From the NCBI RefSeq assembly GCF_009914755.1, contig NC_060945.1: a DNA stretch of 64,000 bases; one strand, written 5' to 3'. The stretch's first letter is position 1, and every line of letters begins with the position of its first letter. Shown here one piece after another: positions 1 through 64,000 of the stretch. This stretch comes from the human T2T-CHM13v2.0 reference genome, Homo sapiens. A program made the position numbers and the translations under genes. The notes under the pieces are model-generated. The model was not told where the DNA came from. It saw only the letters and a program-made list of their open reading frames with translations, and searched no databases.

Positions 1-89
1 TTCCTTAGGGTCCAGGTTGTTCTCTGGATTATCGCTAAAGAAATCTATTACACTGAGAGTGAATCAGGTATGTTTCTCACAGAAAGGCA

Positions 90-290
90 GCATGGCACTG
101 AGAGGTAAGTCTGGACTGGAATCAGGAGACCTGGAACTTCCTGCCAGTCCTGCTACCATGGTGAATAATTCACTTCTGTTTGCAAAGCTTTCTGAGTGAC
201 CTTTCCATACTTACAAATTTCTCATCTGCAAAATAAAAGGGTCCTTGGGAAAATTGACAGAGTTCTCACAGTGCTACAATTCTATGAATT
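90..290 (+). mobile_element. MIR SINE relic
   Basis: MIR core-like motifs 'ctggactggaatcaggagacctgg' and 'tttctcatctgcaaaat'; boundaries approximate. Confidence 0.6.
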
Positions 291-2224
291 TAACCTGGTT
301 TATTTGATTTATAAATAAGTAAAATCAGTTTAAAGCCATTAGAAATGACATTCCTAAATGCGATTCATTAAGCATCCACAAATTATCTAAAGCAATGGTT
401 AGTATAACAAAAAAAGCCTGTATTTTAAATTATAGTGTTTTTTAGGTTATTATTATAAAAAATAATTGTATAGACCAAAAACATACAGCCAGGTTCAAAA
501 TATTACACTGAAAACCCTTTAGTAATATTTTTCAAAAATATTATACTAGGAGTTTATATATTTTCCTAACACCTAAGGAAATGAGTATTAAATAAAACAT
601 GAAAATTCATCAATATTATTTCTCACTTCGTGGGTTATCTGAATGATATAAACCATGAAGCAATAAGTAATATTGGTTTTGAATTTTTACCTTTCTTGCT
701 AATGTTCTATATGAATACCAAAATTTTCTTTAATTGTAAGATTATAATAATGTTCAATAGCTAATCCAAACTCATGTGTGTAGTTTTAGTTTCCTCTTAG
801 ATTTAGGATTATATTTAATGTGATTCTGTTTGTCTGGCAGTGTTTCCATTATTTTGGCAGCTGGCAAGGAGGATTGGTTATACGAAGCTTTTCTATTTTC
901 CCTGCAATTTCCAACTTGGCTCCAACTTTTAGTAATCGTATTTTTGCTTCCGTTTAAAGGAACTGTATGCAGAATGTCATTTATTAGGTAACCACTTATC
1001 TGTGAAAAAATCCTACTTATTCTATTTTTGACAAAGTGATAAAGATAGCTTTGCAGTGAAATGCTGAGTAACAAGCAAATCAGACTGCAACATAGACTCG
1101 GGAAAAAAAAATCTCTGCTAAAAAAAGTCAAATCCATCTACCCTTTGAGGGTTAAAAAGAAAAGCATTTCTACCAACGATACTAAAGTTAAAAAAACGTA
1201 GAATTTATGATGTTTTCCCTTTAAAACTAGAGAACAAATAATTTATGACTGCTACAGGCCTATATTTTCATTTCAGTGGAATCTTAGTGTCCCCTACTGG
1301 TATTCAAAAAATGTAAAATATTAATAATATTTTCTGGTTTTCTTTTTAGAGAAGTATTTTCTATTATAGCAACATGGAAATCTTCCAAAAGCATTGTTTT
1401 ATTAACCTGACCTTTGTAAAGTTGAGAATGAATGTGAGTTTAGGTTCTACCTTTAGGCAGATTTTTGAAACCTAACTGAAGCTGCCAGTTAAACGCAAAG
1501 CAATATTTTTTAAAGTTAACTGATCTGCAGGGTTTGAATTGAGTTGTTTCTGAACCATAAGGTAAACAAGTGATGTATTTTCTTTCATTCTCTCCTTTTG
1601 TAAGTTTAATTTTTGTCAAAGTAGTATAAAAATGAATTCAAATGTAATTATAGCCTTTTGGTAGCCTCTAGGACTATAGAGTTTTTAAAAACAAAACAGT
1701 CCATTGATTTTTTTCCACCTGTCATTCCTGCTTTCCAGAGGCCACAGAGTTCAAGTCCTCTAGCTATATTCTTAAAAATCTGCCTTTTTATTTCTAAAAA
1801 AATCAAGTTTATGCTTCCATTTCTCTCTTGTTGTTTTCAAATTAGCCACTTCTTTTGACTCCCTACAATGAAAGATAAGAATTAAGCTTTTTACCAAAAA
1901 CACACACACTTACAGGGAGTCACATCCCTCCCCACATATCACACACAACCTTAAAATATCAGTCACAGCTGATCCCTTATTATATAATTATTGCATATAA
2001 TTTCCTATGTACACTTGCTTGTCCTGAAAACTGAAATAGCCCTTAATCCTTTTCTTTTATATAGCCATCATTAAACACTAGTATATTTCATGTATACATA
2101 TTTATGCACAGACTTTTTTACATATTAATAACAGTCATACATTCTTTGAAGTCAAAATAAAATGATTGGGTTAATGCGTTTAGTGAATTTACAGAGGGAA
2201 GACAGTATCTCTATTTTCTGAGCC

Positions 2225-2375
2225 CCAGACTAGATTCCAGAGACCAACCTAGTTGCTAGAATTCTGCCACTGACTACCTGTGGAAGCTTGGGTATGTCAT
2301 TTTACCTCTCCATGCCTCCAATTTTTCATCCGCAAAATAAAAACATTGGCCTATACTTTCTAAAGTTCTCTGACA
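2225..2375 (+). mobile_element. MIR SINE relic
   Basis: 'ctgccactgactacctgtggaagcttgggtatgtcattttacctctccatgcctccaatttttcatccgcaaaat' resembles the MIR core. Confidence 0.65.
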
Positions 2376-2594
2376 CAATTCTAATATAAAATATTATATG
2401 ACATTATGTTAAATATAATATGTTTGATGATATTATATACACATAATATAGATTTAAAAATTTGAATAGGGAAACTCAAAAGAGACTGATAAGGCTTATT
2501 TGTGTCCAGTTCTACTAGTGAATACTAGTATTTCCTGTGAGTTGGATTGTTTATATGCAGTGCATACTTTATTTTACATTCTAAAAGCCTAGAA

Positions 2595-2745
2595 GATGGC
2601 TTTCAAACTTTAACTTTCATCCATTTATTCTACCTGGGGTCATTATTAAAATGATGATTCTAATTCAGTGGATCTGAGAACAGGCCTGAGATACTGCTTT
2701 TCTAATAGGTTTTGCAGTCTCACTTAGAGCAGAAAGGGCCTACAG
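2595..2745. mobile_element. MER5-like hAT-Charlie MITE
   Basis: 'acctggggtcattattaaaatg..attctaattcagtggatctgagaacaggcctgagatactgcttttctaa' resembles MER5A. Confidence 0.6.
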
Positions 2746-3186
2746 TTTAATTTCAGCTGGACCCACCTAGAGAACAAACCTGCAGAACTTCCTCCAGTGT
2801 GTAGGCCACCAAATTCCTCAACACAGCAAGGGTTGTATTGAAGAATTAGGTATTCTTACTAGGTACAGCAAATTATGTAATGAGATTTTGTTACCAAGTA
2901 TTAATGTGAAGTATATTTCTTCAATTTATGTAGTCTTTATGGTAGAAATTGCCAATGCCATTCCTGTAGAATATATTTAGCTGTGTATAATATTATCTTT
3001 CAAATCAATGGAGACCAATCTATTTATCAGCCCTTCATAGGACTCCAAGCCATCAAAGAAGACGATACGATGCTCACAGAGCCATGAATTTATAAGTTAG
3101 CAATATGTGTCTAGATTATTTGCAAAGCATTTCTAATTAGACTATTCATTCCTTTTATTTTTTTAAGTAATGTTTGAATTCCTCGT

Positions 3187-3272
3187 CAGCCCAGATTTCA
3201 CCATTATGCAGTATATGCATGTAACAAAACGGCACTTGTACTCCTTAAATGTATACAAATAAAAATAATAAC
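3187..3272 (+). mobile_element. L1 3' terminal fragment (L1PB4/L1MA-type)
   Basis: 'cagcccagatttcaccattatgcagtatatgcatgtaacaaaacggcacttgtactccttaaatgtatacaaataaaaat' is typical of an L1PB/L1MA 3' end. Confidence 0.75.
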
Positions 3273-5580
3273 AATTTATCTTTAAATTCTACCATAAAAC
3301 TACATAAATTGAAGAAATATATTTAACATTAATACTTGTTAACAAAATATCATTACATAATTTGCTGTGCATAGTAAGGAAAACATTCTTATATAAATTA
3401 TCTCATCTCAAAGAAATGGCCTCCAAACAAAAACAAACAAACAGAAAAAGAATTCTGGCAATTTCTCAAACACCTTTCATACTGCCAGAATAGTCTGCTG
3501 TGAACAATTTGTCCCAGCAGCACTCCATCAGAAAGCACTGTATTGCATCAGTAACACTTCTTTCTGTAGTTTATCAGGAAAGACCATGAAAGAGAGTACT
3601 TTTAATTATTTTTTCGATTCAACCGACCTGCTTTCTAAGACCATGTCCATAAATCATTGTATTTGACCTCTGCAACCTCATCTCACCACACCAGAGGAGG
3701 AAATAGGCCTCCACTCTTTCCTCAAGAAATCACGAGAATCAAAGTCAATTTCCTTTTGAACTCTCCTTCTAAGGCGTCAGAAGAAGTAATCATCTTCTTA
3801 CAATCCCTCCCACCACCTCCTTTTTAATGCTGACCAGAAACCTGAATAAACTCACATTTGACACCCCCCGCCACAAAATGCCTCTTCTCATACAGAATTT
3901 AATGGACACTCCGACCTTCAGAAGAAAGTGGTCCTGATTAAATCAATTAAATATGTTCCCTTCCACGTAAAATGTGCTAGCAAATGGTTGTTATTTTTTT
4001 TTAATCTTCTCAAGAAGAAGGAGAATGAGATTCATTTTTTATTGAGTGTCTAGTAAGACACTGGGCCAGCCTTGAAGATAGAGGAATGAGGGAGAGAGAT
4101 ACCATCCCTGCCCCATCCTGAACTTCTGGACACACAATTCATTAGTGGCCAAGCTCAGACTAAAATCAGAAGCCCCAGATGCTTGGCCTTTAACTTTGCT
4201 TCCTGACACCAAATTACCTAACAAAAAGTATTTCTAATGTACTGAGTCTCAATTCTTGTGAGAGGTGGAATGAACCGTGGAGCCCTATAAAATAATCTTT
4301 GACCCCTACAGCTCATCGAAGTTTAGGTCCAGGTTTCTGTGTTTTTAAATGTCTGCAAAGGAGTTTCTCCAAGTAGAAGGTTTACATGTTACCAGCTGGT
4401 GTTTTCTCCAGATATTGTTTGTGTACTCACTTAGGTATTAAAAAATGGTTGGAGGAAATTAAAACAAAAATATGGTTTATAAAATAGCTTAACTAAATTT
4501 GTTGGTAGTCTGAAATCAAAATGTTGCGGTACATTTCTGTAGGTGTATAATTTATTGCTGAAAATACCTTTTCCATAAAATGCCTAGTTGGCTGTCATTC
4601 TTCCTTTCTCTCTGTTTACTGAGTAAATGGAATAAAATTATGAGATCAGCTCCAAACTATGTTCCAGATCTAAACTTGTATGTTTAACCATAGAAGGATC
4701 AATGCTTACTCAAAGCTAAAAGTCTAGACTATTTGTGATCCGAAAGTTTACTGGGTTCAGGAAACTATCGAAGTGGCAGATGGGAGTTTCATATTGTTTT
4801 CTGGAAAGATACAGGAAAGAATGAGGTTTGTAGCCAACATACATTAATACAACCAGCTCTGATTCTACTTGCTGTGGCATTGTATACATTCCCTAAAATC
4901 CTTTAAGGATTTCAATCTCCAGGTTTAAGTAAGATAAGTCTCAAAGAGCATTTGATGGCAGATTATTTTATTTCATACATGTTGAAACTAATAAACAAAA
5001 GTAGAGAAAATGTCACCTACATATTATTAACATAATACACAAGAAACTGCCTAAGGTCGTAGGTAGTTTAACAGGTTAAGCAAAGTGGAATTACAAAATA
5101 ATATTTTGATTTTCTTCTAGTTTTTAATTTCTAAACAGAATTAGCTGGTTCTTTTGTATAACATTAAATATAATCCATATAATAAAGAATATTTCATTAT
5201 TGATAATTTTTGTTAAAGTTTAATTTTCAAGGCAAACACAGTGTATCAGAATAGTGAGCCCTCTTCCATAAAAGCACTGTGGAATAGATATTTAGTTTTT
5301 CTTGTTGCCATAAACATTTCTTCAAGGATTTGTATCTAACTTTATTACATTTGAAAATATAATTGTATTGATAAACTATATATTTTTTATTTAATATGTC
5401 AAAAACATTTGAGGCATATTGAAGTATAGCATCCATCACAAAGAAAAACATCTACTGTTCAATTAACAGAAAGTGGTTTAGAACGTAGACCCAGACATAG
5501 GTCATATAGATTTTGGTCAAATTTTAACTCAGCTCTGAGCTAAAGACCTGGTATGTGTCTTTAGGAATGTTACTTAATCT

Positions 5581-5682
5581 TAGCTCACTGCAGCCTTAAA
5601 CTTCTGGGCTCAGGCGGTCCTCCTGCCTCATCATCTTCCTCAGTAGCTGGGACTGCATGTGTGTGCCACCATGCACAGCTGA
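5581..5682 (-). mobile_element. Internal AluJ/FLAM-like fragment inside a MIR relic
   Basis: 'tagctcactgcagcctt..ctgggctcagg..cctcctgcctca..gtagctgggact..gccaccatgcacagct'; no tail and no 5' end. Confidence 0.8.
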
Positions 5683-7629
5683 TCCTTCTCTTTCTATGAA
5701 GATAAGGTTAACATCAATTAATTATAGGTATTATTCTAATCGTTATTTTAAACAGTGGCTTAGTTGGCATAAATTTTTTTTGGAAGTAAATAAAAATGAT
5801 ACTTTCAAGTAGATTTTAACGTTAAAGTCTTTAAAGATTTATCCTCCTGTTCAACCTGTAAAGTCTACTCACTTGATTATATACCCAAGTCAGAAGTTCT
5901 GGGACTTGGAATGTGCTTGTTTTGGAATGTTTTTAATCTGATTTTTTAAAAAAATACAGTTTATTTCTCAAAATTTCTAAATGATTTGTTTTCCTAGGTT
6001 GATAGAGTTTATTAATTTTGACATTTAGAGTTTTCTTTCCAGAATTTTTAGCTTTTAAGTAGATATTATCTGCATAAAAATGTGTTTCTGGCTTTCACCT
6101 TTTCTAGAGTTACAAGCTAAGACATTTCTACATACCAGCCAGTAAGAAAGTCTAAAAAGACTACTCGAAAATAAGGCACATGTCTCCTGGCAAAACCAAA
6201 TTTTAAAGGGGTTTGGAAAATTGGAAGGGGATTTGTAAAGCTGACCTATCACCGGCTGCCACTTATGTGGGAGGTGGAGGGCAGGCTATTATAGCATTCC
6301 TTAAGGAAATTCACAAGTATTGCAATCAGGACCTGTCCATTAGTAGTAAAGACTGAGTATTTCCAACTGGGTGCTCACATATCCCAATACAATCTTAAAA
6401 TAAACCCATTACAAATCTCAAGCAAGAAAACGCAACATTTGTAGCATCTAAATATGAGTTTTATTAAGTAAAGAGCAGGTAACATTTAAAAAGAATCTTA
6501 CCAAATTAAGTTTAAAGAACATCATATAGAGACCCATGTTGGTATTACTGAAAAGTAAGATATTTATGTCACTGCGCCAATAGAGTATTCCATCTTGGCT
6601 GACATAGGCGAAAATGACTTGCAAACCCGCCAAAAACTGGGAGATTGAGACAAAAGGACTAGAAGAGAAAAAAACAGAATGTAGTCAGAAAATCTCATGG
6701 AGAATAGTGAATTACACCTTGAGACTTTGCATCATAGAGCTCATAAAATGAAAACTGTACATTGATTTTTTTCTCTTGGTTCAGCTAGAGAGATACTATA
6801 TCAAACATTTCTAAAAATAACACTTTCCACTGGTTTTATCTTATTAAACTGAAAATAAAGCAGTGTTTCAGTAAGGTTGTTGTAAACATGCATTAAAGCT
6901 ATTGTTTGTCAACAGAGGAAGGAACTGAAAAAAATTACAGCACTCCCTCTAAATTATTTACCATAATTACAACATTAACTATAATGAACATAATGCACAG
7001 TTGAAAGACAACTGGTATAAATATGGCTAAAATGCCCAATTCATTGAATAATTCATTTTTCTCATAAATATAATATCATGATTCCTGGTCGTTGAAAAAT
7101 TTATATTTCATAACTATAATAGAATGTTGATAGATTGGGTAAGACCTGAGAGAATTTTAAGATCCTGTCATTAAATCGATATCCTCAGTAACAGAATTTT
7201 CTGACCAAATATTACTAGATAAAATGCACACCTCAATCATAATTTTACTCGGCAGATTGGAAATATGAGAGTTCAAACAAGAATCAATTCAGTTCCATTT
7301 TCTTCTCAAAAAAGTGTATAAGGGACTAAGCAAGATCATTGGTTCCAAGTGAATACCCAAACTACTTTAGCAGGCATTCCTGCTTAGACACTTTTACTTC
7401 TTGCGGCACGTTATCAGTCTCTTTACACTATCACCCCTTAGGAGTCTGGAGTCATTCTGTGAGAATTCTTATCTCCCTTTGTTCAAGCTTACTTTTTCGA
7501 GAAATATTCTTGGATGATACTGAATAAAAAGAGCAGTTCTCAGTAATCTCTCATTTCTAACAACTTTGGGGATAAGTCCAGGGTATTAGTTGTAAATACA
7601 ACACAGAAAACCAAATATCTCAAGTAGGA

Positions 7630-7810
7630 ATGAAGCCTCTGAGTCAGACAAATCTCTTTGAGATTGAAGACAAGCGTGAGACTATTATATTCCCAGATTC
7701 TTCTTGTAAAAAATGAGGATAATCATGACACCTATTTCATAAGATCGTTAGAATTGTGGGAATGTATGGGAAATTCTAAATCCTATGTATGATATGTAAT
7801 AAATACACAT
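7630..7810 (+). mobile_element. MIR relic
   Basis: 'ctctgagtcagacaaatct' and 'tgtaaaaaatgaggataatcatgacacctatttcataagatcgtt'. Confidence 0.55.
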
Positions 7811-9068
7811 TTAAACGCATGCTTCCACCTGCCTTGCTGCCATTGTTATCACATCTGGAAGAGCACAGGGGTCAGTTTTCATGACGTAGTAGAAAACTGG
7901 TGTTAAATATCTTGAAAAAATAATTAATGTGGCAAGAAGTTGACTGAGAGACAATATTATATATAATATTTGAGACAAATTACAGAGGAAAAGGGCAAAC
8001 TGTAGAAAAAGCCATATATATATGAAATATATAAAAAGCCATATATATAACTAAAATATAAATAGCCATATATATATAAAATCTCCAGAAAATAATCATT
8101 TCAGCCTCAGATTATAGGCCTTCTGGGCAAATTAAAACCTAGAGAATCTAAGGGAAAAAGGCACTTGATGAGGACGGAAGACATACTAAGTTAGAAGAAC
8201 ATGTTATGTTACTGATACTCTGTTACTTGTTAAATTATCTTCATGTTAAAAGAAGAAGGTTAATGGAAGAGGACACAACACATTCTGAAAGTCTAGAAAA
8301 TCGAATTTGCCTACCTGTCTTTGACAACAGAAGTTTTAATACAGTCAACAAGGCAGTAATACCTCAATCTTGCACATACTCTGGATTCTACAGTGACTCC
8401 TGTGTCCAGAGCGATATCAGACTGACACAAAGCACTCTACCTTTAAGAATTGTAGATTGTGTAAATGCTAATTTGTACTTGTATCATTTTTTATTCACCA
8501 ACACTCTTGAAAGCTAAGAATAGCACATGATACATAATAACTACTCAGTATAATGGGTTAAATAAATTGACAGAAAATACATACAAATCCAAATATCATT
8601 GTATATTTTATTAAAATAGCAAAGCTGTATCTATCTTTGACCTTTTTTCAGCAATTTATCCTTGGGGATATAGGCTTCAAAAACTCTTAGAAGCTCAGGA
8701 ACAAAAGTGATAAATGGGAAATATAATGCTAAAATTGATTGGAGAACCATCAGGAGAGCGAGATATGCTTTGTCTTTTCAATTGTGAGAATTAGTGCTGG
8801 ATAGCAGAGTGCAGAGTATATCGAATACTAAAAACATGGTTTTACCTATGTAGTTGAATTGGCTTGGTTTTCCTACTCTCATGGTACTGTATCTATATTA
8901 CTCACTCATTAGTTTTCACCTCTGACTCTTTGTTTCCATTCATTAATTTAATACATCAAATGGAAAATTGAGTAAGTAGGGGTTTTCCCCCTCATGTTGT
9001 GTGTGTATCACATTATTCTTTCATATGGCATGTGGGTACATATACACACACACATACCTATATAAAGT

Positions 9069-9165
9069 GAGAGAGAGAGAGAGAAAGTAAGAAAAATGAA
9101 AGAAAGACAAAGAAAGACAAAGAAAGAAAGAAAGAAAGAAAGACAAAGAAAGAAAGAAAGAAAGA
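9069..9165 (+). repeat. (GA)n/(GAAA)n microsatellite
   Basis: Directly visible tandem GA and GAAA/GACAAA units. Confidence 0.95.
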
Positions 9166-9299
9166 GTGAGTTGAGGACACTTTGAAAGATGAGGATGAGA
9201 AATATGCCTAGGTGACATTCATTTATACGGGTTTTTCTGAAGAAACTCGATAATTTACAATGCAAGATTCATCCAGTACTAAAGCCTAAAGATATGTTT

Positions 9300-11000
9300 T
9301 TATTGGCTTCAGACTTTCCAGGACAGATTTCAGATTTTCAAAAGCCCCTGGAAATTGGGAAGGGAAACCCGTTAAAGGAGGTCATGTGGAGAGGGGGAGA
9401 TAAAATCTGTATATAAACTTTATGGAAATATTGATTATACTCAGAAGTAAAGACTCATGTAAAGGGCATTAAAGAGCTTAGTGGAAAATCAAAGAAGAAA
9501 AACCTAAAGTGGTGAACAAATATTTAAACTGCTGGTCAATACAGAGAAGAGAGTTTGCAGTTTGAGTCATGCCAACTGAAGCAGACTCCATAAATAACTA
9601 AGCCTTCCCATCCACACATAAGAATTGCTATATCTTAAGGTTAAATAAAACATCCAGTAGCAGAGGAATTAATCCTAAGAGTAAAACAGAATAGTGTTGT
9701 TAGAACATAGTATAAAACCAAGCCTACAAAACCTCAGTATGATCAGCTGGTAACGTATTTGCACAATCAAATGAATAAATCCTCTTCTAAAGATGTAAAC
9801 TAAACCAAAACCTATGGAAACAGACTATGCACAATATCTAGTATATTATAAAAATTAGTAGACATACCAGGAAGGAAGAAAATATGACTAACTGTCAAGA
9901 CCAAAAAACAGTCAATAAAAACAGACCCTGAGCTTGTTCAAAGGTCAAATTTAAAATAAGGTCTTAACACATTCACTTTTGACATCTTCGAGAACTTAAG
10001 GACAAAAAATATCATAATGACCAAATACATGGGTAGGTACTTCAACCTCAAAGAAGAAATTTAAAATAGAAACAAATAGATATTATAAAATTAAAAATAT
10101 TATATCTGAAAAACAAAAACAGGATGGCTTAGCCATTCACCCTGTAGATAGTTAAAAGATGTCATTTTAATTGAAGAACAACAACAAAAAAAAATGGAAA
10201 GCATAATGAGTAGGTCTTTCACTACTTGTAAGACAATGTCCAATTTTCTAATGTAAGTGTAAATGGTCCTTTAAGGAGTGGAAAAAGAGATTGTCCAGGA
10301 AAAATAGTATAGTTGAATAAAAAAATTGCAAACTGTCTAAATTTTATAACAATATTAAACCAAAAATACAAGAAGTTTGATAATTCTCAAGAAATGTATC
10401 AGAAAGTAAACAAAATAAAAAGTAGTTAGTTATATCATATTCAAATTTCTAAAAACAAAAAGAAAAGATAAAACCTGAATGTCACCAAAATAAAAATAGC
10501 AGATTACTTACAGGGGAGCAACAATATGAATTATAGCCAGTGTCTCCTCAGAAAAAATGGTGTAAGAAAACAATAGAAAAATAAGTCTCTCAACTAACAA
10601 ATATATATAGACAGAAAATATTCTTGAAACATAAATGAAAAATAGAGATTTTTTTTTTTCAAATAAAGCCAAGAGGAGACCCATACTATAGAAAATGTCA
10701 AAGGAAATCTTACATTGAGAACAAATGGCATAAGATGGGAATTAGAATGGGCATGAAGTATTGAACATGGAAAACAAAATAAAAATAGCAGAAAAGAGAA
10801 AAGGGACATATTGAATTATACTAATGCAATAACTGTTAATAAATAAATAAATAAATAATATCAAGTAGTATAGCTGAAAAGCTAATAGAGGAATCAAAAT
10901 AGAACAGTAAAATAGTTAATACACCCAAAAGAAAGAAGGAAGAAGATTTAAAAAAATTAATAAGTAGAAGACAAATAGAAAATAAATAGCAAACGGATTT
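9300..11000 (+). mobile_element. Old L1M (L1MD/ME-like) 5'/ORF1/inter-ORF relic
   Basis: A-rich, with decayed ORF1 motifs ('atcatattcaaatttctaaaaac', 'ttacaggggagcaacaatatgaattatagccagtgtctcctcagaaaaaatgg'); ends at the inter-ORF 'aataaatagcaa'; 5' boundary uncertain. Confidence 0.65.
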
Positions 11001-12882
11001 GAGAGAAGATGGCAGATAGGAGACAAAAATGACATGCAGCTCCCATCTGGATGGACAGAATAGCAAGGGGAGACTCACACTATGGACTTTTGCTCCAGGA
11101 ACCACCACAGAAGTGTACCAAGAAAACCAAAACAAATTACAATTTCTTTCAAAGAAATGGCAGCCTGCTGCAAATTCCTCAAGACAGACAAAAAACTCTG
11201 GTGCTCTCTTGAATGTGTCACCTCTTGGCTGGAGACCAGCCAACTCAGGACATTACAGCAACTCAGGACAGAACAACCATGCTCCAAGGAAGGAGAAAAC
11301 AACAGTTAATTCCACTGCCTGCAACATCCTGGCTAAACAGTTGTCCTGAGTCTGCCCATGTGACAAGTTCACTGCAAGAATAACTGGCATTCAAGAAAGC
11401 CAAAACACGAGCATATCTAAAATCAAGGACTCTCACAGAGTCTACTGCACTCCCCTGTTATCTCCAACAGAGCAGGTGCTAGTATCCATGGCTGGGAGAC
11501 CTGAAGATGGATTGCATCATAGTACTATTTGCAGACATTCCTCAGTACCAGCCCAGAGCTTTGTAGCCCCACTGGGTGGCTAAACCGAGAAGAGGAATAA
11601 TAATCATTGCAGTCTGGCTCAAAGGAAGCCCCATCCCTAGGGGAAGGGGGAGTGCATCACATCCAGGGATCACCTTGTGGGACAAAAGAATCTGGACAGC
11701 AGCCCTTGAGTTCCAGATTTTTCCACTGAAAGAGCCTATTCAAATGAGAAGGAATAAGAAAAGTAATTCTGGCAATAAGACAAAATGAGATTCTATAGCA
11801 CCCCCAAAAGACCACACTAGCTCCCCAGCAATGGATCCAAACCAAGAAGAAATCTCTTAATTACCAGATAAAGAATTCAGAAGGCTGATTATTGAGCTAC
11901 TCAAGGAGATATCAGAGAAAAGTGAGATCCAACTTAAATAAATAAAAAAAAATACAGTTGTGGATCAAAAATGCTCCAGAGAATTAGATTTAGAAAAAGC
12001 AACAATAACTTCTGGAAATGAAAGGCACATTTATAGAAGTGCATAATGCACTGAAAAGTTTCAGCGATAGAATTGAACAAGCAGAAGAAAGAACTTCAGA
12101 GCTTGAAGATAGGCTTTTGAAGTAACTCAATCAGACAAAGACAAAGAAAAAAGAATAAAAAAATGTACAAAGCCTCCAAGAAGTTTGAGATTATGTTAAA
12201 TGGCCAAACCTCAGAATAATTTGTATTCCTGAGGAAGAAGATAAATCTAAAAGTTTGGAAAATGTATTTGAGAGGCTATGAGGAAAACTGCCCTGGCCTT
12301 CCTAGAGATCTGGACATCCAAATACAAGAAGCTCAAAGAACACCTGAGAAATTCATTGCAAAAAGGTAATCACCCAGGTACACAGTCATCAAGTTACCTA
12401 AAGTCAGACAAAGGAAATAATCTTAAGAACTGTGCAGCAAAAGCATCAGGTAACCTACAAAGGAAAACCTATCATATTGACAGCAGATTTCTCAGCAGAA
12501 ACACTAGAAATGGGAAAGAACTGGGGTTCTATCTTTAGCCTCCTCGAACAAAATATTTGCCAGCCAAGAATTGTGTATCCAGCAGAACTAAGCTTCATCA
12601 GCAAAAGGGAAAAAAAGTCTTTTTCAGACAACAACAATAAAAAAAAAACACGCTGAGACAATTCACCACTACCAAGCCAGCACTACAAGAAATGCTAAAA
12701 CGTGTTCTAAATCTTGAAGGAAAACCTAGGAATTCAACAAAATAGAACTGCCTTAAACCATAAATCTCACAGGACTTATAAAACAATGACACAAAGGAAA
12801 AAAAAAAGGCATTCAGGCAACAACTAGCATGATGAATAACAATACCTCACATCTCAATACTAATGTTGAATGTAAATCACCT
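11001..12882 (+). mobile_element. L1PB-type (L1PBa-like) 5'UTR + disrupted ORF1 + first codons of ORF2; 5'UTR internally deleted, 3' end lost
   Basis: Starts 'gagagaagatggcagatagg..gcagctccca'; ORF1 start MRRNKKSNSGN at about 11744; ORF1 motif VTYKGKPIILTADFSAETL; ends at ORF2 start 'cacatctcaatactaatgttgaatgtaaat'; aligns with the element at 61050. Confidence 0.9.
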
Positions 12883-13912
12883 GATAATTTTACCAGGGAG
12901 GTATGCTACTATAAGATGTGTGTGTACCTCAAAGTAGAGCTTAACCATCATTGAGGCAAAGTAGAAACAACTAAAGGGAAAATTAGTTCACACTCATAGT
13001 TGAATATTTTACACCCAATTTTCAGTAATTGATGAAACTACTAGATACAAATATTAATAAACATATAAACTATTTAAATGACACTGTTTCTCAAATTACT
13101 TAAATTAAAATTTATGAACACTATACCCAGCTTTTCAGAATTCACATGGGAATTTCACCAAAGTAGACCAATTTTTGAGGCATATTATGACTTAATGAAT
13201 TAAAAAGAAAGAAATACTCCATACATTTTCACTGACCATGTGAAATTAATAACAACAGCAAAAAAACAATTAGAACAGATCCAAATATTTGGATATTTTA
13301 AATGACCTATGATTCAAAGAAGAAATTACAAAGGATATTAGAAAATGTGAATGAAATGAATTAACAACATATTAAAATTTATGGAATATTTCCACTGCCT
13401 TAAATATGTGGCTTTAAAGTTTTATAATATAGAATAAGAAAGGTTTAAAATCACTGAACTAAGTAAGTTTTCACCTTCAAAAACTTGAAAATGAGAAAAT
13501 TAAACATGAAGTAAGAATAAAGAAGAAAATAATAAAGAGCAGAAATCAATGAAACAAAAGTGAACTATAAGCAAAATTTATTCAAAAAACGTAAAAGCTG
13601 ATAAGGAGAATAAGGATATACAATGAAATAATAAATACCAAGAATGAAAGAGGTAGGAAGGGTAGAATTCATTCCAAAATTAAAATAATATTATTAAAAA
13701 TATGAAAAAAGTATGCTAATTCCACAACTTAGATAACATTGATTAATTACTGAAAAACAGAACATATCAAGACTATCACACAAAAAAATAGAAAATCAGA
13801 ATAAGACTATATCCATTAAAAAATTAAAATTATTTAAAAAAACATAAACAAAAACATCTCCGTAGCCACATGACATCAGATGTAATTATGTGGTTAATTT
13901 AAGAAAGTAATG
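12883..13912 (+). mobile_element. Old L1M ORF2 relic (endonuclease region onward)
   Basis: Decayed EN motifs 'catagttgaatattttacaccc', 'cacatgggaatttcaccaaagtagacc', 'ctgaccat', then 'agagcagaaatcaatgaaa'. Confidence 0.75.
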
Positions 13913-13916
13913 TTGA

Positions 13917-14151
13917 GGCTGGGCACAGTGGCTCACGCCTGTAATTCCAGCACTTTGGGAGGCTGAGGCAGTTGGATCATGAGGTCAGGAGTTTGAGACC
14001 AGCCTGACCAACATGGCAAAACCCCGTCTCTACTAAAAATACAAAAATTAGCCAGGTGTAGTGGGGGGCACCTGTAATCCCAGCTACTCAGGAGGCTGAG
14101 GCAGGAGAATCGCTTGTACCTGGGAGATGGAGGTTGCAGTGAGCCGAGATC
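13917..14151 (+). mobile_element. AluS, 3'-truncated (no tail)
   Basis: Alu consensus from 'ggctgggcacagtggctcacgcc' to 'gagccgagatc', then unrelated sequence. Confidence 0.95.
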
Positions 14152-16384
14152 CCTTCAAAGCTGTATCTACATTATTGCTTGATTGAATAACCAAGGAATG
14201 GGAATTTTGGGCTTGTGAATTATACTTTTCTAGAGAGGCATGAGGGAGCCGTGGAAAGAACTCTATTACTGGGCCTGAGGAAATCATGGAAAGGAAGTGT
14301 AAAAGGTATCATTATATCAGACAGATAGAATATTCCAAGTGTGAAAGCAGTAAAATATATCTAATAAACACAGTCTCAACAAAAAAATGCTTATAATTAG
14401 TATACCAATATCAATATATCTCACACTTTAAAAAAATACTTCTTCAGAAAACTCTAAAGAAGTTATGTATCCCATGACCTGGTAAATGATGACTCAACTA
14501 TAATAGCAATTTCTTATACTTATGTAGCATTTTATATTTTTTATATCAAATTTGGAATCGTGTAAACCTTTAAACTTTTTAAAATCTTTACAAATTTATA
14601 TATTTTTAAATTAATCCTTCCTTTGCCTTGAAAATAAGACAACCAAAGGAGATATATCTCACAACCAAGAAAAGAATAAACCACGTATTATGAGTACAAT
14701 TCAAGTTATTTAACATTAGCCAGATGTTCGCATGCGGTGTGCTAGATATATCTTCATTAAAACAAGAATATTAAGTTTTATAACATACTTCAAGCTGACC
14801 TGTGTTGTATATAACCAAAACATATAAGATGATTCAATCTTTGGAAGATATAAATGTGGATATCACAGTGAAACAAGTTAATGGACAATATCATGGGGCA
14901 AGAGGCTCTTCCAGGGTCATTCCTTCCTAACAGAAAATATTTTAAATATTTGTGTTTTAAAACTTAAACAATTTTTGGTTCTGCATTGTTTTCAAAATTG
15001 TTCTATTGATTTATGACCATTGAGATAATATTATTTCAGCTATACATTTTTTAATAACCAAAAAAACAAAACATTTAGGGGAATCCTGAATCTAGTTTGA
15101 GATTGTGGTGTAAGCACAAAAATATGAGCAGTTACTGGATGACAGAAGGGAGTTCTCTATGAAAGTATTTGGATCTTTAACTAAATGAGCTAGGATAGAC
15201 TGTTGGAGTCCTCATCTCTACTCATAATATCTGGCTACCCTGGCATTTAGCTTAGCAAGGTAAAGGCATACAAGGCTGGTAAATAAACTAGACTTGGAAG
15301 CTTGAGAAGCAAAAACAAACAAATAGGATGAAATAATTATAAAGAAAACAGTATCTCATTTCCAATGCCAACCAAGAAAAAAATTATTTAAAAAAATGGA
15401 ATGAATAAAATGTGAGAAGTTTTGACAGAATAATAAATAATTAAAATGTGGTGTATCTTCCACTCTGCACATAGTTTTTTTTGTAAAACAAGGGGAGCAG
15501 GTGGTGTGAGAGAGAATTGTGTACAGCAAGGAATAAAAGGACACCCAGCATAAGGGTTGCTTCCAGCAGATTTATACAAGAAAATAAATTGTGGAAAGAA
15601 TGTCATTATAATTGCTTAAAAATACTTTGCAATTTTGCTTTTCCATTCTCCTTTTCCTATTTCTACTGCCACCCATTTCACCTCTCATAACAACGTCTTT
15701 ACTAGCTTTTGCTTTTATTACGTGCGACATAAGCTAGGGAAGAATAGTGGAAATGACTATATGAATGAAAAAAAGACATCTATATTTTGACCAAGGGTGA
15801 CATCATTCTCCATATTCCAACTGGATATGATTCCAAAGGCAGACAGTAAAAAGAAGAAGAATGAGACTTAACCGAAGTATGAAATAAAGAGGAGATGTCA
15901 ACTGTAGTTTCTGTTCAACAAGGGCTGAAAGTAGATTCTTTTAAACAAAATGTGAGGCATTTTATCAAACAAGCCATTTCTATTTTTGACCGAACTCTAT
16001 AAATAACAATGTAAAGCAAAAGTGCTCTTTAAGTATAATGTAGTAGATTGGAAAATACTAAAAATCTAAAGGTATATTCTAAAACTACCATTATATAGAC
16101 TTACTCATATGTAGTTAATATTTTGAATTCTGCACTCTACAACTAACATTAACTTGGAAATGTTTGTATCTGTAAACCACACACTTGTTTTTAATGAGTC
16201 TAGTTTCAAAGCAAAACTGTTCTCTCTTTCAAATTATGATTTTAGGAAGTAGTGTAATTTAGTGGTGATTCTTAAAGGAGTTAAGGACAATTGAGCTTAT
16301 ACTTTAGTGTCATACCACTTACTAGCTTGGACACACATGTGCCACAGGTTTCCTATCTATAAGAGAAAGTAAGCTGGGTATATA

Positions 16385-16865
16385 AGCTAAATAACATATG
16401 GATCAGGAACTGTTCTGAAAAACTGAATATACAGTGATGAACAAGAAAGACAATGTGCTTAGACTAGAAACCTAAATTCTCATAAGTGGATAAAACAACA
16501 AATAAATGACCAAGATAGATTGTATGGTGTGGCATCTGTTATGAGGTAAATAAAAAAGACAGTTTGTTAAAAGTGACTCTGTGAGGAAGATGTTTTTAAT
16601 TGGGTGGTTCTGGAGTGCCTCAATGAGTAGGTGACGATTGTAATGTTCCTAAATGGTTAGGAATCTAGGATCTAAAGAAGACCTTTCCTGGTAGATGAAA
16701 CATAATAGAAAGGCCCTAGGGTATACATTTGCTTCATTGGTAGGAAGAGAAAGAAGGCTGTGGTCGTCCGAGGAAAGTAAGTCATTAAGTAAGTCATTAA
16801 GAAAATGGCGTGCAATAGAAATGGTGGAAACAAAGAATGGTTCAGATCACAGAAGGCCTTGGGGA
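16385..16865 (-). mobile_element. L2 relic
   Basis: 'caggaactgttctg..atacagtgatgaacaagaaagaca', 'gggtggttctggagtgcctcaatgagtaggtgacg'. Confidence 0.6.
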
Positions 16866-16866
16866 C

Positions 16867-17715
16867 TGTAATGGATGCCATTGGCTTACCCTTTTATATT
16901 CATTATCTACTCTGTCATGTGCTTTATGTATTCAGAAATGTAAACTGTATAAATTGCTGCAGTGGGTTGATTTATTTTTGGTTTTGCTGTTGGGTTTGGC
17001 AAATAGGTGACCCCAGGAGGATATCCAGAAATTAAGAAGAAAAAGAGGTGTTAGTACTACTTCACTATGACTACGGTCTGAATATTTGTATACCTACAAA
17101 TTTGTATGTTGAAATCCTAACACCCAGTGTAATCATGGCAGAAGGTAGGGCTTTTGGAATGTAATAAGGTTATGATGGTATAGTCCTCATGAACGGGATT
17201 AGTGCCTTAGAAGCCTAAGAGACACCTCTTACCCCTTCCACCATGGGAGGGTCCAGCAAGAAGGCACTGTCTATGGACCAGAAAGTTGACCCTCATGAGA
17301 CACTGCGTCTGCCACCTCCTTGATCTCGTACTTCTCAGGCTCTAGAACTCTGAGAAATAGATTTTGTGATGTATAGGCCACCCAGTTTATGCTGTTTTGT
17401 TATAGAAGCCTGAATGGACTGAGACACATATTGATTCACCCTGGAGCAACAGGATCCCTCTATAGAAAGCCCCAACTCCTATGAGGTAGACCTGTCCAGA
17501 CAGCTACTCTTTCTGGACACTGTAACAAATCACAACCCTTCAATCATAGGCTTGGTGAAGTCTCCCTCCTGTTGCAGGCCTGAAGCCCTGTACTACTCCC
17601 TGCTGGCTCACCTAAACTCTGACTACATCTACAACAATAATCCCATTATTTAGTTATCTTTAATTTGCCAAGTTTCAATGGGCTCTCTATTTCCTGCCGG
17701 GACTCTATCTGATGA
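16867..17715. mobile_element. Old ERVL-class LTR (LTR33/LTR16-like) interrupted by MLT1A
   Basis: Starts 'tgtaatggatgcc'; the end reads on the minus strand 'catcagatagagtcccggcaggaaatagagagcccattgaaacttgg', resembling LTR33-type termini. Confidence 0.45.
17068..17426 (+). mobile_element. MLT1A-type MaLR solo LTR
   Basis: 'tgactacggtctgaatatttgt..tatgttgaaatcctaac' through 'tgttatagaagcctgaatggactgagaca'. Confidence 0.85.
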
Positions 17716-18057
17716 AAACATAATAGTAAGGATTTGGTTTAATTATAACATGCATATTACATGCAAAATGCCTCATGTCATTACTCACAATTAGAAAACT
17801 TAATGCATTCTCAATGACACTATGGGAAACAGTGCTACATTTGCCATCCTCTCTCTTGATCTCTTTACCAGTGACCAACAGTGGACAGACCAGGAGATTG
17901 TATTTGTAGCCTTCAAATAGCACAAACTTGAATATTTTCTAGTAAATTTCCTGATTCTTCTCTTGCGATCTCCTGACTTCTGAAAAGGCAGAATGACCTA
18001 TCAGGAATACCACAGATACTAATGGGCAGGTTGCAGGTAGTCTTAAGAAAATTTCCA

Positions 18058-18337
18058 GGCTGGGCGTAGTGGCTCACACCTGTAATCCCAGCACTTTTGA
18101 GGTCCAGAGTTTGAGATCAGCCTGACCAACATGGTGAAACCCTGTCTCTACTGAAAATACAAAAATTAGCTGGGCATGGGGGTGCATGCCTGTAGTCCAA
18201 GCTGCTTGGGGATGGGGGCGCTGAAGCATGAGAATCACTTGAACCCAGAGGCAGAAGTTGCAGTGAGCCGAGATTGCACCACTACACTCCAGCCTGGGCG
18301 ATAGAGTAAGACTCTGTCTAAAAAAAAAAAAAAAAAA
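18058..18337 (+). mobile_element. AluS with left-arm internal deletion
   Basis: Alu consensus, poly(A) tail, TSD 'aaaatttcca'; about 25 nt missing after 'gcacttt'. Confidence 0.95.
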
Positions 18338-19452
18338 TTTCCAATCCACACCCCTGCAAGAAATGGAAGATGATAAAGAGGGGAAAATGCATAATTAATT
18401 TTGCTCTCGTAAGAATCTCCTTAAAAATCTATATGAACAGGCAAAAAAGGCATTGATTGTCTGAAAAATTGGAAGGGATTTTGCAAAATGAACTGCTTGC
18501 ATGCTTGAATTTTTTACACCTAAAGTATTTCTTGCTTTAAATCATTGTTAAGTCTTAGTTTCTGCTCCTAAAATAAGGAAATATTGAATATTTTAAGACA
18601 AAACATCCAATCTAAGTATATGCTGTTCATTTAAGAAAAACACAGTTTCTCTTGAGATGGCTCAGACCTGCTAGATTTTTTTAAGCAAAATAGATAAATA
18701 GAAAGATATTCAATCCAAGTTTAGGTTTAGTGCAAACACAGATAAAACGCTTGAGTTATTCTCCAAAGCTCTAGCAATTTCTTCCCATAAAACTACATCA
18801 ACATAATACATTCTGTGTTTACACAGGTAAACAGAAGCAGAGGTTTGAACAAGAATCTGGTGATTTTGATCAGCATAAACATCCAGGAACTGAATTATCT
18901 GAATAGCTGAGATCAAAATCTCCCTCTTTCTTTCACATCAGGTTTCCATTTATTTATTTAGAACATTTAGCTGATGATTAAGGACACGAGATTTGGGGAA
19001 AGAGGGGTTTGAATTTTTTAAAATTAATTTGTGTACAAAGGGAATATAAAGACTTAAACTTTGTTGGGTATTCACCAGATAAGAGCATTTAGCCCTGACT
19101 TAAGAAATGTAAATCAAATCTCCACATCACACAGGAGAAAGTTGACAATTATAAAAGAAAATAAAATAATGCAGTATTTTCACTAGGTCCACATTTTCAA
19201 GTTGTTTTAAGATAATACTATTTCTTTTCATAAAACAGGAGGTTCCTTTGTCAACGAATTCAACAAAGCTGTAAGCAAAGCCAATGGAAGAATATGTCAG
19301 ATACTGAGTTTATGACAGGTAAGTTGTTTGCTTTTGGAGGTGGTTGTAGATGTTGCTGGCTTAATTAGTATTGAGGGAAATGAGAAGGCTTAAGATACTT
19401 TATCCATTTAGAGGTTCAAGGTACCTAGGCCCAAATATTCCAATAAACCACA

Positions 19453-19522
19453 TTTTTTTTTTTTTTTGAGACAGGAGTCTTGCTCTGTTGCCCAGGCTGG
19501 AGTGCAGTGGTGCGATATCGGC
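19453..19522 (-). mobile_element. Severely 5'-truncated Alu
   Basis: Poly(T) plus about 55 nt of the Alu 3' end, flanked by a perfect TSD 'ccaataaaccacattttt' (19440-19457; 19522-19539). Confidence 0.95.
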
Positions 19523-20167
19523 CAATAAACCACATTTTTGCATTCAACTACATGAAATGTTGATTAAAGTCTTCGAGAATAAACAATAACATCAGCAGCA
19601 ACAACAACCATGAAATATTTCCTTCTCATTTCTAACAGTTATGACTACACTAGGATTTCTCTGTTTATAAATCTTTCCTTTTTGGGCTATCAAGTAGTCT
19701 AATCACTCTCAGTCTTAAGCTTTATTTGTTTTTACTCAGCCATTGGTTAATTGGTTCACTCAACAAACACAGTTGTGAGATGCCTACTAAACGTCAAGGT
19801 AATACTAAATAATGAGAATATACAGATTTATAACACAGAGACATCATTTCTACTATGGAGGGGGTTAACATTCTTTAATTATTAACCACTAGTATGGTAG
19901 TAAAAAGAAAATAAAATTCAACCGTTACTTTACAGTTACATTAGGATTTCAAGTTATTTTTGGTTAGAAATTAAAACAATCATGAGGCATTTAACTGGAA
20001 CTTTTATATTTAAATTAGTATTTTCTAACCTTTTTCTACTAGCGTTTTTGTTTTTTACTAATGATAAAGAGGACCATTATAAACTGGAGGGATTCAGATG
20101 TCACAACGTTATTATAAGGTTTGACTTACTGTAAAATTTCCTTACCTGGAAGGTTTAAGTCAATTAC

Positions 20168-20186
20168 AGCCCTGCAGGGGGAGTCT
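20168..20186 (+). promoter_or_regulatory. Candidate CTCF motif
   Basis: 'agccctgcagggggagtct' resembles the CTCF core CCASYAGRKGGCRS; GC-rich spot in AT-rich DNA. Confidence 0.35.
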
Positions 20187-21809
20187 TCATTATTACAAAA
20201 GGAACTTGAGAAGGGTATTTATTTGTTCTTCTGAACAAGGGCATCAATATACATATTTTGCTTACAAATGGTAGGTTTGTAATTAGGTCTCTTCTAGTAT
20301 GAACTAAACTTGAACCTTCTTATTTTGCCTAAGTGTTCTCTAAATTACATGTGTACTTTGATTTTTAGTAATTTACTTCATTGTCTCTCAAGACACTACT
20401 AGTGCTTATGATTACCTTTTTTAGCAATTGATGATCCTTAATAACTGATTTTCTAAGTGGAATACTTAAAAATTCTCACAATAAATTTTTAAAGTATAAA
20501 AGCAACAACATTTCTGATATACAGGCTCTTCTTTAGCTGCAGGGTGTGTGTAAAACTCAGTAATCTTATCTTGGTATGGATTTGACTTCCTGTAGATTAA
20601 CTGTACTTTAATCTGCTTATGTTCTGATTCTCATATTTTTCACTATTCCTTCTGATACAGTTAAACAAGCTTAGGGTGCAAAGCTTACAGTGCTATCCCT
20701 GAGACAGCAAATTAAGTAATTACTAATCAAAAGAAGAAGATGAAAGGAGAGATAGATAAGTCATTAGCATTGATTTTAACTAGCAATTCTAGGCCACCAT
20801 AAGTCAAAGAGTGAGTTCTTGGAGAGAAAGATATGGACGCTCCATCCCAGAAACATAGCAGAAAGTGGGATTTTGGGGAAAAGGAATGAGACCCCAATCT
20901 TCTAGGTTGTTCAACCCATAACTATAGTAAGTAGAGCACCAGATAACCTAGACTCTTGCTTCCCTTATGTAAAGTTTCATACTCAAATCTAGATGCCCCA
21001 TAAGGTGCAACATCAGATCTGCACCTTTGATTATAGCCTCCTTTATTCTCATACTGATTCCATTCAGATTAATATCTGCTGTATGCATATTTATATAATG
21101 ACATAAATATTGACTCTAGTAAAGAAGAAAATCAGATTTTTAATTAAATGATTAATGCTAGTAATAAAATATTTGTCTTTTATTTAAAGTTGTACACAAA
21201 TGTTGATAAAATAGTTAACTTTTAAGCTTTCTCCTGTCTCCACAAGCCAAAAGCTTTAGAAGGCTGAAGAATTTAAATATCATTTTTAAAAGCTAGTATA
21301 TGTTCCAGAATTTATTTATAAAAAGATTTTGTTGTTTTGTGCATCACTTCACAGAAAAATTAACGTCATTGGAGTTACTAAGTCAATGATTCTTGGTAGT
21401 ATAAATGGATTTTTGTGGCAACCGATATAAATTTACATAGGAAGGACTGCAGAAAGCTCGATGAAAAACCAACACCAGAAAAAAAAAAAAAAAGCAGAAA
21501 AGCCAAAATTTCTCTCCCAGGAGAAGCCATGTGCTATTAGTAGCAATGTAGCAATGCCAAGTTTGTGAAAATTAGGGTTTTGACAAATCCAATGCTAGTG
21601 GACCTTGACTGATTTTTCTGTTTTGACAAATAGCATAAGTCATTTGAATGAAGCTAATTCTGCTGACAAAAATTATGGATTTATTTCTTCTGTCATTGTA
21701 CGTTGCTCACAGGATAAAAAAAAAAAACTACTAATAAATTCATTATGTTGCATTTCTAAGCCTTGAGAATATCCTGACTTCTTTCTATTTTGTTTTTGCT
21801 TGAATATTT

Positions 21810-22275
21810 CAAATGTTGATTGCAAAAACGCCCCCTGCTGACCACAGCTCCCCGTTATGCATGCTGTTTGTACATGTCATTGCAGCTCTTCCCATTTAGA
21901 GGTGGACTTGCTTTCTCTATCCCCTGAATCAGAGCTGGCCTTGTGACTTGATTTGGACAATAGAATGCAGGGCAGTCATGGTGTGGCATTCTGAGCCTAG
22001 TTCTCCAGAAAGCTGGCATGCTGCCACTCTCTTGGAATGCTGCCCTTTTGCCTTGGACTGGCCAGCTGTAGGATTAGAGACTACAATGAGCAGAGCTGAT
22101 GCATCTCAGCTAAGGTCATCTTAGACCAGCCAGTTCCCACTGACTCATCTCCAACATCAGCCAAATATGACCTAGATCTGCAGAGCCTTCCAAAGATCAG
22201 TCTCATGAGAAAGAATAAAATGATAATAGTTTTAAAACTCTAAGATACCGGTGTTTGGCTACAAAAAATAATTAA
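21810..22275 (+). mobile_element. MLT1G/H-type MaLR LTR
   Basis: 'ttgcagctcttcccatttagaggtgg..cccctgaatcagagctggccttgtgacttgatttggacaatagaatg'. Confidence 0.8.
21828..21844 (-). promoter_or_regulatory. Strong CTCF motif match
   Basis: Minus strand reads TGGTCAGCAGGGGGCGT, near-consensus, with its CpG retained. Confidence 0.55.
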
Positions 22276-22309
22276 AAATTTGAAATGAACTGCTGACTGT
22301 CATGGTATT

Positions 22310-22450
22310 AAATCTCACATATTTATTTAACAAATATTTACTAAAATTCGCCAAGTGCCTAGAACTCTGCAAGGCACTCCAGAGGAAATAAAAATTATAT
22401 GAAAACAAGACTTTGACCCAATTAACATAATTCTTGAGGAGAACAACACT
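22310..22450 (-). mobile_element. L2 3' end relic
   Basis: 'atttatttaacaaatatttactaaaattcgccaagtgcctagaactctgcaaggcact'. Confidence 0.55.
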
Positions 22451-23366
22451 GCATGCCCTACGCAAGTCTTGAATATTTATGTACACTTCAAATTTTCCTG
22501 ATTCATGACAATTCTCTCATTTTTAATCTAGGAATACCACCAAGACTTTCTGACTTCCAAGGGGCTTTAGAAATATTCAAATCTTCAGAGCAATCACTTC
22601 ATGGTAGTCAAATTCTAGAAAACAATGTATATCCTTGTGTTAGGACTAAATTAAAATAATTAATTAAGACATAAATATAACTAAAGTTCCTTTTAAAAAT
22701 CCTGCTCTTAAGTAAAATTATGTTAATATTACCCTGCACTAAAATATGAAAAAATAAAGTTATTCATAGCTTATTATATTATTTACTGTTTTAATCTTTC
22801 TGTTATGGTTGTTTGAATGTTAAATTTGATGCCTTTGTTTTATCATTGTACCAAGAATGATAGTTCTCAATATAAAGTGAAAGCTGCAAAAAAAAAAAAA
22901 AAGTAAGCCTTTTTGTTTTTTCCGACAGGAAATTACTTTCACACAGGCAGACTTACTAGATTAACCATTCATGGCTACCCACTTAAATGGAAAGAGACCC
23001 ACAGTAGCAGATTGTGGATCGTTCTACAACATCTTTAGCGTAAACTTAAAGGCAAAAGGAATTAGTCTTGACAAACCCCTAAACTGGTCAAGTAGAAAAA
23101 TGCCCCTGATAGAAACTTCCCTCACTATGTTGTGTTATTAGTGAAAAGAGGACAAGGGAGTAAAACAATGTTAAGAAGGAGGAAGAAAAGAGTGCATATA
23201 CCATAAAGAGCAGGCAAGTGAACCACAAATGAGGCTTCTCCATTTAGCCCAGTTCCTCCTTTTTAAGCACTACTGAACAAACTAAAGAACTTCTCTAGGC
23301 CTCCATGTGCCCTATTTTATAAAATTTTTACAAGAACCCTATGCAACTAAACTTTAAAGAGTCTTA

Positions 23367-23757
<391 letters not shown>

Positions 23758-25339
23758 CTATCACCCCCAAAATGCTATGTATAACATGGTACAGTTAAAC
23801 CTAATTAAGCATAAACATATTCCATGTGATGTTTTTAGCGTTTTATTATATTTAAAGTTGAAAATCATGTGTACATTCTGCACACACATATTAGTATATA
23901 ACCAGCCAGGCACTGGCTCTGGCTCTAAGGACTTAAGATTAATTAGACAAATGAGTTGTATTATTCTTGTATGTTTATTGGTTTATAACAATGCAACTGT
24001 CTCAGGGACTTCAAAATGGATTGAGATAGTCTGGATCACTCCAATTTACATCTTCATTATGTTATCATAGATCACGTTATCAATGTAATTAGCATAAGGG
24101 TAGAAAATTTTTTTAAAATGCTGAAGTTCTTAGTGTAATGGATGAAATAAGAAAGAAGGGAAACATGGCTAGGAGAATGAAGTATGCACACTTTTGAAAT
24201 AATCTTAGGAAAAGCTTACATTCTTGATATTTAAAAATATTTTTAGTTCTCGCATATCATTGATTATGTGAATATATAAACACATACAGAACATTTTTGC
24301 CTCCCAATTATTTAGAATGCCATTGTTTTTGTCATTTCCTTCGTCCTTAGAGTTGTATTAAACTGTATAGCAATTTATTTCAAGGTACAAATGGTGGTAA
24401 TTAAGTGGATGATAGATGAGCAGAAACTTGGGTATAATAGAATACATTAAATTTCTAGCATTTACTTCAGTGTCATTTGTCATTTCTAACAAAAAATGAT
24501 TCACCACGGGATTGTGAGAAATTTTCTATACTGGGTAGATATTGGTATCTTTAGTATAGCTCAGTTTCTGGTAAAAGCAGGAATTAATATGAGGTAATCA
24601 CTCAAGAAATTTCTAATCTAATTACTATATGATTTAAGGGGTAAAAGTCTCTAAATCTTGGAAATAACCTCTGGATTATATGCCCAAGAGCAAGTTGGCA
24701 GTACAGTAGATATTCCAGAATGAACCACTCTTCTATAGTTTACAAAAATTACAGTCACTCATAAGACGCCATAACAACCAGGACTCTAAAGCAGAGTGTA
24801 AAATAGTTATGAATGTAGTCAAGTATACACGCTATTTTCTAAAATTGCTTCTGTACATCATGTAATTTCCTCAGGTGAAGGCATCTAACATATTATGTGT
24901 GGTACCTAGGAAGAGAACTTTTCATGAACACCATCTGCATTCTGCCATTTTGTGGTCTTAATAAGAGCCTTCGCAATGCAGGGGGTGTGGAGAATTGACA
25001 GATTTTGTGCATATCCATGCTTTTTCACCATGTTTGCTATATTCATCAGAATATAAGCTTTCAGGTTTAAAAGATGAGCTGAAGTTCATTTCGCTGTGCA
25101 AATCAGCACATTAAGCAAGCCAAGCAGAAAAGCCTTCGAGGTAAACAGAAAACCTGAAAGGGGCTTTGCTCTCAACTATAATGGGAAATAAGATTTAAAC
25201 GTTAATTTGACCTAAGAGTCAGAATCAAGAAGTACAGAAAAAAAAGTCCTGAAAATGTGTATACAGTTGCACCTTAGAGTGTGAAAAATGACAGAACTTA
25301 CTTAAAAGTTAAAAAATATTCTATTAAAACTTACCATTC

Positions 25340-25750
25340 ATGTAGGTTAAACCACTGTAACGGAAAGACTCAAAGAGTATTTATTTATTTATTTATTTAT
25401 TTATTTATTAATAGTATAGGTAGGTGTTCCTGGTTGGTAGCTAGCTCTCTTCCACATCGGGACGCAGGCTACGTTTTTAATAGTACTTTTTTGTCTTCTA
25501 GGGCCTTGCCATTGTTCATATCATAAAGCTGGTCTATCATGCCCAGTGCTTGGACAGAAGAAGAAGAGAGCAATGGAGACAGCCCACCTGCTGGGTTAAA
25601 GGCTTGAGCATTACAGCAGCACATTCAGCTCTCATTTTATTAAAAAGAATTTGGTCAAATGACCACACTGACTGCAAGAGAGGCTAGTAAAGTAGTTTTG
25701 CTGTGCATCCAGGAAGAGGAGCAGAAATGATTTTGTGCTACAGTCATCTA
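25340..25750 (-). mobile_element. MLT1K/L-type MaLR LTR relic
   Basis: 'ggtcaaatgaccacactgactgcaagagaggctagtaaagtagttttgctgtgcatccaggaagagg'. Confidence 0.6.
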
Positions 25751-25757
25751 CATGTAA

Positions 25758-26230
<473 letters not shown>

Positions 26231-26946
26231 TCTGTACTCTCCCTAAAATAAAAGAAGTTTAAAAACAATTGCTGTCAGTCATTTGGCTGTGTCATCATCT
26301 AAGCTATCTAATGATAAGAGAAACAGCAGTAACTGTTAGCATACCGATTGTATAAACTTGGGGGATATTTATGAATACAACATCAGTGTGAATTACCAGT
26401 TTAAGGACTTTACAGAGAAAAAAGAGGAAGGAAATTTATGTCTTCAAGTCCGGATATTTAGATGTGTGCTTGAGTGAGTAGCAATCTTTCTGAACCTCAG
26501 ATTTCTTTTATGTAAAATGAAACAAACCATATAAATCTAAGTAGAAACTAAATTGCATCATTTGTCAAAATTAAAACAAGATAAAATGTGTGAAAGCATT
26601 CTGTAATATTTTAGGTGACACATATTCATACTGGACAAATTGTGAATGATTTCTGCCTTTAAAACTCAAAAAAAAAGGCTAAATTGTGGATGTTATTATT
26701 TACTATTTAAATAGTTGAATAATTTAAACTAAGCCTTTCAACAAATAATTGCCTTATAATCAATTATCCATGCCTTCTCTTTTTATGTTTAAAGGAAAAT
26801 AAAAATATCGTTATTTGCCTTTTTACTTTTATCATTTGCAGCTTCTTTGAAGAAAAATAATCTGTCAAATTTTTGGTCCTAGTATTACAGCAATTCCTTC
26901 CAAACATTTTTGGGAGTATATCTCTATCAGTAAAAAAATGATGTTA

Positions 26947-27269
<323 letters not shown>

Positions 27270-27882
27270 TTAAGTTTGCATTATATGTGTTTATATGTGC
27301 CTATGTGTGTGCATAGAAATAAATAGAAAGAAAGATATGTGTACATAGCAGTATTATATATCTTAGTGTATACATATATATATGATAAGAAATAGAATCT
27401 TTAAACAGATGAGATGAAAAAGGAAATTTTGTTAAATCAGTTAATTTTATTTACTAGAGATAGAGAACCTTTTTTCCTCACTAATATATTGCTAATACAT
27501 ATTGTTTTATAAAATGAAAAGATTACTATTAATGTATGTTTATAATAATAGTGAGAATTATGTTATTCATTTTTATGCCCCCTGAGAATATTGGCTTAAT
27601 ATTTTAAGAGACACATTTTCAAAAGTCTGGTTCCCTTTTACTTCAGTTTTCTGTAGTTTTTAGTGGATATAAGTGTTTAAAAAGATACTTTACAAAGTTA
27701 CAAAACTTATTACACACATATCAATGGTTTATTGTTCATGGTAGTGGACACAAATACATATTTCAATAATACAATAATATCAATATTTTTATCCATTTAT
27801 TATCAAGCCTTATTAAGTCATCACTTAATAAGTGATGCCTAAAAAGCTCTCTCGCTAGTAAAAAGAAAACAGTTCTACTTTC

Positions 27883-28275
27883 TTTTTTTTTTTTTTTTTT
27901 TTGACCAATACATTCCTTTTTATTCAACAGAGTTTAAGTTGGGTCTTACAGGGAATAAACATGGGTAGATTTTTTTTTAACCCATCAACTCATCGTTTAC
28001 ATTAGGTATTTCTCCTAATGCTATCCCTCCCCCTGCCCTCCACCCCACAACAGGCCCCGGTGTGTGATGTTCCTCTCCTTGTGTCCATGTGTTCTCATTG
28101 TTTAATTCCCACCTATGAGTGAGAACATGCGGTGTTTGGTTTTCTGTTCCTGTGTTAGTTTGCTCAAAATGATGGTTTCCAGTTGCATCCATGTCCCTGC
28201 AAAGGACATGAACTCATCCTTTTTTATGGCTGCACAGTATTCCATGGTGTATATGGGCCACGTTTTCTTAATCCA
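27883..28275 (-). mobile_element. 5'-truncated L1PA (PA7/8-like) 3' piece with extra 3' sequence and poly(A)
   Basis: L1PA 3'UTR and ORF2 end at 27979-28275; about 66 nt non-L1 sequence; poly(T) 27883-27902; flanking 'actttctt' repeat. Confidence 0.85.
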
Positions 28276-29739
28276 CTTTCTTACTAGTCACCGCTTTCAC
28301 GATAGTGTTATCTGTGAGCTACAATTTCTATGGGGGACTGTTTTTTAAGACTACTGTTCATTTTAGGAATAAGATTTTAGTTAAAACTAGAAAACTCCAC
28401 TTTCATAGGCAAACTGTAGTCCCTAGACTTACATTGAAAACAAATGAAAAATGCAAGCAACTCTGTGGAACCTTATGATTTTGAGAAAATCTTGAGTGTT
28501 CCCCAGGACATGTTCAATATCCTAATCAATATCTCCCTACTGCACAGGGGACCAGATCAGTTCTTATATTTTATATTCATTAGCATTATTCATTCCTTAA
28601 GTTTAAAATAAATTAACTATTTTAAAAATAAGTAATTACAAATGTCACAGTTTTCTACCACAATGGATAGTCTTGCATATACCTGAGTATGTCATCCTCA
28701 TATTAAGAAACCAGCAATTTTAACTCTCTCGAAAGAACTCTTAGACATCTTATCCTAGTATAAATTTGGGTCACACATTGTGATAAAGAAGAGGAAACTG
28801 TTATTAACTCTCAAGTATTGCATGGAATGGAAAATCCATAAATTCAAGGGTGTCTGTTTTTATGCGCATCATAAAAGTACATGACTACTTAAACTCTGTA
28901 TTTATAATGTTTGCTGAAAAATAGCTAACCTTGTCAGAAAGACATTTAACACTTTTTGAAGGATTCTAGAATTAAAGAAAAACTACTAAACAGGCAATTT
29001 TATTTTGAAGTTGAGTGCTTGCCTGAGAAAAGGAAAGAAATGGGAGGAAAATGTATGCATATTGAAATGTCTCAATTGCATGAAAACTTTTGATCTCTTC
29101 CTTGCCAAAAAAAAAATCAATATTTCTGATTGCATTATGTATGAAGATCTGGAATATAAGCATTCACTAATTTCACTGTATTTTCATTAATCTACAATCA
29201 AATTTCTGAATGATACAAGTTGTCCATATTATATTTGTTTAAAATATTTCCAGAGTATTTTACTCTTTATGTAGAATAAAAAATAACTGGAAACATCTTG
29301 CTAAAAGGGCTAAAAATGTATTTTTAAAGAAAATCTTCTAAAATATTCTAAGGTCTATTTAAATGTATGGAACTTATATATGCATATATACAAGTCTTTT
29401 TTTTCCTTCAAGAAAATAATTACTTTAAAAACTTTGTTTAGAAAGTTTTTTTTGGTCTTAAGGTTACTTAAAGAAATAAATAGCTTTACTTTCTAACCCA
29501 ATGCAACAGTCCTCAAAATTTCCCATTGTTAAATCATGAATAAGGTACTAAAACAATTTTTGCTGGAGCAAATCATGAAGAGTTTAGAGTACAAAAGCAA
29601 AGGGAATTATCAAGGCAACACTCATAATTCCTTCATTATTACATAGATTAAAATATTTATAGGCTTTGTACTGAAATGTTAAAAAATAATCTTTTAAAAT
29701 TCTAACATTGTTACAATATTGTGGGAAATGAAGAAAACA

Positions 29740-29920
29740 CTATTGAGCATTCAATACGTGTTGGGCATTCTGCTGCAAATTTTTTATATGCATCTCATTT
29801 AATTTTTCCAGCAAGTATATGATGAAGGTAGTATTAGACCCACTTCATCAGAAGGAAGGTTATGTTCAGAAATTTAGTCATTGTGTCAATATCAGGGAGC
29901 TTAGAACTTGCAGATAAAAG
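29740..29920 (-). mobile_element. MIR relic
   Basis: 'tattgagcattcaatacgtgttgggcattctgc..catctcatttaatt..gaaggtagtattagacccactt'. Confidence 0.65.
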
Positions 29921-30036
29921 ATTGAAAATTGAGAAATACTTTATCACAAAGCATTTCCTCATTGCAATGTTAAGCAAGACTCAAATTATCTGGTCGTTGG
30001 GCAAAAATTTTAAGCTGATGCTATTTTCAACTAGGC

Positions 30037-30258
30037 CAGGGATTCTCTACTTTACAGCTATTGACATTTCAGGCCTGGCAATTCTTTATTGCTGGACTCT
30101 GTGCTGTGCAGTGCGGAAGGTTTAGCAGCAACTTTGGCATATTTTACAGATGTCAGTAACACACCTGACCCAACCCAATTCTAACAAACAAAAATGTCTC
30201 CAGACATTGCAAAATGTGTTTTCTGGGGGGGCAAACTTGCCTCTGGTTGAGACCCATC
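30037..30258. mobile_element. MER20 hAT-Charlie MITE
   Basis: 'ctattgacattt..gtttagcagca..caaaaatgtctccagacattgcaaaatgt..gggggggcaaa..ctggttgagaccca'. Confidence 0.85.
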
Positions 30259-32050
30259 AAGCAGTAGAATAGGATGAGAGTCAGATCTTCATCCTGCCCA
30301 TATTCTACCCTTCCTTCTTCCCTCTGTGCATGTGCACATTCATCAACACACACAGATGCACACACACAGAATTAGAACTAACATCAAAGAGAGTAAGACT
30401 ATAACATTTACAACCTAGTAAAAGAAAGCAAAAAATAGTATCTGAATCCACTCACATAAATTATAAATCAATAGTCACAATACAATTTTTTTGAGAATCT
30501 GAACAGAAACTTCATGAGAAGAAGAATCATCTCATCAAGAAATCTTCCGCTGCCACTCTAAATTTAGTTTTCAAATCTCAGCATGTCCACTAATTATTTA
30601 GGGAGCAAATATTATATTAAAAAATGTATAAAGGGGTGATGACATGTAATGCCCCAAATGGTATGTTGATAAATCCAGAATAAACAAAAATGTTACTAAT
30701 CTACAAATAATTCATCAGAGATAAATCCAAGAAAATCATTTTGCATCTTACCTTATAGGTAAGTAAATAAATAAATGTTCTGCAATAGTCACAGTTTCTC
30801 AAAATACTTAATATTAATCAGATTGACTGGGTGATTTTGAACCCCATTTGGTGAACTGCTACCTGCAAGGAAAAATCAAGGTTCTGGACACTTAGTCACT
30901 TCTCATTGACACTGTCTACTTTCCTAACTCTTCTTAAGGCGAAAAATCTCTAGTCTGAATCAATGGCAAAATAAAGTTCTCAAGGACCCACAAAGAGAAG
31001 GCAATGAGATGTATACTAGGATATAAAAGTTTTAAAGGGAAGAGTAAATGAGAGTCAAAAGTTCATTTTCTTTCTGCGGGTTTATTTTTCTTTCTCCTAT
31101 TATTGCCATAAAATATTCAGGGCCAGGGAAGGTTTTAATGGTAGCAATGCTTCCAGCCTCTTTAGGGAAAGAGGACAGAGATAATCAAGCTCACATAAGG
31201 GCCAGTCTACATATCACCTATGTATTTATTGCTGATTCACTATGAATTATTTTACACTACATGATCCAAAATGTCACTTTTGTGATCAGATAATTCTAAT
31301 GCTGGCTATCAGTTTTGAAAACTAAAAAAAAAAAACAACAACAAAAACAAACAACCAAAAAAACAAAACACAAAAACCACCTTTGTGTAAACTTGATTCA
31401 TCCTTCAGGCCAAGGGAAGAACTCAGCTTCCAAATGGAGGCAGTGGAGAAGGAGACAGTGTTGTTATCTACATGGAATTTGTTAAATTTTATTTCTCTCT
31501 CTGTTTTTATGTCTTTTCTTCTTTGAATTTTCCTTCCTACATCATTTATCTTACATATACTCTCCTTCACCTAACTACTGAAGGGATTTTTGTTGCAAAC
31601 AAATCTGCTCCTTTTTATCTCCTGTCTTTTATTTCCCTGCAGAATTTCCATTTTCCCTCCACTGAAACCTGGATCAATGGCTTCCCACTGACTCTGGATG
31701 ATTTGCCATACTTGGTGACCTTAACATTTTCTTGGAAGTTTTAGCTCAAACAACAGCCTCTCAGTTCCTTCATCTAATTCCCGCTAGTGACTTTCTCAGC
31801 CGTTCCTCATCAGCCAACTGCAGATAAAGTCTTAACTACTTCACCTCAAAAATCACTATCTCAACCTCCTGCTCTCTGACTATATCCATGTATTTATGAA
31901 ACACTCACTGTTCTCGTAAGAAGCTCTGCTCCACTAACCTCTCTATTGTCACTCACTTAATCAGCTTGGTCCTTCCTTCATTCTACCATCACCTAACTTA
32001 GATCCTGTGGTTTATAATTCCTAAAACATTACTGAAAATGTGCAGAAAAC

Positions 32051-32388
32051 TAGTGCTTCTCAAATGATCTGTGATCAAAGACATTGTTTTGTTGTTGTCA
32101 GTGATGATGGAGAGGATGGCCTTGTTTATAAATCACGGTGGGACAGCACTTTTATAAAATACAATTAAAAATAAATTATTAAATAATACAGTGTAAAAGT
32201 CCCCAAAGGCACACAAAACACTGCTGTCAATTTGTTATTAGAAGCTTCAACCGATAAAATATGTTTAACTTGAAATCACATTTCATAACTTTTACTCTCA
32301 TTTTCTGGAAAGTGCGTTTCTTGCTAAAGACTGGTAACAAACCATGTGCAAACTAATGCCAGTTTGTGTGCTATTTTGAACAGTGTAG
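32051..32388. mobile_element. hAT-Charlie element (Charlie4-like)
   Basis: 'tagtgcttctcaaatgatctgtgatcaaagac..acttttataaaatacaattaaaaataaattatt'; degenerate terminal inverted repeat. Confidence 0.55.
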
Positions 32389-32473
32389 GCTTGACCTCTC
32401 TTCCCCCTATAGCTTTTCTTTGCACATGTCTGCCAAACTCCGGTCCCCAGTGATCTGCCTTTCCCTGTGCCTC

Positions 32474-33231
<758 letters not shown>

Positions 33232-36200
33232 AACAGGAAGCTATTCCTCCTGTTGTCAAAAACCAACTGCTTCACCCATGTTTTGGATCTATCTTAATCT
33301 TCTCTGAAATCTTAAACTACTTTCTTTCTAACCTTTCAACTTCTCATAATTAGCTGGCTCCTTCTCCTTGGTTTTCTGGACATACACATATATTTCTCAT
33401 CTTTTAAAGTAAGTTCCCTTTAATCACTCATTTCCTACCTGCCATCCTATCTCTCTCCTCCGCTTCATGGCGGAACTTCTTGAAATTTGTCCTCTTCCTC
33501 TGTGTGTATGTCTTAACTTAGCCCTTCTTATTCAACTTACTCCATTTGATTCTGTTCCCACCACTCAAGCACAATTATTCCTTCTTAGATCACCAAATAC
33601 TTCTATTTTAATAAATTCTATGAACATTTCAGTAATATATATAGTATTATTGCTTTTTTCTTCTTTCTTAGAACTGTTTTTCTCATTCTGGGCTTCTCTG
33701 ATACCCTACTGACACAGCACTTTTAAAACATTTTTTTTCTCTGCAGAATCATTCCCCTTTATCCGGATCATTAAATATTAGATTTTCTTTGGCCATTTTA
33801 CAGACATTTCTTACTCCTTCTCTAAGCTCTCTCCCAAGCCCATCCATGCATATAGCTAAATTACCTACAAATGATTATGAAGTTCAAATTTGCTTCATAT
33901 TTAATCAATTCTAAGACAAACTTTCCCTCATAGTTTAACATATGATCTGAAAAAATAATGTATCTAACTTAGAATAGATAAAATTTCAGAGTTTAATTGA
34001 AATATTTCTTCTTTCTCAGTGATACATTAAAAATATGGATATTAAAATCCATGATTTTTTTAGATTCACTAAAATCCAGTTATATCCAACTTTGATCCAT
34101 TGGAAATTCGAGCTTATGTAACTACTCATAGTTTCCACTTAAATGTTTTAAATAGTCTTCTTCAATGAAAACTCTGTTGTTGACACTTATTATGTTCTAT
34201 GTGAATAGTGACCTCTGGGGTTACATTGCCTAGTGATTCTGTAAATATACCCAAAGTCAATTGTACAAAATCGAACACACGATCTCCACCTTCCCATCCA
34301 CTTCCCAACCACCTCCCAAACTGTGGTGCTCATCCAATGTTCACTATTTTCGTGAATTTTAACTTCACACATTCATTAACACAAACCAGAAACCTAAGTG
34401 GCAAACTTCATATTTCCTTCTCCTGAAATGAGGCATCATGTTCTTTTGATTTTATCACCTAAATATTTCCCTAATTTCTCCAGTTTTCCCCATTTCTACC
34501 AATACTCTCTCCAGCTCAAGTGAACATCATCTCACCTAAAACTACATAATAGCTTTCTAACTTATATGACCATATCCTTTCTGGCTCCCTTTCTCGTCTT
34601 TTCTCCATTCTGTGGTCAGAGTGATGAAGCAATGCTGCCCATGTTTACAACCCATTGATATCTTCCTATGGCTAGTATCCTCCTGGGATGCTTTGTATTT
34701 TTGTGCTTTTAATTGATACCTTATGTTGTGCCGTCTTTCCTTTTTTGAGTAATGTCTTATCTTTAATTCTATAATCATTATGGTGAATGTCTGTATTAAG
34801 AATTTATGTCTTTGTTGGTAAATAGCAAGAGTGGCTCTGCTATTTCTACACTCCCAGGTTTCTTTCAGTTAGTCTGATATTTTCATTAAATTAAGTCATG
34901 TATTAAATCCCAAGCAGTCATATATTAGAAAGGAAAATGTCTCAAATGTGTCAATCTGATTCTTTTTATTAGATTAATGTTACAGCTGTTTTGACAGAAT
35001 GTAAGAAAATACCATTATTTACAGAGGTATGACATTTAAAATAAGTTTGTTGTATTTATGCACTGATTATTTGTTTTTCAGTGGCCAAACCTTCATAGAC
35101 GATAAGTTGAACTTTCAAAATATTTAATATATTGTTATCATACATTCTTAAGTACATTTAATAATTGACAAAATAGTAAAAAGGTTGCCTGTTTACCTGG
35201 CTCCCTATGCAAGAAAGCAAAGAAACAAGCTTGTAACCACATAATGAGTGCTATATGCTATTGCGTGTTTCAGTCTCACCTTATGGCAAATGAATAATTC
35301 CATAAAACTGTTTGACATTATTCTCCCCAAAATCTCTATAAAAGTAGTACCGCTTAATGGTATGCAAATCAGAACAATCTAAGGAATTTAAGATATGCAG
35401 GGGGTTTTCATAATAATAAACTGTATCACTTCTTAAGCCTTTCCTTTTGCCTATGACTATATGCCTTTTTCTTTATGATTATGCTATTTTACTTGAGATG
35501 AAATAATCTATATCATGAAATTCCCTAGGTCTCTTGTAAGTAGGATAATGGGAAATGCTTCCATACTTTTAAAATGTACGATGTTTATCAAGAATATTGA
35601 TTCAAATTTATTTAATTTTTCAATGTTTACATTTAAAACATCAAAATCACTCATTTTCTACTTATTGCAGTAAGTTATAAATATTATATATTTCAGTACA
35701 TGTTATTATAATTTATATTTTGAGTTTGTAAAAACAAAATATCTGATTAATTTTAAATAGTCATCAAGATCCTGTAGAAACTCTGTGTCTGTAGGTTTGT
35801 TGCTTATTATGTGTAGCTATAGTATGCCATTGACTAACCTACTTATCCCATTTCACAAGTCTTTTTGAATAAAATATATCTGAAAATAAACCAGTGTTTC
35901 TATTTCACTTTAGCATCATCATATAACCACCTCTATTCTATAATCTATAAAACAGAAACAGATTAATAATCAGGACCTGTTCTATATATCTATTCATAAG
36001 CCCTAAATCTTCATACAAGAGAACTTCTAATTACTTTTGTGTCAGAAAGTCGAAGTTGAAGCACAGGAAAAAATGTAGGAAGCTTTCTACTATGTTAATG
36101 GAAGATTGAGGAGAAGGAGTTGAAAGCCTCACTTTGGCTTCAGAACAGGCTATTTTTCTCTGATATAGCAGCCTTGATTTTGATGCAATGAACTTGATGC

Positions 36201-36420
36201 TGTAATTCAGTCCATATGTGATGCTGGGTCTCTTTCCCTTATTAATTAGAATCTGTAGAAAACAAGTATTGATACTATACAGTCCGACACTACATATCAT
36301 ATTTTATAATATGATTATATAATCTGTGCAAGTATGATTAGTAGAAATATGTTAAAAATTTTTTCTATTAGATGTATAAATATATTATTTTTATAAACCT
36401 CAATAATGTCCTTCACTTAC

Positions 36421-36769
36421 TGTGCTAGTCTGTTTTCACACTGCTATAAAGAACTACCTGAGACTGGGTAATTTAAAAAGAAGAGAGGTTTAGTTGACTC
36501 ACAGCTCCCCACGGCTGGGGAGGTCTCAGAAAACTTACAATCATGGCAGAAAGCGAAGGTGAAGCAAGGCACATCTTACATGGCTTCAGGAGAGAGAAAG
36601 AGAGAAAGAGGAGGCGGCCACACACTTTTAAACTATCAGATCTCATGAGAACTCACTCACTATCACGAGAACAGCAAGGGGGAAATCTGCTCCCATGATC
36701 CAGTCACCTCCCACCTCTCTTCCAATTTGACATGAGATTTGGAAGGGCACACAAATCCAGACCATATCA
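36421..36769 (-). mobile_element. MSTA/THE1D-type MaLR solo LTR
   Basis: 'tgtgctagtctgttttcacactgctataaagaactacctgagactggg' through 'acacaaatccagaccatatca'; TSD cttac/cttat. Confidence 0.9.
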
Positions 36770-38285
36770 CTTATATAACAATGTATGTATGTAAAATTTT
36801 TAAATATCAATAAGAACCTTTGAACACTATTTTATAGCATATATGTAATATATAACATGTTTATATATGTACATATACATGTATATGTATAAAATCTTGA
36901 AAGAAAAATTCTTTCACCCAGGATTACAAATTAGGGAAGTATGGGTTTGTATATAATCCTAGAATTATATAATTTTATTTATTAGATTTATAATAATGAT
37001 TTTCTTTGGAAAGTTGAAAAATAATTAAATTATAAAATTTAAAAATAATAAATTAAAATCAAAATTTATCTGTAATGTGCTTTATTTATTAAAAATTAGA
37101 AATTAATTCTAAAATATTAGAATAGTTTTTATTTTCATTTTTTATATTTATTTTTAGAAACTATTTTTATTTGAATGTTTATAAACAAAAAGACCAAGTA
37201 TCTTGAATATTATGCTGATAATATGGGGACAGTCTATTGTATGCAGCTCTTGGTTTACATTTCTCTTAAAAATATAAGCACTAATCTGATATAGTCCAAA
37301 GAATGATCAAATGTCTTTTTATTACAGCATTAGAAAATCTCTTTATCTGCTCTTAGAAGTGAATTTTCATTACTGAGCCATATAATATTGCTGCCACAGA
37401 ACTCCTACTAGCTAGAGATAAATTGGAGAGCCCTGAAAAAAATGACATGAGTAAAATGAAACGGATGATGTTGGTGAGATCACTCCTACAAATCAAGACA
37501 GAGTGTGTTCTCTCCTCTTTTTGGCTCACCCCAGTGAGGGCTGTCATCTGACTTGAGTTGGTTCACTAGGATCATGAGTAGAGGTGGTTCCTTTCTCCGA
37601 CATCAGAGACTGAGGCCAAACATGAGAACCACAGCAGGTATTTCATTACCAGATAGTCACTCTCAAGTGGGTTGTTATGCAATTGATCCAATGCTAACCC
37701 TCTTTAAAAGGGCACATTTTCCCTACTTTATTGTTAGAAAAAAGCACATCATGTATTGACATGTTGTACTGATTTTTCTTTTTTTTTTTGTACTGATTCT
37801 TCATAAGGCATTTCATCCATCCCATAGTTAACTATAGATCATGAGCCCATTTGACATAAAGTAGGGTCATGTATTTCCTCCTTCTTCTCCCACATTGTTT
37901 TAACGGTCCTGTCAGCATAGACTAAAAAGCAATGGTACTAAAAAATCCTTCTCAATACTCTAAATCTTGAAAAGCAAACTTCAATGTAACTTCTGCACTG
38001 TATCAATTTTACTGCATTTTTGTCAATGAATTTAACTTCATTTAAAAAAGTGAATTGCAGTTTATAACATGTTGGAATTCTCTATTAACTAGGTTATAAA
38101 GACAATTTTGCAAAATATTTCATGCATTTATGATAACTGCATTATTATTGACAAGGGATCATGAACCCAGGGCCTCCACTGACTGGAAAACCTTTCAGAA
38201 CTCCCTGATAGTCAGCCCTAACCAAGACTCTGGCCCTGGCTATAACAATGTATTCTGCACTATAACTATACCATCTCCATTTTCT

Positions 38286-38611
38286 TTTCTTTTTTTTTTT
38301 TTTTTTTTTTTGAGACAGTCTTGCTCAGTCGCTCAGGCTGGAGTGCAGTGGCGAGATCTCGGCTCACTGCAAGCTCCACCTCCTGGGTTCACGCCATTCT
38401 CCTGCCTCCACGCCATTCTCCTGCCTCAGCCTCCCGAGTAGCTGGGATCACAGGCGCCCGCCACCACGCCCGGCTAATTTTTTTTGTATTTTTAGTAGAG
38501 ACGGAATTTCACCATGTTAGCCAGGATGGTCTCGATATCCTGACCTCGTGATCCACCTGCCTCGGCCTCCCAAAGTGCTGGGGTTACAGGCGTGAGCCAC
38601 TGCTCCCGACC
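38286..38611 (-). mobile_element. AluY with internal 19-bp tandem duplication
   Basis: AluY diagnostics (gcaagctcc, ttcacgccattc, gttagccaggatggtctcgat); TSD 'accatctccattttct'. Confidence 0.97.
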
Positions 38612-39205
38612 ACCATCTCCATTTTCTATTACATATCTTATGGATTTAGAAGAGGTGTCCCACATATATTACTTTTTATATTAAAAAGTTCTCCCTTGAT
38701 TTCCAATCTCTGGGTGTCTTTTAAAATGATATTGGCAAATGTTTCTGTGTAGTCATCATTTTAAAAATAGAATACACTATGTATAGTGAAATATATCAGT
38801 CTCTTTTATTTATACTGAAAAATATGGCTTGTCTTCATGAGTGAGAAGGACCGCTATAATTACAAGCTTACCTGCACACCTGTTCACCTTGTATAGTAAA
38901 AGTAAATATTTCAATTTCATGGGTCAATTAGGCTCCACACATATGTTGACCCACAGGATATGACCTGAAATGAGGTAAAAAATTAACACACCTAGAACCG
39001 GACCACATAATCATTTTAAGATCCTGAGTGACAGGTAGGTTAAGTTTGCTCTCCATGAGGATTAAAGGCTTCCAGCTCAAATTTTCACCTGTCTCAAAGT
39101 GGAAAAGGCCGTACTGTGTTTCATAAGCCTCTTCTTCAATTGAAAACACAGTAAACATGGAGCATCCCTGAAAAACATAGTTTCAAATCAGGCTCTAAAT
39201 TCTCA

Positions 39206-40327
39206 ATTTGGGTCATTTGCTTGTTTGTTTGTTTGTTTCCTTGTGAATTGTTTAAGTTCCACGTAGATTCTGGATATTAGACCTTTGTCAGATGGATAGA
39301 TTGCAAATACGTTCTCCCATTCTGTGGGTTGTCGGTTTACTTTAATGATAGTTTCTTTAGCCGTGCAGAAGCTGTTAAGTTTGATCCGATCCCATTTGCC
39401 AATTTTTGCTTTTGTTGCGATTGCTTTTGGTGTTTTCATCATGAATCTTTGCCTGTGCCTATGTCCTGAATGGTATTGCTTAGATTTTCTTTGAGGGTTC
39501 TAAAAGTTTTGGGTTTTACATTTCCGTCTTAACAATAATATGAAAAAAAAATAAAAGCTCCACATCACTGATCATTAGGGAAATGCAAATCAAAACCACA
39601 ATGAGATACCATCTCATATCAGTGAGAATGGCTATTATTAAACAGTCAAAAAACATCAGATACTGGTGAGTTTGTAGAGAAAAAGAAAACCTTTTACACT
39701 GTGGGTGAGAGTGTAAATTAGTTCAACCATTGTGGATGACAATGTGGCAATTCCTCAAAGACCTAGAGGCAGAAGTACCATTTGACCCAGCAATCCCATT
39801 ACTGTGTATATATCCGAAGGAATATAAATCAGTCTATTATAAAAATACATGCACATGTATGTTCATTGCAGCAGTATTCACAATAGCAAAGACTTGGAAT
39901 CAACCTAAATGCCCATCAATGATAGATTGGATAAGAAAAACGGGGTACATATACACCATGGAAAACTATGCAGCCATAAAAGGGAATGAGATCATGTCCT
40001 TTGCAGGAACACAGATGGAGTTGGAAGACATTATCCTCAGCAAACTAACACAGGAACAGAAAACAAAACACCGCATGTTCTCATTTATAAGTAGGAGCTG
40101 AATTATGAGAACACATGTACACGTGGGGAAGAACAACACACACTGGGGCCTGTCAGGGGGGTTGGGGGCAGGGAGAGCATCAAGAAGAATAGGTAATTGA
40201 TGCTGGGCTTAATACCTAGGTGATGGGATGATGTGTACAGCAAACCGCCATGACATACATTTACCTATGTAACAAACATGCACATCCTGCACATGTACCC
40301 CTGAACTTAAAAGTTGAAGGAAAAAAA
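39206..40327 (+). mobile_element. 5'-inverted (twin-primed) L1PA (PA13-16-like)
   Basis: 39206-39530 is antisense ORF2 ([17 protein letters not shown]); 39531-40327 is the sense ORF2 end plus 3'UTR; TSD 'aaattctca'. Confidence 0.92.
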
Positions 40328-40829
40328 TTCTCAGTTGGCATTATTGCATCAGATAGCCTTTCCAAAATAGTGTGAAGCTCAGAGAAACACTAGGTAGAAA
40401 CTGCTCATAAAACCAGTGGTAGGAGCATAGGGGAGGATAAGGCCAAAGGGTTTCTATCTGTGACAAGAACCCTAGACAGAAGCAAGATAGCATTTATTGA
40501 TATGCCAGAAACTTTATAAATATTCTCTCCATTAGTAATTAGAAGCAGATATTTTGATTAGGTATTTTTACCCATATTTCTCAGAGTCATTTCTCCAGAT
40601 ACATATTTTTGTAAGCATTTACTACATAACTCCGTCTGAGCTCGCAACTTGTGATGCAAGGAAGAAAACGGTAACCTGCCACAATATGTTTATAGAGAAA
40701 GAGGAGAGGCATCTAAGAAGACACAATAATTGGTATAAATCTCAGAAAAGAAGTCTCCTAAACTAGTATGTTCCTCAGAAAATGTGTGTTTGAAACTGCA
40801 ACCCTATCAATTAAGTACATTGGGATTAA

Positions 40830-41141
<312 letters not shown>

Positions 41142-42747
41142 AAAATTTTTTATAACAATTCAACATTGCAATGATATCTAAAGGTCCAGTCATTTTTTCT
41201 GATGATTCATATAATTTTTATGGATCACATTTTTTCTATCTTACAGAAGTTTTTGGTCCATAATGGATCAGGGTTTAAACAAAGAAAACAACGGGTCTTT
41301 CATCACACTATGTTGAGAAGTAACAACCTAATCTAACTGTGGGTAGAATATAGCTATCCAGGAGGAGAGAACAGCTTGGATGGCTCTTGAATCATAAGAA
41401 CTTACATCCCCTTCAATGAAACAGGTGAACAAAGGGTGAACAAAGGGAGATAAGAACAGCTCAAGCATAGAAATCACCATGTAAAAATGAAATGAGAACC
41501 CAAAGTTTAATCCTTTTCCAAATTATGACAATTTGTAAACATTTGAGTCGAGATTCAAAATCAACTTTAACCATAAATTTTCTACTTGTTTCACTCACAT
41601 CGAAGTCCCATAATAAAATTGGTGACTGATGGATAAAGATGTTTCCTTTCCTTCATAAGTAACCTAGAGTCAGCCCTGACCACTTTGATTTTCCAAGACA
41701 TATTTCACTACTCCTGCTGTTTCTGTTGGAAGCAAAATACAGATAGAAACAAAAGCATATGAGCAAATACAACCCCTTACCTCTGGTGGGTGGAGTGAAG
41801 GGCGCTTTCTTAATTGCTGAACTTCCCCTAGAGCAACTTGGCAGTAAAAGTAGCTTTTGACACCCTGACGATCTCTGCGTGTTTACATCTAGTCTCAATT
41901 ATCGCATTGCTCACAATACTTACCACTATTTGAAATATATAAAAAGGAGAGCAACATTTCAATAAACGTATTTTACAAATACACTACTAAAGACCATTTT
42001 TTGTTCTGAAAGGTTAATTTTACAATTGTTTTATATCTCATGAGACATTTTTAGAGAAAGTTTTGTTAGCCTTTGTTTAGTCAATGCAAATCATTTCTTT
42101 GGACTCACTCCACCTTTTTTCAAAGAGGCTCCCAAGCACTTTTTCTATGGAGTGTCAGAAATCTGTAATAAGCAAAGTTCAACTCAATTGCTGATTTCAC
42201 TTGTTCACACTGTCTATTAGCAGAGTCATTAGAGTAACGACATCCAGTGGCGCATAATTAGCCCTGACTCCTGCAAGTCTTGAAGTCATCATTAACTAAG
42301 TAAAGAGCTATTTTGTATTTGCAATTTTAGTCCCTGAACCAAGATAAAAAGATGATTTTATTCATTTTGGGAAGACAGATTTCTTGTAGAGAGTGAGAAG
42401 TATTAAATTAACTAGGGAACTGACATCAGGAGCCTAGCGCAGGAGTGGGTACTGAGGGCAGGAAGCTGAGATTACAACCCTTCCTGAGGTTCTAATAAGA
42501 GGTGTCCCAGTAATCCCAGTGTGTATTTATTGGAGACTTACTCAGAACTCCAAGTAGGGATGTGAATGAACTAGAAGTCATCATGGACTATCAACAAAAT
42601 AGATGGACTTTGATGCAATATGACCTCATGTGATGTGGTGTAGGTAGAAGGGCCTCCTAGCAGAGTGCTGGATGTGGACTTTGGGGTCAGAAATTGTGAG
42701 CTGCATTAAACTCTGAAAGAGTCAGATAATATGGGTGGGCCTTGTGT

Positions 42748-43990
42748 AGAGGGTTCCCAAATTTGAGCATATCAGAATGAATTGGTTTGCTGGTTAAAAA
42801 TGCAGCTTCCCTGGACCAACCCTAGAGATTCCTTTTTTTGTTTGTTTGTTTCATCTAAAAAACCAAAAGGGATACATGTGCAGAATGTGCAGGTTTGTTA
42901 CACAGGTACACGTGTGCTATGGTGATTTGCTGCACCTGTTGACCCATTCTCTAAGTTCTCTCCCCTCATCCTCCAGCCGCTAACAGGCTCTAGTGTGTGT
43001 TGTTCCCCTCTCTGTGTCCATGTGTTCTCAATGCTAACTCCCACTTGTGAGTGAGAACATGCGTTGTTTGGTTTTGTTCCTGTGTTAGTTTGCTGATGAT
43101 GATGGCTTCCAGCTTCATCCATGTCTCTCCAAATGACATGATCACATTCCTTTTTATAGCTGCAAAGTATTCCATGGTGTATATGTTCCACATTTTGTTT
43201 ATCCAGTCTATCACTGATGGGCATTTGGGTTGGTTCTATATCTTTGCTATTGTAAATAGTGCTGCAGTAAACACACATGTGCATGTGTCTTTATAGTAGA
43301 ATGATTTATATTCCTTGGGGTATACACACAGTAATGAAGTTGCTGGGTCAAATGGTATTTCTGGTTCTAGATCTTTGAGAAATAGCCACACTGTCTTCCA
43401 CAGTGGTTGAACTAATTTACATTTCCAACAGTGTAAAAGCGTACCTATTTCTCTACAGCCTCGCCAGCATCTATTGTTAGTTTCCTGACTTTTTAATAAT
43501 CACCATTCTGACTGGCATGAGATAGTATCTCATTGCGGTTTTCATTTGCATTTCTCTGGTGATCGATGAGGTTGAGCTTTTATTCATATTTTTTTTGCCA
43601 CATAAATGTCTTCTTTTAAGAAGTCTCTGTTCATATCCTTTGCCCACTTTTGATGAGGTTATTTTTTTTCTTGTAAATAAATATGTTTAAGTTCCTTGTA
43701 AATTCTGGACATTAGGCCTTTGTTGGATGGCTAGATTGCAAAAATGTTCTCCCATTCTGTAGGTTGTCTGTTCACTCTGATGATAGTTTCTTTTGGTGTG
43801 CAGAAGCTCTTTAGTTAGATCCTATTTGTCAATTTTGTGTTTTGTTGCAATTGCTTTTGATGAACTGGTCTGCTGATTAAAAATGCAGCTTCCCTGGCCC
43901 AATTTTAGAGATCCTGAATCAGTAATTCTGAAGTGAGTGCAGGCACCATGACATGAACGAGACTCCAAGGTAATTCTAGTGTAGACGTCT
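42748..43990. mobile_element. MER5-like MITE split by an L1 insertion
   Basis: 'ggttcccaaatttgagcatatcagaat..gttaaaaatgcag..' resumes after the L1 as 'tgaatcagtaattctg..'. Confidence 0.65.
42833..43859 (-). mobile_element. 5'-truncated L1PA (PA10-13-like) 3' 1 kb
   Basis: 3'UTR 'gggatacatgtgcagaatgtgcaggtttgttac' and ORF2 C-terminus (DWINKMWNIYTMEYFAAIK). Confidence 0.93.
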
Positions 43991-44269
43991 AATAAGTAGC
44001 CATAGGGAGGGAGGGAGGGAAATATGAGCTAAAAGAAGTCATAGAAGCAATTTACAACCTGACAGGAAGATCTAGAACAACTATATAATCTACTGAAATA
44101 TTTCTTGAGGGCACAAAAGGGAAGACAAAATTTACCATGACCACCTTCCCTCATTCAGGCTGAAAAAATTCAGAAGACAGAAGAAATTGCTAAAAATTAT
44201 TTTAAAATTTTCAATTCAATTTACTGTAACAATCAAATTCAGTGCATGGCAAGCAGTCAGAAAAAGGGG

Positions 44270-44460
44270 ATTTTATTTTAAAATGGAAAAAAGTGGGTTC
44301 AAGTCCCCGTTCTGTCCCTTGGTGACAGCATCACTATTTATATGCGACTTAACTGTTGCACACATCAGATTCCTTAGACATAAAATACAAATAATGTACT
44401 TGTAGAAAATAATTAATGTGGGAATTAAATTGACAGCCTATGCACAAACCTCTAAAGCTA
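44270..44460 (+). mobile_element. MIR relic
   Basis: 'gggttcaagtccccgttctgtcc', 'cagattccttagacataaaat', 'gtgggaattaaattga'. Confidence 0.55.
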
Positions 44461-44529
44461 CCCATTTCACAGGGAAGAATCTTCCATTTTTTAAAAAGAT
44501 CGATGAGTGAATATTATAGAAAAAACTGG

Positions 44530-44885
44530 GTAGATGTTTAAGCATTAATTCTGGGTGTGTCTGTGAGGTTATTTCTGAAAGAGATTAGCATTTAAATTGA
44601 TAGATTGAGTGAAGAAGATCTCCTTCACCAATGCTGGTGGGCCTCATCCAATCCTTAGAAGGAAAATTTGTTTCTGTTTGAGCTGGGACATTTACCCTCT
44701 ATCCTTGGACACAAGCCTTCCTGGTTTTCAGGCCTTTAAGCCGAGACTGAAGTATGGTACTGGCTTTCTTGGTTCTCTAGATTACAGAGAGCCAACTGTG
44801 GGACTTCTCAGCCTTCATAAGCATGTGAGCCAATATTTTAATAAATCTCCTCTTAGATATAAATCTGTATCTAACCTATTGGTCC
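44530..44885 (+). mobile_element. MLT2 (ERVL) LTR, partial
   Basis: 'ttctgggtgtgtctgtgagg..gagattagcattt..gagtgaagaagat..ggtgggcctcatccaatcc' and 'gtgggacttctcagccttcataagcatgtgagccaat'. Confidence 0.85.
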
Positions 44886-45449
44886 TATGACTTGTACATC
44901 CTTCATGTAAAGCATTCACTTGACAACTTAATCATCAACAGAGCCTACCAGTCTTTAGAGCCAATGCTGTTTGATTATAGAGAAAAAAAATTAATTCCTA
45001 TGTGTCTTGACTTTTGAATATCCTTCCCATCTTCTTCAGTATTTTTGTGACTCTCGAGAGGATGAACTGCCAGTAGTCCCACTGAAGTTCCCAACTACTA
45101 GGGCTGTCTTCCATGTTAATTCTTCAGTTGGCCTCATTTATAGGCATCACTGTCTCATCTTGATGTCACTGGAAGCCAAACTCTTTGTGACATTTCATTT
45201 ATTTTGTAGCACATGTTGGACCATACATTAACTTCATTTTCTGTGTAGTTTTTATTGAGAAGTAGAACCATGCACAGTTGGATGGCACTGTGCCTTCCAA
45301 ATGGGAAGAAGATCAATAATGCAGACTAAAGGGCATAGAAAAGGTGACTTTTCTAATCTGCAACATGCATTTCATGCCATGGAGAGCCCCAAGCTTCCCC
45401 CAAAAGTAGAAGAAGTGCTATGATTTAGAAATGGATGGTGCTTCTCTAT

Positions 45450-45620
45450 TTATAAATTGTTTCACACATGACTTAATCTTTATGACAACAGTGTAACCTA
45501 GGTTGTACCTCAAGGCTCACTTTGAAGATGTGGAAAACTGAGAATCAAAAAGCATATATAAATTGCCCAAAGTTACATAGCTAGTGAACTTAACAGCAGG
45601 ACATAATGCTAAATTTTCCT
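45450..45620 (-). mobile_element. MIR relic
   Basis: 'ttaatctttatgacaacagtg..gatgtggaaaactgagaatcaaa..aattgcccaaagttacatagctagtga'. Confidence 0.7.
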
Positions 45621-46629
45621 CCCATTACAAAAGGTCTCATGACTGCAGGGACTGAAAGTATGTAAATAAATAAAGTCACATACATGATCAGACAAGTTTT
45701 CTAGCAACAGTCACCCACTCTTATGACTTTTGCATGATTTGATTCAAATAATCATTATGTCTTGTTCTATTCTTATCAAAAGCGTTATTTTATTATCAGT
45801 CTCTAACATGTGATTGATCTGTTAAATGATTGCCTTTGCCTCCTTATAGTAGTTGAGTCAAACAGTTCTGACAGCTGTCATAAATTAATGATGCCGTGGA
45901 ACCATTGCATAAGTCAGACATGTCTTAGTGCTAGTTGTTTTAATTTACTTGGGTCAAAATACCCTGAATGTTTGGCATACACAAAATTTTGGGTCGTGAC
46001 AATCAGGAGTTGTTGTGTCTAATTAAATTTGACTTAGTACCTAATGGTATTTGTTCTGAGTAAATTTTGACCATTCTCCAGTTAAAGAGTTCTACAGATA
46101 AAATTATCCCATATTTAAATTATCTTTTTAAAGGACTAAATATATTTACTTTTCTGTTTTATGTTATGGAGCTATACATCTTTTACTACAGTAGGTGATA
46201 ATCACACTAATGATTGTGTGTCTGTATTTGTAATGCTGGGGAGATCTTTAGTTGTTAGTCCTTTCATAGCAAGCTACCTATATAAATGGTCTTGTCAAAC
46301 AACTTACTATTTTCTAAAAATCCTGTTAACTTCACCACTGAATATTTGATAAATAATTTTAGATACATTTGCAGCCTCAGGAGATTGCTAGAATTCCAGA
46401 TAAGATAAACTGGAGCATGAGACCGAGCTTACAGATCAAGCTGAAACCCCAAACACATAGGAAAATGTTATGCAAATTTATTTGTAGGCAAGAAAACACA
46501 TCCTTTTGCTATCTTCAACCTGCTCCTATGGCCATAGCGAAGGATGTGTTTATTTGCCCTCTTCTTGACACTTCATTTATCAGAAAATGAGTTGTCAAAG
46601 CTAGAGGCATTAATTGGACAAATTATACC

Positions 46630-46973
46630 AGAGGGCCACAACCCTTGGGCTGTGGACTGGAACTACTTGTCTGTGGACTGGTAGGAACCCGGTTCCACAG
46701 CGGGAGGTGGTCAGCAGCTGAGCGAGCATTACCACCTGAGCACCAACTCCTGTCCCATCTGTGGAGGTATTCGACTCTCATAGGAGCACGAACCCTACTG
46801 TGGACTGTGCATGCGAGGGATCTAGTTTGTGCACTCCTTGTGAGAATCTAATGCCCGATAATCTGAGATGAACAGTTTCATTCTGAAACCATCCTTCTCC
46901 CACCCCTCCTGTCCATGGGAAAATTGTATTCCATGAAACAGGACTCTGGTGCCAAAACGATTGGGGACTGCTG
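46630..46973. mobile_element. MER1B hAT-Charlie MITE
   Basis: 'ctcataggagcacgaaccctactgtggactgtgcatgcgagggatctag..tgagaatctaatgcc..ggtgccaaaacgattggggactgctg'. Confidence 0.9.
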
Positions 46974-47120
46974 CAATTTACTATAAGATAGTAACCCTAC
47001 AGTATGCCTTAAGATTAAAATGCCTTTAAAGAGCTCAAAGAGTCTGCTTTTTCAACCTTCTGCTTTCTGGGTCCATGTGGAATTTAGGCACAGGTAAGGC
47101 CTATCTCTTCAGAGTAGGTT

Positions 47121-47134
47121 TCTCTCTCTCTCTG

Positions 47135-47178
<44 letters not shown>

Positions 47179-47255
47179 TGTCTCACACTCTCTCTCTCTT
47201 TCTCTCTCTCTCTCCCTCTCTTTCTCTCTCTTCTCTCTCTCTCTCTCTCTCTCAT
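47121..47255 (+). repeat. (CT)n/(CA)n compound microsatellite
   Basis: Directly visible. Confidence 0.95.
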
Positions 47256-47618
47256 CCTCTTTTTCTGCACATGAAAATGTATAATTTTTAGATTTGGAAG
47301 AGAGAAGGAAACATTGCTTGGGTCTCCGGCCCAAGACTTTGCCTAATCAATGTTTGGTTGAATTATTAAGTTGAAAATTTAATTCTAATTAAAACACACT
47401 TTGCTTCTCGTTTGCCTATTAAGTTTTTAGTTTGGAGTTACTTCATATCACAGCTATGGACGCTGGCTTCAAAAATTAATGCTATTAAAATAACCTAATA
47501 CCAAATCTCTAATTGTTAACATAGTTTGTGTACATAGCTCTAAATCTTGTCACTGAACCAGTGTTTAATTGTGACATCTCAAAATAATGGAAACGGAATA
47601 TGAGTTTGGATTTGTAAG

Positions 47619-48037
47619 TGTATTAGATTCCTAGGACTGCTGTAACAATTTATGACAAACTTTGTGGCTTACAACAACAGAAATTTATAATTTTATAGCT
47701 CTGGAGGCAAAAAGTCCAAAATTAAAGTGTTGTCAGAACTTCATTCTTTCTAAAGGCCCTGAGAGACCATCTATTTGAGTCTCTCTCCTAGCTTCTGGTG
47801 GCTGCTGGCAATCTTTGGCGTTCCGTGGCTTGTGAATGTATCCCTGCAATCTCTGCCTCTGTCTTATAAGAGACAAGGGAGAGAGAATTGAGATTCAGAC
47901 ACAGAGGATAGACCCAGGTAAAACACAAAGGGACAAGGATATGTGAATACCGCTCGTTTTGAGATTCCCAATTTAATTACATTGGCAAAGATGCTATTTC
48001 CAGATAAGGTCACATTCACAGATTCTAGTGGGTTAAG

Positions 48038-48072
<35 letters not shown>

Positions 48073-48428
48073 GGGTTAAGATATATATATATCATATATG
48101 TATATATATATATCATATATGTGTGTGTATATATATATATGTATATATATATCACCCACACAGTGGGTTAAGATATATATATATATCTTATATATAAATA
48201 TCCATATATATTCTTATCTATATTCCTATTTATATGGATATATGTTTATATATATAAATATCCATATACACTCTTATGTATATTCTTATATATGGATATT
48301 TATATATGAGATATATAATATATTTATATATGAGACATATATATGTATATATATCTTAACCAACTACACACACTCCCACACACACACACACCCACACACA
48401 CATTTGAGGGCCATTATTTAATGCACTC
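47619..48428 (-). mobile_element. MLT1C-type LTR with internal micro-inversion and microsatellite expansion
   Basis: 'tgtattagattcctaggactgctgtaacaa..aacaacagaaattta', 'tatttccagataaggtcacattcacag', end 'gagggccattattt'. Confidence 0.8.
48041..48401 (+). repeat. Compound (CA)n/(TA)n low-complexity array
   Basis: Directly visible; punctuated by repeats of 'agtgggttaagata'. Confidence 0.9.
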
Positions 48429-49261
48429 TTGAACTATAGTAGAGAATAGTAAAAGCCAGTTCACCACCACTGTCCTGAGCAGTCTTTGGATGTTAGTATT
48501 TCCATATACATTTAACTGAGTAGACTCCGAGGTGTGCATTACCTAAATTCTCCCCTCCTTAATGACTATTTTCAAGAAAAGTATTTATAGACTGTTGGAG
48601 CTATGTCTAACTTGAGTTTAAAACTGAAAATTAAAACCTGAAACTAATGCTTGTGGGCAGGTAGTTTAATTGGTAAATTATCCCTGGGAGCAAGCAAGAA
48701 GAACAGATGGAAGTAAACGAGAAAGAAGAAATCCGGTAAAAGGATGTGTTATTGAGTTTGCAGTTGGTGTTTGATCTTGCACAGATTTTCTCAGGGGCCT
48801 TAAGACCGGTGCCTTGGAACTGCCATCTGGGCATAGACAGAAGGGAGCATTTATACGCCAACAACCATCTCCCATTGGTTAGCAATGGCTCAGTTGAAAT
48901 TAATTTCTCTGTAATTTCAGTTTGCATAAGTCTGAGTATAAATATGTCCCCATTGGTATCTGAAACCAAAACCAAAGAGAATTCCTCAGACAGGAAGCAA
49001 GAAGTAAAAGGTTGCTGTGAAGTTGCCCAAAGCTTATGGAAGGCTATATGACAGCATTTGCTGCAGCTAAAGGAGGGGGTGAAGGTGCTTCAAGTGACAC
49101 ACAAAAAAGCATTGTATAGATTTACTTTTTTCTGTCTAGTTGTTTGCATGACTCAACTCTCACTTGTACTTAAACCAGTCCATTACAGTATCTCCTTCAT
49201 GAGGGCAGTAAGCTTCAATCTAGGAAAATTAACACAAAAAGGTTAATGGGAAAAGCAAGCT

Positions 49262-52030
49262 AAGGTCCCTACTCTTGCAGTTTGTCTGAATCAAAATAGT
49301 TGATACTCATTGCCTTCTTCCTTCACCTCCCATTCTAGATTACTAGCCCCTTGCTAGCAATTAGTTAGTCTGGCTTACTTGCCTGTTGGAGGTAACCCAG
49401 ATCATCAAAGGGGTATCGATTAGGCTGTGGTTGTTCTTATGATTTGTTCCTACGATAGTTTTGATTAACCTGTCACTGCTCCCAATTAGGAGCATGAGAA
49501 CATATTGCTCCCAAGATGTAGCAATAACTCTAGCTCCTTTTAATAACTAGTCTTGATTACATTTGCAGATACGGTAATTCACTTGTTTAGCTCTTTTGCC
49601 TGCTGGTTCACTGGTATAAAAAGGCCCAAATCACCAATAAGTAGTTGTAGTTTCAAGTTCAGTTAAACCCTTATAGGGTCTCTTAGAGAAATTGTAATTT
49701 GGAAAAGCTTAAAGTTGTGAAGATACATTTCACACATGGATTGCTGGAAATGATAATGTAATGGAACAATTTTACATTCATACCTTGTATATTATCTTGT
49801 ATTGGCCATTGGTTTTCTTCATGCCCCACATTGTAAAAGACAGTGGCCCAATCCTATAGTGTGTTGTCACTGAGAAGGCACTTTAGTTAGAGTTGTTTGT
49901 AAAAGGCAACTCCTCCAATCTGAGAGAGCAGGTACTTCTGAGTGGTGACGTATGTGGTGAGACCTTTGTTGTAAAATGGCCCATGATTCAAGGCAATTCT
50001 TTGCAGGATATGTTGCCAACTGATAAAGCACCCAAAAATCTTCAGGTGGTATTGCTGATGTAGGAACTGAAGGAAGAAAAGGAAACTCACATCCGTAGTA
50101 TGGAAAATCCTAATATCACTGGAACCACTCTCCCTACCAGGTCGAAGGGATCCAATCAATCAGTCTTAAGCAGAGGCTGGTCTCCTCCAAGAGTGTCACT
50201 ATATGGGTGGTTCAATGTCATTCTTTGCTGCTGGCAGGCTGGAGATTCAGCAATAGCTGTAGCTAAATTAGCTATAGTGAGAGAGATTCTATGTTACTGG
50301 ATCAAGTTTTAGTCCTGTTTGATGTTACCATAGCCACTTCATTCACAGGTTCATTTTCATATTGGGTCATTCTACTCAGTTTATTTGGTAGATGAGCTCC
50401 AGTGGAAATTTACATGCTATATAAAGCTCTGCGTGCTTTATGCTCATCCCCAGAAGTTCACTCACATGCTTCCTCCTAGGACTGCCTGATCTCTAATTTT
50501 CCCTAATCTTTCTTCTTCCAGATCCTTGACCAAATAGTTATGACATTTGACATTTCAAAAGATTTATAAGTATCACAACTGCTATCTACTTTTCCCTGTG
50601 ATATGGTTTGCCTATGTCCCACCCAAATCTCATCTTGAACTATAGTTCCCACAATCCCCACGTGTCATATGAGGGAACCGGTGGGAGGTAATAGGAACAT
50701 GGGGGCAGTTACCTCCATGCTGTTCTTATGAAAGTGAATGAGTTCTCACAACATCTGTTGGTTTTATAAAGGGCTTCCTCTGCTTCATTCTGTACTTCTC
50801 CTTGCTACTGCCATGTGAAGAAGGACGTGTCTACTTCCCCTTTCATCATGATTGTAAGTTTCCTGATGCCTCCCTAGCCATGCTGAATTGTGAATCAATT
50901 AATCCTCTTTCCTTTATAAATTACCAAGTCTGGAATATGTCTTTATTAGCAGCAGGAGAACAGACTAATACACCCCGTGTACAAAGTGGGTAACCCAGTT
51001 TTCTATCTGCACACTGGAGGATTTTCTTTCACCACTGTCTTTTAGGGCTACTACTGAGTGTGGCTATAAAAGTAGCCCTATATGTGTGGCAGCACTACAT
51101 TTAGCACTAGACCAAACACAGTTACTGCTATAAACCAAGCCCAGTTATTTCTTCCTCTCTCAATTAGACATAGGGATCTCCAGGAAGCCATAGATGTGAG
51201 CTAATAGACAGGCACTGGTACAAACGTGTAGCTACCAGTGTAGTCTCAGCCACTGTTTATATAATTACATTGTACCTTTTGGATTTTCTCAAATGCAGTT
51301 ATGAATTTATAATTCAGTTATGAATTCAAAATAGATGGCTATTGCACCCTACCTCCCATAAAAGTTTGACTCAGTGGAAATCTCCGGTCTCACACTTCCA
51401 GGCTTTCAGTCTTCACTAAGGCCTAGTTCTACAATGAAAGCCATTTTCAAACGGTAAATAGTTTACACTGTAGAAGTGTAACTGTGCTTCACAAATCTAA
51501 AGATCTCTGCCTTCGCTCTCCTATTGGGACTTGTTATAAGGCGATCCAATACAACATCTTTATCCGTTGGATCTGTTGTGTCATGCGACCTAATCAGCAC
51601 AGCAACTTGTACCATAGTCTGGACTCAAAACTGGTAACCATCTAAGTCATCATAAAGGAATAAGAATAACATTACAAAATGCATGTGTACCTTCTCCAAA
51701 ATCCAAGTGATATATCTCTTTATTATTCTTAGAGAGTAAAGAGAAACAACTTATTCATTCTTTAGAATAGAATAGACCTTGGCTTGCCCTGCAATATTGT
51801 AATTCTCTAAACCTCACTCTGAAACTTGACAGATTTTATCTCCAGTGTTCTGACATGTATGTCTGTTATTATAGGCATCTAGAATACATATCAATTCCTA
51901 TGCACTTTGTCCAGGAAGTCAAATGTCATCAATAGAGTCAATCACAATAATGTTCTACAAGAATCTCAAGTTCCCTTTGGATAATATTTTGACAAACAAT
52001 CTGAGCTTTAACATACCCTTGAAGCTTCTC
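49262..52030 (-). mobile_element. Decayed class III (ERVL-type) pol: RT, RNase H, integrase, dUTPase
   Basis: Minus-strand translations: LQGYV (52010-52024) and SIDD (51925-51936; YIDD in HERV-L RT); LKDSGERKSS (RNase H, about 51016-51045); ANLATAIAESPACQQQR (integrase Zn finger, 50222-50272); LNLKLQLLIGDLGLFIPVNQQAK (dUTPase, about 49594-49662). Order matches HERV-L. Confidence 0.88.
50599..50972 (+). mobile_element. THE1 (B/C/D-like) solo LTR nested in the ERVL pol
   Basis: 'tgatatggtttgcctatgtcccacccaaatctcatcttgaa' through 'gaacagactaataca'; TSD ccctg/ccccg. Confidence 0.93.
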
Positions 52031-52639
52031 ATACTCTAAGAAGTATTTTTCTTATAGTTCCCTAACCTCCTGTTACTTAGTCTTACTCAGTAAACATATT
52101 TCTCTTCAAACTAAAACGTAAGATATTTTAAAGGGAATTTATTTTGAATGGCTTAATACTATGATTCTCTAGGTATGCTTCTTTGTTATATGCTTTTTCT
52201 GATTTTTTAAAACTTATTTAGTTACCATCTCCCCTTTACATGTCTTAAGTCATTTACATTTCAAAGCAACAAAATGTTAAACATAAAAGTCTATTAGATG
52301 AGGAACTGGGGGAGGTGAAAATAAAGAAAGTAACCAAGAAACTTACATATATGTGGCACTCCTGCCATCTTGTGGGTTTTCTGTGTTTTCCACTGACTTA
52401 ATTTATTATTTTTGTTTCAGGGAGTTTTTTGAAAGAGCATAGAGGTACATATTGAGAACTAAGCTGTCAATTACCCAAACCTATCATACTCACCAAAAGT
52501 TAAAAAAAATTAATTAGGGAGACAAGTTAAGTACAAAATGCAGCTTAATCTCAAATAGTTTTGAAAAATATCAATATTTGTGCTTATGTCTATATCTACC
52601 TATACCTCTATCTATAGCTATACCTATACATACACTGAC

Positions 52640-52780
52640 ATCTATTCCTATGGAATATGAGACAGATAGTGAGTGAGAAAGCCTAATCATAAACACATGT
52701 GGTCAAATGATAATATATGAATCTACGTAATATTCTTGCAACTTTTCCTTAATGTTGAAATTATCTCCAAATAAACAGTT
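52640..52780 (+). mobile_element. L1M (MC/ME-like) 3' end fragment
   Basis: 'tattcttgcaacttttccttaatgttgaaattatctccaaataaa'. Confidence 0.55.
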
Positions 52781-52814
<34 letters not shown>

Positions 52815-52829
52815 GAAGAGAGAACACAT

Positions 52830-54140
52830 TATCTCTCTCTCATCTTTTGCAACTCTGTCCCAGAAATTTCTCCCTCTCCATTTTGCATCATTAGTCTTTC
52901 TCTCCACCGAATCAGTTTGAAAAGCCTCTCAGTACCCCATGTCTCCCACCAGCTATCGCAAACGTTTTTACCTTTTGGAAGCAAAATTCCTTTAAAGAAG
53001 AGCCTATTCTTATTGTCTTCATTTACTCCCTCCTTTGCCAAATTCTGTCTTAAACCTATGACACATATGTATAATCATGGATAACTAAAACTGAACTCTT
53101 GAACTTCCCTTCCAAATGTACTCTATCAGCAGTCATCCCATCGAATTAATGGGAATGTCTTTATTCTCTTCTCACTTGGGTTACTTCAATAGCTGTCTAA
53201 CTGGTCCCCTAATCTCTATTATTGCTTTTCTATAATTTATTCTCTATACAGTATCCAGTTATCATTTTAAATATAAAATCAAACCAAGTCACTACTTTTG
53301 TTTGATATCTTCAATGGCTTCACTTTGGTAGCCTCAAGTCTTTATGAAAGCTCCCCTTATGATCTGATCATCTTTCTGGAACTCTTCTCTCAGGCACATA
53401 CTCCCTGCTTACTTAGTTGATAACTTAAATCCCTGTTCCACTAGATTCCTCTGCTCTAGCCTCCTCACTGTTTTTGAAATATATCAAACATATTCCTGCC
53501 TTAGTGCCTTTGAACTTCCTTTACACTTCCTGAAATTATTTTTCTGATATTTGCATGAATGCACTTTATTAAATACCATTTTTGTAGTGATCAAGCTTAC
53601 TTTTTTTTTTTTTTTTTTTTTTTAGATGGCGTCTTGCTCTGTCACCCAGGCTGGAGTGCAGTGGCGTGATCTCGGCTCCTGGGTTCAAGCCAGTCTCCTG
53701 CCTCAACCTCCCAGGTAACCGGGACTACAGGCATGCGTCACCATGCCCAGCTAATTTTTTTGTATTTTTAGTAGAGATTGGGTTTCACCATGGCTGGTCT
53801 CGAACTCCTGACCTCAAGTGATCTGCCTGCCTCAGCCTCCGAAAGTGCTGGGATTACAGACATGAACCATCACACCCGGCCAAGCTTACATTTATAACCA
53901 CTACATCATACACCCTGGAAGCCCCTATCTTGCTTACCCTATTTTGTTTTTCTTCATAGTACTCCACAACAGGCTTATGTATTTACTTACATAGAAATAC
54001 TTGCATATTAGATATTTGTATATATCTATTTACACCTCTTGGGTGTAAGCTCCCTGTGAGCAACAACTTTGTCTTTTTTATTAGCCTAGGAAACTGTCTG
54101 GTTCATTGTAAGTGATCAATAAATACACATTAAAATGAAT
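52830..54140 (+). mobile_element. L2 3' region (interrupted by Alu)
   Basis: 'aaaactgaactcttga', 'acttcaatagctgtctaactggtcccc', 'tgtaagctccctgtgagca', 3' end 'gtaagtgatcaataaatac..aatgaat'. Confidence 0.7.
53601..53881 (-). mobile_element. AluS with two small internal deletions
   Basis: Poly(T), Alu consensus, TSD 'aagcttac'. Confidence 0.96.
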
Positions 54141-54508
54141 TACTGGATCCTTTTTGAAAACAGTTGTCTAAGTTGCCTTTTCTGATGAATGAAGCCAAAA
54201 TAAGTAACTGTAGGTTTATCAGGAAGTTAATTAAAAGGAGACCCATATGCTACCAAAAATAAATGTATTTGGTCAAAGATAATTATTTTCTTATAAAAAT
54301 TAAGCAATACAACCTATGTCATTGAAATAAAAATTAAGCAATATTTAAAATTAAATTTTACTAAATATCATGACTCTGTCTTATTTTTTCTTTATATCTC
54401 CCATTGTTCTTAATACACTTATTTGTACAATGCTCATTAATTCCTTCATAAAATATTTATTTAGAGTTGACCAATATCTTAATGTTTCTCTAAGCTTGAC
54501 TAAAATTT

Positions 54509-56183
54509 TTTGCTTGTTTACTTATTTTTATTGATACATCATAATTTTACATATTTATCAGGTACATGTAATACTTTGATACATGCATACAATGTATCAA
54601 ATCCAATGGGTAAGTGGAAAATCCATTGTCTCAAATATTTATTATTTCTTTTTGATGGATACATTTCAAATCTCTTCTAGCTATTTTTAAATATAAAATA
54701 AATTCTTTTTAACTATAGTCACCTTGCTGTGGTATCAAACACTAGAGCTTATTCCTTCCATCTAATTGTATTTTTGTACTTATTGACCAACCTCTCATGA
54801 TCCCCCTCATCCCTTTCTCAGTCTCTGCTAGCTATCATTCTACTCACTACTTCCATGAGATCATTTTTTTAACTCCACATATGAATGAGAACATGCAATA
54901 TTTGTCTTTCTGTGCCTGGCTTATTTCACTAAAAATAACGTTCTCCAGTTTCATACATGTCGCTGGAAATGATAGAATTTAATTATTTTTAGGGCTGAAT
55001 AACATTCCATTGTGTATATGCACCATATTTCCTTTATCCATTCATCCATTGAGGGATACTTGGGTTAATTTCATACCTTGGCTATTGTGAACAGTGCTGC
55101 AATAAACATGAGAGTGCAGCTATCTCTTCAATATATTGATTTTCTTCTTTTGGGTATATACCCAGTAGTAAGATGGCTCTTTTAGATACAAAAAAAAAAA
55201 GCAGTACTAATAGGGGAGTTTATAGCAATAAAAACTTACATAAAAAATGTAGACAGATCTCAAAGAAACAACCTAATGATGCATCTCAAAAAATTAGAAA
55301 AGCAAGAGGAAATCAAACTAAAATTAATAGAAAGAAATGTTATAAATATCAGAGCAGAAATAAATGAAATTGAAACTACAAAAACAATACAAAAGAAAAA
55401 ATGAAAAGTTATTTATAAAAGATAAACAAAACTTACAAATCTTTAGCTAGACTAAGAATAAAAGAGAGTAGTCCCAAATAAATAAAATCAGAGATGAAAA
55501 ACAAGACATTACAACTGATACCACAGAAATACAAAGGATCATTAGAGACTGGTATGAACAAATACATGTCAATAAATTGAAAAACCTAGAAGAAATCAAT
55601 AAATTACTGGATACATAAAACCTATCAAATCTCAGCCATGAAGAAATAGAAAACCTTGAACATATCAATAACGAGTAATGAGATTGAAGCAGTACTGAAA
55701 AATTCTCCTATCAAAGAAAGGTCCAGGACCTGATTTCTTCATTGCTGAGTTCTACAAAACACTTAAGGAAGAAATGATATCAGCTATTCTTAAACTATTT
55801 CCAAAATCTGAAAAGAACAGAATACTTTCAAATTCATTCTATGAGGCCAGCATACCCAATCCAGACAAAGGCATAGCTAAAAAAGAAAACCACAGGCCAA
55901 TATATTTGATGAACATAGATGCAAAAGTGCTCGATAAAATGTTAGCAAACTGTTCAACAGCATGTCAAAAAGATCGTTCTTCGTGATCAAAAGAGATTCA
56001 TTTCAGGAATGCAAGGATGGTTCAACTTATGCAAATCAAGAAATGTGATACATCACTTCAGCAAAATCAGGGACAGAAACCATATGATCATTTCAATAGA
56101 TGCTGAAAAAATATTTGATAAAATTTAACATCCTTCATGATAAAAACTTTCAAAACATACCTTAAAACAATGAAGGCCAATTA
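54509..56183 (-). mobile_element. L1MA-type element with 5' inversion
   Basis: 54509-55177 is an antisense L1MA 3' end; 55178-56183 is sense ORF2 ([22 protein letters not shown]). Confidence 0.88.
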
Positions 56184-56708
56184 TGACCAGACTTTAGACA
56201 AGTTTTTCCTGCCTCTAGGTCCCTGAACTCCCTTTTTTGAGCAGTTTACCTTAGAAAACCTCTAATTGTAAACTCTTTCTCTGTTCCTTTGAGATGTAAA
56301 TCCTTTAAAAAGCCTCTTGCCTGTTTTATAACCCAGGACTGTCATTCCCAAGATCCTGGGAGCCATGTCTGAAACTTAACCATCAAGGAAGATAGACTCC
56401 TCTCTCAGTTTCTGCGTGAAGGTAGAAGCCTAACTACTGTGGGTACTTTACTCCAAGTTGTAAAATTGCATCCTTTCATGAAGATAGGAGAAAGTTTATT
56501 TTCATTTGGATAAAGACAATTAGCAAACACTCAAAGACTAAGACCCCCCCATCTTCACTTTTAGGACTTCTGTGGCCCTCTATTTCAACAGAGCTGAGTA
56601 CTAAGACTTGGATTGTGCTCTCTCTTTCTGCTATTGCTCATAATAGTATTAGTATAAAATCAGTTTCTGTTTGCTGGTCTCATCTGATAAAATATTTTTC
56701 TTTAACAG
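56184..56708 (+). mobile_element. MER67-like ERV1 LTR
   Basis: 'tgaccagactttagacaagtttttcctgcctctagg..ttagaaaacc..tgtaaactctttctctg..tttgagatgtaaatc'; ends 'tttctttaaca'. Confidence 0.7.
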
Positions 56709-56821
56709 AGTACACATTGCAGCCAAAATATAATTAATATAAATAATCTTTGCATATGTGGGAGAAATATGCCAGAAGAAGAAATAATTTAAATCAATCT
56801 TGACTTTTTCCCAGAAAAAAA

Positions 56822-56936
56822 TTATACATGTATATGTATATATGTGTATATATGTGTGTGTGCATGCATGTGTGCACACATACATTATATATATTAACAT
56901 ATATACACACACACGTGTGTATGTGTGTGTATATAA
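56822..56936 (+). repeat. (TA/TG/CA)n low-complexity repeat
   Basis: Directly visible alternating purine-pyrimidine tract. Confidence 0.9.
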
Positions 56937-57350
56937 AGAATTTCTTGATGTTATTCTTTTAAAGGAAAATATACCACAAAGCATAATATAAATCCTGATT
57001 TACTAAATTTTATAATTAAATATAGTTATTATTTTTTATATTGAGAAACTCCATTAATTTAATTATAACAAACCAGTAAAATAATACAAGTATTTGCCAA
57101 TAGTATTATCTGCACTTATTTGATACTTGGGTTTGCTTTAAAGCATTTGACTAACAATAACTATTAAAATTAGAAATAAGGTTAATTTAAAAATTGATAT
57201 GATTATGCCATTTTCTACTTTACCACGTATCTATTTTGCCTATCATGTCATAAAATTTATATGTAAAAATTTCCACTGGCACCATACATTATTTAGGTCA
57301 TTGATAAGAAAAAAAGACAATGCCAAGCACTATGTTCCATGCAGACTATT

Positions 57351-57769
57351 TGCCGCACACTGAATTATGTACTCCATCCCTCAAAGAGATGTTGGAGTCC
57401 TAATCCCGAGAACCTCAGATTGTATTTGAAGATACCATTTTTACAGATGTAATCAAATTTAAATGAAATCATTAGGGTGTGTCGTAATACAATGTAATTG
57501 GAATGACTGGTATAAAAAGGGGAAATTTGGGCACTGAGATAGACACACCCAGAGGCAGGATAACATGAAAAGACACAGAGAGAAGATGGCCATGAACAAG
57601 TCAAGGATAGAGGACTGGAACGGGTCTTGTCCTCACATTCTCAGGAGAAACCAATCCTGATGAAACCTTGATTTTGAACTTCAAGACTCCAAAACTGTGA
57701 GACAATAAGTTTCTGTTAAGTGGCTTGATTTGTGGTGCTTTGTTAAGGCAGCCCAAGTAAACCAATACA
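57351..57769 (+). mobile_element. MLT1B/C-type solo LTR
   Basis: 'gatgttggagtcctaatccc..gagagaagatggccatgaacaagtcaagga..ccttgattttgaacttc..aactgtgagacaataa..aaccaataca'. Confidence 0.85.
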
Positions 57770-60614
57770 TGATTCTTGTCAAATAAAACAAGTTTAAATA
57801 TGATTATATCATATTAAAAATTAAGTTGGCAATCAAAAGGACTAATTATAAGGAAAAAGTAATTTATTGGGAAATTACTCTCCTTTTAGTTATTTCCTGT
57901 TAGTTAAAGGAAAGTTAATAAAATAATGAATTTTTATTTTTTGAAATTGATATAAATGATGGTTCTTGATATAAATGGTGCTTATTCATAGACATGAAAA
58001 GCATCCATCCCCACATACCATAATTTACATATTAAAATCTAGAAAGCACTAGATTATATGTTGCCATGTTGAAGGAGCTTCTTTCAATTTTCTTCATTTT
58101 TAAACATATTTCCCCATTTATTGAATTTAGCATTATAGAAAATAATTTTCAAACTTGTTAGCATCAAATCCTTGGTGATTATTTTCTGAAAATCATAAAG
58201 TACATGGAGTCTGTATGAAATCTCATTGAGAGATTAAAAAAATATCGAAATGCTTAGGTGCTGTTTTACCACCTTTTCTTTCTCTTCTTACTTTTATTAC
58301 TCATCTTCAATATAAAACCCCTTGGGCTTTTAAAAACTCTTTGATGTATATATTCATCCTTGAACCCACCCCAGCAGACAATAATCTCCACTTCTCTTTA
58401 TATTGCATTCACTTTCATTCGACTATTTGATTTTCATGCTCAAATTCTCTGAAGGAAATGTTTTTTTCATATTTCATTAGGTGATATTGCATGAGTGAAT
58501 TCACATCCAACATTCCTTTTTAATTCTGAGTTTATAACATCGTAAGTGCCTAGATAATTTCCCTTTTATTATTATCTCTTAATCTCTTAAGGTATTAATT
58601 ATTTTCAAATGTCCTCTCTTCCCAGCTTTCTTAATTAGAATTTTACTGTGATTTATTTTTTAGCTTGATATTAACCTTAAATTAATTTTTTGCTATTTTT
58701 CCAAAGGAGTAAGAAGGGACATAAATATAACTTCTGAAGTCAGTAATCTTTGTTTATTACTGATATAAACAAAGAATATATCCACAAGAAAAATCTTATC
58801 TACTTATTTTTATGGTATCATGTTCAGGCCAGAGGTGAGAGCTTTTGCTCAGATAACTTGTAACTTTTCACCTTGGAGGTTTGACTCCAAGTTTTTCTCT
58901 ATTGCTGACACCTGCAGATATGAAGTATAAGCAGGACTATAAAATGGACACACACATACAAATAAATAAAAAAGATTACTTGGTATTCTGTCTGTTTCAC
59001 AAATCCAGCTTATGTGTGCCTTTCACTTTTTAGTCATTTTAAAGCTCTGTAAATTGTAGAAAATTGACAATTCAACTGATATTTATCTACGGAAACACTA
59101 AATAGTTGTGTACAATTGATTATTGCCTGTGGATAGACCAGTTTGTGCATCCATTAATAAATTAATTTTACCATTCTGGAATGCATACAAATGTGAATAT
59201 TCTAATTTTGCTTTGAACTAGTTGTAACATCTTACTGGTTTCTTTGTTAATTCATGAATAAAATACAATCACTGATGTGTTCTTTTAATATTTATGTGTG
59301 TCATGATTATGCCCTCTTTAAGAAAATTATCCTTTAAAGAAAGGCAAGGCTTCACCTTATATTAAGACAAGTCACTTTGACCTATGGAAACATGTTAGCC
59401 ATGGATGATTCATAATTTTTCCTGCAATTCAATTTCCTGTAATTCCCTTCTCCTAGTGGCCTCTACCCCTGTGCCAGAAGGTAGACAGATTTCAACTGTC
59501 CAACCATTATGAAAAGCTTCAATCACTTTTGACATTAGAGAGAGAGAGGGAGAAAGAGAAAGTGTGTGCATGTATGTGTGTGTGTTGGCATGTATCTGTG
59601 TACGTGCTTTTACTTGTTACTGAAAAGTATTAGGAGAGATGAAAGAGTATTTTACAAAAGCTACTCCAATTATACAATCTCGTAAAATTCCAGTCGATTT
59701 TACTGGTTTCTTCTAAAACGTTTATTGAAATCCTACCAAAGGAGTCATCTTTCCTTTCTGACCTCTACCGCAAAGCAATCAGTCTTGCCCAAGATTTTCT
59801 CCATTTTCCCTTCTATCTAATCCTTCAATCTTTATTATGTAACTTTCTCCTCTAGTCAAAAACTTAAAGCCAGCCCAATTTCCAAACTCTGGAGGCTTCA
59901 TGCATCCCATGGAGAGTTTGTGCAAGCATCTTCCAACAAAGATGTAGTGTTCTTCACAGAGGTAAAATTCACTAGAATGTAGTTTCCAGCAGTTAGCTTT
60001 TTACAGACTCATCCTTAGTTTTGTGTGTCATTTACTCCATTTTTCTTAGTAACAACATTTATTGCAGAAGCAACACCAATTCATGCCACTGAGCCAGGTT
60101 TGAGATAATGAGTACTTCCCCATGCAACAGAATGGTTGTCAAACTGATATTTAGCATTTCTTTTTTAATAAGGATATTTACATTGATTCTTTTTAATGAC
60201 TTAAAAAATACTTCTATTTAGTGGATGAGGAATGTCATCAAAATATCATTCTATCATCTTTCCTTTACTCTCCTGCCTCCCTCTTTCCATTAAGTCTCTA
60301 AGAGGTGTCGATTCTGGCTCTCACATATCTCACAGAAACTACTCCGTCTTTCCGTCTTCATCTGCCACTTCATGAAACCAGGCCATCTAGATTTTGCTAC
60401 CTGTCCTCCTGTATATATCTTTCCGTAGCTCTTCAGGTGCTATTGTCAATAATTTTCTGGGTTCTACTTTTCTAAAATACATAGTTCAGACTTTTTCATG
60501 TGATATATAAAGCCCTTCATGTCATCTTATTTCCATTCCTCTGTTTGTCTACCCAAATTGACTTGCTTTCTATTTCTTCAGTGTATCACAGTTAAAGTTA
60601 AAATGGAGATGGGA

Positions 60615-60845
60615 GGCTGGGCGTGGTGGCTCTCCCCTGTAATCCCAGCACTTTGGGAGGCCGAGATGGGTGGATCATCTGAGGTCGGGAGTTCGAGACC
60701 AGCCTGACCAAAATGGAGAAACCCCGTCTCTACTGAAAATACAAAATTAGCCAGGTGTGGTGGCTGCATGCCTCTAATCCCAGCTACTTAGGAAGGCTGA
60801 GGCAGGAAGAGCGAAATTCTGTCTTAAAAAAAAAAAAAAAAAAAA
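60615..60845 (+). mobile_element. AluSp-like with right-arm deletion
   Basis: 'ggtcgggagttcgagaccagcctgacc..atggagaaacccc'; about 70 nt missing after 'gaggcagga'; TSD 'gagatggga'. Confidence 0.95.
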
Positions 60846-61049
60846 GAAGAGATGGGATTAGTACTTTCTTCTGAATAGTACCTTAGAAGAAGGTACTAAT
60901 CCCATCTCCATTTTAACTTTGACCCAGAGAGGTTAAGTACCTGTCCCCAGATCACACAGGTAGAAAGAGCACCCAGTCCTAATACTTCCAACTCGTCACA
61001 ACTTTCTTCACTTTTCAAATCACTTTTACAAAGACAGACAGTGACCAGA

Positions 61050-64000
61050 GGAAAAAAATGGCAAATAGGCAGCAGAACGAACTTGCAGTTCCCACTCAGA
61101 CAAAAAGAACAGCATGTGGAGTTTCGCATTGTGAACTTTTGCTCCAAGAACTACTGCAGGAACATAACAGAAAAGCTGAGAAAATTCACAGTGCTTTTGA
61201 AAAAAGTGGCTTGCCACTGCAGTCTCCATGAGACAGCCAAAAAACTGAGTGCCCAAAGTATGAGAGGAAGAATGTCCACCCCCAAACACACATCCTCACT
61301 AGGGAAGCTGAAGGTCCAGATCACGGGAGAAAGATTTGGCCTTACCTGGAGCCAAGATGAAGTTAGAGTTGAGCAAAATACAGGGGTAGAGGAAGCAGCA
61401 GGAAGAGCCCTGTGGGCACTCTTGGTCCCCAGGGAATGCATTTCTGACTTTGCCTCCCAGGGGTCCTTGGTCAGGGCTGCCAGTTGAATTAGGGAAAGAC
61501 CACAGGGAGAAAGAAACTTTCAGCTGAATTTTGTAACAATTTTGACCAAACACGAATTTTCCTGGACAGAATCTGGGATGGGGGTGAATGGAGGGTGCAG
61601 ATACAAGCACAGAAACCATGGCAGGTGGGGAGGCGTGAAGCCTGAAATCCCTGCTTGCTTTCTCAGCAGGGAGTCTTGTAGCCTTGGGCAAGATCTCAGC
61701 CTTGCTCACTGGCTGCCTGGAAATAAACTCAGTGCTGTTAGGGGGACATGGTGGAGGTGAGACTAGCCCTTTGGGCTGCCTGAGTGCTGGGTGAGGCCTG
61801 TCACTGCTGACTTTCCCCCACTTCCCTGGCAACCTGTATGACACAGCAGAGGCAGCCATAATTCCCCTGGGAACATATTCCATCAGCCCGAGAACCACAC
61901 CCTGATGCTCCTCAGCCGCCACAGCATGCCCTGCCCAAGGAGAGTCTGAACTCAGACATGCCTAACCCTGCCCCTACCTGATGGTCTTTCTCTACCTGCC
62001 CTGATAGCTGAAGACAAAGGACATACTCTCTTGGAAGCTCTGTGGCCTCATTCACCACCTGAGAAACCTGAATACTTATCCAGGTGACCCTAAGACAAGC
62101 TTGCATCCTCCTTATACTAGGGCAGCTGATGCTCCCTTGAAAGGGCCACCTCCTGGCTTGAAGCCAACCAACACAAAACCAGTGCACTAACCAAAACTAC
62201 AACCAAGACCCTCACAGAGTCCACTTCACTCCCCTGCTACTTCCACCAGAGCAGGTGCTGCTATCCATGGCTGAGAGATCTAAACATGGATCACACCACA
62301 GGACTCTTGCAGACACTCCCAAGTACCAGAGCCTAGTAGCTCCACCAGGTGGCTAGACCCAGAAGAGCAAAAACAATCACTACAGTTCAGCTCTCAGGAA
62401 GCCCTCCCTAGTGGAAGGGTGACAGCACCACGTCAAAGGAAGACATCTTGGGACAAAAGAATCTGAACAACAGCCATTGAGCCCCAGATCTACTCTCTGA
62501 CATAGTCTACCAAAAATAGAAGGAACCAGAATAACAATTCTGGTAATATGACAAAACAAGGTTATTTAACAGCCCCAAAAGATCACACTAGCTCACCGTC
62601 AATGAATCCAAACCAAGAAGAAATTTCTAAGCTGCCAGGAAAAGAATTCAGAAGGTTGATTATTAAGCTACTCAAGGAGACATCAGAGAAAGGTGAATAC
62701 CAACTTAAAGAAATCAAAAAAAATGATACAGAAAATGATATGGATAGAAAATCTCCAGGTAAATAGACAGCATAAATTTTTAAAAAATCGCAATTTCTAG
62801 AAATAAAGGATCCACTTAGAGAACTACAAAATACACTGGAAGTCTCAGCAATAAAATTAAACAAGTGGAAGAAAGAACTTAGAGCTCAAAGACAAGTCTT
62901 TTGAATTAATCCAATCCAACAAAGATAAAGAAAAAGGAATAAAAAATGAACAAAGCCTCCAAGAAATTCGGGATTATGTTAAATGACCAAACCTAGGAAT
63001 AATTTCTGTGCCTGAGGAAGAAGAGAAAACTAGAAGTTTGGAAAACATATTTGAAAGAATAATGGAGGAAAATGTCCCTGGCCTCAATAGAGATCTAGAC
63101 ATCCAAATACAGCAAGCTCAAAGAACACCTGGGAAATTCATCACAAAAGCATCTTTGCCTAGGCACATCAGGTGATCTAAAGTCAAGATGAAAGAGAATC
63201 TTAAGAGTTGTGAGGCAAAAGCAACAGGTAATCTATAAAGGAAAACCTATCAGAATAACAGCAAATTTCTCAGCAGAAACCCTATAAGCTAGAAGGAATT
63301 GGGGTTCTATCTTTAGTCTCCTTAAACAAAACAATTATCAGCCAAGAATTTTGTATCCAGTGAAACTAAGCTTCCTAAATAAAGGAAAGATACAGTATTT
63401 TTCAGACAAACAAATGCTGAGAGAATTCACCCCTACCAAGCCAACACTACAAGAACTGTTAAAAGGAGCTCTAAATCTTTCAACAAATCTTTGAAATACA
63501 TCAAAATTGAACCTCCTTAAAGCCTACATCTCACAAGACCTATAAAATAATAACTCAAGGGGAAAAAAAAGAAGGTATTCAGGAAACAACTAGAAGAATT
63601 AATAGAATAATAACTCACTTCTCAATACTAACCTTGAATGTAAACAGCCTAAATGTTCCATTTAAAAGATACAGACTGGCAGGATGAATAAGAATTTACC
63701 AAGCAAGTTTCTGCTGTCTTTAAGAGACTCACCTAACACATAAGGACTCACATAAGGTAAAGGACTGAAAAAGATATTCCATGCAAATGCATACCAAAAG
63801 CAAGAAGGAGTAGCTATTCTTATGTCAGACAAATAAACTTTAAAGCAACAACAGTTTAAGAAAGACAAAGAGGGACACTATATAATGATAAAAGGACTAG
63901 ACTGACAGGAAAATATCATAATCTTAAATATGTATGTACCTAACACTGGAGCTCCCAAATTTATAAAACAATTACTACTAGATAGTGGGGGACTTCACTA
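61050..64000 (+). mobile_element. L1PB-type (L1PBa-like) element: full 5'UTR, disrupted ORF1, start of ORF2; runs off the window
   Basis: About 1.46-kb GC-richer 5'UTR; ORF1 MTKQGYLTAPKDHTSSPSMNPNQEEI..KEFRRLIIKLLKE (62548); EN motifs from about 63615. Confidence 0.93.

What the first reader, a model, noticed from the sequence alone, without database searches (positions are those of the whole stretch)
11001..12882. Candidate ancient spliced integrated L1 (SpIRE-like) from the L1PB lineage, with an unspliced relative in the same window
Seen: this L1PB-type 5'UTR aligns with the copy at 61050 up to 'AAAAACT' (11197, matching 61246). It then jumps to 'CTGGTGCTCTCTTGAA' (11198), which matches 'CTGATGCTCCCTTGAA' at 62126, so about 879 nt (61247-62125) are missing. 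The skipped block ends in a pyrimidine tract plus CAG ('ttgcatcctccttatactagggcag|'), a canonical acceptor. It begins 'gagtgccc' in the 61-kb copy; I recall the family consensus as 'AAAACT|GTGAGTGCCC', a canonical donor, but this needs checking. The junction keeps both CT dinucleotides (ACT+CTG), whereas a CTG-microhomology deletion would give ACTGRTG. Known: spliced integrated elements with intra-5'UTR splicing are described for young L1PA families, whose 5'UTR is different. Inference: the older L1PB 5'UTR contained a spliceable intron, and spliced RNAs were retrotransposed as promoter-crippled copies. Caveat: the two copies look like different subfamilies (the 11-kb copy has an extra block of about 150 nt after 11250).
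Basis: partly seen in the sequence, partly recalled or inferred. Interest (0 to 1): 0.8.

Follow-up and report, generated by a model that had tools for sequence, protein, structure and literature searches.

The report
Spliced ancient LINE-1 retrotransposon copy
This is a roughly 45-million-year-old LINE-1 copy made from an RNA whose 5' leader had lost an 878-base intron by splicing; it is one of about two dozen such copies in the human genome, in a LINE-1 family where spliced copies had not been described.

Summary
Copy A (11001 onward) matches copy B (61050 onward) up to 11197/61246 and resumes at 11198/62126. It lacks B's 879-base block.

Genome-wide, that block is a canonical intron in the long 5'UTR. 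It begins ACT|GTGAGT and ends in a pyrimidine tract plus CAG|, with CAG in 17 of 17 aligned long copies.

The precise exon-exon junction of copy A recurs at 22 independent loci on 13 chromosomes. Their flanks are unrelated, and five are 5'-truncated at different points. One of three copies checked has a poly(A) tail and a 19-base target-site duplication.

Short copies sit in at least two sequence backgrounds; a single origin is rejected (AU test p 0.007). Two further loci join the same donor to an upstream TAG| acceptor.

These are therefore spliced integrated retrotransposed L1s (SpIRE-like) of an old, non-L1PA family.

Overall they are about 2% of copies that keep this part of the 5'UTR. In one sub-lineage ('alpha') they are 57-68%, against 0-13% in its relatives.

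Not tested:
- whether short copies were promoter-dead or themselves active;
- the L1PB name and the Dfam consensus, which could not be checked.

The parts
11001..11197 (+). Copy A, 5'UTR 'exon 1': from the element's 5' end to the splice donor position (ends ...AAAAACT).
   Evidence: Aligns with B 61050-61246. Full-length short and long copies start at the same base.
11197..11198 (+). Exon-exon junction ACT|CTGGTG. In long relatives an intron of about 878 bases sits here.
   Evidence: The same junction is found at 22 loci. Long copies have GTGAGT...CAG at this point.
11198..11776 (+). Copy A, rest of the 5'UTR ('exon 2'). It includes the block 11248-11416, which copy B's subfamily lacks. It carries the 'alpha' marker states (A at element position 250, C at 274, T at 341).
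11777..12830 (+). Copy A, decayed ORF1. The start codon position reads AAG at 11777-11779, and many stop codons follow.
   Evidence: Pfam Tnp_22_dsRBD, E 1.2e-12 (12402-12653). Transposase_22, E 2e-4, below its cut-off (12220-12366). The start codon was placed by comparison with B's ATG at 62548.
12883..13909 (+). Copy A, probable decayed 5' part of ORF2, following an internal deletion relative to B. It ends at a truncated Alu, and the rest of the element is missing.
   Evidence: Read by eye only. Pfam found nothing in 13078-13200. The Alu at 13910-14155 matches Alu-like repeats in many loci.
61050..61246 (+). Copy B (long form, other subfamily), 5'UTR exon 1.
61247..62125 (+). Copy B, the 879-base intron retained. 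The donor is degraded (begins GAGTGCCC, GT lost). The acceptor is intact (pyrimidine tract plus CAG at 62123-62125).
   Evidence: Homologous to the insert of long copies at 65-71% identity.
62126..62547 (+). Copy B, rest of the 5'UTR (begins CTGATGCTCCC).
62548..64000 (+). Copy B, decayed ORF1 (ATG at 62548) and the start of ORF2. The element runs off the window.
   Evidence: Pfam Transposase_22, E 2.5e-12 (62987-63172). Tnp_22_dsRBD, E 2.7e-27 (63288-63491).

Best explanation
Copy A is a LINE-1 insertion made by reverse transcription of an L1 RNA whose 5'UTR had been spliced.

Shown. The unspliced 5'UTR of this family is about 1.65 kb. It contains an 878-base GT-AG intron with donor ACT|GTGAGT, a CTTAT-like branch region, and a pyrimidine tract followed by CAG|. 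Removing the intron joins element base 197 to the base after the CAG. This leaves a 776-base 5'UTR that keeps the first 197 bases and the normal start point.

Shown. The same junction arose at least twice, in different source lineages. A minor product uses the same donor with an upstream TAG| acceptor.

Inferred. In the 'alpha' sub-lineage, to which copy A belongs, more than half of the copies that reach the 5'UTR are spliced. Most simply, alpha source RNAs were spliced efficiently. A contribution from short copies acting as sources themselves is not excluded.

Inferred. Splicing removes about two thirds of the inferred CpG sites of the 5'UTR.
For: 1. Canonical signals.
- CAG| precedes exon 2 in 9 of 9 long copies and 17 of 17.
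- GTGAGT follows ACT in 10 of the 15 long rows with no mismatch, and in L022, L024, L028, L158, L159 and L162.

2. Recurrence.
- 22 short loci lie on 13 chromosomes with unrelated 5' flanks.
- Five are 5'-truncated, starting at element positions 96, 122, 146, 151 and 166.

3. More than one origin.
- Short copies L002 and L011 lie inside a starred set (98/97) with 12 long copies.
- The short/long label needs 5 changes on the tree, at least 2 of them forced.
- The AU test rejects a single short clade (p 0.0067, delta lnL 61).

4. Alternative acceptor.
- Two loci (L060 on C12; L164+L154 on C5) join exon 1 to the last ~117 bases of the intron.
- The junction falls just after a pyrimidine tract plus TAG| that is kept in 15 of 17 long copies.

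5. Retrotransposition hallmarks.
- Short copy L012 is 5.8 kb long. It ends in an A-rich tail and is flanked by a 19-base duplication with 16-17 matching bases, at a TT|AAAA-type site.

6. Polarity.
- The intron is present in copy B's subfamily and in 695 acceptor matches genome-wide.
- Short copies are nested among long ones, so the short form is derived.

7. Age.
- End branches have a median of 0.096 for both forms.
Against: - There is no RNA evidence and no splice-site scoring program; the call rests on motifs and on genomic copies.
- Three of the 22 short copies (L002, L019, L020) read AAAAACTGGTG. That is what a CTG-microhomology deletion would give, although a later loss of one CT would give it too.
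- A target-site duplication was found in only 1 of 3 short copies examined. L011 and L013 were inconclusive.
- Copy A itself has lost its 3' end, so its own hallmarks cannot be checked.
- L027 has a partial intron deletion whose junction is not at an AG. DNA-level deletions in this region therefore do occur.
- The long-copy counts include a few segmental or X/Y duplicates.
- The sub-lineage assignments rest on 2-4 marker sites in short fetched stretches.
Confidence: 0.85

Rival explanations
1. One DNA-level deletion, by recombination or slippage at the CT/CTG microhomology, occurred in a master element. That master then amplified, and no splicing was involved.
For: - Three short copies have the junction expected from a CTG microhomology.
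- Most short copies share one marker haplotype, 'alpha'.
- L027 and L072 show that DNA deletions happen inside this segment.
Against: - The boundaries fall exactly on GT and AG, with a pyrimidine tract.
- The junction occurs in at least two backgrounds, and a single clade is rejected.
- Two loci use the same donor with another AG acceptor.
- No substitution is private to the short copies.
Confidence: 0.07
2. The short form is simply a recognised subfamily 5' end, for example one of the Repbase/Dfam L1PB 5' consensus sequences. Nothing here would then be new, whatever its origin.
For: - Repbase lists three L1PB 5' ends: L1PBA_5, L1PBA1_5 and L1PBB_5 (passage in PMC5753468). Their sequences could not be seen.
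- The alpha group is mostly short.
Against: - Only about 22 short copies were found, against 695 acceptor matches. That is few for a library consensus.
- Alpha long copies have the same marker states as the short ones.
- Larson et al. report no spliced copies in L1PB, though they searched only with L1.3-derived probes (passages).
- This rival concerns novelty, not mechanism.
Confidence: 0.15
3. Independent post-insertion deletions removed the same segment at each locus, through a deletion hotspot.
For: None specific. Ancient repeats do accumulate deletions (L027, L072).
Against: The same base-exact junction at 18-22 loci cannot come from independent deletions. The two imprecise deletions actually seen (L027, L072) have different end points.
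Confidence: 0.02
4. The short form is ancestral, and the 878-base block was acquired later by the long form.
For: None found.
Against: - The block is present in copy B's separate subfamily and in all sampled 'beta' and intermediate copies.
- Short copies are nested within long ones on the tree.
- An acquired block would not be expected to carry GT..AG and a pyrimidine tract exactly at its ends.
Confidence: 0.01

Closest known systems
SpIREs of L1PA1-L1PA6 (SpIRE97/622, 97/790, 97/976; Larson et al. 2018, PMC5860796; passages read via find)
   Same: - An L1 RNA spliced inside its 5'UTR and then retrotransposed.
- One donor used with several acceptors.
- Copies dispersed, with L1 insertion hallmarks.
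- A similar overall share: 131 of 6,609, about 2%, in the paper. Here 12 verified short copies against 695 long acceptor matches, about 1.7%.
   Different: - A different and much older family with an unrelated 5'UTR and its own donor and acceptor.
- That paper's L1.3-derived probes found none in L1PB.
- The intron is 878 bases and the retained 5' exon is 197 bases.
- In one sub-lineage the spliced share is 57-68%, far above the maximum of 3.4% reported there.
- There is no experimental test of splicing or promoter loss here.
The 129-bp 5'UTR deletion of L1PA3/L1PA2 linked to ZNF93 evasion (as described in PMC7110667 and PMC5860796; passages)
   Same: Loss of an internal 5'UTR segment that then predominates in a sub-lineage.
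   Different: That deletion is not at splice sites, and it clearly propagated through later subfamilies. Propagation of the short form is not shown here, and no repressor binding data were examined.
A SpIRE that regained activity from a host gene promoter (RAP1GDS1 locus; bioRxiv 10.1101/2025.02.02.635956; passage)
   Same: It shows that a spliced L1 need not be dead on arrival.
   Different: That element was rescued by an external promoter. Here the short copies begin at the normal L1 start, with no upstream exon.
Processed (intronless) retrocopies of cellular genes
   Same: Intron loss through reverse transcription of a spliced RNA by the L1 machinery.
   Different: Here the template is the L1's own RNA, acting in cis.

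Membership tests
LINE-1 (L1) retrotransposon | ORF1 protein domains (Transposase_22 / Tnp_22_dsRBD) | tested here: met
   Copy A: Tnp_22_dsRBD E 1.2e-12. Copy B: Tnp_22_dsRBD E 2.7e-27 and Transposase_22 E 2.5e-12.
LINE-1 (L1) retrotransposon | Insertion hallmarks: poly(A) tail, target-site duplication, variable 5' truncation | tested here: inconclusive
   Copy A has lost its 3' end. Among short relatives, L012 has an A-rich tail and a 19-base duplication. L011 and L013 gave nothing clear. Five short copies are 5'-truncated at different points.
L1PB subfamilies (L1PBa / L1PBa1 / L1PBb 5' ends) | Best match to the Dfam/Repbase consensus of that name | not testable with these tools
No repeat library is available here. 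Only the names appear in PMC5753468. Khan et al. 2006 is not held.
SpIRE (spliced integrated retrotransposed element), as a kind | The missing segment is bounded by GT...AG, with a pyrimidine tract, in unspliced relatives | tested here: met
SpIRE (spliced integrated retrotransposed element), as a kind | A base-exact junction shared by independent insertions | tested here: met
   22 loci with unrelated flanks. At least two origins.
SpIRE (spliced integrated retrotransposed element), as a kind | The splice sites are used in L1 RNA (RT-PCR or reporter evidence) | not testable with these tools
   The family has long been inactive, and no expression data or assay were available.
SpIRE (spliced integrated retrotransposed element), as a kind | Loss of 5'UTR promoter function, so that copies are dead on arrival | not testable with these tools
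   Only indirect evidence. The splice removes 48 of 71 inferred CpG sites but keeps the first 197 bases. The short share of 57-68% in alpha fits either very efficient splicing or active short copies.
Described SpIRE classes 97/622, 97/790, 97/976 | Use of the L1PA donor G98U99 and detection by L1.3 junction probes | not tested
   L1PA sequence was not compared here. The paper states that its probes found none in L1PB.

The most novel reading that the evidence does not exclude
The spliced short-UTR element was not dead on arrival. It kept the first 197 bases with the normal start site and lost an 878-base CpG-rich segment. It then acted as a source and produced most of the 'alpha' sub-lineage. 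Splicing would then be a way for L1 to remodel its 5'UTR, possibly shedding a target of host repression, rather than only a source of dead copies.
Probability: 0.3. Interest if true: 0.7.

Novelty: new member of a known kind. Interest (0 to 1): 0.5.

Why it matters
Spliced integrated L1s have been described only for L1PA1-L1PA6, and the defining study reported none in L1PB with its probes.

This finding shows that an unrelated, older 5'UTR also carried a working intron. That leader had been acquired independently by the L1 lineage. Its spliced RNAs were retrotransposed about 45 million years ago.

Conflict between L1 and the splicing machinery is therefore a recurring feature of L1 5'UTRs, not a peculiarity of the modern one.

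The jump in spliced share, from 0 of 17 checked copies to 13% and then 57-68% along one lineage, gives a natural experiment. It can address how a few substitutions change L1 splicing, or whether a spliced L1 can stay active. Either answer is testable with reporter constructs that carry only the 5'UTR.

Tried and rejected
False positives from the junction pattern searches:
- L074, L076, L077, L078, L152 and L153 have no L1 homology.
- L072 is a long copy with a deletion inside the intron that mimics AACT|CTGG.
- L087 is a long copy with CAG mutated to CAT.
- Two rows (C3:38867778 and C15:43377889) were not checked.

Other searches that led nowhere:
- The pattern for the alternative junction was noisy: 133 hits against 26 in the control. 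Most hits belong to another repeat context. L165 and L166 are not this junction.
- L027's partial intron deletion was considered as a third acceptor and rejected, because the junction is not after an AG.
- A target-site duplication search by genome-wide pattern for L012 found nothing at 1 mismatch or fewer. It succeeded only after the 3' end was fetched.
- L011 and L013 gave alignment scores no better than controls.
- A motif from copy A's 5' flank has no convincing second copy in the window (4 hits against 2.65 expected).

Analyses with a negative result:
- A search for substitutions private to short copies, which would show short-to-short descent, found none. This does not decide between the two readings.

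Resources that were not available:
- Khan et al. 2006 is not held.
- 'L1pb' in PMC8770142 means a piggyBac vector, not this family.

Full report
**What is in the window.**

Copy A starts at 11001 and copy B at 61050. Both are decayed L1 elements on the + strand. Pfam finds L1 ORF1 domains in both:
- copy A: Tnp_22_dsRBD, E 1.2e-12;
- copy B: Tnp_22_dsRBD, E 2.7e-27, and Transposase_22, E 2.5e-12.

The alignment is as follows:
- A 11001-11197 aligns with B 61050-61246 (67% over 193 bases).
- A 11198-11247 aligns with B 62126-62175.
- A 11417-12876 aligns with B 62197-63644 (76.8%).
- B 61247-62125 (879 bases) is absent from A.

The B-only block ends in a pyrimidine tract plus CAG. In B itself it begins GAGTGCCC, without GT.

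By eye, copy A continues beyond 12882 into a decayed ORF2 region. It stops at a truncated Alu at 13910-14155, and its 3' part is gone. Pfam did not confirm the ORF2 reading.

**The block is a canonical intron of the family.**

A search of the window's own assembly with A 11001-11450 scored 40 of 944 candidates. Some loci match across the junction. Others match only from base 198 onward.

In the second group, exon 1 and exon 2 are separated by about 870 bases homologous to B's block.

Acceptor:
- All 9 such loci first examined end the block with a pyrimidine tract and CAG|.
- In a later alignment of 17 long copies, CAG| is present in 17 of 17.

Donor:
- After ACT, the block begins GTGAGT in L022, L024 and L028, GTGAAT in L021 and GTAAGT in L029. 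It is degraded in L025, L026, L030 and copy B.
- An exon-1-anchored pattern gave 140 hits against 0 for the control, with 100 rows listed. Of the 15 long rows with no mismatch, 10 read GTGAGT and 12 begin GT.

Branch region:
- A CTTAT-like motif lies about 25-30 bases upstream of the CAG in most copies (read by eye).

**The junction recurs at independent loci.**

I count 22 short copies: L001 (the window copy) to L020, L023 and L041. They lie on 13 chromosomes.
- Their 5' flanks are unrelated.
- Full-length short and long copies begin at the same base.
- Five short copies are 5'-truncated, at element positions 96, 122, 146, 151 and 166.

Junction forms:
- 18 of the 22 read (N)CT|CT(N)G, as in the window.
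- L002, L019 and L020 read AAAAACTGGTG, one CT fewer.
- L011 is mutated.

L012 is 5.8 kb long. It ends in an A-rich tail and is flanked by a 19-base duplication with 16-17 matching bases. Two other short copies gave no clear duplication.

**More than one origin, and a second acceptor.**

I aligned 35 copies over 1757 columns.
- Short copies L002 and L011 fall inside a starred set (98/97) with 12 long copies.
- The other short copies sit in a star-like cluster in which long copies L021, L027 and L058 are interspersed.
- The short/long label needs 5 changes, at least 2 of them forced by starred branches. No shuffle of 500 gave as few changes (mean 11.6).
- The AU test rejects one short clade (p 0.0067, delta lnL 61).
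- I had seen the quick tree before running the test, but the group is defined by the junction, not by the tree.

Two further loci join exon 1 directly to the last ~117 bases of the intron. They are L060 on C12 and L164+L154 on C5. The join falls right after a pyrimidine tract plus TAG| that 15 of 17 long copies keep.

One donor with two acceptors, and an identical junction in different backgrounds, is what splicing predicts and what a single DNA deletion does not.

**How common the short form is.**

Matched 21-mers share the same 18 exon-2 bases and differ only in the 3 bases before them.
- The unspliced acceptor gives 695 matches, 57 of them exact, against 0 for the control.
- The spliced junction gives 20 rows. 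Of these, 12 are verified short copies, 6 are not, and 2 were not checked.
- Overall that is about 1.7%.

The share is very uneven between sub-lineages. I labelled these myself from marker sites.

A pattern lying wholly inside exon 2 gave 93 hits against 0 for the control. After the unknown rows were fetched, the 39 rows with A at position 250 split by position 341:

| Group (my labels) | Marker states | Short | Long | Partial |
|---|---|---|---|---|
| alpha | A250, T341 | 12 | 8 | 1 |
| intermediate | A250, A341 | 2 | 13 | 0 |

One short copy (L041), one long copy (L139) and the alternative-acceptor copy L060 could not be placed at position 341.

Among the other 54 rows, none coincides with a catalogued short locus. 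Of these, 17 were sequence-checked: 16 are long and 1 has a deletion inside the intron. The Fisher test of alpha against those 17 gives p 2e-4, and alpha against intermediate gives p 0.014.

A second exon-2 pattern adds the marker C274 (unknowns fetched):

| Class | Copies |
|---|---|
| Short | 13 |
| Alternative acceptor | 2 |
| Full long (L021, L156, L157) | 3 |
| Partial (L027) | 1 |
| 5'-truncated, cannot be classed | 1 |

Among exact 21-mers, all 5 short copies are alpha, while only 1 of 57 long copies is (p 9e-7).

Alpha long copies carry the same donor as the others: GTGAGT in L158, L159 and L162. No substitution is private to the short copies.

**Reading of the mechanism.**

Shown:
- a GT-AG intron in this 5'UTR;
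- precise intron loss in dispersed, independently inserted copies;
- at least two origins;
- a second acceptor.

Inferred:
- The copies come from spliced L1 RNA.

For the high share in alpha, I favour efficient splicing of alpha source RNAs. My reasons:
- The alternative product is also frequent there (2, against 3 full long copies).
- No changes specific to the short form have accumulated.

The rival is that short copies were themselves sources. They keep the first 197 bases and the normal start site. The start region looks to me like the YY1-type box of younger L1s; that is a recollection and was not tested.

By a rough count of CG/TG/CA columns, the inferred ancestral CpG sites are:
- exon 1: 14 in 192 columns;
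- intron: 48 in 900 columns;
- first 600 bases of exon 2: 9.

Splicing therefore removes about two thirds of the CpG-rich leader.

**Age.**

End branches have a median of 0.096 substitutions per site for both forms. With a recalled neutral rate of about 2.2e-9 per site per year, that is roughly 45 million years.

**Literature.**

Larson et al. 2018 (PMC5860796; passages read via find) searched with probes from L1.3 junctions.
- They found 131 spliced copies among 6,609 full-length L1PA1-L1PA6 elements.
- They found none in L1PA7-17, L1PB or L1MA.

Full-text searches did not turn up a paper on spliced L1PB copies. The terms were:
- SpIRE and 'spliced integrated retrotransposed';
- L1PB with UTR, L1PA and splice;
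- L1PBa, L1PBa1 and L1PBb;
- SpIREs with LINE-1.

I saw listings only, apart from the passages cited. Smit et al. 1995, Belancio et al. 2006 and Khan et al. 2006 were not seen; the last is not held.

The family name L1PB and the content of the Dfam/Repbase 5' consensus sequences could not be checked.

**Verdict.**

This is a new, older class of a known phenomenon. It has an unexpectedly high frequency in one sub-lineage, and that remains to be explained.

Noticed in passing
window 60841-60910: Just after the poly(A) of the Alu at 60610-60857 lies a near-perfect inverted repeat. Its arms are about 16 bases (GAGATGGGATTAGTAC / GTACTAATCCCATCTC) around a partly palindromic spacer of about 29 bases. 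Read by eye.
   Followed up: no
window 13910-14155: An Alu whose 3' part is cut off. L1 copy A ends exactly at its 5' edge, and the sequence after 14155 is not L1-like. This suggests a deletion or rearrangement that removed the rest of copy A.
   Followed up: partly
window 11248-11416 versus 62176-62196: A 169-base block of the 5'UTR is present in copy A's subfamily and in all its long relatives. Copy B has 21 other bases in its place. One long copy elsewhere (L123) also lacks most of the block.
   Followed up: partly
L027 (G000:C3:136062619-136065869), locus 1041-1500: A long alpha copy lacking the first ~433 bases of the intron. The junction follows an expanded run of about 18 A and is not at an AG. 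This is not explained by splicing.
   Followed up: partly
L002, L019, L020 (junction): Three short copies read AAAAACTGGTG instead of AAAAACTCTGGTG. L002 is in a different marker background from L019 and L020. This could be later loss of one CT from the CTCT created by the splice, or a different origin.
   Followed up: partly
L093/L094 (C2:110.56 and 110.85 Mb); C23/C24 pairs: Some long copies appear twice with identical strings, from a segmental duplication on chromosome 2 and from X/Y homologous regions. Genome-wide counts of long copies are therefore slightly inflated.
   Followed up: no
window 10700-11000: The A-rich sequence directly upstream of copy A looks like the 3' part of another old L1 on the + strand. 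Copy A may have inserted into or beside it.
   Followed up: no
one search hits; L165, L166: The 15 bases after the alternative acceptor (CCARTCACAAAAGAC) also occur in over 100 places in a different L1 context, near L1 3' regions. This hints that part of this 5'UTR may derive from L1 3' sequence.
   Followed up: no
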